From positions 47,566 to 111,565 of the forward strand of contig JAEOTA010000073.1 of NCBI GenBank assembly GCA_016840085.1: a stretch of DNA of 64,000 bases, in the 5' to 3' direction. Numbering within the stretch: position 1 is the first letter of the stretch; each line of letters opens with the position of its first letter. A model generated the notes under the pieces. It was not told the origin of the DNA. It saw only the letters and a program-made list of their open reading frames with translations, and ran no database searches. The position numbers and the translations under genes are program-made. The stretch comes from Promethearchaeota archaeon. Its GTDB lineage: Archaea; Asgardarchaeota; Lokiarchaeia; Sigyniarchaeales; SOKP01. Below, in pieces: positions 1 to 64,000 of the stretch.

Positions 1-1
1 T

Positions 2-454
2 AATGAATTGCCCATTTTTAAGTAAAATATTAAAATTCTCATATTGAAATTCATAAAATTGATAGTTATTTTGATGATTTAAACTACCATTCGAAACATT
101 ACTTGTTTCTGAAAATGATATATTTGCTTGTATAAATCCTGTTAACAATTCTATATTTACACCTGCTCCTGAAATTGGATAACTAACGATAGATAAACCA
201 GAACCAATAGCTAATAATACTATATGTTTTAAGTTTAAAACATCCAAAAATTTCTGCCATATTAATTCTTGAGACATCCGAAGTCGTTTTTCTTCAGAAT
301 CAATTAATGTGATTTTTATATTTTGGCTAAGATCTAATCCTAATTTTTCAAGCTGATTTTTGACACATTCCATGCAGAAATCTGGATATTTATCACAATT
401 CTTTTTATCCAGTCCACAATCAAATCCTAATCGATTAAGCTGAAAATATACCAT
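2..454 (-). CDS. Cys-rich N-terminal motif + longin-like domain protein (partial, runs off window start; missing from ORF track)
   Basis: Manual translation from ATG at 454: MVYFQLNRLGFDCGLDKKNCDKYPDFCMECVKNQ...KFLDVLNLKHIVLLAIGSGLSIVSYP...ELLTGFIQANISFS...FYEFQYENFNILLKNGQFI, open to the window edge. It aligns by eye with the longin-like segment of 25663..27963 (ILNLDYLMVADKKSGLNVY...LISGFLQAIHQF...LDYANSIVL). Confidence 0.75.
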   Translation of the reverse strand, partial: MVYFQLNRLGFDCGLDKKNCDKYPDFCMECVKNQLEKLGLDLSQNIKITLIDSEEKRLRMSQELIWQKFLDVLNLKHIVLLAIGSGLSIVSYPISGAGVNIELLTGFIQANISFSETSNVSNGSLNHQNNYQFYEFQYENFNILLKNGQFI

Positions 455-870
455 TAAAATCGAATATTTTTTTATATTTACTATTTCGTTATTAGTTTAT
501 TTAAAGTATTAAGGGTTCAAGTAGTATTTTTCAAAATCCTCCATTAAATATAAGATTAATTTACAATTTTTATAACTTTTAAAATCTCTTAGTTTATGTG
601 ATGATATAACGAAAATTCTACGTTAAGAAAATATAAATTTAAAAATAAAGCTGTAGTAGTCCCTATAAAGTTTGATATTGCTAGTCTAAATTATATAAAT
701 TCATGAATCATCCCTTGAGTTTTAGCACTTTGATTAAATATTTCTTATTAAAGGTTTCTAAAACTTCTTAATTTATCAATATAGTAAGGGCCTCTGGAAT
801 TGTTTTTAGAATAATTTACGTTATTGTAATTAAAAAAATTTTTAATTAGCTTTTAATTTAAGCACTCAGA

Positions 871-1263
871 ATGCCGGATTTTGAAAAAGTAAAAGAGAAT
901 TATCAACCTCTTGAAGTTACTGCTAATTTTTTTGTATTATATAAGGATGAATCTACTTGGTTAGAGGGATGGATTTCCTTGGAAGATTCATTTGAAGAGT
1001 TTCTTTCAATTATTCAAGGTGAACTTGAATATTCATGGGATTTGCAATATGTTGACATGAGTGATTATATCACTTTCCATATAGACCTTCAAGATAAGAA
1101 TAAATTGAAGGAAATAAAAAATAATAAAGAGCTTAAGAGTGTAAGACAACTTGAAGAAATCTTTCTAGTGGTTTTGCATAAAGAGATTAAATATCGTATT
1201 ATTGAGAATCTCCCAGTTGTATTTGAATGGTTTATGGAAACTTATGATCCAAGAGCAATCTAA
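871..1263 (+). CDS. hypothetical protein
   Basis: 130-aa ORF with normal composition and no recognised motif. Confidence 0.6.
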   Translation: MPDFEKVKENYQPLEVTANFFVLYKDESTWLEGWISLEDSFEEFLSIIQGELEYSWDLQYVDMSDYITFHIDLQDKNKLKEIKNNKELKSVRQLEEIFLVVLHKEIKYRIIENLPVVFEWFMETYDPRAI

Positions 1264-1320
1264 ATTACAATTTACATGCCTACTAATGCTTTACTAAAAT
1301 AAACTAGTTGATTATAACAA

Positions 1321-1857
1321 TTATTTTCTAGAGATTTTATACATTTCTGAAGTTAATTTCTTGAATACATCATTAACACTTATACCTGTTTTAGCACTTG
1401 TTTCATAATATGCACACGCATCTAAATGCTGTCTTAAACTATCAGAATCTTGATCAGTTATTAGTTTTTCTTCAGAGTTAACTAAATCGAGTTTATTTCC
1501 CACTAAGACATTCGGTAAAAAGCCGATTGAATTCTCTACTTCTTTTTTCCATCCAACAATATCTTCAAATGTGTTTTTTCTTGATAAATCAAACACATAT
1601 ACTATACCTTTCGCACCTTTATAAAACACATGTCTTACCCATTTAAAATGCTCCTGGCCCGCTAAATCCCATATTTGCAAAGTTATTAAATTCTTAACAT
1701 TTGGGATTTTAAGGTGTTTTACAAAAAAATGGGAACCAATTGTAGATGTTACATTAGGGTTAAATCTCTTATCTAAATATTGGTGAAGTAGAGTTGTTTT
1801 GCCTACTCCAAAATTACCAACAATACAAATTTTATAAAAAAAACTTGGTACTCCCAT
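1321..1857 (-). CDS. Rab-like small GTPase
   Basis: G1 GNFGVGKT, G3 WDLAGQE, G4 NKLD, G5 SAK. No C-terminal Cys prenylation motif. Confidence 0.95.
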   Translation of the reverse strand: MGVPSFFYKICIVGNFGVGKTTLLHQYLDKRFNPNVTSTIGSHFFVKHLKIPNVKNLITLQIWDLAGQEHFKWVRHVFYKGAKGIVYVFDLSRKNTFEDIVGWKKEVENSIGFLPNVLVGNKLDLVNSEEKLITDQDSDSLRQHLDACAYYETSAKTGISVNDVFKKLTSEMYKISRK

Positions 1858-2104
1858 TTTTTATATTATTAAACTGTGATTTTAATAAATCATAATTTTT
1901 AAGTATATATTCTTATCTTTTGCTTTTAGAATTTGGTAATAAATGATAAATAATTTAAATTTTTTCTTTCTTAATCTTTCACATTTCTTTTTTTTTTTTG
2001 GATTTCTTAAATATTAGTTTGTAATGTCAAAATATAATAAAGAAATACTAAAATTTAAAAAAAACGATCAAATATGTAAAGATAGGGGCATCTGCTCCAC
2101 AATA

Positions 2105-2334
2105 ATTAATTATCCGGGAAAAAGTTTTTAAATTGGATGTGGAATCTATTTTTGGGCATTTTAGAATAGATATTTACTATAATAGAAAACAAGAATAGGT
2201 TAAAAGTTCCCAAAGTAAATCATGATACAATTAGACCAAGCGTAGATGAAATGTCGAAGGTTAAATATATTTTGGAAGATGCAGGATTGAAGAAAGTAAG
2301 AGTTCAAAGATCTAAAGGTCATAGTGGACTATGA
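2105..2334 (+). pseudogene. possible degraded 3' remnant of a radical SAM (PFL-activase-like) gene
   Basis: Open segment 2170..2334 reads ...DTIRPSVDEMSKVKYILEDAGLKKVRVQRSKGHSGL*, with broken upstream pieces (NYPG.. IGCGI). It resembles from memory the C-terminus of archaeal activase-like radical SAM proteins. No intact start or CxxxCxxC. Confidence 0.35.
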
Positions 2335-2375
2335 GACTAGAAGATTTATAAACAAGAAAAATTAAAATGTAGATC

Positions 2376-4460
2376 ATGTCACCAATTAATAATTTTTATA
2401 AAAAAATCAATTCTGAACTTGTATTATTAACAATAATATTTCTTTTCTTCTTTCAATTGATCTCAGATTTCGTTGAAGCTGTATATATGTTAGAGCTTTT
2501 AAAACTAGCAATGGATGAAAAAGCACTCGCAATGGCATTTTTTTTATCACCCTTTGTTCTTTTAATTTTTAAGAATAAAATTCCAAATTATTTTCTTGAA
2601 ATTGTAGCTGTTATAATAGTTTTTACCCGTGTGATTAATCCTTTAATAGATACAGCATACAAAATTATTTGTGCAGGATTCGGAGTAGGTGCTTTTATGC
2701 TTTTCTTTCCTGTGTATTTTTCAGAAAGTTTCAAGGAAGATGGAGAAAAAGTGAGTTTGAGGTTGGGCGTAGCGCTAGCTTTAGCTGTTTTACTTTCAAT
2801 TACATTTAGAGCACTTAATTCAACGATCGATATTTCTACATATAATTATTTTCAATTTATTGGGTGGATTCTAGCAGGGATTGCTATTCTCTCAATAATA
2901 GGTCGACTAAAAACCAAAAGTAATGGAGAATTTACATATCCTACTAGTGAGCAAAAAAATGTTTCTACAGGAGAGCTAAAATTGGAGGAAAGAAAAGGTT
3001 CAAAAATGATATATCCATTAGTTTTAGGACTTACAAGTGCATTAATTATAAATTACTTTGCTTTTAGTAGTCCAACTGTCATTTCAAGATGGACTGGAGG
3101 AAATTATATAGCGATTACAATTGTTGTAGCTGTAATGATTTCTTTATCTATATTAGTCTTAACTATGAAACCTGAAATCATTAAGAAGTTAAAACCTTGG
3201 ATGTTGTGGCTTTGGAATATTTTTTTCATAATTTCAGTTGTTTTAACTATTGCAGTGCATACATTTCCATTTCCTGCTAATCCTGATTCAGCTCCTGTTA
3301 TTATAGATCATCCAGCTCCTTGGTTTTATTACATCCCATTAGGTGTAATGATAATATCATTACCGATAGTTTTTATTGATGTTATTTGCTTATCTAGAGA
3401 AGTTATTGAGCAACGTGCGAGTCCATCTAAATTAGGTAAAGCATTTGGATTAGGAGGTTTATTCATTCTCCTCATGTCATTGATACTAATTTTCACATAT
3501 GTTTGGGGATATGTAGATCCTGTGAGTCCAATCTTTCGTAATTTATTCTGGCTTCCATTTTTGTTAGTTGTTATAACAATTCCTACTAAAGGAATATTTC
3601 GCAAAAATTCATTAAAATTCACAGCATTATTTTCAAGTCGCAATGAAAAATTAGTGATAGGTGGATTCTTGGCAATCTTATTACTTGGTACTACAATATC
3701 TGTATCTCTTTATGAACCTTATCGTAAATATCCTGAAGGAGGAACCATAACGTCCCTTAAAATTCTTACATATAACGTCCAACAAGGCGTTAATATGAGT
3801 GGTGAAAAGAATTATGATAAACAATTGGCTCTTATTAAAGAAGTGAGTCCGGATATTATAGGTTTAATAGAGTGTGACGTCGCGAGACTTTCTGGTGGAA
3901 ATACAGATATTGTACGTTATTTCGTCAACCGATTAACAGGATTAAACTACTTTTCATTTTATGGGCCTAAAACAGTTACAGGAACATATGGGGCTGCTGT
4001 ATTGTCCAAATATCCAATTATTAGGGGAAAAACAATTTTTACGTATAGTGACGAAGATGAAATTGGTACTACTGAGGTTAAAATTAAAGTGGATGGTATA
4101 ATCTTCAATGTATATATAAACCATCCTTCTGGAAGTGATGATGTTAAACTAGCTCATATGGAAACACTGATGGATCGCATAGAAGGGAAAGATTATGTAA
4201 TCTCAATGGGAGATTTCAATACTCGAGAAGGTTCACTTTATTATAATATGTCAGTTGCTGTATTGCAGGATGTTTGGTTAACAAAATGGCCAACAGGAAT
4301 AGATAATAATGGTGTTGGGGTGGATAAACTGCGTGAAGTATTCGATCAGGATAGAATCGATCATATATTTGTATCTAATAATTTTAATATCACAATGGCA
4401 CGATACATTTTAGACCCACAGTCTGATCACCCCGCACTATGGGCAGTTATTGAGTGGTAA
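2376..4460 (+). CDS. multi-pass membrane protein with C-terminal endonuclease/exonuclease/phosphatase domain (Cwh43/PGAP2IP-like)
   Basis: About 12-13 hydrophobic segments followed by EEP motifs TYNVQQG, DIIGLIE, GAAVLSKYPI, MGDFN, RIDHIF, SDH. Confidence 0.85.
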   Translation: MSPINNFYKKINSELVLLTIIFLFFFQLISDFVEAVYMLELLKLAMDEKALAMAFFLSPFVLLIFKNKIPNYFLEIVAVIIVFTRVINPLIDTAYKIICAGFGVGAFMLFFPVYFSESFKEDGEKVSLRLGVALALAVLLSITFRALNSTIDISTYNYFQFIGWILAGIAILSIIGRLKTKSNGEFTYPTSEQKNVSTGELKLEERKGSKMIYPLVLGLTSALIINYFAFSSPTVISRWTGGNYIAITIVVAVMISLSILVLTMKPEIIKKLKPWMLWLWNIFFIISVVLTIAVHTFPFPANPDSAPVIIDHPAPWFYYIPLGVMIISLPIVFIDVICLSREVIEQRASPSKLGKAFGLGGLFILLMSLILIFTYVWGYVDPVSPIFRNLFWLPFLLVVITIPTKGIFRKNSLKFTALFSSRNEKLVIGGFLAILLLGTTISVSLYEPYRKYPEGGTITSLKILTYNVQQGVNMSGEKNYDKQLALIKEVSPDIIGLIECDVARLSGGNTDIVRYFVNRLTGLNYFSFYGPKTVTGTYGAAVLSKYPIIRGKTIFTYSDEDEIGTTEVKIKVDGIIFNVYINHPSGSDDVKLAHMETLMDRIEGKDYVISMGDFNTREGSLYYNMSVAVLQDVWLTKWPTGIDNNGVGVDKLREVFDQDRIDHIFVSNNFNITMARYILDPQSDHPALWAVIEW

Positions 4461-4519
4461 AGTTATCTGGTTAAGTTCTTATAAAATTAATTAATAATCA
4501 TTACTTTTTTTTTAAATAT

Positions 4520-5206
4520 ATGAATATGGATTCATCGTTTGAAATTAATATCGTATTTGATGATAAATGTCCTAAACCTGGATTTTTACCTGGTTTTGGA
4601 TTCTCTGTGTTGATATATAACCATTTCACAGAAAATTTCTCTTTATTTGATACAGGCGGGAATGGGAATATTTTAATCCATAATATTGAACAATTTAATG
4701 TGAATACTTCAGCTATAAAAAATGTTATAATTTCACATAATCATCATGACCACGCAGGAGGTTTAGATAAAATACTTCAAATTAATCCTAATATAGAGAT
4801 TTATGTGCCTATAGCTCATGTGAAGTCTTATTTAAGAAGATATTCAGGGTATAAAGTTCATGGATTCTCTGAATTAAAAGAAATAGAAAAAAATTTTATG
4901 ATTTCAGGTGAAATCAAAGGAAATTTTATCTCAGAACAAGCAGTTTTCTTAAAAACTATCCATGATGAATTAATTATACTAGTAGGATGCTCACATCCAG
5001 GAGTAGAGCAGTTTATATTGATAGCTCAAAAACTCGGAAATATAAAAGCCATTATTGGAGGATTTCATGGTTTTCGAAAGCTCTCATATTTAGAAAACAT
5101 TGATTTTATCGGTGCGTGCCATTGTACACAGCATTTAAAATTAATTAAAGAGACATTTCCCGACCAATTTAAACGCATCTGCCTTGGAGATAATTATCTC
5201 TTTTGA
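4520..5206 (+). CDS. MBL-fold metallo-hydrolase (COG1237-type)
   Basis: LFDTG, SHNHHDHAGG, GCSHPG, GGFHG and CHCT motifs. Confidence 0.85.
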   Translation: MNMDSSFEINIVFDDKCPKPGFLPGFGFSVLIYNHFTENFSLFDTGGNGNILIHNIEQFNVNTSAIKNVIISHNHHDHAGGLDKILQINPNIEIYVPIAHVKSYLRRYSGYKVHGFSELKEIEKNFMISGEIKGNFISEQAVFLKTIHDELIILVGCSHPGVEQFILIAQKLGNIKAIIGGFHGFRKLSYLENIDFIGACHCTQHLKLIKETFPDQFKRICLGDNYLF

Positions 5207-5574
5207 ATATACTGAATCTTTACTAGTAAATATGAGGAAGTAATTTTTTTCTTCCACTCATATCTATTTCATATTCCTTTTTGAATTCAAGAAAAAGTTT
5301 TTTAAGTTTAAAGTCTATTATCTCTTTTTTTTTCATCTTTATTATATTAGGAGCTTTTGCCTTTGAATTTGAGACTTTTGAAATTAGAATAAAGATATTG
5401 CATACTAGAATTTATATGCAGATTATTAATTTAGGGTTTTTGGCTTAGAAATTCTCTACATCATCCTTTAGTATAAATTGTTTAAAGAGTATTTTTAGAT
5501 AAATTAGGGATGACTAAAAAGTTTAAAAATAATGAAGAATAATATATTTAATAAGAATATTTAGGTGAAAAAGT

Positions 5575-6135
5575 ATGGAATTATTTCCTGCCTTATCAAT
5601 TGGATGGCTTAATGGTTGGATTTTTCAAGTAATATTCTTTACTTTATTTGGGATCTTTTTATTAATTTGTTCAAAGGAGGTAATTTCACGGCTTTATGAT
5701 GAAGTTGGATGGACTAAATTGCAGAAAACCTTATCTAAAATCGCGAAAATATTTGGTTTAATTACTCTTCTATTATTTATTTTTACTCCGTTGAATATTG
5801 GCTCTATTGAGTTTATTGTTGGAACTGCTCTAATAATTATTGGAACAATAGGATTTCTTATAGCGCTTATCAATTTTAAAAATTCACCGCTTAATAAACC
5901 AATAACTATTGGATTATATAAATTATCTCGTAATCCGCAATTAATGATGATGTATTTGTTATCAATAGGAAATTGTTTAGCAATTGGTTCTTGGACTGCA
6001 TTTTTCACCTTTGGTTTATCAATTTTATTTGGTCACTTTCGAATTTTAGGAGAAGAAAAAAGGCTTACGGAGCAGTATGGTGAATCATATTTAAAATATA
6101 AGAAAAAAGTTGCCCGATATTTTATATTTTTTTAA
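5575..6135 (+). CDS. isoprenylcysteine carboxyl methyltransferase / PEMT family membrane methyltransferase
   Basis: ITIGLYKLSRNP, EEKRL..YGESY..Y...V.RY, multiple TMs; GGTGA SD upstream. Confidence 0.85.
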   Translation: MELFPALSIGWLNGWIFQVIFFTLFGIFLLICSKEVISRLYDEVGWTKLQKTLSKIAKIFGLITLLLFIFTPLNIGSIEFIVGTALIIIGTIGFLIALINFKNSPLNKPITIGLYKLSRNPQLMMMYLLSIGNCLAIGSWTAFFTFGLSILFGHFRILGEEKRLTEQYGESYLKYKKKVARYFIFF

Positions 6136-6152
6136 AAAAAAGAGATGAAAAT

Positions 6153-6713
6153 ATGGAATTAGTAACCAGATTTGGAATAGGATGGTTAAATGGTTGGCTT
6201 CCTTTAGTAATTTATGTTTCGATACAAACTATTATAACATTTACATGCCCAAAAGAAGTAAGAACAAGATTAATCGATAGGAAAGGATGGACAAAAACAC
6301 AAATAGCCATGACAGCAATAGGGAAATCATTTACTCTTATAAATATTATTTTATTATTTCTTTCACCATTAAAATTTGGTTCTGTTGAATTTATTATCGG
6401 AATTATTTTATATTTTATAGGAATAATAGCTTTGAGTATTGCTATAATTAACTTTAAAAATGCACCTTTAGGAAAACCAATCACTACTGGATTTTATAAA
6501 ATATCCCGTAATCCACAATTAATTAGTATTTATATTATTTTTCTTGGACATATACTTATGATAGGGTCATGGATATCGCTAATTATACTTCTAGTTTCGA
6601 TTTCCGGATCACATTTTAGTATTTTAGGAGAAGAAAAAAGACTTAAAAATCAATATGGTGAATCATATCTAAAATATAAGAAAAAAGTTCCACGATATTT
6701 TATATTTTTTTAG
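6153..6713 (+). CDS. ICMT/PEMT family membrane methyltransferase (tandem paralog)
   Basis: ITTGFYKISRNP, EEKRLKNQYGESY..YKKKVPRY; same length (186 aa) and colinear with the preceding gene. Confidence 0.85.
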   Translation: MELVTRFGIGWLNGWLPLVIYVSIQTIITFTCPKEVRTRLIDRKGWTKTQIAMTAIGKSFTLINIILLFLSPLKFGSVEFIIGIILYFIGIIALSIAIINFKNAPLGKPITTGFYKISRNPQLISIYIIFLGHILMIGSWISLIILLVSISGSHFSILGEEKRLKNQYGESYLKYKKKVPRYFIFF

Positions 6714-6761
6714 AATAGGAAAAAAAGTAAATCTTCAAATTAAAATTAGTGAATATACATA

Positions 6762-7373
6762 ATGGAAACAATATTTATAAAAAATTTTTTTATTATTTCG
6801 ATATTTTTATTTCTAATTGGTTTTTTTTGGCCTCTTATTATAGTAAAAAAAAGTGGAAAAAACCCTCATGGTACTCATAAAGGAGCTTCTGTTTTAACCA
6901 GGCTTAGTTCTGTGTCTATATTTTTATGGTTAGGTTTTATTATTTCCTATATATTTTTTAATTATATATTAGAGAGATTTTTACGATTTGAATTCTTGTC
7001 TAATGACTTTTTGGTTTTAACTGGTATGATTATTATATCAATAGGTTTTATATTTGAAATACTAGGAATTCTAGCACTTGGGATTAACTTTAGGATTGAA
7101 TTGCCCACAGATGATACGGAACTTATTACTTCAGGAATTTATAGAGTGATGAGAAATCCTATTGTTTTTGGAATTTTTTTACTCGTTATTGGGTCGTTTT
7201 TAATTATACCAACGGGAATTACACTATTAATAGGGATATTCAATATCTTTACCTTTAATTCAAAAGCTATTGCTGAAGAAAAATATTTGCTTAGTAAATT
7301 TGGTGAGGATTATAGAAATTATAAGAATTCAGTAGGAAGATATCTACCATTTAGGATAGCAAAAAAAATTTAA
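6762..7373 (+). CDS. ICMT/PEMT family membrane methyltransferase
   Basis: LITSGIYRVMRNP, EEKYL..KFGEDY..Y...VGRYLP. Confidence 0.85.
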   Translation: METIFIKNFFIISIFLFLIGFFWPLIIVKKSGKNPHGTHKGASVLTRLSSVSIFLWLGFIISYIFFNYILERFLRFEFLSNDFLVLTGMIIISIGFIFEILGILALGINFRIELPTDDTELITSGIYRVMRNPIVFGIFLLVIGSFLIIPTGITLLIGIFNIFTFNSKAIAEEKYLLSKFGEDYRNYKNSVGRYLPFRIAKKI

Positions 7374-7404
7374 AATACTATTTTGAAATTATGGTGGTGA
7401 AATT

Positions 7405-8331
7405 ATGAAAATTCTAATATATGGTGCGGGGGTATTAGGTAGTCTTTATACTGCGAAGTTATCTGAATTTGGTTATGATGTTTCGATATTAGCTCGAGGA
7501 CAGCGTTTAAAAGATATTAACACTCATGGAATTGTATTGAATAACATATTAAGTAAAGAGAAAACTACTACAGAGGTAAAAACTGTTGAAAGTTTAAAAC
7601 CAGATGATTTTTATGATTTGGTAATAGTGATTATGAGAAAAAATCAAGTTGAATCAATTTTGCCAATTTTAGCTAATAACAAAAACACTCCTACAATTCT
7701 ATTTTTAGGTAATAACGCTAAAGGGGCTAAAGAATATATTGAAGCTTTAGGTCCTGATCGCGTATTATTAGGATTTCCCGGAGCAGGAGGGTATTTTGAA
7801 GATCATGAGATTCGATGCTTATTTTCAAAGAAAAACAAAATAACAATTGGTGAACCTAGTTGTGAGCTAACACCACGTATAAAAGAACTTAAATCTGTAT
7901 TCGAAAAAGCAAAATTAAAAGTAGATATTAATGAAAATGTCGATGCATGGTTAAAAACACATGTAGCTTTTGTTATTCCATTAGTTTGTGCTCTTTACAA
8001 GTGTGATACTGATATTTATCTATTAGCTGAGAATAAGGATGCACTTAAATTATTTATTCATGGTTTTAAAGAAGCGCTTGTAGCATTAAATAAGTTGAAT
8101 ATTCCTATATTACCCAATAGAATGAGAAAAATAGGGAAAATACCTGAATGGTTATTGCTCTTTTTAATGAAAAAAAGATTTAAAACTGAATTAGCCAAAA
8201 TTGCAATTGAGGGTCATGCTCGAGTTGCGCGAGACGAGATGAGTTACCTGGGAAAAGAGCTTAAAGAACTAATAGACTCATCTGGAAGATCTACTCCACA
8301 TCTCGATAAACTTTTTAGCTATTTACTATAA
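7405..8331 (+). CDS. ketopantoate reductase (ApbA/PanE) family protein
   Basis: N-terminal KILIYGAGVLG Rossmann motif, YDLVIV, FLGNN, GFPG, WLKTH. Confidence 0.8.
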   Translation: MKILIYGAGVLGSLYTAKLSEFGYDVSILARGQRLKDINTHGIVLNNILSKEKTTTEVKTVESLKPDDFYDLVIVIMRKNQVESILPILANNKNTPTILFLGNNAKGAKEYIEALGPDRVLLGFPGAGGYFEDHEIRCLFSKKNKITIGEPSCELTPRIKELKSVFEKAKLKVDINENVDAWLKTHVAFVIPLVCALYKCDTDIYLLAENKDALKLFIHGFKEALVALNKLNIPILPNRMRKIGKIPEWLLLFLMKKRFKTELAKIAIEGHARVARDEMSYLGKELKELIDSSGRSTPHLDKLFSYLL

Positions 8332-8488
8332 GAATCATGAAATTTTTGATTCTATAAATTGATATCAATTTATGCTTAATTTTTTTATTTATATTTTAGC
8401 GAACTCTTGGGATTTTATAATCCAAACAAAGAAATGTATAGATTTTCATTTTACTATAATTATAATAGACAAAAATAATAAGGCGAAA

Positions 8489-9730
8489 TTAGTGTTCTCC
8501 TCTATTAACATTTCGTGAAATATATGTTAGAAGAGCTAGAACAATAAGCCCAAAAATCATAATAAATACATGTATTGAGTATAAATATATTTCAACGGCG
8601 TATCCTGCTATGATAGGAGTTAAACCAAAGCCAATCCCTACTAAAACTTCATTGATGGTTGAATATTTAGTGGAATTTTCCGCAGTTCCGTATTCTAGCA
8701 TAATTTTCATGCAAGTTCCATGAATTAAACCTAAGAAAAGACCTACAAAAGCTGTTATTATTGAAATATACCATATGTTTCCAAGGAGAACAAAACTAAA
8801 TGCAACTATGGGAACTGTTATCAAGCCTATGAGTGATGCTATTTTTCTATTATAGATATTCATTGAATTAATCCATGTTAAGCCAACGAGTTGCATTGAT
8901 TGTAGCCCGCATTGTACAAGATATGATAAATAGGAGGGACTCCCAAAAGCCTTCAAAAGAATAGGATAGCCAAAAATAAAAACTGATTTTGAGGTTGCTA
9001 AAAACATTATACCTATCCATGAAAATAATATTGGGTATATAATCATAGGGGTATGCGAATTAATCAACATATCCTGTTTGATATCTAAGTGAGAAATGGG
9101 ATCTTCTGTTTGAAATTTTGTGATTTCGATTGAGATAGGGTCTGATGATTCTTTTTTTATGAAAAAACTTATAGGAATTAATAGAAAGGATAATAACCAA
9201 GATATAACCATGGCAAAATAATCACTCCATGTAAAAGCCCAGACAAAACCAACAAGAAGACCACTTATAAAACCAACATTCCAAGAGAAATTAAAATTTT
9301 TAAAATTTTTCTTAGATCTTTCAACACTACTTATTTGTTGCCACTTACTTAATATATTCATACAATTTGGCCAGAAAATTCCCAATGATAACCCCAATAG
9401 TACGCGACATAAAATTAAAAACCATAGTTCAGGGATAAGTATTTGAGCCCCTGTTAAAATTGGGGTAAGTATAGAAGATAAAATAAGCGAATTCCGAATT
9501 CCGAGCTTCGAAGTGATTACTTGCCCTAATACAGGAGCAAAGATATAAGATACAGCGCCCGCTGAAGATATAAAACCTAGAGTGCTCTCATGGACATCCA
9601 TAACAAAATAAAGATAATTTTGAAGAGCTCTTTCAAAAATAGAAACATAAAACAACCTTACAAACGAAAGCATAAATACTGGCCAAACACGATAACTTTG
9701 TGATGAGTTTGGTTTATTTGATAAAGCCAT
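8489..9730 (-). CDS. MFS transporter
   Basis: About 12 TM helices in 6+6 arrangement with a central loop; RVLLGLSLG motif. Confidence 0.8.
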   Translation of the reverse strand: MALSNKPNSSQSYRVWPVFMLSFVRLFYVSIFERALQNYLYFVMDVHESTLGFISSAGAVSYIFAPVLGQVITSKLGIRNSLILSSILTPILTGAQILIPELWFLILCRVLLGLSLGIFWPNCMNILSKWQQISSVERSKKNFKNFNFSWNVGFISGLLVGFVWAFTWSDYFAMVISWLLSFLLIPISFFIKKESSDPISIEITKFQTEDPISHLDIKQDMLINSHTPMIIYPILFSWIGIMFLATSKSVFIFGYPILLKAFGSPSYLSYLVQCGLQSMQLVGLTWINSMNIYNRKIASLIGLITVPIVAFSFVLLGNIWYISIITAFVGLFLGLIHGTCMKIMLEYGTAENSTKYSTINEVLVGIGFGLTPIIAGYAVEIYLYSIHVFIMIFGLIVLALLTYISRNVNRGEH

Positions 9731-9892
9731 AGTATTATACCTTCACCTATTTTGCAGTGAAATAATACTTTCCTCAAATAGTTTGTTAAATTTATAAAAC
9801 AATATTTAAGGTATTTAAATTCGATCTGGAATACAATTTTTTAATATTAACAAAAAATAGAATAAATTATCAATATTTTTTCTACCAATAAT

Positions 9893-10363
9893 ATGCCAGA
9901 TACTAATTTTACGTCTCTAAAGATTAATCTTATTGAACAAACAAATAATTTAATAGCCAGCTATGAGAAAAAAGCAGAATGTGGAATATTTTTTACATTG
10001 AATGAAGATAAATCCCCTTTAGATATTATTGGTGTATTAGATTTTTTGAAGTATAAGATTAAAAAATGGGGAAATACAAACATATTTAGCTATATTGGTA
10101 ATTTGTTTGAAGATAGTACTGTTCTTGTTGTTGGAGCACGTGATAATGAGGAAGCAAAAAGCATAATCATATATATGTTATTATCTAAGATTCTGTCTAA
10201 AAATAACAAAATTGATGATTTTTTAGAAAATCAAGGTTCTTATAATGATCTTGAGCAATTTTTAAACACTGAATTTACTAAAAATATAAAAATTGGTTAT
10301 CCTATTGCCCCACATTTGGAAAAAAAGTTAAAAGAGCATTTAGAAAAATTGATTATGAGTTAA
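9893..10363 (+). CDS. hypothetical protein
   Basis: 156-aa ORF, no recognised motif. Confidence 0.6.
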   Translation: MPDTNFTSLKINLIEQTNNLIASYEKKAECGIFFTLNEDKSPLDIIGVLDFLKYKIKKWGNTNIFSYIGNLFEDSTVLVVGARDNEEAKSIIIYMLLSKILSKNNKIDDFLENQGSYNDLEQFLNTEFTKNIKIGYPIAPHLEKKLKEHLEKLIMS

Positions 10364-10481
10364 AAGATAGTAAATTTCTTTTTTTTTGCTATTATATCAT
10401 AAACCTTATATCAATGAAATACTTAAAAATCACAATTGGTACAGTTTATTCTAATGTACTCAATTTGTTTAGGTTTTTTCA

Positions 10482-10736
10482 ATGGTAAAAGGTACTGTGA
10501 AGTGGTTTAATAGCAAGAAAGGCTTTGGATTTATTACACCTGAGGATGAATCAGGGGATATCTTTGTGCATTATACCGCCATTAAAGCCGAAGGTGGGGC
10601 GTTTAAGGTGATTTATGAAGGAGATATTGTTGAATTCGAAATTACTCAAGGAAAAAAAGGGCCCCAAGCAAGTGATGTAGTGATAGTTGAAGAGGGACCT
10701 CGAACTAATATCCGTGGCCGAAAATCGTTTTATTAA
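10482..10736 (+). CDS. csp: cold-shock protein
   Basis: [15 protein letters not shown] (RNP1), DIFVHYTAI (RNP2), GKKGPQA. Confidence 0.95.
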
Positions 10737-10939
10737 TAAATTAATTTATTAGTAAAAAAAAAAGAATCAGAAAGTTTAATATTAAGGAATTTTGAAAGAT
10801 TAAAATATATGGGAGAGGGAATTACTAAATTTCTAATTAACATAATTTTACATCTTACAGATTCCCTTTTTTTTATTTTATTGGGGGAGAGTAAAAAAAA
10901 AAATAATTTCTTAAACAGATAAGAAAGAAACTAATTTCT

Positions 10940-11740
10940 TCATAATATTTTTGCGTTAAGATAATTATCCATAGATTTTCTGCGAAGACTCTTTGTATAT
11001 TGCATATTTAACTCTCCAGGTATGAATATAACTTCTCCATTTTTTACTGCGTCTAATGATAAAGAAACAACATCTTCTGCATTCATCCAATTTTCCTTAG
11101 GAAACCAATTACGTTGAAAACCCTGCATTGATTCTGTGTCATGAAACTCTGAATATGTGAAACCGGGACAGAGGCTTTGAATATAAATCCCTTTGCCTTT
11201 TATCCTTTCTTTTATAAGTTCAGAAAATACTGTAACTGCTGATTTAGTTGTAGTATACATCACACTCATTGGACTTCTGTGTATAGCTGCTGTAGAAGAT
11301 GTATTAATTATAACACCTCTTTTTCTTTTTATCATACCAGGAAGAGCAGCATGGCAGAACATCACTGTGCTTGTGAAGTGGACATTAATCATATCAATAT
11401 GTCGTTTTAAATCTATTTGTAAAAACGTATTCGTAATTCCGAACCCCGCATTGTTTATCAGCACATCAAGATTATCAATTTCTAAGATTTTAGCGACTAC
11501 CTTCTCATTATCATCCATATTTGATAAATTAGCTACAAACACTTCAGCATTAACTAAAAATTTTTCTTGTAATTCTTTACTCAGAGTATCAAGTTTATTT
11601 TTCCTTCTAGCTACTAAAACTAAATCAAAACCTTGTGCTGCCAATTGATGAGCAAATTCAGCTCCTATTCCTGATGATGCTCCTGTAATTAAAGCAATTC
11701 CTAGATTTTCCCATTCCATAAAATTTTCTTTAACTTTCAT
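10940..11740 (-). CDS. short-chain dehydrogenase/reductase
   Basis: TGASSGIG, NNAG, catalytic S and YTTTK (YxxxK), CPGF. Confidence 0.92.
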   Translation of the reverse strand: MKVKENFMEWENLGIALITGASSGIGAEFAHQLAAQGFDLVLVARRKNKLDTLSKELQEKFLVNAEVFVANLSNMDDNEKVVAKILEIDNLDVLINNAGFGITNTFLQIDLKRHIDMINVHFTSTVMFCHAALPGMIKRKRGVIINTSSTAAIHRSPMSVMYTTTKSAVTVFSELIKERIKGKGIYIQSLCPGFTYSEFHDTESMQGFQRNWFPKENWMNAEDVVSLSLDAVKNGEVIFIPGELNMQYTKSLRRKSMDNYLNAKIL

Positions 11741-11863
11741 AATTTAGACACTTCTAGAAAGAGTTATCTAATAAATTAGGGATAATATAAAAAAAAGAAT
11801 TAGAAATTTAGATTTTATGGAAATTTGACACGTATTCCTTTTATATTTTTTCTACTGAATATT

Positions 11864-12724
11864 TCACCATTTGTCGTATTTTGCCTCTCTTTTTTCGAGA
11901 GTTGCACTAATACCCTCAAGAATATCTGCTGAATTTGAGCAGACTACTTGCGTTCTATTTTCTAATTTAATAGCTGCTTCAAGCGAGGAAGCATCAACAT
12001 TCATATTTAAGGCATCTTTTGTGAGTCTTATTCCTAAGGGACTTTTGTTTAAAATTTGTTTTGCCATATTTAGTGTCTCGCTAAGAAGCTTATCATCAGT
12101 AACTACTTTTGATACAAGTCCAATTGTATCTGCCTCTTTAGCATCTATTATTCTTCCTGTATACATGAATTCTGCAGCTCTTGAAAACCCAATTAATCTT
12201 GGAAGCCAATAAGAACTCCCACAATCTGCTCCAGACACCCCTATTCTTATAAATGCGTTGCAAAATTTAGCACTTTCTCCAGCAATCCTTATATCCGCCG
12301 CGAGAGCGAATGCTAAACCACCTCCATAAGCAGGACCTTTTACTGCAGCAATGACTGGTTGCGGGATTTTCCTAAGTTGTACCATCATTTGAGAGATTAA
12401 TTTTTGCACTATAACAGATCTTTTCATTTTATCATCTGTGAGTAAATATTTAGATTTCCTATATTCTTCTGGTATTTTTCTCTTATTAATACTTTGAAAA
12501 TCTTTTAAATCAAGACCAGAAGAAAATGCACGACCTTCTCCAACTAAAATTAAAACACGTATATCTAAATTATTTTCTAATGTCTTGAGATAATCTAACA
12601 TCTCCTCAGTGAATTGTAGATTAATCGCATTTAATCTCTCTGGTCTGTTGAATGTAAGAATTGCGATTCCATCTTCTCTTTCACTAACCTTTATAGTTTC
12701 ATAAACTTGCATTTTGCACTCCAT
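11864..12724 (-). CDS. enoyl-CoA hydratase/isomerase
   Basis: NRPERLNA, FSSGLDL, AYGGG, ADIRIA motifs of the crotonase family. Confidence 0.93.
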   Translation of the reverse strand: MECKMQVYETIKVSEREDGIAILTFNRPERLNAINLQFTEEMLDYLKTLENNLDIRVLILVGEGRAFSSGLDLKDFQSINKRKIPEEYRKSKYLLTDDKMKRSVIVQKLISQMMVQLRKIPQPVIAAVKGPAYGGGLAFALAADIRIAGESAKFCNAFIRIGVSGADCGSSYWLPRLIGFSRAAEFMYTGRIIDAKEADTIGLVSKVVTDDKLLSETLNMAKQILNKSPLGIRLTKDALNMNVDASSLEAAIKLENRTQVVCSNSADILEGISATLEKREAKYDKW

Positions 12725-12881
12725 CCATTTTAATATTTTGTCTCGAATATTTTAATTTAAGATTACTATATAATAATTAATTTTTTCGAAAATATAGAAA
12801 TAGAAAGTAACATACAACAAAAACTTAGTAAGAATATAAAAAACATATATAAATTAAAAAAAAAATTTATTTATTATTAAA

Positions 12882-14117
12882 TTAAAAGATAGTTTGTAGC
12901 ATAGCTGCTTCGATCTCGATCATACCTATATTGAATTTATCCTTTAACAATAGTTTTTTATATTTAGAAATATCACGTTTACTTGTCATAAGTGAGTGGA
13001 ATACACCAGCATTTTGCATTGTATTAATGAGCATATAACCCATAATTGTAGAATCCTTGAAAAACATTTTCTTATAAATATTATTATGAATATATCTTAT
13101 TTCCTCACCTTCGTATATTCCATCTGAAACAATAGGTCTTCCAAAAACCTTGATAAGGGTTTGATTTCCAGATCCTGAATATTCCATCTTTTTTCCAGCC
13201 ATATTGTAACCTGCAATTGAACCTTGTACTAAAGCATTTTGCCATAATAAAATAGAACCTCTTTTTCCAGTTATAATATCTAAGGATTCGGCTATATCTC
13301 CTGCTGCATAAACATCAGGTATGTTTGTTTCAAGATATTCGTTTACAATAATTCCTGAATTTGTTTTTATTCCACTATCTTTTATAACGTCTAAATTTGG
13401 TTTAACTCCAGTTGCAATTATAATCATATCGGCATCTAAAGCAGATTTATCAGTAAGCTTAACACTTTCAACTTTCTTCTTTCCAGAAATCTTGGTAATC
13501 TCATTTTCTATTCTTACATCAACGCCATGTTCCCGGAGATTACTTTTCACAATTGTGCTCATCTCTTCATCTAGCATGCAGGGCAAAATTCTATCTGAAG
13601 TTTCTATGATTGTAACATTTATATCATGTTTCTTTAGCCCTTCAGCAGCATCAAGCCCTATAAAGCCTCCTCCAAGAACAAGTGCATTTTTTACTTCTTG
13701 TGTTTTAAGCCAATTATGTATATTGTCAGTATCAGTTAGTGTTTTGAAGGTGAACACACCATTCATATCTAGACCCTTCATGGATGGTAAATCCACATGA
13801 CCGCCTGCTGCTATCAGGAGTTTATCATAATCAATAGATTCATTACCAACTATAACTTTCTTGTCATTAGGTTGGATGTTTTTCACATTATTACCCAATA
13901 GTGGGGTGACATTCATCCGATCGTAGAAATCTTCTCCTTTCCAGAAGGTTATATCTCGCTTATTTTCATCAGCTAGATAATATAAGAGAAGACAAGCAGA
14001 ATATGGTGGAAGATCTTCATTTGAGATCATTAAAATCTCAGATTCTTGATCATATTTCCTTATTGCTTCTACTGCACTTACACCTGCTCCCCCAGTACCA
14101 ATTATCACATGTCGCAT
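12882..14117 (-). CDS. FAD/NAD(P)-dependent oxidoreductase (CODH-associated FNOR-like)
   Basis: IIGTGGAG, GGGFIG, ATGVKPN, TNIPDVYAAGD; immediately downstream of cooS. Confidence 0.9.
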   Translation of the reverse strand: MRHVIIGTGGAGVSAVEAIRKYDQESEILMISNEDLPPYSACLLLYYLADENKRDITFWKGEDFYDRMNVTPLLGNNVKNIQPNDKKVIVGNESIDYDKLLIAAGGHVDLPSMKGLDMNGVFTFKTLTDTDNIHNWLKTQEVKNALVLGGGFIGLDAAEGLKKHDINVTIIETSDRILPCMLDEEMSTIVKSNLREHGVDVRIENEITKISGKKKVESVKLTDKSALDADMIIIATGVKPNLDVIKDSGIKTNSGIIVNEYLETNIPDVYAAGDIAESLDIITGKRGSILLWQNALVQGSIAGYNMAGKKMEYSGSGNQTLIKVFGRPIVSDGIYEGEEIRYIHNNIYKKMFFKDSTIMGYMLINTMQNAGVFHSLMTSKRDISKYKKLLLKDKFNIGMIEIEAAMLQTIF

Positions 14118-14147
14118 TTTTTTTTCTCACCTTCTTTACATAGAATA

Positions 14148-16061
14148 TTATATAGGTGCTGCAATTGGTGGTTGTGTTAATCCAAGTGCTTTTCGTTTCT
14201 CTTCAATATGGTTAATTATCAAATCAGCTTCTTTTTCAGGATCCGGCTCCACAGCAAAAGTAGCTCCAACAACATCATTAAGTCCTTGAGTAAGAAGCGA
14301 AGTAACATTTTTGCTTCCTAGTACTGGAGGTATAGCGCCAAGAACAGTGTATATACCAGAAGCGACAACATAACTTCCTATACTAACTGCTTTTTCTGAC
14401 ATCCACTCTGGTGCTGCGCCTGCTACTGGTAAATCACTAATATCAACATTTAGAGCTTTTGCAATAGCCGCAGCAACATTCAGAATCCTGCTACAATCTA
14501 CACAAGATCCCATATGTAGCACAGGTGGAATACCCAAAGCTTTAGCAATTTCTTTTAACCCTTCACCGGCTTGGTCTGCTGCTTCTGGAACCAATAAACC
14601 TGCTTTACCACAGGCAATAGCAGAACAACCAGTCTCAACAACTAAAATATCATTTTCAATTAACTTCTTGGCAAGCGTCACATGATTATAATCATGCTTT
14701 ATTTTTGGATTATTGCATCCTACAAGGGCCGCAATTCCTCTTATCTTACCTTCTTTAATGGCATCAATGAGAGGTTCGACAGTTCCTCCAAGAGCCTTAA
14801 TAATAGCTTCAGTAGAAAATCCGCCCATTAATTTAACAGGATTTTTAGGTATATTCACTCGATCAGGGTTTCTATTTTCAAAATTTTCAACAGCTTCTTT
14901 AACTATATTCTTTCCAATCTCATATGCACGCTCTGGTTCAAATTCCATATGCATGGCTCCTTGCATTTTTGCTTTAGGGGAGGTAGTTATTAATTTAGTA
15001 TGATAACAGCTAGCTGTAGAGGATAGGGCAGGCATGAGACATTGATAATCAATAACCATAGCTTCAATAGCACCAGTAATTAGTGCAAGCTCTTGTACTA
15101 AGAAATTACCAGCAATAGGAATTCCTTTTCTCATTAAGAGTTCATTTGCTGTACAACAAATTCCAGCAATATTAATTCCATTAGCTCCTTTTTGCTTTGC
15201 TAACTCAATCATTTCAGAATCTCTACATGCATCTACAACCATTTCAGATAGCACTGGATTATGCCCATGTACAATAATATTTACCATATCTTCCTTTAAC
15301 ACACCAAGGTTTACTAAACTTTCTTTTGGTTCTGGAGTTCCAAATAGTATGTCACTAAATTCTGTAGCTACCATGGATCCACCCCAACCATCGCTAAGTG
15401 ATGCTCTAAGACCATGCAATAATATATTCGCATAATCTGCACCGACACCAATATGAGTACGATGCATGATTTCAACTATTTCTCTATCAATACTTCTTGG
15501 CCAAATGCCAACATTTTTCCATAAATCTTTCCTTTTATCTGGCACTCGTTCAGCAAATTGGATTGTGTTTTTCATCATTCCAAATTCGTCCATTGCTTTT
15601 TCAGCTAATTCCTTTGCAATATCTTCTTTAGCTCTACCATCTAAAACAACACCATATTCTTGAGCTATTCGTTTTAATTTCTCTTCGTCAGTAATTTGAT
15701 ATCCTAATGTTTTACCTTCAGCAGTTAAATGAAGAACTTCAACTATATCTCTCCCATGATCTGAGTGGGCAGCAGCTCCAGCAGCAATCATTCTTGCTAG
15801 ATTTCTAGCTACAATTATATCTGAATCAGCACCACATACCCCTCGAGTTGGTTCATTTCCAAAAGGATCAATTCTACAGGGCCCCATTGCACAATTTCGA
15901 CAACAAATTCCTAGTAATCCATAACCACATTGAGGTTCTTGAGATTCTAATCTGTCCCAAGCCGTATCGATATGTTCTTCTGCTGCTTTTTCTAAGATTT
16001 GTTGAGCAGTTGTATCTATTGTTTTTTCAAAAATTTCTTCTTTCATCATTTTTATTTTCAC
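14148..16061 (-). CDS. cooS: anaerobic Ni,Fe carbon monoxide dehydrogenase catalytic subunit
   Basis: D/B cluster QCGYG..GICCRNCAMGPC, HSDHG; C-cluster ligands HGHNP, CCT, DYQC, GCNN, TGCS, GSCVD. The true start may be the ATG at 16049 or 16046. Confidence 0.97.
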   Translation of the reverse strand: MKIKMMKEEIFEKTIDTTAQQILEKAAEEHIDTAWDRLESQEPQCGYGLLGICCRNCAMGPCRIDPFGNEPTRGVCGADSDIIVARNLARMIAAGAAAHSDHGRDIVEVLHLTAEGKTLGYQITDEEKLKRIAQEYGVVLDGRAKEDIAKELAEKAMDEFGMMKNTIQFAERVPDKRKDLWKNVGIWPRSIDREIVEIMHRTHIGVGADYANILLHGLRASLSDGWGGSMVATEFSDILFGTPEPKESLVNLGVLKEDMVNIIVHGHNPVLSEMVVDACRDSEMIELAKQKGANGINIAGICCTANELLMRKGIPIAGNFLVQELALITGAIEAMVIDYQCLMPALSSTASCYHTKLITTSPKAKMQGAMHMEFEPERAYEIGKNIVKEAVENFENRNPDRVNIPKNPVKLMGGFSTEAIIKALGGTVEPLIDAIKEGKIRGIAALVGCNNPKIKHDYNHVTLAKKLIENDILVVETGCSAIACGKAGLLVPEAADQAGEGLKEIAKALGIPPVLHMGSCVDCSRILNVAAAIAKALNVDISDLPVAGAAPEWMSEKAVSIGSYVVASGIYTVLGAIPPVLGSKNVTSLLTQGLNDVVGATFAVEPDPEKEADLIINHIEEKRKALGLTQPPIAAPI

Positions 16062-16666
16062 CTACCTACTTTTGTCATAGAGAGAGCCAAATCACGCCAT
16101 AATTTGACTAATTCAGGGACTTTTGCTTCAATTTGCATTTCTGCTGCAAATTGTGTGGCTATTTTAGCCATATCTTTTCTTTCTTCTTTGATAATTTCAT
16201 TGATATCTCCATATACAAGCGCTCCAGTTTTACAAGCGTCTACGCAAGCTGGGTTTAAATCATTACTAATACGTTCAAAACAATTATCGCATTTATGAGC
16301 CACATCACGATCTATGGAAACACGCCAAGATGGATTAAATGTAATAGCATCAAAAGGGCAGACAATAGCACACATACCACATTCGATACATTTCTCTTCA
16401 TTAATAAGAACGGTGTTTGTATCTTTATCTTTGGTTATAGCTCCAGAAGGACAAACTTGTATACAAGGTGTTGGATCACAATGTGTACATTTACCAGGGT
16501 AAGCCATTATTCCAAAGGTAGGCATTACATGAATTTTCGGATTAGGCAATGGTTCTTCAGAAATTGCGGTATAAAGATTTTTTGTTTTAGAATGTTCTAT
16601 TGTACAAGCAATTTCACAATGTTTACATCCAATACAATTTTCGGGTCTTATAAAAACAGATTTCAT
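16058..16666 (-). CDS. cooF: 4Fe-4S ferredoxin-like electron transfer subunit of CODH
   Basis: CIGCKHCEIAC, CTHCDPTPC..VCP, CIECGMCAIVCP, KCDNC..PACVDAC; overlaps the cooS start. Confidence 0.9.
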   Translation of the reverse strand: MKSVFIRPENCIGCKHCEIACTIEHSKTKNLYTAISEEPLPNPKIHVMPTFGIMAYPGKCTHCDPTPCIQVCPSGAITKDKDTNTVLINEEKCIECGMCAIVCPFDAITFNPSWRVSIDRDVAHKCDNCFERISNDLNPACVDACKTGALVYGDINEIIKEERKDMAKIATQFAAEMQIEAKVPELVKLWRDLALSMTKVGR

Positions 16667-16891
16667 TTATAGACTCCCTCTTTTTAATTATTTTTTTCTT
16701 TCTAATTTCTTTTGCAAAATTTTTAGTTAAATTTCTCGATTCCTAAAAAAGATAACACTCTATAAAAATATATGGAGATGAAAGTTTTTCCGTCCCTCTG
16801 GACTATCGATATTAAACATATAACCTATTTTTATATATTGATATTTTTTATAGCTTCTTAAAGAGTCTTATTAAAAAAAAAGAATGATCAA

Positions 16892-17575
16892 ATGCTAGTC
16901 TCAAGAAATTATTTATTAATGATACTTGATGAGGAAAAAGGAAAGATTTACTCTCGGGCTTCGGCAGCAAAAGATCTTGGATTAATAGGAGCAATGATGA
17001 TGGATTTATATCTCCGTGGTAAAATCTTGATTGAAAGAAAAAAAATTAGAATTATAGATCCAACCTCAACTGGGGATGAGTATCTAGATGATATATTGGA
17101 AATCTTAAAAAGTTCAAAAAAAATTCGGAAGTTAAATAGATGGATTGATAGAATTTCAAGAAGGTATAAAACATATTATTATGCCTTTTTTAAACGATTA
17201 GAGAAGCAAGAAATTCTGAAAATAGAAGTTAAAAAGACTTTTAAGATTTTTGAAACAAAAAGATTTTATTTACAAAGACCAGAAGTAAAAATGGTAATTC
17301 TGGAACAGATACAGAATACAATTGTTAATAATCTAAGTCCTAGTATTGATTTATTATGCTTATTAAGCTTAATAGAAGTCAGTGGGTTAATAAAAGTATA
17401 TATAGCAAAAGAATTTCGTAAGCAAGTTAGAATGCGGATAGAGGAGCTAATTTATACCGAGAATTTGAATCCAAGAGATCAAGAAATGATAATAAGCATA
17501 ACAAAAGCTATAAAAGATACAATAGCTGCTAGACAAGCTGCTGTAACTGTTGTCGTTACTGCTGCTGCGGTTTAA
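16892..17575 (+). CDS. GPP34/GOLPH3/Vps74 family protein
   Basis: LLMILDEEKGK...LGLIGAMMMDLYLRGKI...TGDEYLD and an Ala/Val-rich C-terminal tail typical of prokaryotic GPP34 proteins. Confidence 0.85.
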   Translation: MLVSRNYLLMILDEEKGKIYSRASAAKDLGLIGAMMMDLYLRGKILIERKKIRIIDPTSTGDEYLDDILEILKSSKKIRKLNRWIDRISRRYKTYYYAFFKRLEKQEILKIEVKKTFKIFETKRFYLQRPEVKMVILEQIQNTIVNNLSPSIDLLCLLSLIEVSGLIKVYIAKEFRKQVRMRIEELIYTENLNPRDQEMIISITKAIKDTIAARQAAVTVVVTAAAV

Positions 17576-17672
17576 GCTTAATTGTATACTAACTTCCAGA
17601 AATCTTAAAAACTCTAAGTTCTTAATGTAATAATAAACTGATTTTAAAATGATTATACTTTAGATATAATAG

Positions 17673-18746
17673 ATGCCCAAGGTTCAAGGAAACAAATTAA
17701 TAATTGAAAATCAGACAGTTTTTTTTAAATCGTCTGAAGATATGTCAGAGTTAGATGATGAATCAATTGATCTTATTATAACTTCACCTCCTTATAACCG
17801 AGGAAAGACATATTCCTCTGATTTTGGTGAGTTCCATAATGATAGTATGGAAGACAGCGAATATTTCTCATTTTTAACTGAAGTATGGAAAGAATGTTAT
17901 AGAGTTGCTAAGAAGCATGCTATTTTTTTTCTTAATATTGGTGATTCTGCCAATGATCAAGGAAAGTCTGAAAAAGTAGCCTTATCAGCTGAGAAGGCTT
18001 CATGGATACGACTACAAGATATAATCTGGATTAAAACTTTTTTAGGAAGAGGGCATTATACACCTACTGGAGGTTCTAGACGTTTAAACAATATTTGGGA
18101 GCATTTGTATCTTTTCGTTAAAAATAAGAAAGATTATGAAATAGATCCAAAAGCAATTGGAATTCCATATGCAGATAAATCAAATATTGGAAGATACTCT
18201 GATTCAGATTTAAGAGACGCTGGTAATGTATGGCTAATCGGTTATGAAAAGACTACAGGTGCTACAATTAAAAAAGGCCACGAGGCACCCTTTCCAATTG
18301 GTCTTCCTTATAGATGTATTAATTTGGTTCCTAATGTTAAAACTGTTTTAGATCCATTTGGAGGAACATGTTCAACTTTAGCTGCTTGTCTCAAATTAGG
18401 AGTAAAAGGTTATGCTTATGAAAAATATCCTCGAATTAAGGTTATAGAATCAAGAATTTTAGAAGGAAAAGAATATCAAGAAAGTACAGAAAGTCTAATT
18501 CCACATTTAGAATTATCTATAAAATTATTGGTAGAATTAACTTCAAAGACATATAATGAATTACCTAAAATAAAAAGTAAAGTTGAGTATAATATTTATA
18601 GTATACTAAATGAAGTTTTAAAGAACTTAAATTATAGTAGTCCACTTAAATTAAGTCTAGAAAAAAGAATAAAATCTTTTGAACATTCTCTAAATAGCAA
18701 AAGGCAACAAGAAAAAAGATATAAACAAAAAAAACTAACAAATTAA
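17673..18746 (+). CDS. site-specific DNA methyltransferase (N4-C/N6-A, beta class), orphan
   Basis: DLIITSPPY (motif IV) precedes HEAPFP and VLDPFGGT (motif I). Confidence 0.9.
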   Translation: MPKVQGNKLIIENQTVFFKSSEDMSELDDESIDLIITSPPYNRGKTYSSDFGEFHNDSMEDSEYFSFLTEVWKECYRVAKKHAIFFLNIGDSANDQGKSEKVALSAEKASWIRLQDIIWIKTFLGRGHYTPTGGSRRLNNIWEHLYLFVKNKKDYEIDPKAIGIPYADKSNIGRYSDSDLRDAGNVWLIGYEKTTGATIKKGHEAPFPIGLPYRCINLVPNVKTVLDPFGGTCSTLAACLKLGVKGYAYEKYPRIKVIESRILEGKEYQESTESLIPHLELSIKLLVELTSKTYNELPKIKSKVEYNIYSILNEVLKNLNYSSPLKLSLEKRIKSFEHSLNSKRQQEKRYKQKKLTN

Positions 18747-18775
18747 TAAAAAATTCAATAAATTTAATTTTGAAT

Positions 18776-19357
18776 TTATTCTTTCTTATAGTTTTTTCCT
18801 ACAGTAAAAGCATTTTCAATAAATTCTCCGACTTTCCAGTATTTATTCCGTGAATATACGAAGGGTTTCAGTTTTGTGATATCTGGTAATTCTTCGGTTA
18901 AATAATAATCATCGGCATAAGCACCCTCTACCTTTCCTATAAAAAGATCATGTCCTTCCTCAATATCAACTATTTCTTTTATTTTAATCGTTTTAACAAC
19001 TTTACACTCAAGATTTAAGGGAGCATGCGTAATCATTGGGGCTGTTTTAAGTTCTCCGTAAAAAACATCAAACACTTCTGATTTATCTACTTCTTTACCT
19101 GAAGTTATACCACAATAATCAGTAACTTCAACCATACCTTCCGAAGGGGTATTCACACTAAAGGTTCCATTCTCTCTGATACCACGATTTGTATAATGAG
19201 TTTCATAAGAAGAAATTGCAATTAATGGAAGTTTGGATTCTACCATTCCAACATATGCTAAAGTCTCAAAATTGGGTTTACCATTCACATTTGCTCCAAT
19301 AAGAACGACGGGCATAGGAAACAAATAAACTCCGAGACGAATTTTATTTTTTGTCAT
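18776..19357 (-). CDS. flavin reductase / flavoredoxin family protein
   Basis: PMPVVLIG, HYTNRGIRENGTFSVN, DYCGITSG, LECKV, HDLFIG. Confidence 0.9.
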   Translation of the reverse strand: MTKNKIRLGVYLFPMPVVLIGANVNGKPNFETLAYVGMVESKLPLIAISSYETHYTNRGIRENGTFSVNTPSEGMVEVTDYCGITSGKEVDKSEVFDVFYGELKTAPMITHAPLNLECKVVKTIKIKEIVDIEEGHDLFIGKVEGAYADDYYLTEELPDITKLKPFVYSRNKYWKVGEFIENAFTVGKNYKKE

Positions 19358-19513
19358 TTTAACACCTATAAAATTCTATGGATTAAAATATTTGAATTAT
19401 ACTATTTATAGCTTTATTTTTTAATTTATATGTGTGTCTTTTCATCGAATTGTGATGATTTGAAATGAGGTAGAGAGTATTTGATTCTTCCAAAATTTAT
19501 TCAAATTTAGAAC

Positions 19514-21034
19514 TTATTTGGTAAAAGTTTCTCCGTCTTTTAAGACCATGACATTATCAAAGTTTTCATTAAACCAACTAGGATTATCGGTGTGTACTGG
19601 TATTATTATATCCGGATCTATAGTTTCGATTGTTTTTATTAGATCAGATTTAGACGCATGTCCAGAAGCATGATAACCTCTAGTAAATTGAGGTTTTAAT
19701 TTGCCATCCTCTTCGATAACTTCAAAACCAAGAATATTAAAGCCAAAATTAGAAAGCCAATTATTTAACCGTATAAAATCAAATTCAGATTCTTCTTCGA
19801 ATGCTTCACTGGAAGAATAGAGGTAGGTACCTCCAACTGGTTTTACATCTAATAGATTTTTTAAATCAAAAAGTGAAAAACATACAATATAATTGTCAGG
19901 AGTTTTTGAAATATCTAATGAATCAACATAATTAAAATCAATCTCTTCACTTAGAACTCGACTCTCCCAATAAGGTTTAGTAGTTTTTAATTCATCATAT
20001 ACGAAAATATCACTCGCTCTATCCATTCCATCAACTTTTTTGAGGGCATTTAGTAAATATGCTTCTTTAGCGGTTATTATTAAATTTCTTCCTGTTTTTT
20101 TAGCGATTGATTGAAAAGTTTCTAGTCTTTCTAAATTTCTACTAGTAAAATCTGCAATCATTAAGCCTTTAGATTCTTCAACAGCTTCAAGACAATTTTC
20201 ATAGACGGTCTCCTCAGATTCATTTATATCTTCACGAGCAGCACGAGTACCTTCTATTATCAAAATTGAAGCTTCTTTTGCTTTGTTAATGAATGTTTTA
20301 CTCATTTCTCCTTTTTTACCATGAAGACGAAAATCACCTGTGTATGCCAAAGTTGTATCACCAGAAATAAGGTAACCTGTTGCACCAAATATGGAATGAT
20401 CAACATCGTAACCCTTTATTTCAAAACAAGATGTAAGTTTATCTAAATTTTGAATCGTTCCTTTTTCTAATTGTTTATTTCGCTTAACACATATAGACAA
20501 AAATTCTGCTACTGATTCAGAAAAATTATCTACACTAATGAAATTTCTACTTATTAATTTGTTTTTGTCTGTTTTTACAATTCGACCATCTCTTTTAGTG
20601 AATCTTGGTGAAAAATAAGCAACATCAGAACCAAGCTTACCTCTAGAGATATCTAAGATACCTTTTAGCAATATTATAGTAGTGGGAGATGCTACAATTG
20701 GAAATTCTTTCTTGAGTAATCCAATATTTCCGAAATGATCAAGGTGTGCATGACTAAGAAGAATCGCATTTACGTTCAAAGAGGGAAATGAAGCCATATT
20801 TAAATCAGAAGGAATAATATCTGGTCTGTAAATGTTTAATTTAGGGATTAGGTTCAGACTAATAAGGTCATAGATTCCTCTTGAAGTTCTCCAAGTTAAA
20901 AAATCTTTAAAATAATGTTCGTATTTTTTGAAATTCATTCCAAAATCAAGGAATATTCCCTCTCCACTTTCTTCTAAATATATTTTATTTCCTCCGATTG
21001 TATTACTTCCATCATAAATAGTTATTGAGGTCAT
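19514..21034 (-). CDS. beta-CASP metallo-beta-lactamase nuclease (RNase J-like)
   Basis: IGGNKI, LDFG, SHAHLDH, VDHS, YTGDFR, EGT, HASGHA, IPVHT. Confidence 0.85.
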   Translation of the reverse strand: MTSITIYDGSNTIGGNKIYLEESGEGIFLDFGMNFKKYEHYFKDFLTWRTSRGIYDLISLNLIPKLNIYRPDIIPSDLNMASFPSLNVNAILLSHAHLDHFGNIGLLKKEFPIVASPTTIILLKGILDISRGKLGSDVAYFSPRFTKRDGRIVKTDKNKLISRNFISVDNFSESVAEFLSICVKRNKQLEKGTIQNLDKLTSCFEIKGYDVDHSIFGATGYLISGDTTLAYTGDFRLHGKKGEMSKTFINKAKEASILIIEGTRAAREDINESEETVYENCLEAVEESKGLMIADFTSRNLERLETFQSIAKKTGRNLIITAKEAYLLNALKKVDGMDRASDIFVYDELKTTKPYWESRVLSEEIDFNYVDSLDISKTPDNYIVCFSLFDLKNLLDVKPVGGTYLYSSSEAFEEESEFDFIRLNNWLSNFGFNILGFEVIEEDGKLKPQFTRGYHASGHASKSDLIKTIETIDPDIIIPVHTDNPSWFNENFDNVMVLKDGETFTK

Positions 21035-21204
21035 TTAACTCAAAAATAATTCGTATTATTTTCTTTACGTTTTATTATATTTAATTATATTTTAAAAGAT
21101 ATTAGAAAAAATCATTTCATTCAATCTGCTTTGTATTATATTAATTTAAATGCATTTAATTTAGAAAGAAATACTTTAAATAAGAATAACACAAAATAGG
21201 AAAC

Positions 21205-22470
21205 ATGAATACTATTCCGAATAATAATATTGGCCATGATAAAACTCAGAAGATTGCAAAGGATTCCCCAAGTTCTTCAAAGATTCTTGAATCAATAATT
21301 TATTTATTGTTTCTGTTAGGTCCTTTGACTGGAAATGTTATTAATGTCTTGTTCCATGTACTTTCCCAAGAGTTCCATGTAAGTACCGAAGATATTTTAA
21401 TTGCCATTCCAGCGTTTATGTTTCCATTTGCGATAACTCAACTTTTCTCTGGTTCAATTTCTGATATTAAAGGTCGAATTCCAGTATTAATTTTAGGATT
21501 AGCTTTGTTTGGAATAGCAATGATTTTAGCAGCCTTATCAATTAATTTAGCGATGTACGCTATTGCCAATGTATTGGGAGGAATAGGATTTGGTTTTATC
21601 AATCCAATCTTGATTGCATTAATGACAGATATAACCACACCACCAAATATTCCAAAAAAGATGGGATATCTTGGAGCAAGTGCAGCTCTTGGTGTTGGTT
21701 TAGGTCCTTTTATTGCTTCTCAAATGATTTTAATAGGTTGGCGGTCAATTTATATATTATTTATTATTATAACCTTTTCCTGTCTAATTTATTTTATAAT
21801 AGCAAAAAAGCCTCCTCAAAAAATACCAGAAGAATCAGGAATTCGTGTTTTACTAACACAACTATCAGTAGAGTGGCGTCGTGCAGTAGTTATTTTAATG
21901 ATATTATCTGCATTTCTAATTGCATACACCTATATTGCAATAAACATATGGACTTCAAGAGAGCTTGCGGGCATTGTTGAAGAAAGTTTTACAGGGGTAA
22001 TTTTAGGTTTAGGAGGAGTTGGAGGGGCGATAATGGGGGCTTTAACAGGATTCTTAATTAAAAAGAAGAGTGTAAAGATGCCTTTTATAATAGGTTCAGT
22101 ATTATTATTAAGCTCATTAGCAATCTTATTAACAATTGGTGATATAACTCGTTCAGAAGTCTTTATCATTTTAGCAATAGGATGGATAGTAGCAGGATTG
22201 TCAGGAGGCATTCTATTTCCATTAGTAACATATTATAGTCAAGTACTCTCACCAGAAAGACGAGGTGCTCTTGCTGGTTCGGTTACAGCAAGCTATTTTG
22301 TAGGAATTGCATTAGTTCCAATAATTTTAGTACCTTTTTCTGATAATTTTGGAATTACAGGAGTTTATTTAGCAATTTTAGTGATATCATTGGTTTTCAT
22401 AATGGTATTTGGATTGTTATACCTATCGGCTAAAAGCTTACTTTTAGAAAGAGGTAAATCTATACATTAA
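21205..22470 (+). CDS. MFS transporter
   Basis: GSISDIKGR motif A; about 12 TMs. Confidence 0.88.
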   Translation: MNTIPNNNIGHDKTQKIAKDSPSSSKILESIIYLLFLLGPLTGNVINVLFHVLSQEFHVSTEDILIAIPAFMFPFAITQLFSGSISDIKGRIPVLILGLALFGIAMILAALSINLAMYAIANVLGGIGFGFINPILIALMTDITTPPNIPKKMGYLGASAALGVGLGPFIASQMILIGWRSIYILFIIITFSCLIYFIIAKKPPQKIPEESGIRVLLTQLSVEWRRAVVILMILSAFLIAYTYIAINIWTSRELAGIVEESFTGVILGLGGVGGAIMGALTGFLIKKKSVKMPFIIGSVLLLSSLAILLTIGDITRSEVFIILAIGWIVAGLSGGILFPLVTYYSQVLSPERRGALAGSVTASYFVGIALVPIILVPFSDNFGITGVYLAILVISLVFIMVFGLLYLSAKSLLLERGKSIH

Positions 22471-22676
22471 TCCTATTATCACTTTAAAATTTATCTTTAA
22501 TGCTTTTTCCTTTTATAGCTAATTATTCTTTTTCATTAGTTCTACATTCTTTATCAAGTTCTTTTTATAACTCATAATCAGAAATATTGTTATCATTCAC
22601 ATGGATAAAAGAATAATAAGAAAATGTAAAATCTGTTATATATCAGATTGAATTAAATAGTTATAAATTATAAAGT

Positions 22677-23003
22677 CTAAGCTTTTATCATTGTCAGCAT
22701 CATTTTAAACGGTTTTAAAGCTTTTAGAGCATGTGGTTCATTTGCTGGCATTAAAATCATTTGTCCTTGTACTAAGATGAATTTTTCATTGGATATAGTA
22801 ATTTCAACTTTTCCATCGAATACATAAACTAATGCATCAAAAGGAGCTGTGTGTTCACTTAAACCTTCACCCTCATCAAAAGAAAACAGGGTAACTATAC
22901 CAACATTCTTATCAATTAAAGTTCTGCTAACAACAGAGCCTTTCTGGTAATCTAACATATTCTCTAAAGTTGAAACTTGAGTTAAATCATTTTTTTCACT
23001 CAT
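22677..23003 (-). CDS. cupin domain protein
   Basis: FDEGEGLSEHTAP, MPANEPHAL. Confidence 0.9.
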   Translation of the reverse strand: MSEKNDLTQVSTLENMLDYQKGSVVSRTLIDKNVGIVTLFSFDEGEGLSEHTAPFDALVYVFDGKVEITISNEKFILVQGQMILMPANEPHALKALKPFKMMLTMIKA

Positions 23004-23170
23004 ACAGTCTTCACTTCATTAGGATAAATTTTATTAACTTTAATAGAGAAAAATGCTATATAAGGTTAAACTAGAACATGTTAACAAGAACGAAGATTTT
23101 CCTAATATAAATTAGAAAAGGTGAAACAAAGCAAGAAAATTAATTAAAAATATTTAAAGCATCAGGAAGA

Positions 23171-23737
23171 TTATTCAAATGTTGAACTTAATCTCCATTC
23201 TCTCCCGCAGGAACCACATTTGTATTTCTTTCCATACATACGGGGATAATCACAAATCAGATGAGTTCTATCTACTATTTCATGTATTTGCATTTTATTG
23301 GTGTTTCCACAAATAGGACATTCTCTTCGAGAAGCTCCCTCTACTATTGGTTTTTTAGCAAAATCAGGAGGAGCTTTTTCAAAAAGAAATTCTTTCATCT
23401 CCTTTAAAGGTGTTTCAATTGTTCTTTCTTTCTCCATTTCCTCAAATTGAGAATCTAAGATTATCGGTTTTACTTCCTTCTTTACGTCTTTAAATATTTT
23501 AGTAGGTTTCTCAACTTCTTTTAGAGGTTTAACTGAAATGGTTGTCTTAGCTTCAATTTCTGTAGGCTTTTCTCTTAGAGTCGTGTCTGCTTTTTCTACA
23601 TGAGTAATCTTTTCTTGCAATAAAGAATTTTCCTGCTCTAATTTGGCAATTCTCAATTTTAAGTTTTGATTCTCATACTTCAATCTCTCAATTTTTTTTT
23701 TATATTCTACATGAGATTTTTCCTTGATTTCAGTCAT
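23171..23737 (-). CDS. coiled-coil + C-terminal zinc-ribbon protein
   Basis: N-terminal heptads (IERLKYENQNLKLRIAKLEQEN), charged linker, CPICG...YKCGSCGREW. Confidence 0.75.
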   Translation of the reverse strand: MTEIKEKSHVEYKKKIERLKYENQNLKLRIAKLEQENSLLQEKITHVEKADTTLREKPTEIEAKTTISVKPLKEVEKPTKIFKDVKKEVKPIILDSQFEEMEKERTIETPLKEMKEFLFEKAPPDFAKKPIVEGASRRECPICGNTNKMQIHEIVDRTHLICDYPRMYGKKYKCGSCGREWRLSSTFE

Positions 23738-23939
23738 TATAATTATCTTTGCAATTTTTAATTTTTTTTAAGTTGTTAAATATATATTAAATTTCTTTTA
23801 TCAAAATAATAGAGCTCAAATTAAAAAACTTAAGGAAATTTAAATAAACAAATATTTAAAAACAAGTACGAGGATTCGAGAACTCAATTCTAAAAAAAGA
23901 TTTTTAAGTTTTCAATTTATTTATTTTTATATTATTAGT

Positions 23940-24824
23940 ATGTACTTTTGGGAGAGTGTAATGAAATTATATAATATTAGCGAAAAAGGAGAATTAAATG
24001 AATTAGATGAATTAGATTTTGAGGAAATCGATGTTTATCTTGTTGATGATGAGGAAAGAAATACAATATATATTTGGGTAGGACTTAAGGTACCTCAAGA
24101 TAAAAAGGATATCACAGCGGATATTGCAAGAAAAATAGATAAAGAACGTGGAGGATCAGCAAAAATACTAATTATGAAGCAAAAAAGAGAATATGGTTCA
24201 TTTTTAGCTATGATGCATGATCTCAGAAGAGGTCGAATTCCAGGTAAGACAATCGAGCGAAGACCAGAACTTGTTTTGAAGAAACCATCAGAACTTATTC
24301 AACCTTCTATCAAAAAAGAACCCGAAAAAGATAAAAAACTTGCTCACGCTTTTATCCCAATCGAATCCGTTAAAGAGTATAAAGCTCTAAGTGAAATAAA
24401 AATTACACCTGAGATGCGAATAGAAAAATGGTTAACACAACTCAAAAAATATAGAAGTTTTAAGCCAGAAAAAGCAATTGAAGAAGAAAGAGAACAAGAG
24501 GAACTAGAAAAATTAGTGAAACCAGAAGTACTGGAAGAACCCGAAGAATTGAAGGAGACTGACTTAAAAAATCAGGTTAAAGAAGCTGCTTATTATCTTT
24601 CTCAGAATGGATACACCTATGATGAACTTTGCTGGTTATTAGCAGAATTAATCCAGAAAACGAACCTTGAAATGCCTTCAATTGAAGATATAAGAGAAAA
24701 AGCAGAAGAAGTGTTTAATTCAGGTTGTAATTACGATGAGCTCTGTTGGCTCATCTCGGAGATGGACATACTAACTAGAGAAAGCTTACTTGAAGAAAAG
24801 AAGCGAAAGATGTTTCAATACTAG
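23940..24824 (+). CDS. single gelsolin-like domain protein with C-terminal duplicated YDxLCW module
   Basis: DVYLVDD..TIYIWVG...ARKID..RGG..KI...Q..E...F is a gelsolin-like core; C-terminus has two AYYL/AEEV..YDELCWL(L/I)(A/S)E repeats. Confidence 0.85.
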   Translation: MYFWESVMKLYNISEKGELNELDELDFEEIDVYLVDDEERNTIYIWVGLKVPQDKKDITADIARKIDKERGGSAKILIMKQKREYGSFLAMMHDLRRGRIPGKTIERRPELVLKKPSELIQPSIKKEPEKDKKLAHAFIPIESVKEYKALSEIKITPEMRIEKWLTQLKKYRSFKPEKAIEEEREQEELEKLVKPEVLEEPEELKETDLKNQVKEAAYYLSQNGYTYDELCWLLAELIQKTNLEMPSIEDIREKAEEVFNSGCNYDELCWLISEMDILTRESLLEEKKRKMFQY

Positions 24825-24975
24825 AATTTGTTGTAAGTATAAGGTAACAAAATAAAATTTTTCTTAAAATTAGAATTTTAAACAAGCAAATTCTATCTTA
24901 TTTAGTAAAAGCCATATTTTTAAATACATATATATATTTATTTAAAGATAAAATCTACAAAAAGAGGTAATAATA

Positions 24976-25593
24976 TTGGCAAATAATGAAGAATTAAGTG
25001 ATGAAGTATTTTGGAAAAACAAGATTAAAGAACATTGGAAAACATTTGCGATCATGATTGCAGCTGGAATTTGTGTGATGATCGGTGCACTATTAGTAGT
25101 GATTTGGTTTATTGAAACCTCTACTCTTGGTGGCATGGGTGAATGGACTTTCAATGATTGGACGTTAAACTATGTTGTTGGTTTCATTATCTTGATAATT
25201 TTATGGGAGCTATTGTTTGTGGGTATTCCAACGGGATTATTTTTTGGCATTGGTGGGTATTTATGGTGGCGTAGATTACCTGATGAAGAGAAGCAAGAAT
25301 TTAAAGATCGAGATAAAAAAGAAAAGGAACATAAAGGTTTAAAAACGGGTGGAGGCGGTGGTGGATTTGGACTCGTTATGTTTATTGCTTTCTGCATGTA
25401 TGTAGCAATTGATGGGAAATATAACACTAAATTCGGTGCTCTCAATCAATTCGGTGATCCCATTATGCCATATAGTTATTTCATTTATTCTTGGTTGCTA
25501 ACATTTATGTGGATGATAATAGTTCTTGGTATTCCAGCGGGAATAGTTCTTCTAATTGTATATTTTACAGTTTGGAGAAAAAAAACAGTATAA
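24976..25593 (+). CDS. hypothetical membrane protein
   Basis: About 4 TMs with a charged loop and poly-Gly; GAGGT SD with TTG start. Confidence 0.7.
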   Translation: MANNEELSDEVFWKNKIKEHWKTFAIMIAAGICVMIGALLVVIWFIETSTLGGMGEWTFNDWTLNYVVGFIILIILWELLFVGIPTGLFFGIGGYLWWRRLPDEEKQEFKDRDKKEKEHKGLKTGGGGGGFGLVMFIAFCMYVAIDGKYNTKFGALNQFGDPIMPYSYFIYSWLLTFMWMIIVLGIPAGIVLLIVYFTVWRKKTV

Positions 25594-25662
25594 AAAATAA
25601 TTTTTTTTCTTTTTCTTAAATCTAGTAATAACTTCAAATTAAAGAAAGTAGTAATGAAAGAT

Positions 25663-27963
25663 TTATTCTATAATTGGCTGAAATATGTTTTTTTCTATTA
25701 AATCCATAATGCTATCAATATCTTTTGGTGAACATGTTTTTTCAGGCAATAATGATGCTATATAAAAATAATTTTTCTTAGTTTGCTTCATAAATAAGAG
25801 TGCTTTATTGATATAAATTCTTTCTTCCTGTTTGATTTTAATTTTTTCTGAACTTGCTTTTGTAGCTAATTTAAGTGGATATATAAATGTTATATTAAGA
25901 TGCTCTCGCAACAATCCTTCTATTCCTTTAAAGGCTTTAATATCTCCGTTGAACTCATCTACTAGATTACCGTATTCTTTATAAATATCATAAGCTAAGT
26001 CTTCTAATGAATACAAAAAATTTTTTGAGGGAGATTCACTCATAATCAAAATTAATCTAAGATTTACAAATTCTGTCATTAAAACAATTGAATTTGCATA
26101 ATCTAGTTTGATAGTTTGAGACCGATCGTCAACTTTAATTAACTCAATTCCAAACTGGTGAATTGCCTGTAAAAATCCTGATATGAGTGTACCGTTCATC
26201 TCTTTTCCTGTGAATTTTTGTTCATACACATTTAATCCTGATTTCTTATCAGCGACCATAAGGTAATCCAGATTTAAAATATCCATGCATTTTTTAAAGA
26301 TTTTTTGCGCTTCCTCTGCACGTTTAATTCTCAAAGATCTAACTAATCTGTATGAAACAAAACCCGTTAATGTTGCGCCTACTGAAGCCACTACAATTAA
26401 TATGATTAACCATGGATTTATAGGAGCTCGAGATGTAGGTTCCGAGGGAGGTGCCTCAGGAATAGAAATTGAGAATACTTGAGATTGAACACCCGCATCT
26501 GTATTATTATTCCAATAAACTTTAGCAATATAAGTTCCATTAAGGTAAGTTGATGGTATATCGAATGTAAAAACTATTTCTTCAGAGATAACTTTTTTTA
26601 CTTCGATAATTTTAGAAAAACCTAACGTATTAATTAATACAAATGTAAGATTGCCTTGTATAATTGGGGGTTTAACAGAAAATTGCATTTGTTTTTCTAT
26701 CTCCCATTCAGTATTTGGAAAAATTAAATTAAAATTAAAATTGGGAGAATTTGCTGTAATTTTCCACTCTGCTCCTTCTTTTATTGTGCTATTAGTTATG
26801 ATAATGAAGTGATTTGCTTCATTTATGTTTACATTTGAAGTTATATTCTCCCATCCCTCTCCTAACTTTCTAAATACTGCTAAATTATTCCAATTTCGTG
26901 GATAATCAAATTTAACGGAAGTATCACCGTTATATCTAGTAATCATAGGAGTAAGGGTCCATTCATTATTTATATTCTCTTCAACTAAAACAACACCGTT
27001 TGATAAAAAGATATTATCTAAATTAATAGTATAATTTAAATTGAAATTTAATTCTACTGAAAGGTTATTGTTGATTGGGAGAGTAAGAATTGCCTCATCA
27101 AGGGAATATGATAAGCCTGAATGATTTAGATGTCCTGTACCCATGATGGGGCCATCCCAAACTTTATGAGATTCCCCATGTATTTCTACTGTTAAATTAA
27201 TACTCTCTGGATTATAAGTTGTATCTGTCTTTTGAATTAATTTATGTAAAAAAACTCTATTTTGTTCACCAGTTTGCCATGATCCACTTTTATATTCCCA
27301 ACTAAATAAATCAGGATATTTAGGATTAAAATCATTATTAAACCAGCGATAATAGGGCTGTGGAGCCTGACCTATCTTAGTACCATTTAAAACTAAACAA
27401 TAATTTCCAATAGGGAGATTAATAGGAGATGGAAAAATTTGCTTATACCAATTGAGATTTGGGGTGACATTAATTTCAATTTGGGAATCAGGTATTATGT
27501 TAGTAGGTTCTTGTAAGATTGAGCTATAATTATTTAATTGCACAAAAATTCCTGTAAACATAGTAGGAGCTCTGTGGATGTACATTTCAACACCATAAAG
27601 AGTTGTAGGTTTAGAAATATTGATTTGTACTGCTAAACCGTGACAAAATTTATCAACAGTTAAAACAGATGTGTCATTGTTTTCTATTGTATTAATTTCA
27701 CGTTCTAGTTTTATATCAGTAAAATTTAACTCAATATCAGTAATAGTCCAATTTGAACTAGGAATATCGATATTTATTGAACTTATATTAGATTTTTTGT
27801 CATTTAATTCTAAGAATTCATTCATTTCAAATTTTGAATTAATTGGTAAGGAATCACCATTTACTTGAGCGTGAGATAGATTTACGATTTGAAATAGGCT
27901 TAATAGTAAAATTGAAGTAAAAATAGCAGTGAGACCAAAAATTTTTCTATTTGTTTTTATCAC
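25663..27963 (-). CDS. single-pass membrane protein: signal peptide, large beta-rich ectodomain, TM, cytoplasmic longin-like domain
   Basis: N-terminal signal-like segment; many NxS/T sequons; Pro-rich stalk; TM PWLIILIVVASVGATLTGFVSY; then LDYLMVADKKSGLNVY..LISGFLQAIHQFG..LRLILIM. Confidence 0.8.
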   Translation of the reverse strand: MIKTNRKIFGLTAIFTSILLLSLFQIVNLSHAQVNGDSLPINSKFEMNEFLELNDKKSNISSINIDIPSSNWTITDIELNFTDIKLEREINTIENNDTSVLTVDKFCHGLAVQINISKPTTLYGVEMYIHRAPTMFTGIFVQLNNYSSILQEPTNIIPDSQIEINVTPNLNWYKQIFPSPINLPIGNYCLVLNGTKIGQAPQPYYRWFNNDFNPKYPDLFSWEYKSGSWQTGEQNRVFLHKLIQKTDTTYNPESINLTVEIHGESHKVWDGPIMGTGHLNHSGLSYSLDEAILTLPINNNLSVELNFNLNYTINLDNIFLSNGVVLVEENINNEWTLTPMITRYNGDTSVKFDYPRNWNNLAVFRKLGEGWENITSNVNINEANHFIIITNSTIKEGAEWKITANSPNFNFNLIFPNTEWEIEKQMQFSVKPPIIQGNLTFVLINTLGFSKIIEVKKVISEEIVFTFDIPSTYLNGTYIAKVYWNNNTDAGVQSQVFSISIPEAPPSEPTSRAPINPWLIILIVVASVGATLTGFVSYRLVRSLRIKRAEEAQKIFKKCMDILNLDYLMVADKKSGLNVYEQKFTGKEMNGTLISGFLQAIHQFGIELIKVDDRSQTIKLDYANSIVLMTEFVNLRLILIMSESPSKNFLYSLEDLAYDIYKEYGNLVDEFNGDIKAFKGIEGLLREHLNITFIYPLKLATKASSEKIKIKQEERIYINKALLFMKQTKKNYFYIASLLPEKTCSPKDIDSIMDLIEKNIFQPIIE

Positions 27964-28048
27964 TTTTCCATCAATACTACTTTTATTATATATAATTATA
28001 CCAAATTGTCTCCTTTTATTTCACACAACCAATTATGGAATTAATTAG

Positions 28049-28296
28049 AGTGAAAAAATATAAATGATTATTTTATAATTTATTGAAATTGTAACCTATA
28101 GTTTTTGTCTTATCTAATATATTCTTTATAGGTCTCTCTATAAAGAAATTTATACTATTTATATTTTTGTCAAGTGAACAAATATAAATGATTATTTTAT
28201 AATTTATTGAAATTGTAACCTATAATTTTTGTCTTATCTAATATATTCTTTATAGACATCTCTATAAAGAAATTTATACTATTTATATTTTTGTCA
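28049..28296. repeat. 124-bp tandem duplication (2 copies, about 5 mismatches), each containing a TTCTTTATAG-N6-CTATAAAGAA dyad
   Basis: Copy 1 at 28049..28172 and copy 2 at 28173..28296, read directly from the sequence. Confidence 0.92.
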
Positions 28297-28518
28297 AAAA
28301 AATAAAAAAATTCATAACTAAAATTCTTCAAGTAAATTGAAGAATTATTGGTGTTTAGTGAATTCAATTCAAATTTAAACTTAAGTTATATTCAAATAAC
28401 TAGATCTATGTATTGCTTCTCAATGGATTAAGATTAATATTTTATTATAGGTTTAACCTTTTTTAATTTAGCAATATAGATCTATTAAATAAATTATTCT
28501 ATTGTAAAGTGAAATAAA

Positions 28519-29805
28519 ATGATAAGAAGAACAACTGAAGGGATGCGAGATTGGTTTGGTATGTTTCCATCAGTGACATTTGGTGCTGGAAAATGCCATT
28601 TGATAGGCAGCATGGCTAATACAGGTGTAATTGAAACTAAAGACGGACTTGTAATATTTGATCTCCCTATAAAACAATTTGCAGAAAGAACGTTCAGAGA
28701 AGTTAGAAAACGCACAAATAAACAGGTGAAATACATAATATATTCTCATGGTCATTTTGATCATGCATTTGGGTTTGCACCTTTTATAGAAGAGATTAAG
28801 GAGAAAGGGTGGGAAATACCGCAAATAATTGCCCATGAAAATTGTATAAAACGATTTGAAAAATACAAAATGCTAGATAACTATCATAATTGGATAAATA
28901 AGATGCAATTCGCTTCCGTAGCAGGAAGAAGACAAGGACTCCTTGTTACTGCTCTTGAAACCTTAGAACCTACTATAATTCTTAAAGGTAATGAAGATTC
29001 CTATTTTTTTAAGTTAGGGGATATAAATTTTGAGATATATCATGATAAAGGAGAAACTGATGATTCAATTTGGCTATGGGTTCCTGAGAAGAAGACCATC
29101 TGCACGGGAGATTTATTTATATCCTCATTTCCCAATATTGGTAATCCCTATAAAGTTCAACGTTACCCTAAAGGCTGGGCTATAGCGATGGAAAAAATGA
29201 TGGAAAAAGAACCTGAATATTTAGCTCCGGGTCATGGTCCTTTAATTGAAGGTAAAGAAAAGGTTAGGGACTCATTATTAATTACAGCTGAAGCTATGCA
29301 TTTTGTTCATGATGAGGTGGTGAAAAGATTAAATGAAGGGAAATGGTTTGAGCAAATATTTCATGAAATGATGGAAATCTTTCCTGATAAATTCAAGGAC
29401 CATGAGATGTTGAGACCTATGTATGGATGTTATCGCTTTGCTATACATGCAGCTTATCGTCTTTATCATGGTTGGTATAATAGTGGAAACCCTACTGATC
29501 TTTTCCCATCAAAGTCAAAGGATATTGCAAAAGAATTTCTGAAAATTAATTCTGAAGAAAAGTATCTAGACCATGCAAAAAGAATTTATAATGAAGGAAA
29601 ATTACAATTAGCCCTTCATATCCTTGATGTAATAGTTAATGGTAGAGATAATACAAATAATAATATTCTTTTAGAAGCGTTGAAATTGAAATTTGAAATT
29701 TTAAGACAAAAATCGAATGAGGAAACATCATTTATTGCTGCCAATATTATAGATAATGCTGCTCTTCAAATTAAAAATAGAATAAAAGAAAAGGAAAAAA
29801 AATAG
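28519..29805 (+). CDS. alkyl/aryl sulfatase-like MBL-fold hydrolase (SdsA-type)
   Basis: YSHGHFDH, GETDD, TGDLF..SFPNIGNP, PGHGP, Y..Y.GWY..GNP dimerisation segment. Confidence 0.85.
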   Translation: MIRRTTEGMRDWFGMFPSVTFGAGKCHLIGSMANTGVIETKDGLVIFDLPIKQFAERTFREVRKRTNKQVKYIIYSHGHFDHAFGFAPFIEEIKEKGWEIPQIIAHENCIKRFEKYKMLDNYHNWINKMQFASVAGRRQGLLVTALETLEPTIILKGNEDSYFFKLGDINFEIYHDKGETDDSIWLWVPEKKTICTGDLFISSFPNIGNPYKVQRYPKGWAIAMEKMMEKEPEYLAPGHGPLIEGKEKVRDSLLITAEAMHFVHDEVVKRLNEGKWFEQIFHEMMEIFPDKFKDHEMLRPMYGCYRFAIHAAYRLYHGWYNSGNPTDLFPSKSKDIAKEFLKINSEEKYLDHAKRIYNEGKLQLALHILDVIVNGRDNTNNNILLEALKLKFEILRQKSNEETSFIAANIIDNAALQIKNRIKEKEKK

Positions 29806-29834
29806 AAGTATTTTTATATTTTTTTATTTTACAA

Positions 29835-31145
29835 TTAGCGTTCTTTTGGCATTGCTGTTATTGTTTTATCTTCAGGTTCAGGTATAAATTGAAGTACAAT
29901 AAAAACGCCGATAAATGCAATTAAACTTAAAAGCATTCCCATACCTAATGCATGGAGTGATACTAAAGGATTAGCTAACCTTTCTGCAGATGTTGTATAG
30001 GGATTTAGAGCATCAGAAATCATTCCTACCATAAAACCTCCAAAACTTGCACCTCGTGCCATTGAAAAAATGATTGAATTAGCAGAAGCTCTAATTTCAG
30101 TATCATATAATTCAGAAGACCATACTCCAAAAATTCCATGCAAAGCAAAACCAATTGTAATAACTCCAGCTGCGATAATAATAATTATGAAATTAAAATA
30201 TGGAAACGCAAATATAGCAAATAATACTCCCCCCGTAATACCAATTATATTGTCTACTAAAAATGCTTTTTTCCTACCAATATAATCACTTAATAAACCA
30301 AACGAAAATAACATGACAGCAGCAATTACCATATAAATTAACATAATTATCAAAGCAGTACTTGCTGGATCTGAAAAACCGGCATTTGTAAAGAGATACT
30401 CGAAAAACACTGGTGCAAAATCTACTAACGTGTGATAGGCCATCTCTGCAAACCAGAAAAGTAACGTTAATAAAATAGTTAATTTTAGCCATTTTTTACC
30501 AAAAACTTCTTTTATCCTTAGTTTTTGTTTTTTCTGTTGTTCTTTAATAGTTTTATCATATTCAGACCAGATCTCTGATTCTGGTAAGGCAACCCAAAAT
30601 AAAATGAGAAATGGAATAGGGAATAGAGCTGTAAGAAAACAATATTGCCAGCCTAGTGGTCCAATGATTAATGTTGTAACTATCGCGGCAATATAACCTA
30701 TTACAAAAGTGGAGTGAACTAAGCCACCAGCAGCACCCCTCTTTTGTGATGAAAAATACTCGGAAATTATAGAGAATGAAATCCCCCAACTTACACCAAG
30801 TCCAGATAACATTCTTAATAGGGCAAAAAGAATAAAACCATTTCTAGGGACAAATGCGGTGGAAGCAGAAAAAATAGCATCCCACGCTATCGAAAGTATT
30901 AATGCTTTTTTGCGTCCAAATCTGTCACCTAACTCACCAAATAATATTGCTCCTGGCACTGTACAAACGAATTGTAATGAAATCACTAATCCTATGGCGG
31001 CATCTCCCACATTAAAGTAAGTTTTTATTCTTTGAGCAAGTGTACTTATTAGAACAAGTGAGTAGCCATCATGCATCCAGGCAATTATCGCAGCTAAAAC
31101 AACAACTAACATAATACCTTTCGAATAAGATTTTTCTTCACTCAT
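29835..31145 (-). CDS. MFS transporter (sugar/organic anion type)
   Basis: GELGDRFGRK and GLLSDYIGRK motifs; SELY..EIRA. Confidence 0.9.
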   Translation of the reverse strand: MSEEKSYSKGIMLVVVLAAIIAWMHDGYSLVLISTLAQRIKTYFNVGDAAIGLVISLQFVCTVPGAILFGELGDRFGRKKALILSIAWDAIFSASTAFVPRNGFILFALLRMLSGLGVSWGISFSIISEYFSSQKRGAAGGLVHSTFVIGYIAAIVTTLIIGPLGWQYCFLTALFPIPFLILFWVALPESEIWSEYDKTIKEQQKKQKLRIKEVFGKKWLKLTILLTLLFWFAEMAYHTLVDFAPVFFEYLFTNAGFSDPASTALIIMLIYMVIAAVMLFSFGLLSDYIGRKKAFLVDNIIGITGGVLFAIFAFPYFNFIIIIIAAGVITIGFALHGIFGVWSSELYDTEIRASANSIIFSMARGASFGGFMVGMISDALNPYTTSAERLANPLVSLHALGMGMLLSLIAFIGVFIVLQFIPEPEDKTITAMPKER

Positions 31146-31226
31146 TTAAAAGCTCCTCTTTATTGAAAATTATTATATTGAATAGTTAAATATAACCTCT
31201 TCATATATTTAAAATTATAAAAAAAT

Positions 31227-32774
31227 CTATGTTGCAGCAATTCTTTTCGGATATTTTGTTTGGACCTTTAGATTTTCTCGTAATAACGTATTTACAAGTT
31301 CAAATCGTTTTTTTCTAAAATCTTTATCATTCCATAAATTATTTAATTCAAATGGATCATTTTTACGGTCAAAAATGTCTCCGAAATCATCTAAACCTTT
31401 ATAAATAGTTAATTTATGATCTTTAGTTATCAGATGTCGCAATCTTACATTGAGTATTCCAACCTCCTCATCATTTTCAATTAAACAATAGTCTCTTGGT
31501 TGAATTTCAAGATTTTCAGGTTCTTTTAAAACAGGAGTCATATCATACCCTTGCATATCAGATGGTTGATGGTGTTCCTTTATTCCTAATATTTTTAAGA
31601 GAGTTTTAGGATAATCAATAGAACTCATTAAGGCATCTGTAATTCCTGGTTTTGTAAGTTTTGGTACTTTCCATATCATAGGTACATGAAATACTCCCAT
31701 GTAAGTGGATGGTCCCTTGAAAAGCATACCATGTTCACCCATTAAATCACCATGATCACTAGTATAAACTACTATAGTATTATCCGCATATCCAAATTTT
31801 TCTAAAGCCGCTAAAATCTGTCCGATACTGTCATCAATTAATGAAAGGGTTCCATACGTATAAGCAATAAATTTTTTTGCCTCTTCTTCTGTTGTTTCTC
31901 TTAACATAGCTCCTGGCATTACATTAATATATGGTGCTAAGTACGGATGATTTCGCAAATTCTCAAGGTTATTAAAAGATTTAGGTAATTCGATTTCATC
32001 AGGTTTGTACATATCCTTATATTTTCCAGGAGGCCAAACTGGTTGATGTGGGTCAGGAAAAGAACAATGAACATAAAATGGTTTATTACCATAATCTCCA
32101 TTCATATGTCTTTCTAAAAAGGCAATAGTTCGTTCTGTTACATAAGCACTGGAATAGAGCTCTACTGGTAATTCATGTTGAGTAAAAACAGAAAAAAACT
32201 TATCAATGTTTTTCCATCTTTCTCGCATTCTTTTAGCATGTTGGGAGGATCTTTCCTCTAACCAATCCATATAATGACCACATAAACATGCTCCATGGCC
32301 TAATACCATTTCGACTTCTCGATATCCATAATATGGAATTGGAAACTTTTCTAATACAGGATAATCCCCTTCTTGAGGGAACACCCAATCTTGAAAGTGT
32401 TCAGAAGATTTGGGATAAGGTTTATTTGGTGCTACATTAAATTGATGATGCAATTTTCCAAATGCAGCAGTGTGCCACCCTCTTTTATTAAGAGTCTGAG
32501 TAATGGTCGGGATATTTTTAGATAAAATCATTCCATTACTTCGCACTCCATGGACATTAGGATATAATCCCGTTAATAATGTTGCTCTATTCGGCATACA
32601 CATAGGATTTGTGCAGAATGAATTAATGAAATGTACACCTTCATTCGATAATCTGTCAAGATTTGGCGTTTTTAACACAGGATTTCCTGAGCACCCCATA
32701 TGGTCATATCTTTGTTGGTCAGTTATTATAAATAAAACATTCATTCTTTCACTCATAATAGCCAAGAATCTCAT
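31227..32774 (-). CDS. formylglycine-dependent sulfatase
   Basis: TDQQR, CMPNRATLLTG (CxPxR), GKLH, PDPH, SDHG. Confidence 0.93.
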   Translation of the reverse strand: MRFLAIMSERMNVLFIITDQQRYDHMGCSGNPVLKTPNLDRLSNEGVHFINSFCTNPMCMPNRATLLTGLYPNVHGVRSNGMILSKNIPTITQTLNKRGWHTAAFGKLHHQFNVAPNKPYPKSSEHFQDWVFPQEGDYPVLEKFPIPYYGYREVEMVLGHGACLCGHYMDWLEERSSQHAKRMRERWKNIDKFFSVFTQHELPVELYSSAYVTERTIAFLERHMNGDYGNKPFYVHCSFPDPHQPVWPPGKYKDMYKPDEIELPKSFNNLENLRNHPYLAPYINVMPGAMLRETTEEEAKKFIAYTYGTLSLIDDSIGQILAALEKFGYADNTIVVYTSDHGDLMGEHGMLFKGPSTYMGVFHVPMIWKVPKLTKPGITDALMSSIDYPKTLLKILGIKEHHQPSDMQGYDMTPVLKEPENLEIQPRDYCLIENDEEVGILNVRLRHLITKDHKLTIYKGLDDFGDIFDRKNDPFELNNLWNDKDFRKKRFELVNTLLRENLKVQTKYPKRIAAT

Positions 32775-32809
32775 TTATGTTTTAAATTAATATTATAATT
32801 ACAAACTGG

Positions 32810-34345
32810 TTATGTGCCTGCTATTCTTTTAGGATAATAACTTTGAGCTTTAAGATTTTCTTGTAATAATTTATTAACGAGTTCAAATCGCTTATTTCTG
32901 AAATTTTTATCATACCATAAATTATTCAATTCATAAGGATCAATTTTACGGTCATAAATGTCACCGAAATCATTTAAACTTTCATAAATCGTTAATTTAT
33001 AATCCTCAGTAATAAGGTGTCGTAATCTAGCTTCAAGAGGACCTACTTCCTCATCATTTTCAATGAAGACACAATCTCTTACTTTCTTATTAGGATCCTT
33101 TAAGATTTGAGTAACATCACATCCTTGCATATCAAAAGGGTGGCGTCTTTCCTTTATTCCAAGAAGATTTAAAATTGTTTTTGGGTAATCAATAGAACTT
33201 ACTAATGAATCTGATACGCCTCCTGGTTTTGTTAATCCTGGTACCTTCCATATTAGGGGGAGTTGTAAAATACCATTAAAAGGACAGGGTCCTTTAAATA
33301 AAAGACCATGGTCTCCCATTAAATCTCCATGATCACTCATAAAAATAACGATTGTATTATCCGAATATCCTAATTTTCCTAATGCCGCTAAAATCTGACC
33401 TATACTATAATCTACATATGTTATTGCGGCATAAGTTAATGCTGTAATTTTGCGAATTTCCTCCTCATTTGATTCGCGTAAAAAAGCTTTTTTAAATGGG
33501 GGATGTTTTAAATGATAACCTAAAAATTCATGATTGTACAAATTGTTTATATCATCAAAATTAGCGGGTAACTCTATATCTTCTGGTTTATACATATCTT
33601 GAAATTCATCAGGTGGGTATAATGGATAATGAGGATCTGGAAATGAACAATGCAAATAAAATGGTTTATTCCCATATTTTCCTTGAGAATGTCTTTCGAG
33701 GAAGGCTAATGTCCTTTCCTTAACCCATGTAGTACTATATAGCTCTGTGGGTATAGGTTCACAGAAAAGACTAAATAGATTATCATAATTTTGAACTCTA
33801 ATCTTCATTTCTTCAGCAATTTTTGGAGCTTTTTCTTCTAACCATTGTATATAATGTCCAGCACATACAGTACCATTTCCAGAGATCAGCTCAACTTCCT
33901 CATACCCATAATAAGGTGATGGAAAGTTTCCTCTAACAGGGTAACTTTTATCTTTTTTTAAAGCCCAATCAGTTAAACACTCTGCAGATCTATTTTTATG
34001 TTTAAATGGACCTAGCCAATATTGATGATGTACTTTTCCAATTGCCTTTGTATACCATCCTTTTTTCTTAAGAGTTTGAATAATTGTAGGAATATCTTGC
34101 CGTAGATTTATCCCATTACTTCTTACTCCATGTACATTTGGATACACTCCTGTAATCAAAGTTGCTCTATTGGGCATACAAATAGGATTAGTACAGAAGT
34201 GATTGGTAAATCTAACACCTTCTTTAGCTAATTTATCAAGGTTAGGTGTTTTCACAACCGGATTACCCGCACAACTCATATGGTCGGCGCGTTGGGCATC
34301 CGTTATGATGAATAATACATTCATTTTTTCGCTCATATAAATCAA
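32810..34345 (-). CDS. formylglycine-dependent sulfatase (tandem paralog)
   Basis: TDAQR, CMPNRATLITG, GKVH, PDPH, SDHG. Confidence 0.93.
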   Translation of the reverse strand: MIYMSEKMNVLFIITDAQRADHMSCAGNPVVKTPNLDKLAKEGVRFTNHFCTNPICMPNRATLITGVYPNVHGVRSNGINLRQDIPTIIQTLKKKGWYTKAIGKVHHQYWLGPFKHKNRSAECLTDWALKKDKSYPVRGNFPSPYYGYEEVELISGNGTVCAGHYIQWLEEKAPKIAEEMKIRVQNYDNLFSLFCEPIPTELYSTTWVKERTLAFLERHSQGKYGNKPFYLHCSFPDPHYPLYPPDEFQDMYKPEDIELPANFDDINNLYNHEFLGYHLKHPPFKKAFLRESNEEEIRKITALTYAAITYVDYSIGQILAALGKLGYSDNTIVIFMSDHGDLMGDHGLLFKGPCPFNGILQLPLIWKVPGLTKPGGVSDSLVSSIDYPKTILNLLGIKERRHPFDMQGCDVTQILKDPNKKVRDCVFIENDEEVGPLEARLRHLITEDYKLTIYESLNDFGDIYDRKIDPYELNNLWYDKNFRNKRFELVNKLLQENLKAQSYYPKRIAGT

Positions 34346-34398
34346 ACAATAGAATTGTATGAAATTTAAATACTAAAAACATTCTTTCTTGTATCAAA

Positions 34399-35502
34399 TT
34401 AATCATTTATATGTTTTTCTGTTATGTAAATATTTCTTTTTTCAAGTTCCTTTTTCATTTGTTCAATATTTAGATCGGGGCAACCTTCTGGTGGGAATAC
34501 ACCATAAGATTTAATATCTTTATTAAGAATCATTTGAGTTATTATGGAAGCAGGTATTGAGGTTAGTTTAGCAACTGGTCCAATAACTGTATATGATAAG
34601 TGCAAATCTTTCTGATTTTTTGAACCGATAACATCACTCCTAAAAGATGAAAGTATTTCTCTTTCTTCAACATTACCAGTTATAAGAGGAAAAATTCTCA
34701 AAAAGAATTTTACAACTAATTTCATAATTTTTATATCTTTTATCAAAATTAGCCTATCAAGGATTTTTGTTAAGAGAATATCTGATTCTGGTAAAACACC
34801 ACCCTTACAGATCGCTTCATTTGTATCTATATATCGAGGGATGGTTACAGGTTCAGGGTGACCAACGTAATACAAAGGGATCGATCCTAATGGTTTAGGA
34901 AATTCTACAACCTCTCTATCTGTTAGAGCTTTAATATTAACCCATTTTCCGTTGATAAATTGTGGAACTTTCCCCATTGCAATATGAGCCCAATGTGCGA
35001 GTTGTCCAAAACCAATTGTTTCCCCAGTATCCTCAAACCATAAAATTCTTACAGAACTAACTTTACCTAATTGATCTGCGCCCATCTTTGCCATAATATT
35101 TGTCAGTCCCGCAGATGCTCCAGAGTTAATAAAGAAAGTTAAATTTTCACGCTCAACAATCTTATTCTTATTCAAGAACATCAAGGTTGCATCATGGTCA
35201 TCGCATATATCAACATAATTTATTCCTGCTTGAATAGTAGCTTTTGGGATCCAATCACCGAACATATAATATGGACCAATATTGTTGACGACTACTTCAT
35301 AATTCTTAAGCACTTCTACTAAACTATCAAAATCCATAACGTCTAATTTCTGAAATGATGCTCTGCTTCCTAATTTCTTTGCAAGGTGTTTCCCTTCTGA
35401 CTCTCTTATATCCGCTAAAACAACATCAAAACCACTCTTAACAAGATCTAAGGCAATATACCTCCCTATCTCTCCACATGCGCCTAAAATAATGATACTC
35501 AT
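34399..35502 (-). CDS. saccharopine dehydrogenase family oxidoreductase
   Basis: IILGACGEIG, NNIGPY, YVDICDD, GASAGLTN, HPEP, GVFPPE. Confidence 0.88.
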   Translation of the reverse strand: MSIIILGACGEIGRYIALDLVKSGFDVVLADIRESEGKHLAKKLGSRASFQKLDVMDFDSLVEVLKNYEVVVNNIGPYYMFGDWIPKATIQAGINYVDICDDHDATLMFLNKNKIVERENLTFFINSGASAGLTNIMAKMGADQLGKVSSVRILWFEDTGETIGFGQLAHWAHIAMGKVPQFINGKWVNIKALTDREVVEFPKPLGSIPLYYVGHPEPVTIPRYIDTNEAICKGGVLPESDILLTKILDRLILIKDIKIMKLVVKFFLRIFPLITGNVEEREILSSFRSDVIGSKNQKDLHLSYTVIGPVAKLTSIPASIITQMILNKDIKSYGVFPPEGCPDLNIEQMKKELEKRNIYITEKHIND

Positions 35503-35903
35503 TTTTTTACCTCAATATTATTTTTCTTCAATATTATACCTTGTTTAACCAATAATATGAATATAAATATTGACCATAACAAATCATAAGGAAGGGCAAT
35601 TAATAGAATTATAAAGAATTCAGGGTAAATAAGCAGACTTAATATTCCACATACAATCATTATAATGCGAATAAGAATATTTACAAGTGGAATAATTGCA
35701 TATTTCTCTACATCCCTTGATGAATAAATCAATAAAATCCCATAACCAAACAAGAAAACTCCTGCCATTTGTGTAAAAATAGGGATGATTTCAAACCCTA
35801 CTTGTTCAAGATAAAAATCTAATACCATAAATAACAATCCTATGACAATTTCGACAACTCCACCAAAAATTAATAGAATTTTTAGAATTTTATGAGAATT
35901 CAT
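35499..35903 (-). CDS. small 4-TM membrane protein
   Basis: Four hydrophobic segments; ATGA overlap with the downstream gene. Confidence 0.7.
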   Translation of the reverse strand: MNSHKILKILLIFGGVVEIVIGLLFMVLDFYLEQVGFEIIPIFTQMAGVFLFGYGILLIYSSRDVEKYAIIPLVNILIRIIMIVCGILSLLIYPEFFIILLIALPYDLLWSIFIFILLVKQGIILKKNNIEVKK

Positions 35904-36038
35904 AATTTTTTATTAATTACTCTTACTTTTTAACAATTTTTAAAGGAATAATCAATGCATTTAAATTCTTAATAAATTATTAAAAAAGTAATTAAATATT
36001 CATGATTATATCGTTAAAACTTTATTAAGCAAAATTGG

Positions 36039-37376
36039 ATGATGGAAATTCATACTAACAATAAGTTAAAACAAAATTTGATTTCAATATTTTTTATACT
36101 CATCCTAATTCATCTTTCATTCTCTATTAAAGGGTATAATTTTAAATCTCAGGAATTAATTACTAAGGATCTAAAATGTTCAAGTAGTATTAGAGGAAAA
36201 AGCATAATTCTTATGATTGGTGATGGAATGGGTTTTGAACAATTAAAGCTTGCAAGATGGGTTGAAATTGGTAAAGATGATCGATTTTCAATGGAGAAAT
36301 TACCATTCCACCTCAATGTAACGACAAATAGTTCTGATAATTTAATAACAGATTCTGCTGCTGCTGCGACCGCAATGGCGACTGGTAACAAAACAAATAA
36401 TGGGATGCTTGCTATTTCACCGTTATTAGAACCTTTGGAAACGATTCTTGAAATTGCCCATCAGCTCGGAAAATCTACTGGAATTATAACTACTACTGCA
36501 TTAACTCATGCAACTCCTGCTGCTTTTATGACTCATGTAAAATCTAGATATAATACATCAGAGATATCTCGACAGATTGTAGAAAATTCAAATGTTAGTA
36601 TTTTATTAGGAGGAGGGAAAGATTACTTTTCAGCATCGCAATTATTGCAGTTAGAAATGAAAGGATACCATTTATTGGAGAATCGTTCTCAACTTATTAG
36701 TACAAATTATAGTAATCTTATTGGATTATTCGCACCTACCCATCTACCTTACGAAATTGAAAGGAATCCAGAGATTAGTCCATCATTGTCTGATATGACG
36801 ATAAAAGCTTTAGAAATACTTTCTCAAGATCCTGAGGGCTTTTTTCTACTAGTTGAGGGGGGAAGAATCGATCATGGCGGACATAAGAATAATAAAACTA
36901 ATGTAGCTTTAGAAACAATTGAATTTCATTATGCTGTAAATACAGCTATCTCATACTCTAAGACAAATGGTAATGTTTTATTATTAATAACTTCTGATCA
37001 TGAAACAGGTGGTTTAACGATTTTAAATGATACATTAACCAATAATATCCCCACATCCAATAAAAACGCTGAAGAAAATAGATTAATAAGAATTGAAAGG
37101 ATTAATAATATCTCTGTTAGTTGGACTACTACATGTCATACTAATCAGGATGTACCCTTTTTTGGATATAGAACAGATTTCTATGGACTTAATAATCTAT
37201 CTATCATTGATAATACTGAGCTTTTTAATATAATGAAAGCTTATTTCTCTATTACACTTGTTAATGATTCAAATTCTTTAATTGAACTAATAATAGGTGT
37301 AGTAATAGCAGGTTTTACAACTACAATATTTGTAATAATCTATTTATGGAAAAAAAAGAAAAAATTAAGAGGTTAG
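36039..37376 (+). CDS. phoA: alkaline phosphatase (PhoA family), N-terminal signal and C-terminal TM anchor
   Basis: IGDGMG, DSAAAATA, HATPA, EGGRIDHGGH, SDHETGG; C-terminal hydrophobic helix followed by KKKKK. Confidence 0.92.
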   Translation: MMEIHTNNKLKQNLISIFFILILIHLSFSIKGYNFKSQELITKDLKCSSSIRGKSIILMIGDGMGFEQLKLARWVEIGKDDRFSMEKLPFHLNVTTNSSDNLITDSAAAATAMATGNKTNNGMLAISPLLEPLETILEIAHQLGKSTGIITTTALTHATPAAFMTHVKSRYNTSEISRQIVENSNVSILLGGGKDYFSASQLLQLEMKGYHLLENRSQLISTNYSNLIGLFAPTHLPYEIERNPEISPSLSDMTIKALEILSQDPEGFFLLVEGGRIDHGGHKNNKTNVALETIEFHYAVNTAISYSKTNGNVLLLITSDHETGGLTILNDTLTNNIPTSNKNAEENRLIRIERINNISVSWTTTCHTNQDVPFFGYRTDFYGLNNLSIIDNTELFNIMKAYFSITLVNDSNSLIELIIGVVIAGFTTTIFVIIYLWKKKKKLRG

Positions 37377-37973
37377 CTTCTTAAGCAAATAAGCAAAATT
37401 TTTCCCTAGATTTTGAAAAGTTTCTATCCCTTCTTCGTCATTCTCGAAATATTCTGGATCTGATACCTTTGGGTTTACCCCTAGATTCCAATAGCTGGAG
37501 CCAACGATGAACATCTGATTAATTCCAAAGAAATAATTAATACTCGAATAAACATGGGTGGCACCTGCTCGTCTTACAGAGACTACGGCAGCACCAGCTT
37601 TATGTTTTAAAAGGTCACCATTAACTTTACTAACAAGTCCAGCCCTCTCGATCAAAGCTTTCATTCTTGCTGTAGTGTCTGCAAAGTATGTTGGTGATCC
37701 TAATATTATTCCATCAGCTTCAAGCATTTTTTCTAGATACTCATTTAATTTATCTGTTTTGACTGCACATCTCTTATCTTGATTCTGTGCGCAACGATAA
37801 CAAGAAATGCATCCTTGTATTTTGTCCATACCAATCCAAACATATTCACATTCAATTCCTGCAGCCTTTAATTCATCCATTACAATATTTAGGCATTTAT
37901 AGGTAACACCCTCTGGTCTAGGACTGCCATTAAATAGTACAACTTTCATATTTATTAACCAAGTATTTTTCAA
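37365..37973 (-). CDS. flavodoxin / iron-sulfur flavoprotein (NADPH-dependent FMN reductase family)
   Basis: NGSPR, CISCYRC..C, GSPTYF, RRAGA. Start is probably MKVVLF at 37949. Confidence 0.9.
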   Translation of the reverse strand: MKNTWLINMKVVLFNGSPRPEGVTYKCLNIVMDELKAAGIECEYVWIGMDKIQGCISCYRCAQNQDKRCAVKTDKLNEYLEKMLEADGIILGSPTYFADTTARMKALIERAGLVSKVNGDLLKHKAGAAVVSVRRAGATHVYSSINYFFGINQMFIVGSSYWNLGVNPKVSDPEYFENDEEGIETFQNLGKNFAYLLKKLTS

Positions 37974-38043
37974 TAATTATTTTAAGGCTTATAATCTTTT
38001 ATTCAATATTTTATTAATTAAAAATTTCGAAGAGGATACTAAA

Positions 38044-38607
38044 TTGGTAATGTTTTATTGGTTTGTTTGGATTGTAGGGAGTTTGATTTGTTTAATCATA
38101 TATGTCTTATATAGAATGGATTTTTTAGATAAATTCTATTGGAACTTATTTTGGATTGGATTTTTCCTTGGATTATGTTGGGAGTTACCATTGTCGCTTG
38201 CAAATGTAATGAATATATACCCCCCTGCTAGATTTATAACTCCAGTTCCATTACCAGAACCTTTTTCGTTTTTAATTATATCAATAACCCATAGTTTTTG
38301 GGATGGGGGCTTATTTTTACTTGGGGTATTGTTTGTTAACTTATTGTGTAAAGCACCTTATTTTGAAAAATTTAAAGCATGTGAGCTTAGTATTCTGATC
38401 ATTTATGGGCAGATATCGGAATTGATTGTGGAACTAATAAGTACTCTTAGTAATGGATGGGTATATAATGTATATTGGTGGAATCCTCGGTTATTTATCT
38501 TTAATGGACATAATATTACCTTATTACCTCAGATAATCTGGTTAATTGCTCCAGTTATATTTTATTTTCTTGCTATTAAACTAAAATCCACGTTTTCAAA
38601 CATTTAA
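38044..38607 (+). CDS. hypothetical membrane protein
   Basis: About 5 TMs with WE, HSFWDGG and E-containing helices. Confidence 0.7.
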   Translation: MVMFYWFVWIVGSLICLIIYVLYRMDFLDKFYWNLFWIGFFLGLCWELPLSLANVMNIYPPARFITPVPLPEPFSFLIISITHSFWDGGLFLLGVLFVNLLCKAPYFEKFKACELSILIIYGQISELIVELISTLSNGWVYNVYWWNPRLFIFNGHNITLLPQIIWLIAPVIFYFLAIKLKSTFSNI

Positions 38608-38647
38608 TTACTTATGTTTAAACAAATAAAATTAAAAAAAAAAGAGT

Positions 38648-39382
38648 TTATTTATTTCTTAGAAAAAGTTTTTCCATCCATTGCGGTAATATAAAGCCAC
38701 CATAAAACTCAATTGAGCTTGATATCAATATGAGTCTTGCTATTATTAAGATTGCAATTGATATGCCGCTTAAAATTTCTAATAATGAACCAATTACAAA
38801 AGATAAGAAAGCAGCAAGCAGTAATTTTCCTTTTAATTTGATCTCAGGAGTATCAGACTTTAATGATTCACGTGCAAACAAGATTCCAGACACCAAAACA
38901 AGGATTACAAGAAAAATCTGGTAAATAGTTACAAATAATTCATATTCAGCGTCAACTGGACTTGTTACTGTCCCTACTAAATTATAATCAGTAAAAAGCA
39001 ATGTAAATAATGCAATTTCAAATAGTACTCCACTAATGCCAACTATTAATAAAATAGTTTTTTTCTTATCCCTATAGAGGAGATCTGTGAAAGCATCCAT
39101 CCAAATAAAGGCTGTAATTGGAAGTGGGACAGCACCGATTATAAAATAATATGGAGGAGCAGACATATAACCATCTCCGCCTGTTATGAGGGCAACTAAA
39201 AAAGAAGAGGAACTCGCATACCACGATGAGACAATACCAAGCCAAACAAGTCCTACAAGTAGTACTGTTCTGTTTTTGGATTTAGGATATTTCGAGAGAA
39301 TTATAAAGCCTATTATTACAGAAATAACAGCAAATATTAGACTAAACACTCCGTTTAAAATATGATCTGGAGTTAGTACCAT
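38648..39382 (-). CDS. hypothetical 7-TM membrane protein
   Basis: Seven hydrophobic segments; C-terminal GF.LP.W. Confidence 0.75.
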   Translation of the reverse strand: MVLTPDHILNGVFSLIFAVISVIIGFIILSKYPKSKNRTVLLVGLVWLGIVSSWYASSSSFLVALITGGDGYMSAPPYYFIIGAVPLPITAFIWMDAFTDLLYRDKKKTILLIVGISGVLFEIALFTLLFTDYNLVGTVTSPVDAEYELFVTIYQIFLVILVLVSGILFARESLKSDTPEIKLKGKLLLAAFLSFVIGSLLEILSGISIAILIIARLILISSSIEFYGGFILPQWMEKLFLRNK

Positions 39383-39507
39383 ATTTATTTACCTTTTTTT
39401 TAATATTGGAAAAATTAAGTTTACTAAATAAAATTAAACAAGGAAAAAATAAATAATCTTATATCACGCATCTATTAATTATATATAAAGGAAGATAACT
39501 AAAATCT

Positions 39508-40761
39508 TTGAGTCTAACTATGGATAATCTCCCTGAGTTACTTGCCCCCGTTCAAGATTGGAATTCCTTAAAACTAATTGGTGGTTTGACTGATGCGATA
39601 TATTTTGGGGTAAAAGATTACAATATGAGGTTAAAAGCAAAAAATTTTGATAGGAATGATTTGAAAAAAGTAGCTGAACTTTGTCATAGTCAAAAATCGC
39701 CTATAAAAGTATATTTAGCTACAAATATTTTAATTTATGACTCAGAATTACAAGATTTAGAAAATTTGATATCTGAAGCTAAAGATGCTGGAATTGATGC
39801 CGTTATTGCTCACGATCTAGCAACGATTCAAATTGCTAAACGAAATAATATTGATTTTCATGTATCAACACAAGTGAATGTTTCCAATATAGAATCGGCT
39901 AAGTTCTATGAAGAACTTGGTGCTGGTAGGATAATATTAGCAAGAGAATTATCACTTAAGCAAATTAATTTGATAAAACATCTGTTAAATAAAACTAAAA
40001 TTGAATGCTTTGTGCACGGCTCAATGTGTACTTCAATTTCAGGGAGATGCTATTTTTCAGCCACAATTTGTGACTCAGAAGAATATTCTGCTAATCGAGG
40101 TAATTGTGTTCAACCTTGTCGAAGAGAATGGAGAGTATTTGATGATGCGAATAATGAATTTATTTATGATGGGCAAATGTTTTTAAATTCAAAGGATCTC
40201 TGTATGATCGAATATATACCCGAGCTTATTAACGCCAATATTGATGCTTTTAAGATTGAAGGAAGAATGAAAGATCCCATTTATGTTAAAACTGTTACTG
40301 AATGTTATAGAGAAGCAATTGATAGCTATTTCAATGAAACTTACACTCAAGAAAAAGTAAGATATTGGCTAGAACGGTTATCAAAAGTATATAATAGAGG
40401 TTTTCATACAGGGTTTTATTTTAAAAAACCTACAATTGAAGATGTTGAATTAAATAAAAGAGGAAATGTTTCTCACTATAAAAAACACTATTTAGGGAAA
40501 ATTCTCTCGTATGATAAAAATAGCAAATCTGCAAATGTTTTACTAGAAAGTTTAGAACACCCTTTAAAATTAGGGGATGAAATCATTATCACAGGAGAGA
40601 ATCGTTATTACATTGAGACGATAAGAAAAATGATATATAAGGGTGAGAAAATCAAGAGTATTGTGAGAAAGAGCTATAGCGATCCCGTAAGAATTAATTT
40701 ACGTTTAAATAAAGAAGTTGAACCGAACGATAAAGTTTATATCATTTCGAAAAAAAAATAA
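39508..40761 (+). CDS. U32 family protein (TrhP/RlhA-like tRNA/rRNA hydroxylation)
   Basis: [44 protein letters not shown]. Confidence 0.92.
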
Positions 40762-40772
40762 TTAGATTTATT

Positions 40773-41447
40773 ATGAATTTCGAGGAGAAAAAAAAGAGAC
40801 TAGTTGAAAGCCTGAAAAATCGAGATATTTTATCTAAGCCAAAAGTAATTCAGGCTATGTTAACTGTTCCAAGGCATAAATTCGTACCTAAAGATGCAGA
40901 ATCTTCGGCTTATATGGATACTCCTCTATTAATTGGAGCAGGACAAACAATTAGTGCTCCTCACATGAATGCTATGATGTGTGAATATCTTGAATTAAAA
41001 GAAGGAGACAAAGTTTTAGAGATCGGAACAGGGTCTGGATATCATGCTGCTTTATGTGCTGAATTAGTTGCCCCAAAAGATTCAAAAAATCCGGGTCATG
41101 TATATACAATTGAACGACATTTAAAACTAGTGAAAAATGCAAAAAAGAGCCTTAAAGAATCAGATTATGAAAATATTGTAACGGTAATTCATGGAGATGG
41201 CACATTAGGATACCCAGAACAAGCTCCTTTTGATAAGATATTAGTAACTGCTGCTTCTCCTAAGAAAATTCCCCCACCATTGCAAGAACAATTAAAAGAT
41301 GGTGGTATCCTTTGTATTCCTGCAGGATCCCATAGCTTTGGGCAAAATCTTTATATCATTAAGAAACATGGAAAGGATTTTGATAGAACCAGAATAACAG
41401 GGGTGAGATTTGTTCCGTTAATAGGGAAATATGGTTTTGAAACCTAA
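40773..41447 (+). CDS. pcm: protein-L-isoaspartate O-methyltransferase
   Basis: [43 protein letters not shown]. Confidence 0.95.
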
Positions 41448-41565
41448 GCTTAAAAAAATAATTGATGATCTAATTCTTAAGATTGAAATTCATTCAAATA
41501 TTTAAGAATTTATATAAAATTTTGAAGTATTATCAATTAATATTAATTCAGAGTCTGAAATAGGA

Positions 41566-43479
41566 ATGACAATAATAAAAAAGAATTTAAACTCTACCTT
41601 TCCAGATGCTACAATTTTAGATATCGATCTTACAAATAAACAAATATCTAAAAGAACACTTTCTGGAGAAGTTTATAGATTATATCCAGGAGGTTCTGCT
41701 TTAGGAGTATATTTAATGTTACAAGAGATGAAACCTAGAACTGATCCTTATGCTCCAGATAATTTGCTTATCTTTTCTGTATCACCTTTTACTGGTTTAC
41801 CTATTAGTGGTACAAGTCGGTTGACAATTTCAACTAAAAGTCCATTAACGGGTGGTTGTGGAGATAGTCAAGCAGGTGGAGATTTTCCTGCTTATTTAAA
41901 AGCTAATGGGTATGATGCAATAATATTTCGCGGTAAATCAGAACGACCCTCTTACGTGTATATCGATAGAGAAAAAGTTGAACTTAAGGATGGAAAGAAT
42001 ATTTGGGGAAAAATAACTGGAGAAGCTGAAGATATTATAAGAAATGAAATTGGAAATGATAAAATTGAAATAGCTCAAATAGGTCCTGCTGGTGAAAATT
42101 TAGTTAAGTATGCATGTGTTATGAATAAAAACACAAGAGCAAATGGTAGAAATGGGACTGGAGCAGTAATGGGATCTAAGAATTTGAAAGCTGTTGTAGT
42201 CCAAAGGCAAAAAACAATAAATCCATATGATAAAGAAGGATTTAGTTCACTAATTAAATCTCCTGAGATGAAAGCTAGAATAAAAGGATTTGCTGATGGT
42301 TTTGGTTTACATGGTACCGCTGCTAGTGTAGTTCCCATGAATAAAAGTGGTTTTCTTCCTACTAAAAATTATTTGGAGGGATATATGGAAGACGCAATTA
42401 AAATTGACGGGAAAACAATGAGTGAATCAAAATTCTTTAAAGGAAGAGAGACATGTTATGCGTGTTCAGTAAGGTGTAAAAGAGTTATTTATATTCCTGG
42501 AAAGGTTGATCCTAAATATGGTGGTCCTGAATATGAAACTCTTGCCACTTTTGGTTCTTATTGTGGAGTATCTGATTTAGAGACTATTTGTATCTGTAAC
42601 CAACTATGCAATATGTATGGCCTTGATACCATTTCTACAGGAGCATCTATCGCATTTGCCATGGAATGCTATGAAAAAGGGATTTTATCCAAGCACAATA
42701 CTGATGGGCTAGAATTAAATTTTGGGAATCATGATTCTCTCCCAATTCTAGTAGGAAAAATTGCTAAAAGAGAAGGAATAGGAGATCTTCTTGCAGAAGG
42801 TAGTAAAAGACTCGCAGATCATTTAGGTGGTGAAGCAAAATCTTTATTTATGGGAGTAAAGGGGCAAGAACTTCCTGCTCATATGCCCCAATTAAAACCT
42901 GGTTTGGGGATTATTTATACTGTAAACCCCTTTGGTGCTGATCATATGATAGCTGAACATGATACAATGATAGCTATTCCAGGAGAACCGTTTAAAAGAC
43001 GCACGGATATCGTTGGTGGTTATAAACATTATCAAGTTCCAACAGTTTTAGATGAAAATAAAATTCACTATATGTTTGATGGTCAGTGTTTTAATTCAAT
43101 GATTAATTCCTTAAGTCTTTGCGCATTTGTATGGGGTTTTACTTGGCAACTATATGGCCCCTCTGAAATCATAAAATTATGCAAATATGGATTAGGATGG
43201 GATACAGACATTAAAGAACTATTAGAAATTGGAGAACGTTGTTTTAATATGATGAGATATTTTAATGCAAGAGAAGGATTTACAAAAGATGACGACAAGT
43301 TGCCTGAACGTGTTTTCAATCCTGTCCCCGAAGGACCTGGAAAAGGGGTCGGTATAAATAAAGAAGATTTTTATAATGCCCAAGAAATGTATTATAAAAT
43401 GGCAGGATGGGACGAAAAAACAGGTAATCCTACTGAAGATACAATAAAAAGACTAAAATTAGATTGGTTACTTGACTAA
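41566..43479 (+). CDS. aor: tungsten-containing aldehyde:ferredoxin oxidoreductase family protein
   Basis: KSPLTG, IGPAGENLV, GRNGTGAVMGSKNLKA, CYACSVRC, GPEYET, GLDTIS, DKLPER. Confidence 0.93.
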   Translation: MTIIKKNLNSTFPDATILDIDLTNKQISKRTLSGEVYRLYPGGSALGVYLMLQEMKPRTDPYAPDNLLIFSVSPFTGLPISGTSRLTISTKSPLTGGCGDSQAGGDFPAYLKANGYDAIIFRGKSERPSYVYIDREKVELKDGKNIWGKITGEAEDIIRNEIGNDKIEIAQIGPAGENLVKYACVMNKNTRANGRNGTGAVMGSKNLKAVVVQRQKTINPYDKEGFSSLIKSPEMKARIKGFADGFGLHGTAASVVPMNKSGFLPTKNYLEGYMEDAIKIDGKTMSESKFFKGRETCYACSVRCKRVIYIPGKVDPKYGGPEYETLATFGSYCGVSDLETICICNQLCNMYGLDTISTGASIAFAMECYEKGILSKHNTDGLELNFGNHDSLPILVGKIAKREGIGDLLAEGSKRLADHLGGEAKSLFMGVKGQELPAHMPQLKPGLGIIYTVNPFGADHMIAEHDTMIAIPGEPFKRRTDIVGGYKHYQVPTVLDENKIHYMFDGQCFNSMINSLSLCAFVWGFTWQLYGPSEIIKLCKYGLGWDTDIKELLEIGERCFNMMRYFNAREGFTKDDDKLPERVFNPVPEGPGKGVGINKEDFYNAQEMYYKMAGWDEKTGNPTEDTIKRLKLDWLLD

Positions 43480-44089
43480 ATTATTAACTTTCAATTTTTT
43501 TTTCAAATTTTTTTTGCTTTAAAAGACTCCGTACTAGTTTTACATAATTAGATCTTTTTATGTATTCTTTTAAATTATCATCACAACAATTCCAACTTAT
43601 ACAATCCTCAGAACAACTCATGACTTTAATAGTTTGAATTATTTATTTTGGAAATTTACTATTATATCCTCAATTTTAATGAATAAAATAACCTATATTA
43701 AAGTAATATTTATAGAAATAGAAATTAGTATTGTAAAATAGATAAATTTTATAATTTAATAGTTATTCAAGATTATATTTCATAAGTTATTATGAAAACT
43801 TAAAAGAAATAGAGATTAATCCTTCAAATACTTTTTTAGTTTTTTATCTATAAGTTTTTTTCTTATATTTTTAATGTGTTCGTTATTTTTAATATCACGT
43901 TTTAAAGTTTTGCTATTATATGTCCAACCATTTCGTTTTCCGTTACCATTAGAACCCATAATTCAAAAGACCGATGCAATTATAGTGATCTTATTTTTTA
44001 TTAGACCGTTAATATATTTAAAAGTGCTTTAAATCGACAAAATTCTTACGGTTATCTAAAAAAATTTAATTTTTAATAAAGTATTAATA

Positions 44090-46264
44090 TTAAAAAATCT
44101 TTAATTTGAGATGAATTTCTAATTTTTTTTCAAGTTTAAAAAGAGGAGTGATGTTTATTCCTTGGTATATCTTTTTATATCCCTCTTCTGTATAGGCATA
44201 GGCGATTATTGGAAATTTAATAATTTTACTGGAGTTTAAGTCCCCCGAAATTGACAATTCAAGGTTTAAATCATAAGTTTCATCATATGCTTTAAAATGA
44301 TCACCATCATATTGAAAGGGTTCTAATATATCTTCTTCGATCTCATCTTTAAATGTAACTTGTTTGCTCTCCCATTGGAATTTATTTGTGTCCCCATTGA
44401 AGAAAAATGGAATGTCGACTGCAATTTTCAAATTTTTGATTATATGTTTTAACATATCTTCCTTTCCGGAAATTTCCTCAAAAATCAATCTTATAACAAC
44501 CTCAATCTCGTTGTCTTCTACATATATATCTTTAGTTATACGTGCTGGATTTTTTTCATCGGATTCTGTATCTTTTATATTTCCAATACGTTCCATTTCT
44601 ATTATGGCCATCTCTCCTTCTTTTTCACTGCTAGTAATCCGAAAATCTTTATCTACGAAATCTCCAAATTCATAGTAATCATCTGTTTGAAGTTGCTCTA
44701 AAGTTACATCATCATGTAAAAATCTCAAACGTAACATGTTCCTTTTGAATCTATCAACCAACACATCTTTTGTTTCAAGCTTTTTACTTTCATGATAAGC
44801 TTCAGGCCATCTTGTTAATGTATTAAGTAAATTATACGATTTAGGTTTATAATCAAATTCAAAAACCGTTCCACCATCACTAGGATTGATATAAAGATTA
44901 AGTAAATTTGATTCAATTATAAATTCTGTTTTGCTATCCTTATTGAAATCAAGTGGAGTTATATAGACATAAGATTTTAAATCTGGATTAATTAGAGAAT
45001 TGATATCATCTATAATTTTTTCAGCATTTATCAGATGGGTATAAACAGAAAACCGTAAAAATTGTAAATAAACCCCTCCAAATAAACCATGCCAATAACA
45101 ATCATTACATTGAGCTTTGTATATTTCATCCCATGCTTCGTTAATTTTTTCTAAAATTTTAGAAATAAGATTTTCATCCTCAATTTTTAATAGACTTTCT
45201 TCTGTAGAAATTAGTGCATTTCTAACGTGAAGCATTTTTTTATGCATATTATTAGACTCAGGATATTTTACAAGAAAATATCTCCAAAATCCTCCCTTTA
45301 AGAATTGATATGTTTCTTTCTTTTCTTCATCATCTTTGAGAGATTTCCTTATTCTTTTAAAATTTTTGCGAATTTGAGTAGGTAAGACCCATTCTTCCAT
45401 CTTATCATAGCTAGCAGTAGGGAGATATATTAAATCTTTTGCTGGAAATTTTTCCATGTATTCTGTAAGGGTTATAGATTTTATCCATCTATTCTTTCTG
45501 ATTTGTTCAAAAAAAGCAGGGATAAATGGCTTTCCTTCGTCTCCATCTTCATGACCATAACCATCAATATAACAAATTTGATGCGTTGTGCCCCATACGC
45601 CCATCTTTTCGGCGTCAGATATTAAAAGAGCAATTCTATCTCCTTCCATATCAGCTAGTTTCTCTAAATAGTCGATGGAGTAATATGTGGGTTTCCAAGG
45701 CGTCAGATATCTCAAATCTTCATTAATGGAAAATATTCGTAATGTTTTTCCCTCGTCCTCAGTAGTATAGGAATAAAGTGTATCATCTTCCGTTATTCCC
45801 GTCGATCTAAAGTGATTATCATCAACAATAACATATTTTAACCCCGCATCATTTAGAAATGAAGGATAATCTGGTTCCCATACCCGTTCCGATAACCAAG
45901 CTCCTTTTACATCTAAATCGAATTCTTTTTTAATAAAATCAGATAATTTTTTTATTTGTGCAATTTTATCTCTATAGGGAATGATAGCAAAGATTGGCTC
46001 ATAATACCCTCCACTGATTATTTCTATTTGTCCCCTTTTTGCTATAGTTTTTAATTTTTCTATAAATTCAGGCTTATTATTTAAAAACCATTCTAATAAA
46101 TTCCCTGAAAAGTGTAAGGTGAACTTGATATCAGAAAACTTGTATATATTATCAATTAAAGGTTCATATGACTTTTTGTATACGTCTTCTATGACGTGAT
46201 GAAAATTATCTACTGGTTGATGAAAGTGAAAGATAATAGGCAAATGAATACTTTTTTCACTCAT
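44090..46264 (-). CDS. GH57 alpha-amylase / 4-alpha-glucanotransferase
   Basis: HFHQP, GGYYEPI, WLSERVW (nucleophile E), SDAEKMG (acid/base D), AQCNDCYWHGLFGG. Confidence 0.92.
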   Translation of the reverse strand: MSEKSIHLPIIFHFHQPVDNFHHVIEDVYKKSYEPLIDNIYKFSDIKFTLHFSGNLLEWFLNNKPEFIEKLKTIAKRGQIEIISGGYYEPIFAIIPYRDKIAQIKKLSDFIKKEFDLDVKGAWLSERVWEPDYPSFLNDAGLKYVIVDDNHFRSTGITEDDTLYSYTTEDEGKTLRIFSINEDLRYLTPWKPTYYSIDYLEKLADMEGDRIALLISDAEKMGVWGTTHQICYIDGYGHEDGDEGKPFIPAFFEQIRKNRWIKSITLTEYMEKFPAKDLIYLPTASYDKMEEWVLPTQIRKNFKRIRKSLKDDEEKKETYQFLKGGFWRYFLVKYPESNNMHKKMLHVRNALISTEESLLKIEDENLISKILEKINEAWDEIYKAQCNDCYWHGLFGGVYLQFLRFSVYTHLINAEKIIDDINSLINPDLKSYVYITPLDFNKDSKTEFIIESNLLNLYINPSDGGTVFEFDYKPKSYNLLNTLTRWPEAYHESKKLETKDVLVDRFKRNMLRLRFLHDDVTLEQLQTDDYYEFGDFVDKDFRITSSEKEGEMAIIEMERIGNIKDTESDEKNPARITKDIYVEDNEIEVVIRLIFEEISGKEDMLKHIIKNLKIAVDIPFFFNGDTNKFQWESKQVTFKDEIEEDILEPFQYDGDHFKAYDETYDLNLELSISGDLNSSKIIKFPIIAYAYTEEGYKKIYQGINITPLFKLEKKLEIHLKLKIF

Positions 46265-46304
46265 ATTAATGATTCCACTTTTTTGCTCATTGGTTAAATA
46301 TTAG

Positions 46305-46331
46305 TAATAATAATAATAATAATAATAATAA
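46305..46331. repeat. (TAA)9 microsatellite in the divergent GH57/maltokinase intergenic region
   Basis: Nine consecutive TAA units read directly. Confidence 0.85.
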
Positions 46332-46359
46332 AATATAATTTCTACTTTATAGATTTTGA

Positions 46360-48087
46360 ATGGTTTTTATGAGTAATTATTTTGATAAAAATTTGATTCA
46401 AGGAATTTATAATTCGAATGAGTTTAAAGGGTGGCTTCTCTCAAGAAGATGGTCGGGGCTAAGTTTGGTATCAAACTTAGAATTTAATATATCTATTGAT
46501 TATTATAAAATCATTGCCAACAGGATATTTCTAACTATTATTAAGATTGAGGGTCATGAATTTTCTAAAACTTATTTTCTCCCTCTAATATATTACGAAA
46601 AAATTGAGAATATTCTAGAACCCACTGAAAAAACAAGAGAAAATATTATAAAACTAACAGAAAATACCTTCAGCAAAAAAATGGCTATTACTATTGAAAA
46701 TGAACAAAAGGTAATAACACTTAATTTATTGGAAGCAGAATTTTGTCTTTACTTTTGGAAGCATATGTTATTCGATAGTAATATTTCTGAAAAGTTTCCA
46801 TCTATGAACTTAGAGTTAACACTCTATACAAAACAATTCGAAGATGAAATCAACATGAAAAAGGTCCAAAATTTAATAGAAGCAGGGTTATACACTGATA
46901 GATATGAATTTTCAATTCAGCAATTAGGAAAAGGAAACACAACTAACATACTATTTTTACTAAGTATTTCCAATAGGAGAAACCCTAATCAAAAACCAAT
47001 TTCATATGTCTTGAAATCTTATAAAGATTACTCTGTAAGCTTAGAACCGTCTACCTTATTTGTACTCGTCAAAAATAAATTTCCTAATGCACCAAAGATA
47101 TATGGTACAATAAAAGTGCAAGAAAAAGAAACTATTGGAATTATCGAAAATGTACCAAATATTGGAAATTTAGGTGATATATATTGGAGTGAAATAAATA
47201 CCATGATCAATAATGTGTTTAAAAATGTCAATGACAATTATTCCCTATATAGTGATAAAGCAAACATTTCGAAATTAATAAAAGAGAATTGCACAGAAAC
47301 GTTAAAAGTATCAACTGAAATTGGGGATTATATTAAAAATTTACATGCATTTTTAATTATACCAGAACAAGCAGAATATAATTCAGAATCCGTGGAAAGT
47401 TCTGTTTATCTTAAAGATTATACAGAAAAACTCAACGCTATTATCTCAGAATTGTTAAATTACATGACTCAACAGCCAGAAAGCGCATTTTTTAATTTAC
47501 CAAAAATTAGTTCCATCTTAATTGATATTAAAGATATTATTGAAAGATTTCGTGCTGAGTTTGAAAAATCAAAAATCACAATCCAACCAGTTCATCAAGA
47601 TTTACATATGGAACAAATTCTTTATAATAAAATTGATAATCAATATAATTTCTACTTTATAGATTTTGAAGGAGATCCACAACTTTCTTTAGAAGAAAAA
47701 AAGGGAAAATTCCCTGTTGAAAAAGATTTAGCTTCTTTTCTAAGAGCATTAAGCTATATAAAATTTAATACTTTGCTTAAATTTATCGAGAATAAAATTA
47801 TTCGAAAAGGTAGATATGAAGTGCCTGAAGAGATTCTTTATAATCTATACTTCAGAAGAGCTGCGAGACCTTTAAATAAAGTTCTAGATATAGTTCTGGA
47901 TGTTTTAAACACGTGGGAGATCAAATTAATGGGTAAAATCTTGAAAAATCTAAATCTAAGTTATATCTTAATCACATATTTCTATATTGAAAGAGCATTA
48001 CACGAATTAAATTATGAAATCCTCTTTCGACCTCATAAAATAATTGTTCCTGTATTAGGGTTAAAAGAAATTGTGGATAAAAGCTAA
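46360..48087 (+). CDS. maltokinase (Mak/Pep2)-like aminoglycoside-phosphotransferase-fold kinase
   Basis: WL..RRW near the N-terminus, VLK, HQDLHMEQIL, IDFEGDP, DLASFLRALSY, ELNYE..RP. Confidence 0.85.
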   Translation: MVFMSNYFDKNLIQGIYNSNEFKGWLLSRRWSGLSLVSNLEFNISIDYYKIIANRIFLTIIKIEGHEFSKTYFLPLIYYEKIENILEPTEKTRENIIKLTENTFSKKMAITIENEQKVITLNLLEAEFCLYFWKHMLFDSNISEKFPSMNLELTLYTKQFEDEINMKKVQNLIEAGLYTDRYEFSIQQLGKGNTTNILFLLSISNRRNPNQKPISYVLKSYKDYSVSLEPSTLFVLVKNKFPNAPKIYGTIKVQEKETIGIIENVPNIGNLGDIYWSEINTMINNVFKNVNDNYSLYSDKANISKLIKENCTETLKVSTEIGDYIKNLHAFLIIPEQAEYNSESVESSVYLKDYTEKLNAIISELLNYMTQQPESAFFNLPKISSILIDIKDIIERFRAEFEKSKITIQPVHQDLHMEQILYNKIDNQYNFYFIDFEGDPQLSLEEKKGKFPVEKDLASFLRALSYIKFNTLLKFIENKIIRKGRYEVPEEILYNLYFRRAARPLNKVLDIVLDVLNTWEIKLMGKILKNLNLSYILITYFYIERALHELNYEILFRPHKIIVPVLGLKEIVDKS

Positions 48088-48106
48088 ATTTTTTTCTTTA
48101 CTTTAC

Positions 48107-48769
48107 TTAATCAACTTCTTCTTCAGGTATTTTGGCAAATTCAAAGGAAAAATGTGAAGATGATATTTCTACGGGCTGAACCTCTTTCAGATAGGCACTC
48201 TTAATTTTACTTTGATCATCGATTTTAGATGTGGTCCAATTTGCGTTAAATTCGCCTTTGTTAAATAATCTCCAGATGAAACCTTCAACAAATTTTTGAG
48301 GACCAAATTTATTATCTATTAATATATGATTATTTTCACCAATAAATTTACGAAAAAATCCAAGATTATCACATAAATCTAATTTATAATCAATATCATC
48401 CAATTTGCCATAGATTCTTGCGCAATCATTTATTAAGCGAGCTAAATTTTCACCTAACTTTATTTGATCATCCTCATTTTCTTTTTCAATCAATTTTCTT
48501 AAATAACTTCTTTTAACTATAATAAGATCTCTATCATTTAAACATTGAATTGATCCTTTTCGTTTAATGAAATATTTCGATAATTCCAAGTAATTTCTTA
48601 TTAGATCTGCTTTAGAAATTCCTAATTTTGTACGAATTTTATCAAGATTATTATTTAATTCTTCATCGATTCTAACAGTTATAACGCTTGTTGAATCTGT
48701 TAACTTATTCTGCCTATCTAAAGCAATTTTCCTTTTAGTTGATAATTTTTGAGCAGGATTTCGACTCAA
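48107..48769 (-). CDS. ribbon-helix-helix (CopG-like) transcription factor with C-terminal alpha/beta domain
   Basis: SVITVRIDEELNNNLDKIRTKLGISKADLIRNYL; GTGA SD with TTG start. Confidence 0.8.
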   Translation of the reverse strand: MSRNPAQKLSTKRKIALDRQNKLTDSTSVITVRIDEELNNNLDKIRTKLGISKADLIRNYLELSKYFIKRKGSIQCLNDRDLIIVKRSYLRKLIEKENEDDQIKLGENLARLINDCARIYGKLDDIDYKLDLCDNLGFFRKFIGENNHILIDNKFGPQKFVEGFIWRLFNKGEFNANWTTSKIDDQSKIKSAYLKEVQPVEISSSHFSFEFAKIPEEEVD

Positions 48770-48794
48770 TTATAATCACTTCCTACATTTTTAC

Positions 48795-48812
48795 TTGTAA
48801 TATTTGTAATAA
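48795..48812. promoter_or_regulatory. candidate operator TTGTAAT-N2-TTGTAAT (site 1, upstream of RHH gene)
   Basis: TTGTAATATTTGTAATAA about 25 bp upstream of the RHH start; the same pattern occurs at 49442. Confidence 0.5.
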
Positions 48813-49441
48813 TTAATAGTATATGTAATATAAGTAACTTATGTATAATAATGATTGTGTTTTACTATTTTTGTCAAAAATCACATAATATTTAATGGGC
48901 AAATAGAATATATCTTATTATAATTTTACTCAAATATTATTAAACATATTTAGATTTAACTCTAAACGATCTATATTTAATATATTTTCCTTTAATTTAG
49001 TTTTAATTGAAAAATTTATTTTTTATTTTATTTACCTTAAATATATAACTTCTTTATAAGGATTTAAGATATATGTTTTATTGATAAACCTTTTACATAT
49101 TAATTAAAATATTATTTGTATTAAATAATTTTAAAAAAACTAATGAAAAACAATATCTAATCATAAAAATAGTTGAAATTTCATCTTAGTGGAATTCCTA
49201 TGGTATCTTTAATAATTTTTGTGAATATTTTTATTATAATCAAAATTTGTACTTTAAAAGTTTTTTGATTATAAAATAAATTCAATTTTTATAACAGAAG
49301 CATTAATTATCCCTTAATCATAGATCAGTTTATATTTCCCGAATTTAGGCACTTTTGAAAAACTTTATTTTGTTAAACGAACACTTTATTAAATAAATAA
49401 TCCCTAATATAAAAACAATTATTGCATAATTTTAATATCAA

Positions 49442-49459
49442 TTGTAATCATTGTAATAA
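49442..49459. promoter_or_regulatory. candidate operator TTGTAAT-N2-TTGTAAT (site 2, upstream of ArsR-like gene)
   Basis: TTGTAATCATTGTAATAA followed by ATAGTAT, as in site 1. Confidence 0.5.
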
Positions 49460-49569
49460 ATAGTATTTATTGTATACAAATGAGACACAAGGTAAATATA
49501 AATACCGTCAAAAATATTGGTTTAATGTAGACAAACTTAAGAAACTTATTAAGGGTTGGATAAGTAGTT

Positions 49570-49893
49570 ATGGAGATCATACAAACTGGTATTTTAGAGG
49601 TTAATTTAAAAAATCAATCTGAATCTATAATAGTAGACTCAGATGACCAAATTGAAAAGATTGTTAAAGCCTTATCTTCACGAACAAGGCGTCAAATCCT
49701 CCATTACATCCAATATGCCCCTATGGATGTTTCAAATATCGCTTCTAGACTAAATATGACAGAAGCTAACATTTCTGCTCAAATTAAAAAACTTGAAGAG
49801 GCAGGTCTAATAATTTGTTCCTACTCATCGGGAGACCATGGCGTGAGAAAATTGAGCTCACTCAAATATAATAAACTTATTATTAGTTTCTGA
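49570..49893 (+). CDS. ArsR-family winged HTH transcription regulator
   Basis: KALSSRTRRQILHYI..PMDVSNIASRLNMTEANISAQIKKLEEAGLI. Confidence 0.9.
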   Translation: MEIIQTGILEVNLKNQSESIIVDSDDQIEKIVKALSSRTRRQILHYIQYAPMDVSNIASRLNMTEANISAQIKKLEEAGLIICSYSSGDHGVRKLSSLKYNKLIISF

Positions 49894-49974
49894 TTGTCTA
49901 TTTAGTTACTTTCAGAAAATCTTTGATCTCTAATCATTTTTCAATATCATCACAGAGGAAATTATATTAAAAAA

Positions 49975-50122
49975 TATAGATATAACAGAATTCTAGAATT
50001 TAAAAAAACTAATAAAAGGGGATAATTACGATGTCTCGGGATTTCTTGAAGTCTTGTACGAGCTTACGTGGGACTGTAAGATAAGCCGTTTAAAATTCAA
50101 TGAATTAATCATCAAGTTTTGA
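49975..50122 (+). pseudogene. degraded paralog of the upstream ArsR-like gene
   Basis: Frame 49997..50122 reads NLKKLIKGDNYDVSGFLEVLYELTWDCKISRLKFNELIIKF*. This matches ...YIQYAPMDVS and AGLIICSY...RKLSSLKYNKLIISF* of 49570..49893, with the HTH deleted. Confidence 0.5.
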
Positions 50123-50314
50123 TCATCCTAATTTTTTAAGATCAGATATCTATTGAGATTTTAGCATGTAAGTTTTCTAACTTTATGTCTGTTTTTGATC
50201 GCGTTTTTTGACTTTTTTGTGGATTTTTAATCACAAACATTAAATATATTTTTGGTAATTCGTTAGATAATCCAAATTTTTTCAAAAATAGAAAAAATCG
50301 AGGTTAGATATGTA

Positions 50315-51214
50315 ATGAAAAATTTTAAAGATAAAGTAGCAGTCATCACTGGCGCTGCTAGTGGTATTGGTCTTGGAATTGCCAAGAGGGCTGTAAAAGA
50401 AGGCATGAAGGTTGTTATAGCCGATATAGATGAAGAAGCACTATTTTCAGCTGAAAAAGAATTAAAGGAATTAGGAGGCCGTGTAGTAGCAGTGCTTACT
50501 GATGTTTCTAAAGCAGAAGATATTGAAAATCTAGCAAAAAGAACTATTGATGCTTACGGAGAAGTGCATCTGTTATGCAATAATGCAGGAGTAGTAAGAG
50601 CAAGGCTTATTTGGGAATATTCGTTATCTGATTGGAAATGGATAATAGGAGTTAACTAATGGGGAGTTATTCATGGGATTAAAACTTTTATACCAATTAT
50701 GCTAAAGCAGGATAACGAGTGTCATATAGTCAATACAGCCTCTCTTGCAGGTTTAATAACTGCACCTTTAGAAGGAGCTTATAATGTCACGAAACATGGT
50801 GTAGTATCTCTTTCTGAGACGTTATCTACTGAATTGAAGGAAGTAAATTCAAAAATTAAAGTATCTGTGCTCTGTCCTGGATTTGTAAAAACAAATATTT
50901 TAGAGTGTGAAAAACATCGACCGGCAGAATTAAGTGAAGGTGAAATTGACTTTGAAAAGGCTACAGAGGAGTTCATAAAAGAACATCCTGAATATGAAGC
51001 ACATATTAATATGACTATGCAAATGTGGGAGGCGGGTCTTTCACCTGATAAAGCGGGTGATATTGTATTTGAAGCAATAAAGGATGAGGCACTTTATATT
51101 TTAACTGATACAGGTCTTTTTTTCAAGATTATGGCAAAGGATCGAATGAATGATATAATTGAGGCATTCAAGCAAAACAAACAGTATGCAAGAAAAACTC
51201 TAGAGGTTTATTAG
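50315..51214 (+). pseudogene. SDR oxidoreductase interrupted by a single in-frame TAA (or sequencing error)
   Basis: TGAASGIG and NNAG in the first ORF; NTAS and YNVTK in the second, same frame. The junction reads GVN*WGVIHG, where the family usually has GVNLWGVIHG (TTA>TAA at 50657-50659). Confidence 0.85.
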
Positions 51215-51405
51215 AAGATTTAAGATTTTTTACTTTCGTAATTCTTTTCTTTTTTTTTATATACTGTAAAATTTTAAATTTCTTGAACCTATAAAATATT
51301 TATTTTATACTATGTAGAGTCAACAATATATTTAAATAAGTATAACTTTAATAGAATCATACTAAAATCATCTTTCCAAAAATTTTTAAAAATTGTGAGA
51401 AAATA

Positions 51406-51942
51406 ATGAGTATCAATTCAGGATTTTCAGAAGAAAGTTTAAGAAAAATAGCAGCGCAAAAAATTAGTTTTAGAATTTCTGTGAAGATCCATTTAACTAT
51501 TTTCATTGTTGTTAATTTATTGCTTTTGATAGTAAATGTTTTTTTTACACCGGATTTTTATTGGATTATCTTCCCCTTTTTTTCATGGTTAATAGGAATT
51601 AATATGCACGCTTTAGCATATATTTTATATGCTAGAGGGGTTTATCCAATGGGTAAACGAGGAGTAATTTATCATTTAACCTCTTATATTTTTGTTATGA
51701 TTTTTCTATTTGTAGTTAACTTAACAACATTTCCTGAGTTTTATTGGGTAATTTTTCCTTCAATTTTCTGGGGTGCTGCTGTGATTATACATATATTAGT
51801 CTACATCCAATATTATAGTAGAAAAGCTGAACCAACAGGGAAATGGAAATCGAGAAAAGAGAAAGCAATTGAAAAAGAATTAGAAAAAATGAGGAAAAAG
51901 CAAGAAAAAAAGCAAGAAAAAAAGCAAAATGTGGTTAAGTAA
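51406..51942 (+). CDS. duplicated 2TM-domain membrane protein
   Basis: Two H(L)..(F/Y)..V...L..VN....P.FYW.IFP...W repeats and a basic C-terminal tail containing a 12-bp tandem repeat (KKQE). Confidence 0.82.
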   Translation: MSINSGFSEESLRKIAAQKISFRISVKIHLTIFIVVNLLLLIVNVFFTPDFYWIIFPFFSWLIGINMHALAYILYARGVYPMGKRGVIYHLTSYIFVMIFLFVVNLTTFPEFYWVIFPSIFWGAAVIIHILVYIQYYSRKAEPTGKWKSRKEKAIEKELEKMRKKQEKKQEKKQNVVK

Positions 51943-52558
51943 ATTTTTAGATCTTGAAGAAGATCTAGAAAAATTAAGATCTACAATTAAAGAAGAAGTA
52001 TTTGATAATATAAAAAAATACAGACTTACTCCCCTTGAATTTACAATTATAGAGAGCATTTTTAATAGCAAGAGAATCTCTGGATATGACCTGATTCGAA
52101 TTTTGAATAAACATTTTGCTGGTACATGGAAAGCTCAATCAGGAACTATATATCCACTTTTATCTAAGTTAAAAAAGAATGGATTTCTAAAAATTGAACG
52201 TGTTAAAAGTGAGATAGGCCCTGTCAAGAAAGTTTATTCTCTAACTGAAGTAGGGGAAGAATTACTTAAAGTTAAAGTGAATAAGAATTTTCAAGATCAA
52301 TTGAACTTTATTGGGAATTTCTTAATCGAGCTTGCATCAATCTATATTCATTCTTTTTCTGAAGAACGAACGGAAGAAAGAATCAAAGAAGTTCAGAACT
52401 CAGTAAAAAAAGCTTTAGAAAATGTAATAAAAAATATTCCTCCAACCGTGAAATTTAAAACTTTATGTCAAAAATGCGGAACAGAATTTGATCGAAATAT
52501 AGTTAAATTTTGTTCTGAATGTGGAACTCCCTTATTTTCCATAGAAGATAATGAGTAA
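51929..52558 (+). CDS. PadR-family regulator with C-terminal zinc ribbon
   Basis: SGYDLI..W.AQSGTIYPLLSKL...KKVYSLTEVG; CQKCG...FCSECG. Confidence 0.9.
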   Translation: MWLSKFLDLEEDLEKLRSTIKEEVFDNIKKYRLTPLEFTIIESIFNSKRISGYDLIRILNKHFAGTWKAQSGTIYPLLSKLKKNGFLKIERVKSEIGPVKKVYSLTEVGEELLKVKVNKNFQDQLNFIGNFLIELASIYIHSFSEERTEERIKEVQNSVKKALENVIKNIPPTVKFKTLCQKCGTEFDRNIVKFCSECGTPLFSIEDNE

Positions 52559-52608
52559 AGAAAAAAGTTACCAATTCTAAACAAATTTTTTCAGAAAAAT
52601 TAATTTAA

Positions 52609-54192
52609 TTAATTAGTGGTTTTTACTGGTTTTGGTAATTTTTTAACCAGAGCAAGAGGTTCTATCACTTTATCTAAATTTTTAGATTTTTCAGTAATTA
52701 ATGATTTAACGACTTTTCCTTGTTCCATAAATTCTTTTAATTCATCAGAAATTACAGATTTCGTCATTCCCATTGAATGAAGCATATCTAACCCGCTCAC
52801 AATCACCGTTTTAGCAAATTGCGGTATATTTTTGCCCATCCAATTGAATTTTCCAAATGGATTGATGTATCTTTTTAGGAGCATTCTTAACCAGCCTTTA
52901 CTCATGTAATAAGCAGAATACGCTTCAGCTACTAATCGATACATTTCGATATTAGATAGCTGCTCAGTTCGCATCATTGGATGGAACAAATCATAGTGTT
53001 TATAATTATGACTCGTAATCATATTTTTTTTTGACATTTCATTGTAAAAATCAGTTCCTGGAAATGCTGTAATAGGTGTGAATTGAACACAAGTCATATT
53101 GAGAGAACGTGCAAATTGTATGTTTTGCCTAACCATCGTCTTAGTTTCTCCGGGAAATCCAATGATTACTCCTCCAAAAATCGAAATTCCTCTATCTTGA
53201 AGTAAAGATACAACTTTTCTAACCATATCGGGAGTTGTATTTTGCTTATTCATCGCATCAAGGCTTTGTTGATGAACTGATTCAATTCCAAGAAACACTT
53301 GTCTCATACCTGCTTTATGCATTAAATCAATTAACTCTGGATTTCTATATAGAGTATCAGCTCGAGATTGACAAGAAAAATACATTTTGTTCGGAACTCC
53401 TGAACGAATCATAGTTTCAAGAATCTGCTTTGTTCGCTTTATTTTAATTGTAAAATTATCTTCACAGAAAAAGATAAAATCGTTTTTCCAATCGATATCA
53501 TAAATTTCTTGCATAATTCGCTTAGTAGATTTTGTTCGATAGGTTACACGGCGATCTGAATTTCTCCACATTTTTATAATGCAACAGAATTTGCAATTAT
53601 GCGGACAACCTCGTGAAGTCTCAAGTTGCGCTACTCGTGCGCCTAAATATATATATTTTTTATCGTCTAATAAATCTCTTCGAGGCATAGGAAAATTATC
53701 TAAATTAGGTTCAAGCCTTCGATCTTTATTATGTATTACTTGTCCTTCTTTATTTTTATAAGAAACTCCATCAATATCATTTAATGTGGTTTTAGCTCTG
53801 TTTCCATCGAGATATTCTACTAGTTCCCGAAATGTATGTTCTCCTTCACCTCTTACAGCGTAATCTATTGCAGAGTGCTTTGCTACAAATTCAGGAACTA
53901 AAGTTGGTTGATATCCCCCGATTATTGTGGTACAACCATGATCTTTTGCCATTTGAGCTATTTCAAATGCATGAGAGATTTGGGGTGTCATACTTGTGAG
54001 AGCAACTATATCACTATCATTCAATAATGAACGAAATCTCTTCTCATTATACTTATGAACTTTAAAATCGAATAATTTCGCATCATGTTCGGGAACCATA
54101 GCTGCAATTGATATTAAACTTAAGGGAGGTCCCTTAATTATTGCATCAAGTCCAGAACTTAATCGAGCAGGATTAACATATAAAATGTTCAA
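52609..54192 (-). CDS. cobalamin-dependent (B12-binding) radical SAM enzyme
   Basis: N-terminal B12-binding region (PPLSL, IIGGYQPT, RGEGE), SRGCPHNCKFC, GIES, IIGFPGET, TAFPGT. Confidence 0.92.
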   Translation of the reverse strand: MNILYVNPARLSSGLDAIIKGPPLSLISIAAMVPEHDAKLFDFKVHKYNEKRFRSLLNDSDIVALTSMTPQISHAFEIAQMAKDHGCTTIIGGYQPTLVPEFVAKHSAIDYAVRGEGEHTFRELVEYLDGNRAKTTLNDIDGVSYKNKEGQVIHNKDRRLEPNLDNFPMPRRDLLDDKKYIYLGARVAQLETSRGCPHNCKFCCIIKMWRNSDRRVTYRTKSTKRIMQEIYDIDWKNDFIFFCEDNFTIKIKRTKQILETMIRSGVPNKMYFSCQSRADTLYRNPELIDLMHKAGMRQVFLGIESVHQQSLDAMNKQNTTPDMVRKVVSLLQDRGISIFGGVIIGFPGETKTMVRQNIQFARSLNMTCVQFTPITAFPGTDFYNEMSKKNMITSHNYKHYDLFHPMMRTEQLSNIEMYRLVAEAYSAYYMSKGWLRMLLKRYINPFGKFNWMGKNIPQFAKTVIVSGLDMLHSMGMTKSVISDELKEFMEQGKVVKSLITEKSKNLDKVIEPLALVKKLPKPVKTTN

Positions 54193-54283
54193 ATTTTTTC
54201 TTACCTAAACATTTCTTTTTAGTTTCTAGTTTGAGTAAATATTAATAAACTTTGTTGTTTCTACATAGCTCAAAAAAATCTCT

Positions 54284-55150
54284 TTATGGGTAAAAAGACT
54301 GACTAAGTTCATCATATCTGAAGCCTTTTAGAAACTTTGGGGCTTCTGTTATCCCCGTTCCTCTTATACATATATAATTTAGATTTCTTAAATTCTTTAA
54401 AGACTTGGGTAAATTAAAAACATCATTATGAGCTAAACTTAACTCTTTTAAAGAAGATAATTCCCCCATACCATCGGGTAGTGTGTGCAGGTTATTATAA
54501 TCTAAATAAAAATACTTAAGTGATTTTAATTTCGAAACTCCTTCCGGAATTTTTGTCAACTCGTTAAATTCTAAACTTAACGATTTTAAATGTGTGGCTT
54601 CAAATACTTCTTGCGGAATAGATTTTAAGCCCCATCCGTCTAAATTTATGTGTCTTATGTTGTGAAGTTTTCCATAATCACAATAATCTCGAAATTGGTT
54701 AATTCCAACTACTACTTTCGATTTTAAAAAATCCTGTCCAGAATATTTAAATATTGCTGTATGTAATGTCTGTCCTGCTTTATGCATTTGGATCTTTTCT
54801 CTAAAATCTTCAAGATATACTTTTCTCTTTAATGCAAAATCCTTATCTAACCAGTATCCTTCTTCATGTTTCCAGCTTGCAGCTTCCAAGATCTCTTCTC
54901 GAAGTTTCTCAGATAGTTTTCCACCCGTTAAAAGAGCAAAATAACCTATTACAAAATAGGGAGCCCTCCTAAAACTACGATTATGAACCATTTTCACGAG
55001 GGTGTCGTAGTTTTTCTCGAAGTTTTCCCTTGTAAGGTTCCTCTCGTGAAAAAAGAAATCATGAGATTCCAATCCACACGCATTCAGCATAAAAGATGCT
55101 ATATCAGCTTCCTCATCATCTTCTAATATTTCTACACCTGCTCTCGTCAT
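54284..55150 (-). CDS. leucine-rich repeat protein
   Basis: C-terminal LxxLxLxxNxLxxLP repeats (LKSLSLEFNELTKIP, LKYFYLDYNNLHTLP, LKELSLAHNDVFNLP). Confidence 0.9.
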   Translation of the reverse strand: MTRAGVEILEDDEEADIASFMLNACGLESHDFFFHERNLTRENFEKNYDTLVKMVHNRSFRRAPYFVIGYFALLTGGKLSEKLREEILEAASWKHEEGYWLDKDFALKRKVYLEDFREKIQMHKAGQTLHTAIFKYSGQDFLKSKVVVGINQFRDYCDYGKLHNIRHINLDGWGLKSIPQEVFEATHLKSLSLEFNELTKIPEGVSKLKSLKYFYLDYNNLHTLPDGMGELSSLKELSLAHNDVFNLPKSLKNLRNLNYICIRGTGITEAPKFLKGFRYDELSQSFYP

Positions 55151-55265
55151 TATTAATAATATGATAATCCTTTAATTTAAATTTCATGTCAAATAAAATG
55201 TTCTTAGTGCTCCAAGAGAAATCATAAAGAGGAATTTTGTTTTAAAAGATGTAGGTTCTTATTTC

Positions 55266-56408
55266 TTATTTAAAGTAAGAAATTAGGGTGTTTTTTATAC
55301 TCTCAAAATGCCCAAGATTAACTTTTAGAAGATCTTCAAATCCTTCTCTAATCCCAAGTCTTTCGATTCTTTCAGTGATTTTAAAATAAGGAGACTTTTT
55401 TAATTGTTTAATTAATGCTTTATTCTCCTTCACACCCTCAAGAAGATATTCAATTGAATTTATTTGATGTATACCTAGCATTTGCTGAATGATTGCCATT
55501 AACATTGTATCAAAAGTCACTCTTAAGATAACTTCATGATCAAATTCAGGTGATTTAGGAAATAGATAAGTTTTAAGAAGAGCAATTGACTCTTTAAAGC
55601 GACTAATGGAATCCATACCTAATTCCTTTATTTTATCATTAAAGTCACGGTTTTCAGAGGCTCGTAAACACAATGCTGAGAATGTTTGGTATTCTGCCAC
55701 AAAATGTATAACCCGAGCCCTTGCATTAAGCATCGTGTCTGTAGATTCCTCCTCATCGATAATATCTCTCAAATCTTCCAATGCTGACTTGAAATATGTT
55801 GCAATATCATTGAATTTTTTAGCTGCTGCCTCAAGTTCACCTGCTGATATTAAATACAAAGCACGTTTTTCTGCAGTTTCATATAGTTCATCAAATTTCT
55901 TAAGTTTCATTACTGCTTTAAGAATTAAACGTTTACCTAAATCTTTTTTTATTCGTGATCGTTCAAATGATTGTCCTGCTTTTAAAAGTAAGACTGAAGA
56001 AAGACTGTTATATTCTTCAGGATCAACTTCATGTAGATATTCTGAAGCTTTTTGCCAAGATTCTCCTGCAGTTTCCCAATCTCGCATTCTATATGAGACA
56101 TTTCCTAATTGTAATAATAATTTAGCTGAAACTTCGTATAATTTTAATTCCTCAGTTTTTCTGATAATAGATTTTAATCTATAGACTGCTTGAATATTAT
56201 TTTTAAACTGTGAGATTATTTGGGCAATTCTTATGTATAATTCGTCTAATTTGATATAACTCCCTAAATCAAGATAGATTTGGGCAGCCTTTTCGTAAAA
56301 ATTAATTGCTTCCTCGCCTTTGTTACGATCAGCTAAGTTCTCTGCTTTATCTATTAATTGTATTGCCTCGATTTCTTTATCTTCTTTATCATCCCAATTG
56401 TGGATCAT
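55266..56408 (-). CDS. TPR-like helical repeat protein, alpha-SNAP-like
   Basis: EAINFYEKAAQIY, DWETAGESWQKA, KAGQSF and GELEAAAKKFNDIA resemble SNAP/TPR helical hairpins. Confidence 0.65.
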   Translation of the reverse strand: MIHNWDDKEDKEIEAIQLIDKAENLADRNKGEEAINFYEKAAQIYLDLGSYIKLDELYIRIAQIISQFKNNIQAVYRLKSIIRKTEELKLYEVSAKLLLQLGNVSYRMRDWETAGESWQKASEYLHEVDPEEYNSLSSVLLLKAGQSFERSRIKKDLGKRLILKAVMKLKKFDELYETAEKRALYLISAGELEAAAKKFNDIATYFKSALEDLRDIIDEEESTDTMLNARARVIHFVAEYQTFSALCLRASENRDFNDKIKELGMDSISRFKESIALLKTYLFPKSPEFDHEVILRVTFDTMLMAIIQQMLGIHQINSIEYLLEGVKENKALIKQLKKSPYFKITERIERLGIREGFEDLLKVNLGHFESIKNTLISYFK

Positions 56409-56543
56409 AAAAATTCTCCATAAAATCAGACATTTAATAAATTAACTCTAATTTACAAAGACTCAATTAAGATATTAAAACCTTAGTATTGATTGGTTTT
56501 TCTTGTTATTTATTTGTTTTATTAATGAAATTTTCATATTATA

Positions 56544-57422
56544 TTACTCAAAGAGTTTAATTTTCCGACTTTTAATTATGTTTTTGAACTCAAATGATTG
56601 TTTTGCTGAAGCAAATGATTCTTTTGCGTCTTCAATCGCTCCATAAAAGATAAAATTAGATAACCATGATGCTATAAACATGATGCTTGCTCTCCTATAC
56701 CTAGTGTGAAATTTAGTATTTAAGCGTGGAGAGGAATATTGAAAAAGGAAAAGATTTGGTGCGGTACCTACTGGAAGTTCTAAAGACACACTAATTAATT
56801 TTTGAGTTTCCAATACATGTGCTAAGCTTTCTATATCAATGACGCCCCCATCAATCAAAATCTTTTTGATTCCTATACTCTTTAATCCTTCAAGAATATT
56901 TGAATTATCAGGTTGATTATTTTCTGTAAGATAAGCAAATCTTTGAGTGGATGTCATATTATTTGAGCCCAATATCAACACAACTATAGATTTTATTTTG
57001 TATTTTTGAAGTATTTGTATTTCTTTTTTGTTTTTTAGATTTGAAATAGTATTATATATATATTGGTCAGGTTTAATACTAAGTTCTGCGAGATATTTAA
57101 TTCCAGCAACTCTGGATTCAAAATTTCCTCCTAACACAAATGGTGGCTCATAATTATCTAAATAAAACTCTAGGTATTTAATCATAGCTTTTGGAGTTAT
57201 TGCTGATATTTCAATTAGGTGAGGGATATTATATTTCTCAGATAATGAGATTTGGGTATCAATCCTTTTTTTAGCTTTCTGAATATTAAAAATTTCACTA
57301 TTTTTTCTATCTACAATAGTCTCGTTTTGATAAAAAATTGTTCCAATTAGCACTGGGGGTAATTCAAAACTTCCTCTGCCTAATTTTATATTACCATAAG
57401 AATAAAATTTAGAGTTATTCAT
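56544..57422 (-). CDS. MtrH-family (tetrahydromethanopterin methyltransferase subunit H-like) protein, divergent
   Basis: PPVLIGTIFY...IVD...F...KA, IYNTI, LPVG, FYGAIE. Confidence 0.75.
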   Translation of the reverse strand: MNNSKFYSYGNIKLGRGSFELPPVLIGTIFYQNETIVDRKNSEIFNIQKAKKRIDTQISLSEKYNIPHLIEISAITPKAMIKYLEFYLDNYEPPFVLGGNFESRVAGIKYLAELSIKPDQYIYNTISNLKNKKEIQILQKYKIKSIVVLILGSNNMTSTQRFAYLTENNQPDNSNILEGLKSIGIKKILIDGGVIDIESLAHVLETQKLISVSLELPVGTAPNLFLFQYSSPRLNTKFHTRYRRASIMFIASWLSNFIFYGAIEDAKESFASAKQSFEFKNIIKSRKIKLFE

Positions 57423-57507
57423 ATTAGATCAATTATTAGATACGATAATTAAAATAGAAATGACTAACTATTTAATCTGCTAGATTTTTTAATGGTTAGG
57501 TATTTTT

Positions 57508-57765
57508 CTAAATTTTTCCTATCTTCATTAATATGTCTAGCTCTGCGATTAACCAACAGAGAATATCGTAAGGCGCGGAAGAAAAGTAGATTTGAGCTGC
57601 TTTTTCCTTTATTCTATCTTCTTGGTTATGTTTTGGATCTCTCTGTGCAATTAATTGTCTTTTTGCAAGCATCCAGCATAATTTATCATAAGTGTAATTC
57701 TTCTGTGAGATGTAATAAGCTGCAATATTTACTTGATTCCGCATTGCATTTTCAGTACCATTCAT
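57508..57765 (-). CDS. small protein consisting of a duplicated YDxLCW module (DUF2934-like)
   Basis: NQVNIAAYYISQKNYTYDKLCWMLAK...IKEKAAQIY...YDILCWLIAELDIL is clearly homologous to the C-terminus of 23940..24824. Confidence 0.85.
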   Translation of the reverse strand: MNGTENAMRNQVNIAAYYISQKNYTYDKLCWMLAKRQLIAQRDPKHNQEDRIKEKAAQIYFSSAPYDILCWLIAELDILMKIGKI

Positions 57766-57795
57766 AATTTTGTAGAATATTATTTTTTGTGATTT

Positions 57796-59001
57796 TTAAT
57801 AAAGATGGAGCTTTACATCGCAATTTCTACAACTCCCATCCTTTAATTTTTTAAAACAATCCTCATGATAAAGAGTATTACATTCCAAATTACCACATTG
57901 AACTGCTCTCTGTCCTTTTTCAAAAATAAAATGACATACTGGACATACATTAAATAAAGCATCTTCTCCGAGAATCCCAACATCTTCGATGAATTTTGCG
58001 GGAATAACTTCTGGTCTTTTAGCTGGCTTCTCCTTTGGACCTCCAGTAAGAATACGCAATTTTTGGATTTGAGATACTTCCATAGGAATTTTCACTAAAT
58101 AAAAACAATGTGGACATCTTGCGGTTCCAGATCTCTTTGCTATGTGATCCTTTTGAGAGTCTGCCCATGCAGCTAAACAATGTATATGAAAGGGAGTGGT
58201 ACAGTTAGGACAATACCTACCTGTCAAATAAAAAGAACCTTTAGTATAGGGGTTTTTATCAGAAAAACAGATTGAACACTTTTTATAATCAACCTCTCCT
58301 CTTATTTGTTTAGCCCTTTGTTCTTGGTCTTTAGTTAAATCTTGAACTCTTAATAAATCTGCTGCAATTTTTCTAAGAAAAGCTGGATTTTCAGTGATTG
58401 CCTTAGTATTTGCTCCATATGTTTTATAATTATCATCGGCAATTTCTTGGGCAGATCTTATTAAACTTTCAGGATCATTGTTATAAAAAAATCTGCCGTT
58501 AGTTAAATCACTTAATCTTTTTAAAATGTTTTGCTGACCTAATTCTCCTAGTAGAAACGTATCAATTTTAATATTCAAGCCTTGAGCAAGGCGAGCCATT
58601 TTTAGAGGATCTACAGCGGTGTTCATAGTTTTCCCATCAGAGATTAAAAGAATTCTAGGAGACTTCGCACCAACCTTCCGCAATTCCGCTATAAGAGTTT
58701 TTATTGATAATGCCAACCCGTCACCAATAGCCGAATACCCCCCACAAGTTAAAGAATCTAAAGCGGAATCTATATGCCCTATAAAACTGGAACTTGTAAA
58801 ATCAATTATTTTTTCTGCTGTATCAGAAAATTTCATTATAGCAAATGCACTTAAACTATCTTTATCAAATCTCTCTTTTATAAGAGTTTTAATGGCTTTT
58901 ACACAACTAGTCAATCGGTTCGGAGGGTAGTCTTTTCTAAACATCGATCTTGACGAGTCTATACAAACAACAATATTTTCTGGTATTCTTTGCTCAGCCA
59001 T
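57796..59001 (-). CDS. vWA domain protein (Ssl1/p44- or Rpn10-like) with two C-terminal RING-like zinc fingers
   Basis: MIDAS-type DSSRSM..KDYPPNRL and LISDG; CSIC..CPNC..FHIHC..W..CPHC; CPVC..C....C..YHEDC..CRNC. Confidence 0.85.
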   Translation of the reverse strand: MAEQRIPENIVVCIDSSRSMFRKDYPPNRLTSCVKAIKTLIKERFDKDSLSAFAIMKFSDTAEKIIDFTSSSFIGHIDSALDSLTCGGYSAIGDGLALSIKTLIAELRKVGAKSPRILLISDGKTMNTAVDPLKMARLAQGLNIKIDTFLLGELGQQNILKRLSDLTNGRFFYNNDPESLIRSAQEIADDNYKTYGANTKAITENPAFLRKIAADLLRVQDLTKDQEQRAKQIRGEVDYKKCSICFSDKNPYTKGSFYLTGRYCPNCTTPFHIHCLAAWADSQKDHIAKRSGTARCPHCFYLVKIPMEVSQIQKLRILTGGPKEKPAKRPEVIPAKFIEDVGILGEDALFNVCPVCHFIFEKGQRAVQCGNLECNTLYHEDCFKKLKDGSCRNCDVKLHLY

Positions 59002-59226
59002 TTTATGTTAAAGACTTTTGGGAACACTTTTAAAGAATAAGCTATAGAGTTTCGCAAATTACTCTATTTATTATTCTTTTCTTAATAATTAAATAATAGT
59101 TTAATCATTTAATTATTTAGATTAATGAAAAAATAAAGTTTTATTTTCTAAATAACATATATTTAATAATACTTTATTTATCTATTAAAATAGAGTTAAG
59201 ATAATTGTTTATAAATCTGATGCCAT

Positions 59227-60435
59227 ATGTTACAAGAAAATGATAAAAGTGTTGTTTTAAAAGATTTCTTTAAAAGTAACGTTTTAATCAATGAAGTAGA
59301 AGAAATACTACGATTCAAACCAGAAACTTTGATAGGAGTCGATAAAATTAGTTCTGATCATTTAATTGCTCATGGTATTAAAACAATAGAAGATTTAGCT
59401 AACTTAACAGTAACAAATCTCCCAGAAATAAAAGAAATATTACCCAATATACTTCAAAAATGGGTGAAAATTGCACAAATCATACAAAAAAATGTAAGAG
59501 AGCAGTTAAAGCGACATAAAAAAATTTTAATGGTTGGTCTAGATAATGGTGGCAAGACTTCAATCTTAGCTGTAGTTCAAGATAAATTTTCGATTATAAA
59601 ATCATTATTGCCAACAAGAGGCGTCAAGAGAGAAAAATTAGATTTCTTCGGTTATCCAATCATAAGCTGGGATTTAGGCGGGCAAATTATGTATCGCGAG
59701 AAGCTATATTTCAATAGACCAGAGTTATTTTTCACAGAAGCAGATATTATGTTGTATGTTGTCGATATACAAGATCCAGATAGATTTCCTGAAGCTGCAA
59801 ACTATTTTCGCGAAGTATTAAAAGCCTTTACAGAATTAGGAGAAAACCCAGAGTTATTAATAGTTTTGAGTAAAAGTGATCAAGATTTTAGAAAAACACT
59901 TCAATGGCAGCAGAATGTAACTACTATTAAAAATAAATTTACTAAAATTGTTGATGAATTCGAGCAATTTATAATTGATTTTTGTGACACAACAGTATTT
60001 CAAAAAGAGACCGTTATGCAAATGTTCAGTGTAGCGCTCACAAAGGTTTCTGATACTTCAGAGATTATTGAAAATATATTAGAAGATTTTATCAACCAAG
60101 TCGATGCAAAAGCAGCAAGTTTGGTATCAATGGATGGATTGATTTTTGGAAATTATACCAGAACTGATACAGATGAAATGTTAGTCAATAATACAGCATT
60201 ACTTTTGCAAACTCTTTCCAATTTCTATAATTCTATTGGATTAATAAGAGAAAGAACAATAAAACTTGATTTACCACTTAATGGATTTACTATTCGTGGT
60301 GAAAAATTATTTGAATATTCAGATCTCCAGATTCCTGTATATTTATGGGCGCTTGCTGAAGAACCTAAAAAATTAGAAGGTAAATTGGATTATTTCAAAG
60401 AACAATTATTACCTTTGATTAATCTGTTTCTTTAA
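59227..60435 (+). CDS. Arf-like small GTPase with N-terminal HhH-like and C-terminal roadblock/longin-like domains
   Basis: LIGVDKISSDHLIAHGIKTIEDLA (HhH-like); GLDNGGKT, PTRG, WDLGGQ, SKSD; C-terminal ASLVSMDGLIFG. Confidence 0.88.
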   Translation: MLQENDKSVVLKDFFKSNVLINEVEEILRFKPETLIGVDKISSDHLIAHGIKTIEDLANLTVTNLPEIKEILPNILQKWVKIAQIIQKNVREQLKRHKKILMVGLDNGGKTSILAVVQDKFSIIKSLLPTRGVKREKLDFFGYPIISWDLGGQIMYREKLYFNRPELFFTEADIMLYVVDIQDPDRFPEAANYFREVLKAFTELGENPELLIVLSKSDQDFRKTLQWQQNVTTIKNKFTKIVDEFEQFIIDFCDTTVFQKETVMQMFSVALTKVSDTSEIIENILEDFINQVDAKAASLVSMDGLIFGNYTRTDTDEMLVNNTALLLQTLSNFYNSIGLIRERTIKLDLPLNGFTIRGEKLFEYSDLQIPVYLWALAEEPKKLEGKLDYFKEQLLPLINLFL

Positions 60436-60523
60436 ATACACTTTTTTTAATGAAAGAAAGTAATATTATTCTTTTTGTTATTTGTTTTTTCAATATTTAG
60501 GAGTATAAAAAGAATCTATAAGA

Positions 60524-60736
60524 CTATTCCAATTCTTTATGAGCATTAAGTAAATATTCATTACACTTATCTAACATTTCAATTGCATTGGTTAATTTTT
60601 CGGCTACTAAATCCAATCCTTTATCTCTAGCAATATCTCTCCATTTCAAAAAACTTTCTTTATGCGAATCATTATGGTCTGCCCAATGTCTACATAATTT
60701 TGATAATTTTAAAACATCCTTATCTTGTTTATCCAA
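60524..60736 (-). CDS. small His-containing helical protein (putative metal/Ni-binding CODH accessory)
   Basis: HWADHNDSH motif; downstream of cdhA on the same strand. Confidence 0.7.
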   Translation of the reverse strand: MDKQDKDVLKLSKLCRHWADHNDSHKESFLKWRDIARDKGLDLVAEKLTNAIEMLDKCNEYLLNAHKELE

Positions 60737-60957
60737 CCTATCTCACATTTTAAATAATAAATAAATCTAAAATTAAAAATATTCATATTAACATTAACTT
60801 TTGGATTTTCTATGTAAACATATTTGAATAACCTTAGCTTGTTATTCAATCACTTAAATTTAATTAAATTTGAAATGAAATACATGCAATAGAAGATTTT
60901 AAAGCTGAAGCAAAAAAACATACAAAAAAAAAAGAAAAAGAAAAAAAGAAATATAAA

Positions 60958-63306
60958 TTAAGTTCGACATAATCTTTGTAAAAGAGTGGGATCGATGATT
61001 TCTTTAGATTCCCAACCGTTTTCTTCAAGGTATGCCTTTATTTCATCTTTCATATTAATTGGTATATCTGCGTCGACTCGAACAAATTTTTCTAAATCAT
61101 TTGGAAATTGAACACCTTTATATTTCCGTTCCAAGTCAATCCAATGAGATAATTTGATCATCCCTCCTTTACTATTATCTGCTGGTCTTAAGCATAGCTT
61201 TGCTGCTAAGCAGATAGCTTGTTCAATGCTTTCAGCAGTAGTTAATAAATGTTCTGGACCTGGACCAACTAAATGACCACTAGTACCATCACGTGCATTC
61301 CATACTTTCCAAGTTTCTTCATTATCAGATCTACCTATATACATTCTTCTATATTCTGCTGAATGTGGTCCGCATATTGCTGGAATTCCCATGCCATTAC
61401 AACTACTAGCAATACTTGCCGCTTTTTGGGACATTGCTCCCCACGCAACCCCACAAGCACCTACACGATTAAGAATATAATCAGCGATTTCCTCGTAGTT
61501 TCCTCGTAAGGGTCTTCTTGCAAAAATATTTGCAATTTTTATTGCGGCACCATTTATATGTGGATTGCTTACACAGCTTCCGACATTCACAAGTCCGCCT
61601 CTATCAAAATTACCGGGATATCTATCGTAAAGGGTTTTACCCTCTTCATCTTTCACGAGTCCAATATCCATAGCCCCACAACCAGAAACTACCACGATAT
61701 AATTTCTTTTACAGAATTCTTCTGCCATTAAATATAATTCTTGAATCTCTTTGGCATAATTAGCACATCCGATAATAGCTATAACGCCAGGAATCTCTCC
61801 TAACACTACAGGTGCTCCTACATTTCTTATTTCGACATCTTGAATAGGTCCACGACCCGCTCGCATATTAAATTTCTCATTTCTAATCTTGTCTTGTCCA
61901 GCATACATTATAAGAGTAAGTGGAGATACTTCTTTCATACATTCTGCTTCACATCGTCCACAATCTAAGCATTGATCAAAAGCATCAGCTAATATTGAAA
62001 AATCACCCTCTTTCACCCGATTTACTCCCTCTACTAAGGGTAAATCATTTGGACAATTCCTCTGACAATTACCGCAACCATTACAGTTCATCGCCATATC
62101 AATGCATCCTTCCTCATCAGGAATTGCACTTTTAGCAGCTCTAATTGGTTTAACTTTAATTGCAGTCTCAACAGCTACTTTTCCCGCTTTTATTGGATCT
62201 AAAATCAACACACCATCAGCTTTTCCGCTCACTAAATCATCTATGATTTCTTCAGCAGGATCACCCGTTCTATCTGGCAAGCCCCCCATTATTTTTTCAT
62301 TTGTAGCGATAAATGGAGCATTTACGAGCTTTGCTTGCTCAAAACTCCGTAAATGAACACATTGTTCATCTACCATAACAACATCTGCTAATCCAGAGCG
62401 AATATAAAACATCTGTCGAGCTAGTGAGCCAACAATTTTAGCACCATCAAAATATCTTGTCAAATCTATTGCAGTACAACAAATTGCTCCTACATCTAAT
62501 TTATCTTCATACCCTTTTTCTCTCATATAATCAACTAGTTCGATCCCTGGTGCTACGTTATGTCCAATCATTAAGATCGTGGCTTTATTTTCAGTATCCA
62601 GTGTACCCATTCCTAATTCAATAATAGGGACATCAGCCTCTCCCATAGGAAACCCGTAGGCAGCAATCTGAGCTGCGTCAGATATTTCCATTCCTACAGC
62701 ATCAGCACATCCTGCTAAAAATGCTTTCGCTTCATAATCAAGATAATTAGATTCTTGCCCTGTATGCCCTGAGGCAAGAAGATGTGTAATAGTATAATGT
62801 ACCCATTCCATTGCTGTTTCCAAATCTTCCAAAGTTTCTGGTTTCATTCCAACAATTAATCGTGTACAAGGCATTTCAACCTCTATATTAGTTCCAAAAT
62901 TTATCGGGACATTACCATATTTCTCTTTAAGCCAATGGAGCAGATGATCACCATGAGCACTATGACATGAAGCACCAATACAACAAGCAATTTCCACGAT
63001 TTTTGCGCATGCTGTCTCTAAATTGATTCCACATGCGCCTGTCCTACCCTTGGATAAGTTGCATTTTCCAAATGTACAAAGGCAACACATATCGCAAATT
63101 GGCATATAGAATGGTTTATATCGTTCCATTAACTTAAAAAACCAACTACGCAATGTAGGAATATGGGGCATCATTGTTGGACCAATTGGTTCCCACTCTG
63201 TTTCGTCTCCGTAACTTACTTTACCCGTGGTTAATTCAAATCCCTTGATTGTACCGAGTGGTCCTTTATATTCATCAATTTTAATTTTTGCGCCTTTTTT
63301 ACTCAA
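60958..63306 (-). CDS. cdhA: acetyl-CoA decarbonylase/synthase complex CODH alpha subunit
   Basis: CDMCCLCTFGKC, GHN, AICCTA, DEQC, extra ferredoxin clusters CNGCGNC..CP and CLDCGRC, GCANY, SGC, GSCVSN, RPADN. Confidence 0.96.
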   Translation of the reverse strand: MSKKGAKIKIDEYKGPLGTIKGFELTTGKVSYGDETEWEPIGPTMMPHIPTLRSWFFKLMERYKPFYMPICDMCCLCTFGKCNLSKGRTGACGINLETACAKIVEIACCIGASCHSAHGDHLLHWLKEKYGNVPINFGTNIEVEMPCTRLIVGMKPETLEDLETAMEWVHYTITHLLASGHTGQESNYLDYEAKAFLAGCADAVGMEISDAAQIAAYGFPMGEADVPIIELGMGTLDTENKATILMIGHNVAPGIELVDYMREKGYEDKLDVGAICCTAIDLTRYFDGAKIVGSLARQMFYIRSGLADVVMVDEQCVHLRSFEQAKLVNAPFIATNEKIMGGLPDRTGDPAEEIIDDLVSGKADGVLILDPIKAGKVAVETAIKVKPIRAAKSAIPDEEGCIDMAMNCNGCGNCQRNCPNDLPLVEGVNRVKEGDFSILADAFDQCLDCGRCEAECMKEVSPLTLIMYAGQDKIRNEKFNMRAGRGPIQDVEIRNVGAPVVLGEIPGVIAIIGCANYAKEIQELYLMAEEFCKRNYIVVVSGCGAMDIGLVKDEEGKTLYDRYPGNFDRGGLVNVGSCVSNPHINGAAIKIANIFARRPLRGNYEEIADYILNRVGACGVAWGAMSQKAASIASSCNGMGIPAICGPHSAEYRRMYIGRSDNEETWKVWNARDGTSGHLVGPGPEHLLTTAESIEQAICLAAKLCLRPADNSKGGMIKLSHWIDLERKYKGVQFPNDLEKFVRVDADIPINMKDEIKAYLEENGWESKEIIDPTLLQRLCRT

Positions 63307-63582
63307 TGATTTCTCACTTCAAATTTTATTTTGTATTTTTTAATACGTTAAGATAATAAGTAATTTTATCTTTGAAGGTATTTTAAATTTATTTTAGAGT
63401 ATATTGTTTCTACAAATAAGATATATTAAAAAGTTTAAAAGTTAATGTTTATATTCAAAAACTCAAAACAGAGTATAGGTTAAACAAAAAAAGTGTGAAA
63501 CTTCACACAAGATTAAAATTCTGTATGAAATCTTTTGATTTAAAATTTATAAAAAGATGATAGAAATAGCTAAATAGCATAA

Positions 63583-63999
63583 TTAAAGTGTAGAGAGAAA
63601 TTCAGAAACAGTTTCTTCGGCATCTTCATCAACTAAGCTATCTTCTAACTCTTCACCGATAAAGTTAAATCTATATACACATTTTTGACCACCAAGTAAG
63701 ACACATTCAATTTCCTCACCGTCAACATCCATGTTTAATATTTCAAATGTACCATTAAATAATCCCTGATAAAGTAAACATAAGTTTTTTGCCATTATAT
63801 TTCCACGTTCATCGCTTGCAAGTGAGTCTTCTACTTCAATTATCATATAATTTTTTTTAAAAACTGCCCTTAAATGCCCAAATCCCATAAGCTCCATAGC
63901 TTCAAGCACACCTAAAAGAACTTCTTTTCTTGTAGCCATATTTTCAGAGCTCCAATCTTTATTATAAAAGAATTTTTCCATAAACGACCGTCCTAATGA
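63583..63999 (-). CDS. V4R-domain protein (partial; frame stays open to the window end)
   Basis: MGFG, CLLYQGLFNGTF, EIECVLLGGQKCVY; upstream codons SLGRSF are in frame with no stop. Confidence 0.8.
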   Translation of the reverse strand, partial: SLGRSFMEKFFYNKDWSSENMATRKEVLLGVLEAMELMGFGHLRAVFKKNYMIIEVEDSLASDERGNIMAKNLCLLYQGLFNGTFEILNMDVDGEEIECVLLGGQKCVYRFNFIGEELEDSLVDEDAEETVSEFLSTL

Positions 64000-64000
64000 C

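Follow-up and report, generated by a model that had tools for sequence, protein, structure and literature searches.

Few E3 ligases of Asgard archaea have, to our knowledge, been tied to substrates or regulators. Prokaryotic ubiquitin operons that include a Prok-RING E3 have been described, with the arrangement E1-E2-RING-JAB-Ubl (Burroughs et al. 2011, as summarized in PMC7159879). Asgard fusions of a Rag-like GTPase with a roadblock domain have also been reported (Tran et al. 2024, PMC10933270), as have the Asgard 1DGelX gelsolins, in which a domain X follows the gelsolin domain (Akil et al. 2020, PMC7444086). The locus presented here bears some likeness to each of these systems, as well as to TFIIH p44/Ssl1 (GTF2H2), Rpn10/S5a and alpha/gamma-SNAP (Sec17), yet it differs from all of them.

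The locus belongs to a genome of the Lokiarchaeia (Promethearchaeia) and lies within the window, i.e., the whole 64,000-nucleotide stretch of DNA that was analysed. The six genes are genuine, as are their domains. The reading frames and strands proposed in the earlier note, with a GTPase gene divergent from the others, were borne out by an ORF check, and the LRR, MtrH, vWA (with two fingers) and GTPase domains by Pfam matches. Intergenic gaps in the minus-strand run measure 30-135 bp. The features are as follows:

54284-55150, minus strand: LRR protein, 288 aa (ORF check; Pfam LRR_8, 7e-25)
55266-56408, minus strand: TPR/alpha-solenoid protein, 380 aa (ORF check)
56544-57422, minus strand: MtrH-like protein, 292 aa (ORF check; Pfam MtrH, 3e-36)
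57508-57765, minus strand: YDxLCW mini-protein, 85 aa (ORF check)
57796-59001, minus strand: vWA-RING-RING protein, 401 aa (Pfam VWA_2, 2e-14, and two C4HC3 fingers)
59002-59226, no strand: divergent spacer, 225 bp, AT-rich
59227-60435, plus strand: HhH-GTPase-roadblock protein, 402 aa (Pfam Gtr1_RagA, 8e-20; Arf, 4e-19)

We consider it rather likely that this region is a slowly rearranging Lokiarchaeia gene neighbourhood rather than a machine built of many genes, and that the gene from which most can be learned encodes a RING-type ubiquitin ligase. On this reading, the LRR, YDxLCW and MtrH genes are passengers in the neighbourhood, and the TPR gene is probably one as well.

The vWA-RING-RING protein comprises a vWA domain (residues 9-190) with an intact MIDAS, whose residues D15, S17, S19 and D122 are invariant in 24 ortholog rows, followed by RING1 (242-299; C4HC3, RINGv-like) and RING2 (353-394; C4HC3). 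In the structure model (pLDDT 81), RING1 contains a central helix at residues 273-282. Its eight zinc ligands (C242, C245, C264, C267, H272, C275, C296 and C299) show cross-brace RING spacing and are invariant in 31 of 31 diverse orthologs and paralogs, and the hydrophobic E2-contact positions are conserved in the same set (I244 in 31, W279 in 29 and P297 in 25). RING1 matches Pfam zf-RING_2 (E 1e-4), and the position after its last Cys is occupied by Phe, Tyr or Leu instead of the usual Arg. RING2 has no equivalent of the E2-contact Trp; the second finger of the family profile gave weak matches to the E3s Arkadia, RNF165 and RNF13 (E about 0.002). The fingers match Prok-RING_1 below threshold, and C4HC3 fingers are known from PHD-type binders too. 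A feature search of the ESM Atlas with the zinc-finger half returned no usable match, and an atlas fold search with the protein returned its own family first, followed by p44 and BatA tied at a TM of about 0.45.

The genomic surroundings of this family recurrently involve ubiquitin or proteasome genes. An ortholog in another order (G205, locus L143) sits after E2-like, E1, JAB and E1 genes; near a second, in family f31 (G204, L142), no ubiquitin genes were found, and in the loci of the host family a ubiquitin gene is never adjacent to the vWA-RING-RING gene. A proteasome alpha gene lies inside the locus in all six sufficiently long loci of family f2, including that of the cultured Promethearchaeum MK-D1; in family f1 it is located elsewhere, outside the locus. 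The homolog P0334, which aligns across the vWA domain and RING1 (HHalign 99.7%), is encoded by the last gene of a ThiF-Ubl-RING-Ubl-E2-JAB operon. The host genome encodes ubiquitin, E1, E2 and JAB proteins, and E2 is present in 61/61 genomes of the host family, the host E2 being readable upon removal of a 30-nt intron-like insert. Since the E2-contact residues are kept, one ortholog lies among E1/E2/JAB genes, f2 loci contain proteasome alpha and a homolog belongs to a ubiquitin operon, the protein is most likely a ubiquitin E3, as judged from sequence and gene context. The ubiquitination element of the earlier note is thereby retained for this gene, with its independent ubiquitin-proteasome context, and not as a role in a joint multi-gene system.

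The likeness to the Prok-RING operons lies in the vWA and Prok-RING homolog encoded within such an operon and in the one Lokiarchaeia ortholog among E1/E2/JAB. In contrast to those operons, the present family has two fingers instead of one, is conserved class-wide together with a stable paralog, and in the host family its gene lies apart from the ubiquitin genes and forms a pair with that of a GTPase. A search of 151 genomes from other Asgard lineages did not detect the family, and no paper on it was found in the literature searched, which excluded most subscription journals. The protein is a good target for biochemistry, given its class-wide occurrence, its Rpn10/p44-type vWA domain, the repeated ubiquitin-proteasome neighbours and the orthologs identified in MK-D1 (QEE15104, TPR; QEE15105, proteasome alpha; QEE15106, vWA-RING-RING; QEE15107, GTPase).

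As a ligase, the protein would recruit ubiquitin-loaded E2 to RING1 through the conserved Ile244 and Trp279, while the vWA domain, with its intact MIDAS, may capture a substrate or partner protein by way of an acidic residue on the latter, and RING2 may serve as a structural or second docking finger. Tagged proteins would then pass to the archaeal proteasome, with E1, E2 and ubiquitin supplied from elsewhere in the genome. The HhH-GTPase-roadblock protein would represent one among many Asgard Rag-like switches; its gene would share the spacer with that of the ligase owing to an ancient gene order, whether or not the two proteins act together.

The GTPase carries a NusA/RAD51-type HhH domain at its N-terminus (residues 1-95, E 6e-8), followed by a GTPase domain matched by Pfam Gtr1_RagA over residues 99-307 (E 8e-20) and by Arf (4e-19), with the motifs G1 GLDNGGKT, G2 Thr130, G3 DLGGQ and G4 SKSD conserved. 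Its best PDB matches are 8YL2 and 8ZLA, the alignment reaching about residue 330. Its architecture and the pattern of its secondary structure suggest that the C-terminus forms a roadblock-like domain; a roadblock domain was named by no profile match in this part. Arf proteins have an N-terminal amphipathic helix immediately ahead of the G domain, whereas residues 1-95 of the host protein are an HhH domain and not such a helix. In the former label of HhH-Arf-roadblock, the HhH and GTPase parts hold, Arf is better replaced by a Rag-like GTPase-roadblock, and the roadblock part is inferred. Asgard Rag-like fusions, represented in the PDB by 8YL2 and 8ZLA, resemble it in having a GTPase followed by a roadblock-like domain, in often being annotated as Arf and in belonging to a large paralog family; unlike those compared, the host protein adds an N-terminal HhH domain, shared with related Lokiarchaeia GTPases, and has SKxD as G4.

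The alternative that survives best is that the E3 and the Rag-like GTPase form a co-regulated functional pair with a bidirectional promoter, the GTPase switching the ligase or being its substrate. The two genes are head-to-head in 59/62 loci from two Loki-type families, MK-D1 included, at protein identities across the families of 30-42%; they remain within about 3 kb of each other in the rearranged genus g10, and are kept in genus g3 despite the loss of TPR and MtrH. Such retention leaves room for a possible functional tie between GTPase and ligase. Yet in two farther families, f28 (G248) and f31 (G204), the two genes are unlinked, on separate contigs with kilobases of other genes flanking each, their orientation is altered in g10, and in locus L079 a 692-aa gene intervenes. 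The spacers of relatives vary from 42 to 384 bp, and 52 divergent spacers share no motif apart from AT-rich words; a promoter/terminator scan, built for bacteria and ill-suited to archaea, performed at chance level. The vWA paralog adjoins metG and not a GTPase, and GTPase genes of MK-D1 are reported to lie, in general, outside the operons of their regulators (Tran et al. 2024, PMC10933270).

The pair also has to be viewed against the background. Over the same phylogenetic distance, 25/82 and 26/122 random neighbour pairs (21-30%) and 4/54 and 24/135 triples were retained in a small control of 33 windows, the fragmented assembly of the host lowering these retention figures; about a quarter of neighbour pairs thus persist between families whatever their function. 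The genes of a 2-hydroxyacid dehydrogenase and an RHH protein, both unrelated, likewise remain close to the pair on either side of the family split. We regard a co-regulated pair as unlikely. The same low expectation applies to an undescribed GTPase-gated ubiquitin ligase of Lokiarchaeia, in which the HhH-Rag-like GTPase would control or be controlled by the E3 and the TPR protein would be an optional proteasome adaptor; if true, this system of two or three genes would set a precedent in archaea for a link between GTPases of the Rag type and RING ligases.

It is much less probable that the vWA-RING-RING protein is an archaeal ortholog of TFIIH p44/Ssl1, the partner of XPD in DNA repair. Both have about 400 aa and a common order of vWA, zinc module and RING, and the vWA domain belongs to the Ssl1/Rpn10 subgroup (Pfam Ssl1, E 2e-9). 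TFIIH p44 was the best PDB match from a single-sequence search (E 1.4e-8), TFIIH entries fill the top 22 Foldseek rows with end-to-end alignment (best E 5e-18), and Ssl1 tops the VIA-align ranking of the model (Z 24.9, rmsd 2.0, 183 aligned). However, this Z is tied with that of a generic bacterial vWA (24.0), and the end-to-end p44 fit has an rmsd of 18-21 A. With the same broad profile, p44 scores lower (61 bits) than Rpn10 (83 bits), and lower still than prokaryotic vWA proteins that are BatA-like or stand alone (94-105 bits), and its match is confined to the vWA domain (positions 9-180). The C4HC3 RINGs lack a p44 profile match, no p44-type C1_4 domain was matched at E 0.1, and the MIDAS, unlike that of p44, is intact. 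The family, again unlike p44, is confined to Lokiarchaeia, and the annotated loci showed no XPD gene. The likeness to p44, and to Rpn10, does not extend beyond the vWA domain.

A similarly small chance is given to a primitive lid-like proteasome regulatory module composed of the TPR solenoid, the Rpn10-like vWA protein and proteasome alpha. Rpn10 is the top PDB profile match of the vWA domain (E 3e-22), the TPR protein weakly matches RPN7 (E 4e-4), and the alpha gene adjoins the TPR gene in 5/6 f2 loci and is near it in 6/6. In VIA-align of the TPR model, a 19S chain ranked first (Z 13.2) and CSN1 fifth (12.5), yet a Z near 13 with an rmsd of 7-10 A is generic to helical repeats, and LGN (13.0) ties. 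The vWA protein has RING fingers where Rpn10 has ubiquitin-interacting motifs, and the all-helix TPR model lacks the winged-helix PCI end. The TPR gene, single-copy and linked to the locus in two families, went undetected in the five genomes from sister genus g3, which keeps the vWA/GTPase pair, and in the searched f29-f31 genomes, and the alpha gene of family f1 lies elsewhere.

The description of the TPR protein as alpha-SNAP-like is overstated. It shares a TPR-like helical solenoid with alpha/gamma-SNAP, but has 380 aa versus about 290, and its Pfam SNAP match (residues 20-100 only) scores 24.7 bits, just under the cut-off of 25; SNAP is absent among its PDB sequence matches. Gamma-SNAP (Z 11.3, rmsd 8.7, 251 aligned) and Sec17 (Z 11.2, rmsd 6.7, 221 aligned) were fitted too, with LGN, 19S and CSN1 fitting at least as well. 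The protein is best described as a generic solenoid and not specifically alpha-SNAP.

Weakest by far, and highly improbable, is the original proposal of a joint system of five or six genes that would connect a GTPase switch with ubiquitination, with membrane traffic of the SNAP type and with actin. It draws on the closely spaced same-strand run and on the fusion of YDxLCW with gelsolin domains in other genes of the host, but fails the synteny test, as LRR, YDxLCW, MtrH and TPR are lost at strain, genus or family level and the TPR protein is not SNAP-specific. Synteny beyond close relatives extends to the vWA/GTPase pair, at a level to be weighed against the background above, and not to the full set of six genes; no evidence connected the locus with membrane traffic or with actin. 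Such genomes contain so many eukaryote-like genes that clusters of them arise by chance.

The neighbours themselves illustrate this turnover. The stand-alone YDxLCW protein, made of two repeats, is a genus-specific insertion, found at the locus only within the host genus and inverted in 16/35 loci. As claimed, its module is common to gelsolin genes, being C-terminal in two gelsolin-domain genes of the genome (window positions 23940-24824, and contig C69); outside the host family it was seen in MK-D1 alone. The mini-protein has no PDB match, and its homolog search returned no longer homologs, which is weak evidence; it is weakly DUF2934-like (E 0.04, only 4/11 members). As in 1DGelX, a helical, uncharacterized module, here a possible counterpart of domain X, comes after the gelsolin domain at the C-terminus of the host genes, but at the locus YDxLCW stands alone. 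The MtrH-family methyltransferase-like gene neighbours the locus within the host family only and is missing from the loci of g3 and f2. The full LRR gene, unique to the host genome in this comparison and present in none of 68 related loci, is a recent insertion in a variable slot; its product consists of an N-terminal domain and the LRR, and a paralog 76% identical to it is encoded elsewhere in the genome.

The region is most likely an ordinary, persistent neighbourhood with one noteworthy gene, which codes for a class-wide candidate E3 of vWA-RING-RING architecture. Its relatives are Promethearchaeota/Lokiarchaeia records. On the minus strand, the ORFs for vWA-RING-RING, YDxLCW, MtrH-like, TPR and LRR follow one another at intervals of 30, 85, 135 and 115 bp; a gene for a Rag-like GTPase with HhH and roadblock-like parts diverges from them across 225 bp. 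The six ORFs described in the earlier note are in place, and Pfam confirms LRR, MtrH, Gtr1_RagA/Arf and a vWA domain accompanied by two C4HC3 fingers among them, the exception being SNAP, whose match to the TPR protein is sub-threshold and spans 80 residues. Nearby, a short-chain dehydrogenase is split in two ORFs (114 and 171 aa; window 50315-51214, plus strand), apparently by a frameshift or stop. A 70-aa protein with an HWxxHNxxH motif and no Pfam family (window 60524-60736, minus strand) is kept just downstream of the GTPase gene in most of the host family.

Synteny was tallied over 68 loci centred on a vWA or GTPase ortholog, a few genomes being represented twice. The full LRR gene occurs in 0 of the 68 related loci; in the closest relative, 94% identical in DNA, there is solely an inverted 400-bp fragment, and elsewhere a radical SAM or other gene fills its place. 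In the host it has a 76% identical paralog on contig C32 and two further family members. The variable slot (window 54193-55265), between the genes for a B12 radical SAM protein and the TPR protein, holds LRR in the host and a 349-aa radical SAM or membrane protease-like gene in relatives. The YDxLCW gene appears in 35 loci, each with vWA identity of at least 68% (the host genus wherever labelled), and is inverted in 16 of these; stand-alone copies in other genera sit on different contigs. The MtrH gene is found all through the host family (f1) except the sister genus g3, and is absent from the loci of a second family, f2, which includes Promethearchaeum MK-D1. The gene for the host's second MtrH paralog likewise adjoins one for a 501-aa small GTPase, the two meeting tail to tail and overlapping by 4 bp (G000:C24:149093-151497). 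The TPR gene is linked to the locus in f1 and f2. A profile search that recovered the distant ortholog of genome G248 at 2e-48 did not find it in five genomes of g3. Four of these are 90% complete or better, and all five still keep the vWA/GTPase pair.

The TPR protein is a conserved single-copy putative adaptor, predicted to be an all-helical solenoid (pLDDT 86). The alpha-SNAP label is overstated, the Pfam match being weak and LGN, 19S and CSN1 solenoids fitting at least as well. With the predicted model, Foldseek placed LGN/Pins first and alpha-SNAP at rank 21 (TM 0.31), and the VIA-align scores (19S chain 13.2, LGN 13.0, CSN1 12.5, gamma-SNAP 11.3, Sec17 11.2) all fall in the range usual for helical repeats of any kind. 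Solenoids abound in Asgard proteomes, whose LRR proteins mostly lack a known function (bioRxiv 10.64898/2026.10.28.762692).

A functional GTPase-E3 pair is a live alternative, if an unlikely one. Of the 62 loci that hold both genes, 59 have them head-to-head and no more than 1.6 kb apart; an insertion (L079) and a rearranged genus (L084, L113) account for the other three. However, the vWA, GTPase and TPR genes occupy three separate contigs in the farther family f28 (G248), and the vWA gene and the full-length GTPase gene likewise sit on different contigs in f31 (G204). Background retention was estimated from samples of Ca. Harpocratesius repetitus (19 windows) and P. syntrophicum MK-D1 (13 windows), neighbours within 6 kb being counted as retained if within 8 kb in the host. 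Pairs were retained in 25/82 and 26/122 cases and triples in 4/54 and 24/135, in a small, clustered sample where a few paralog pairs inflate and assembly breaks deflate retention. Neighbour retention over this evolutionary distance is thus common. In f2, a 2-hydroxyacid dehydrogenase gene and an RHH gene have likewise remained close to the pair, whose persistence therefore fits a functional tie but does not require one.

As for the GTPase, its G motifs are conserved (G4 is SKxD), and "Rag-like" describes it better than "Arf-like". The first 95 residues form a NusA/RAD51-type HhH domain, so that the Arf N-terminus is lacking, and the top PDB matches are two longer GTP-binding proteins (8YL2, E 7e-36; 8ZLA, 3e-28) that outscore Arf proteins by a wide margin. 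About ten paralogs are encoded in the host. Rag-like GTPase-roadblock fusions of this sort, often annotated Arf, are known in MK-D1, whose GTPase genes generally lie outside operons of their regulators (Tran et al. 2024, PMC10933270).

The candidate E3 gene is present in 49/49 sampled f1 and f2 genomes, usually with one paralog, as well as in f28 and f31, and its family was not found among 151 genomes of other Asgard lineages. The predicted structure is confident (pLDDT 81), the MIDAS residues are invariant across orthologs, and RING1 retains all ligands together with Ile244 and Trp279. In RING ligases, the matching positions touch E2. A full paralog adjoining metG is conserved in f1 and f2, and the host has three degenerate vWA-zinc paralogs:

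G000:C68:19535-20716; C59:11985-13100; C49:132376-135160: vWA-RING-RING paralog beside metG, and degenerate vWA-zinc paralogs

Three separate gene contexts of the family point to ubiquitin. The ortholog of genome G205 comes directly after E2-like, E1, JAB and E1 genes (L143, G205:C6:262000-281999). The proteasome alpha gene lies inside 6/6 long f2 loci, the MK-D1 order being TPR, proteasome alpha, vWA-RING-RING, GTPase (QEE15104-15107). The homolog P0334, aligned over vWA and RING1 (HHalign 99.7%), is the last gene of a ThiF-YukD-RING-YukD-E2-JAB operon, and systems of this kind have been described in prokaryotes (PMC7159879). One gene of the G205 cluster is homologous to a gene beside the host's proteasome alpha gene, and the complete P0334 operon adjoins a WYL regulator and cas genes of a type I-B CRISPR system.

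The host itself carries ubiquitin, E1, E2 and JAB genes, its E2 and E1 genes each being interrupted by a short insert with stops. In E2 the insert measures 30-32 nt at one site in five genomes (L171, G000:C78:52861-52890, outside the window; L194-L197) and is a canonical bulge-helix-bulge intron candidate, a motif found in 0/15 uninterrupted controls. Since its excision restores the conserved frame in all five, the cascade is probably intact. In the neighbouring E1 gene, a hairpin insert with a stop lies in the ATP-binding loop.

That the vWA-RING-RING protein is a p44 ortholog is improbable. p44 is the top match in the single-sequence search and in Foldseek, and its layout is similar, yet end-to-end structural alignment gives an rmsd of 18-21 Å and VIA-align ties Ssl1 (Z 24.9) with a generic bacterial vWA (Z 24.0). 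A 31-sequence profile scores Rpn10 (83 bits) above p44 (61 bits), vWA domains alone being matched in both; among 1.84 billion representatives, the next matches outside the family score 94-105 bits and are vWA proteins of prokaryotes, either stand-alone or BatA-like. The domain falls within the broad BatA/Rpn10/p44 subgroup, which does not establish orthology to p44 or Rpn10. Just as doubtful is a proto-lid, in which the TPR solenoid, an Rpn10-like vWA protein and the proteasome alpha subunit would form a primitive proteasome regulatory module.

The full trafficking/ubiquitin/actin module of the earlier note is the least credible reading, as LRR, YDxLCW, MtrH and TPR are each missing or unlinked in relatives. 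Its actin arm relied on the 85-aa YDxLCW protein, whose two repeats also form the C-terminus of two gelsolin-domain proteins of the host; the gene's genus-specific position and varying orientation give no actin-ligase link. A fusion of a gelsolin domain with the double repeat lies at window 23940-24824 (plus strand; best PDB match Lokiarchaeota 2DGel, 7WHG, E 1e-12). Gelsolin-domain X fusions are known, their extension being hypothesised to bind filament sides (Akil et al. 2020, PMC7444086).

More promising as a trafficking-type unit is a trio that includes a V4R/Bet3-like gene (window 63583-63999, minus strand), truncated by the contig end. In relatives (L031-L090) this gene comes after those for a W-repeat zinc-ribbon protein (460-480 aa) and a second GTPase (330-350 aa, C-terminal G domain), all three in one orientation, and the arrangement is conserved throughout the family.
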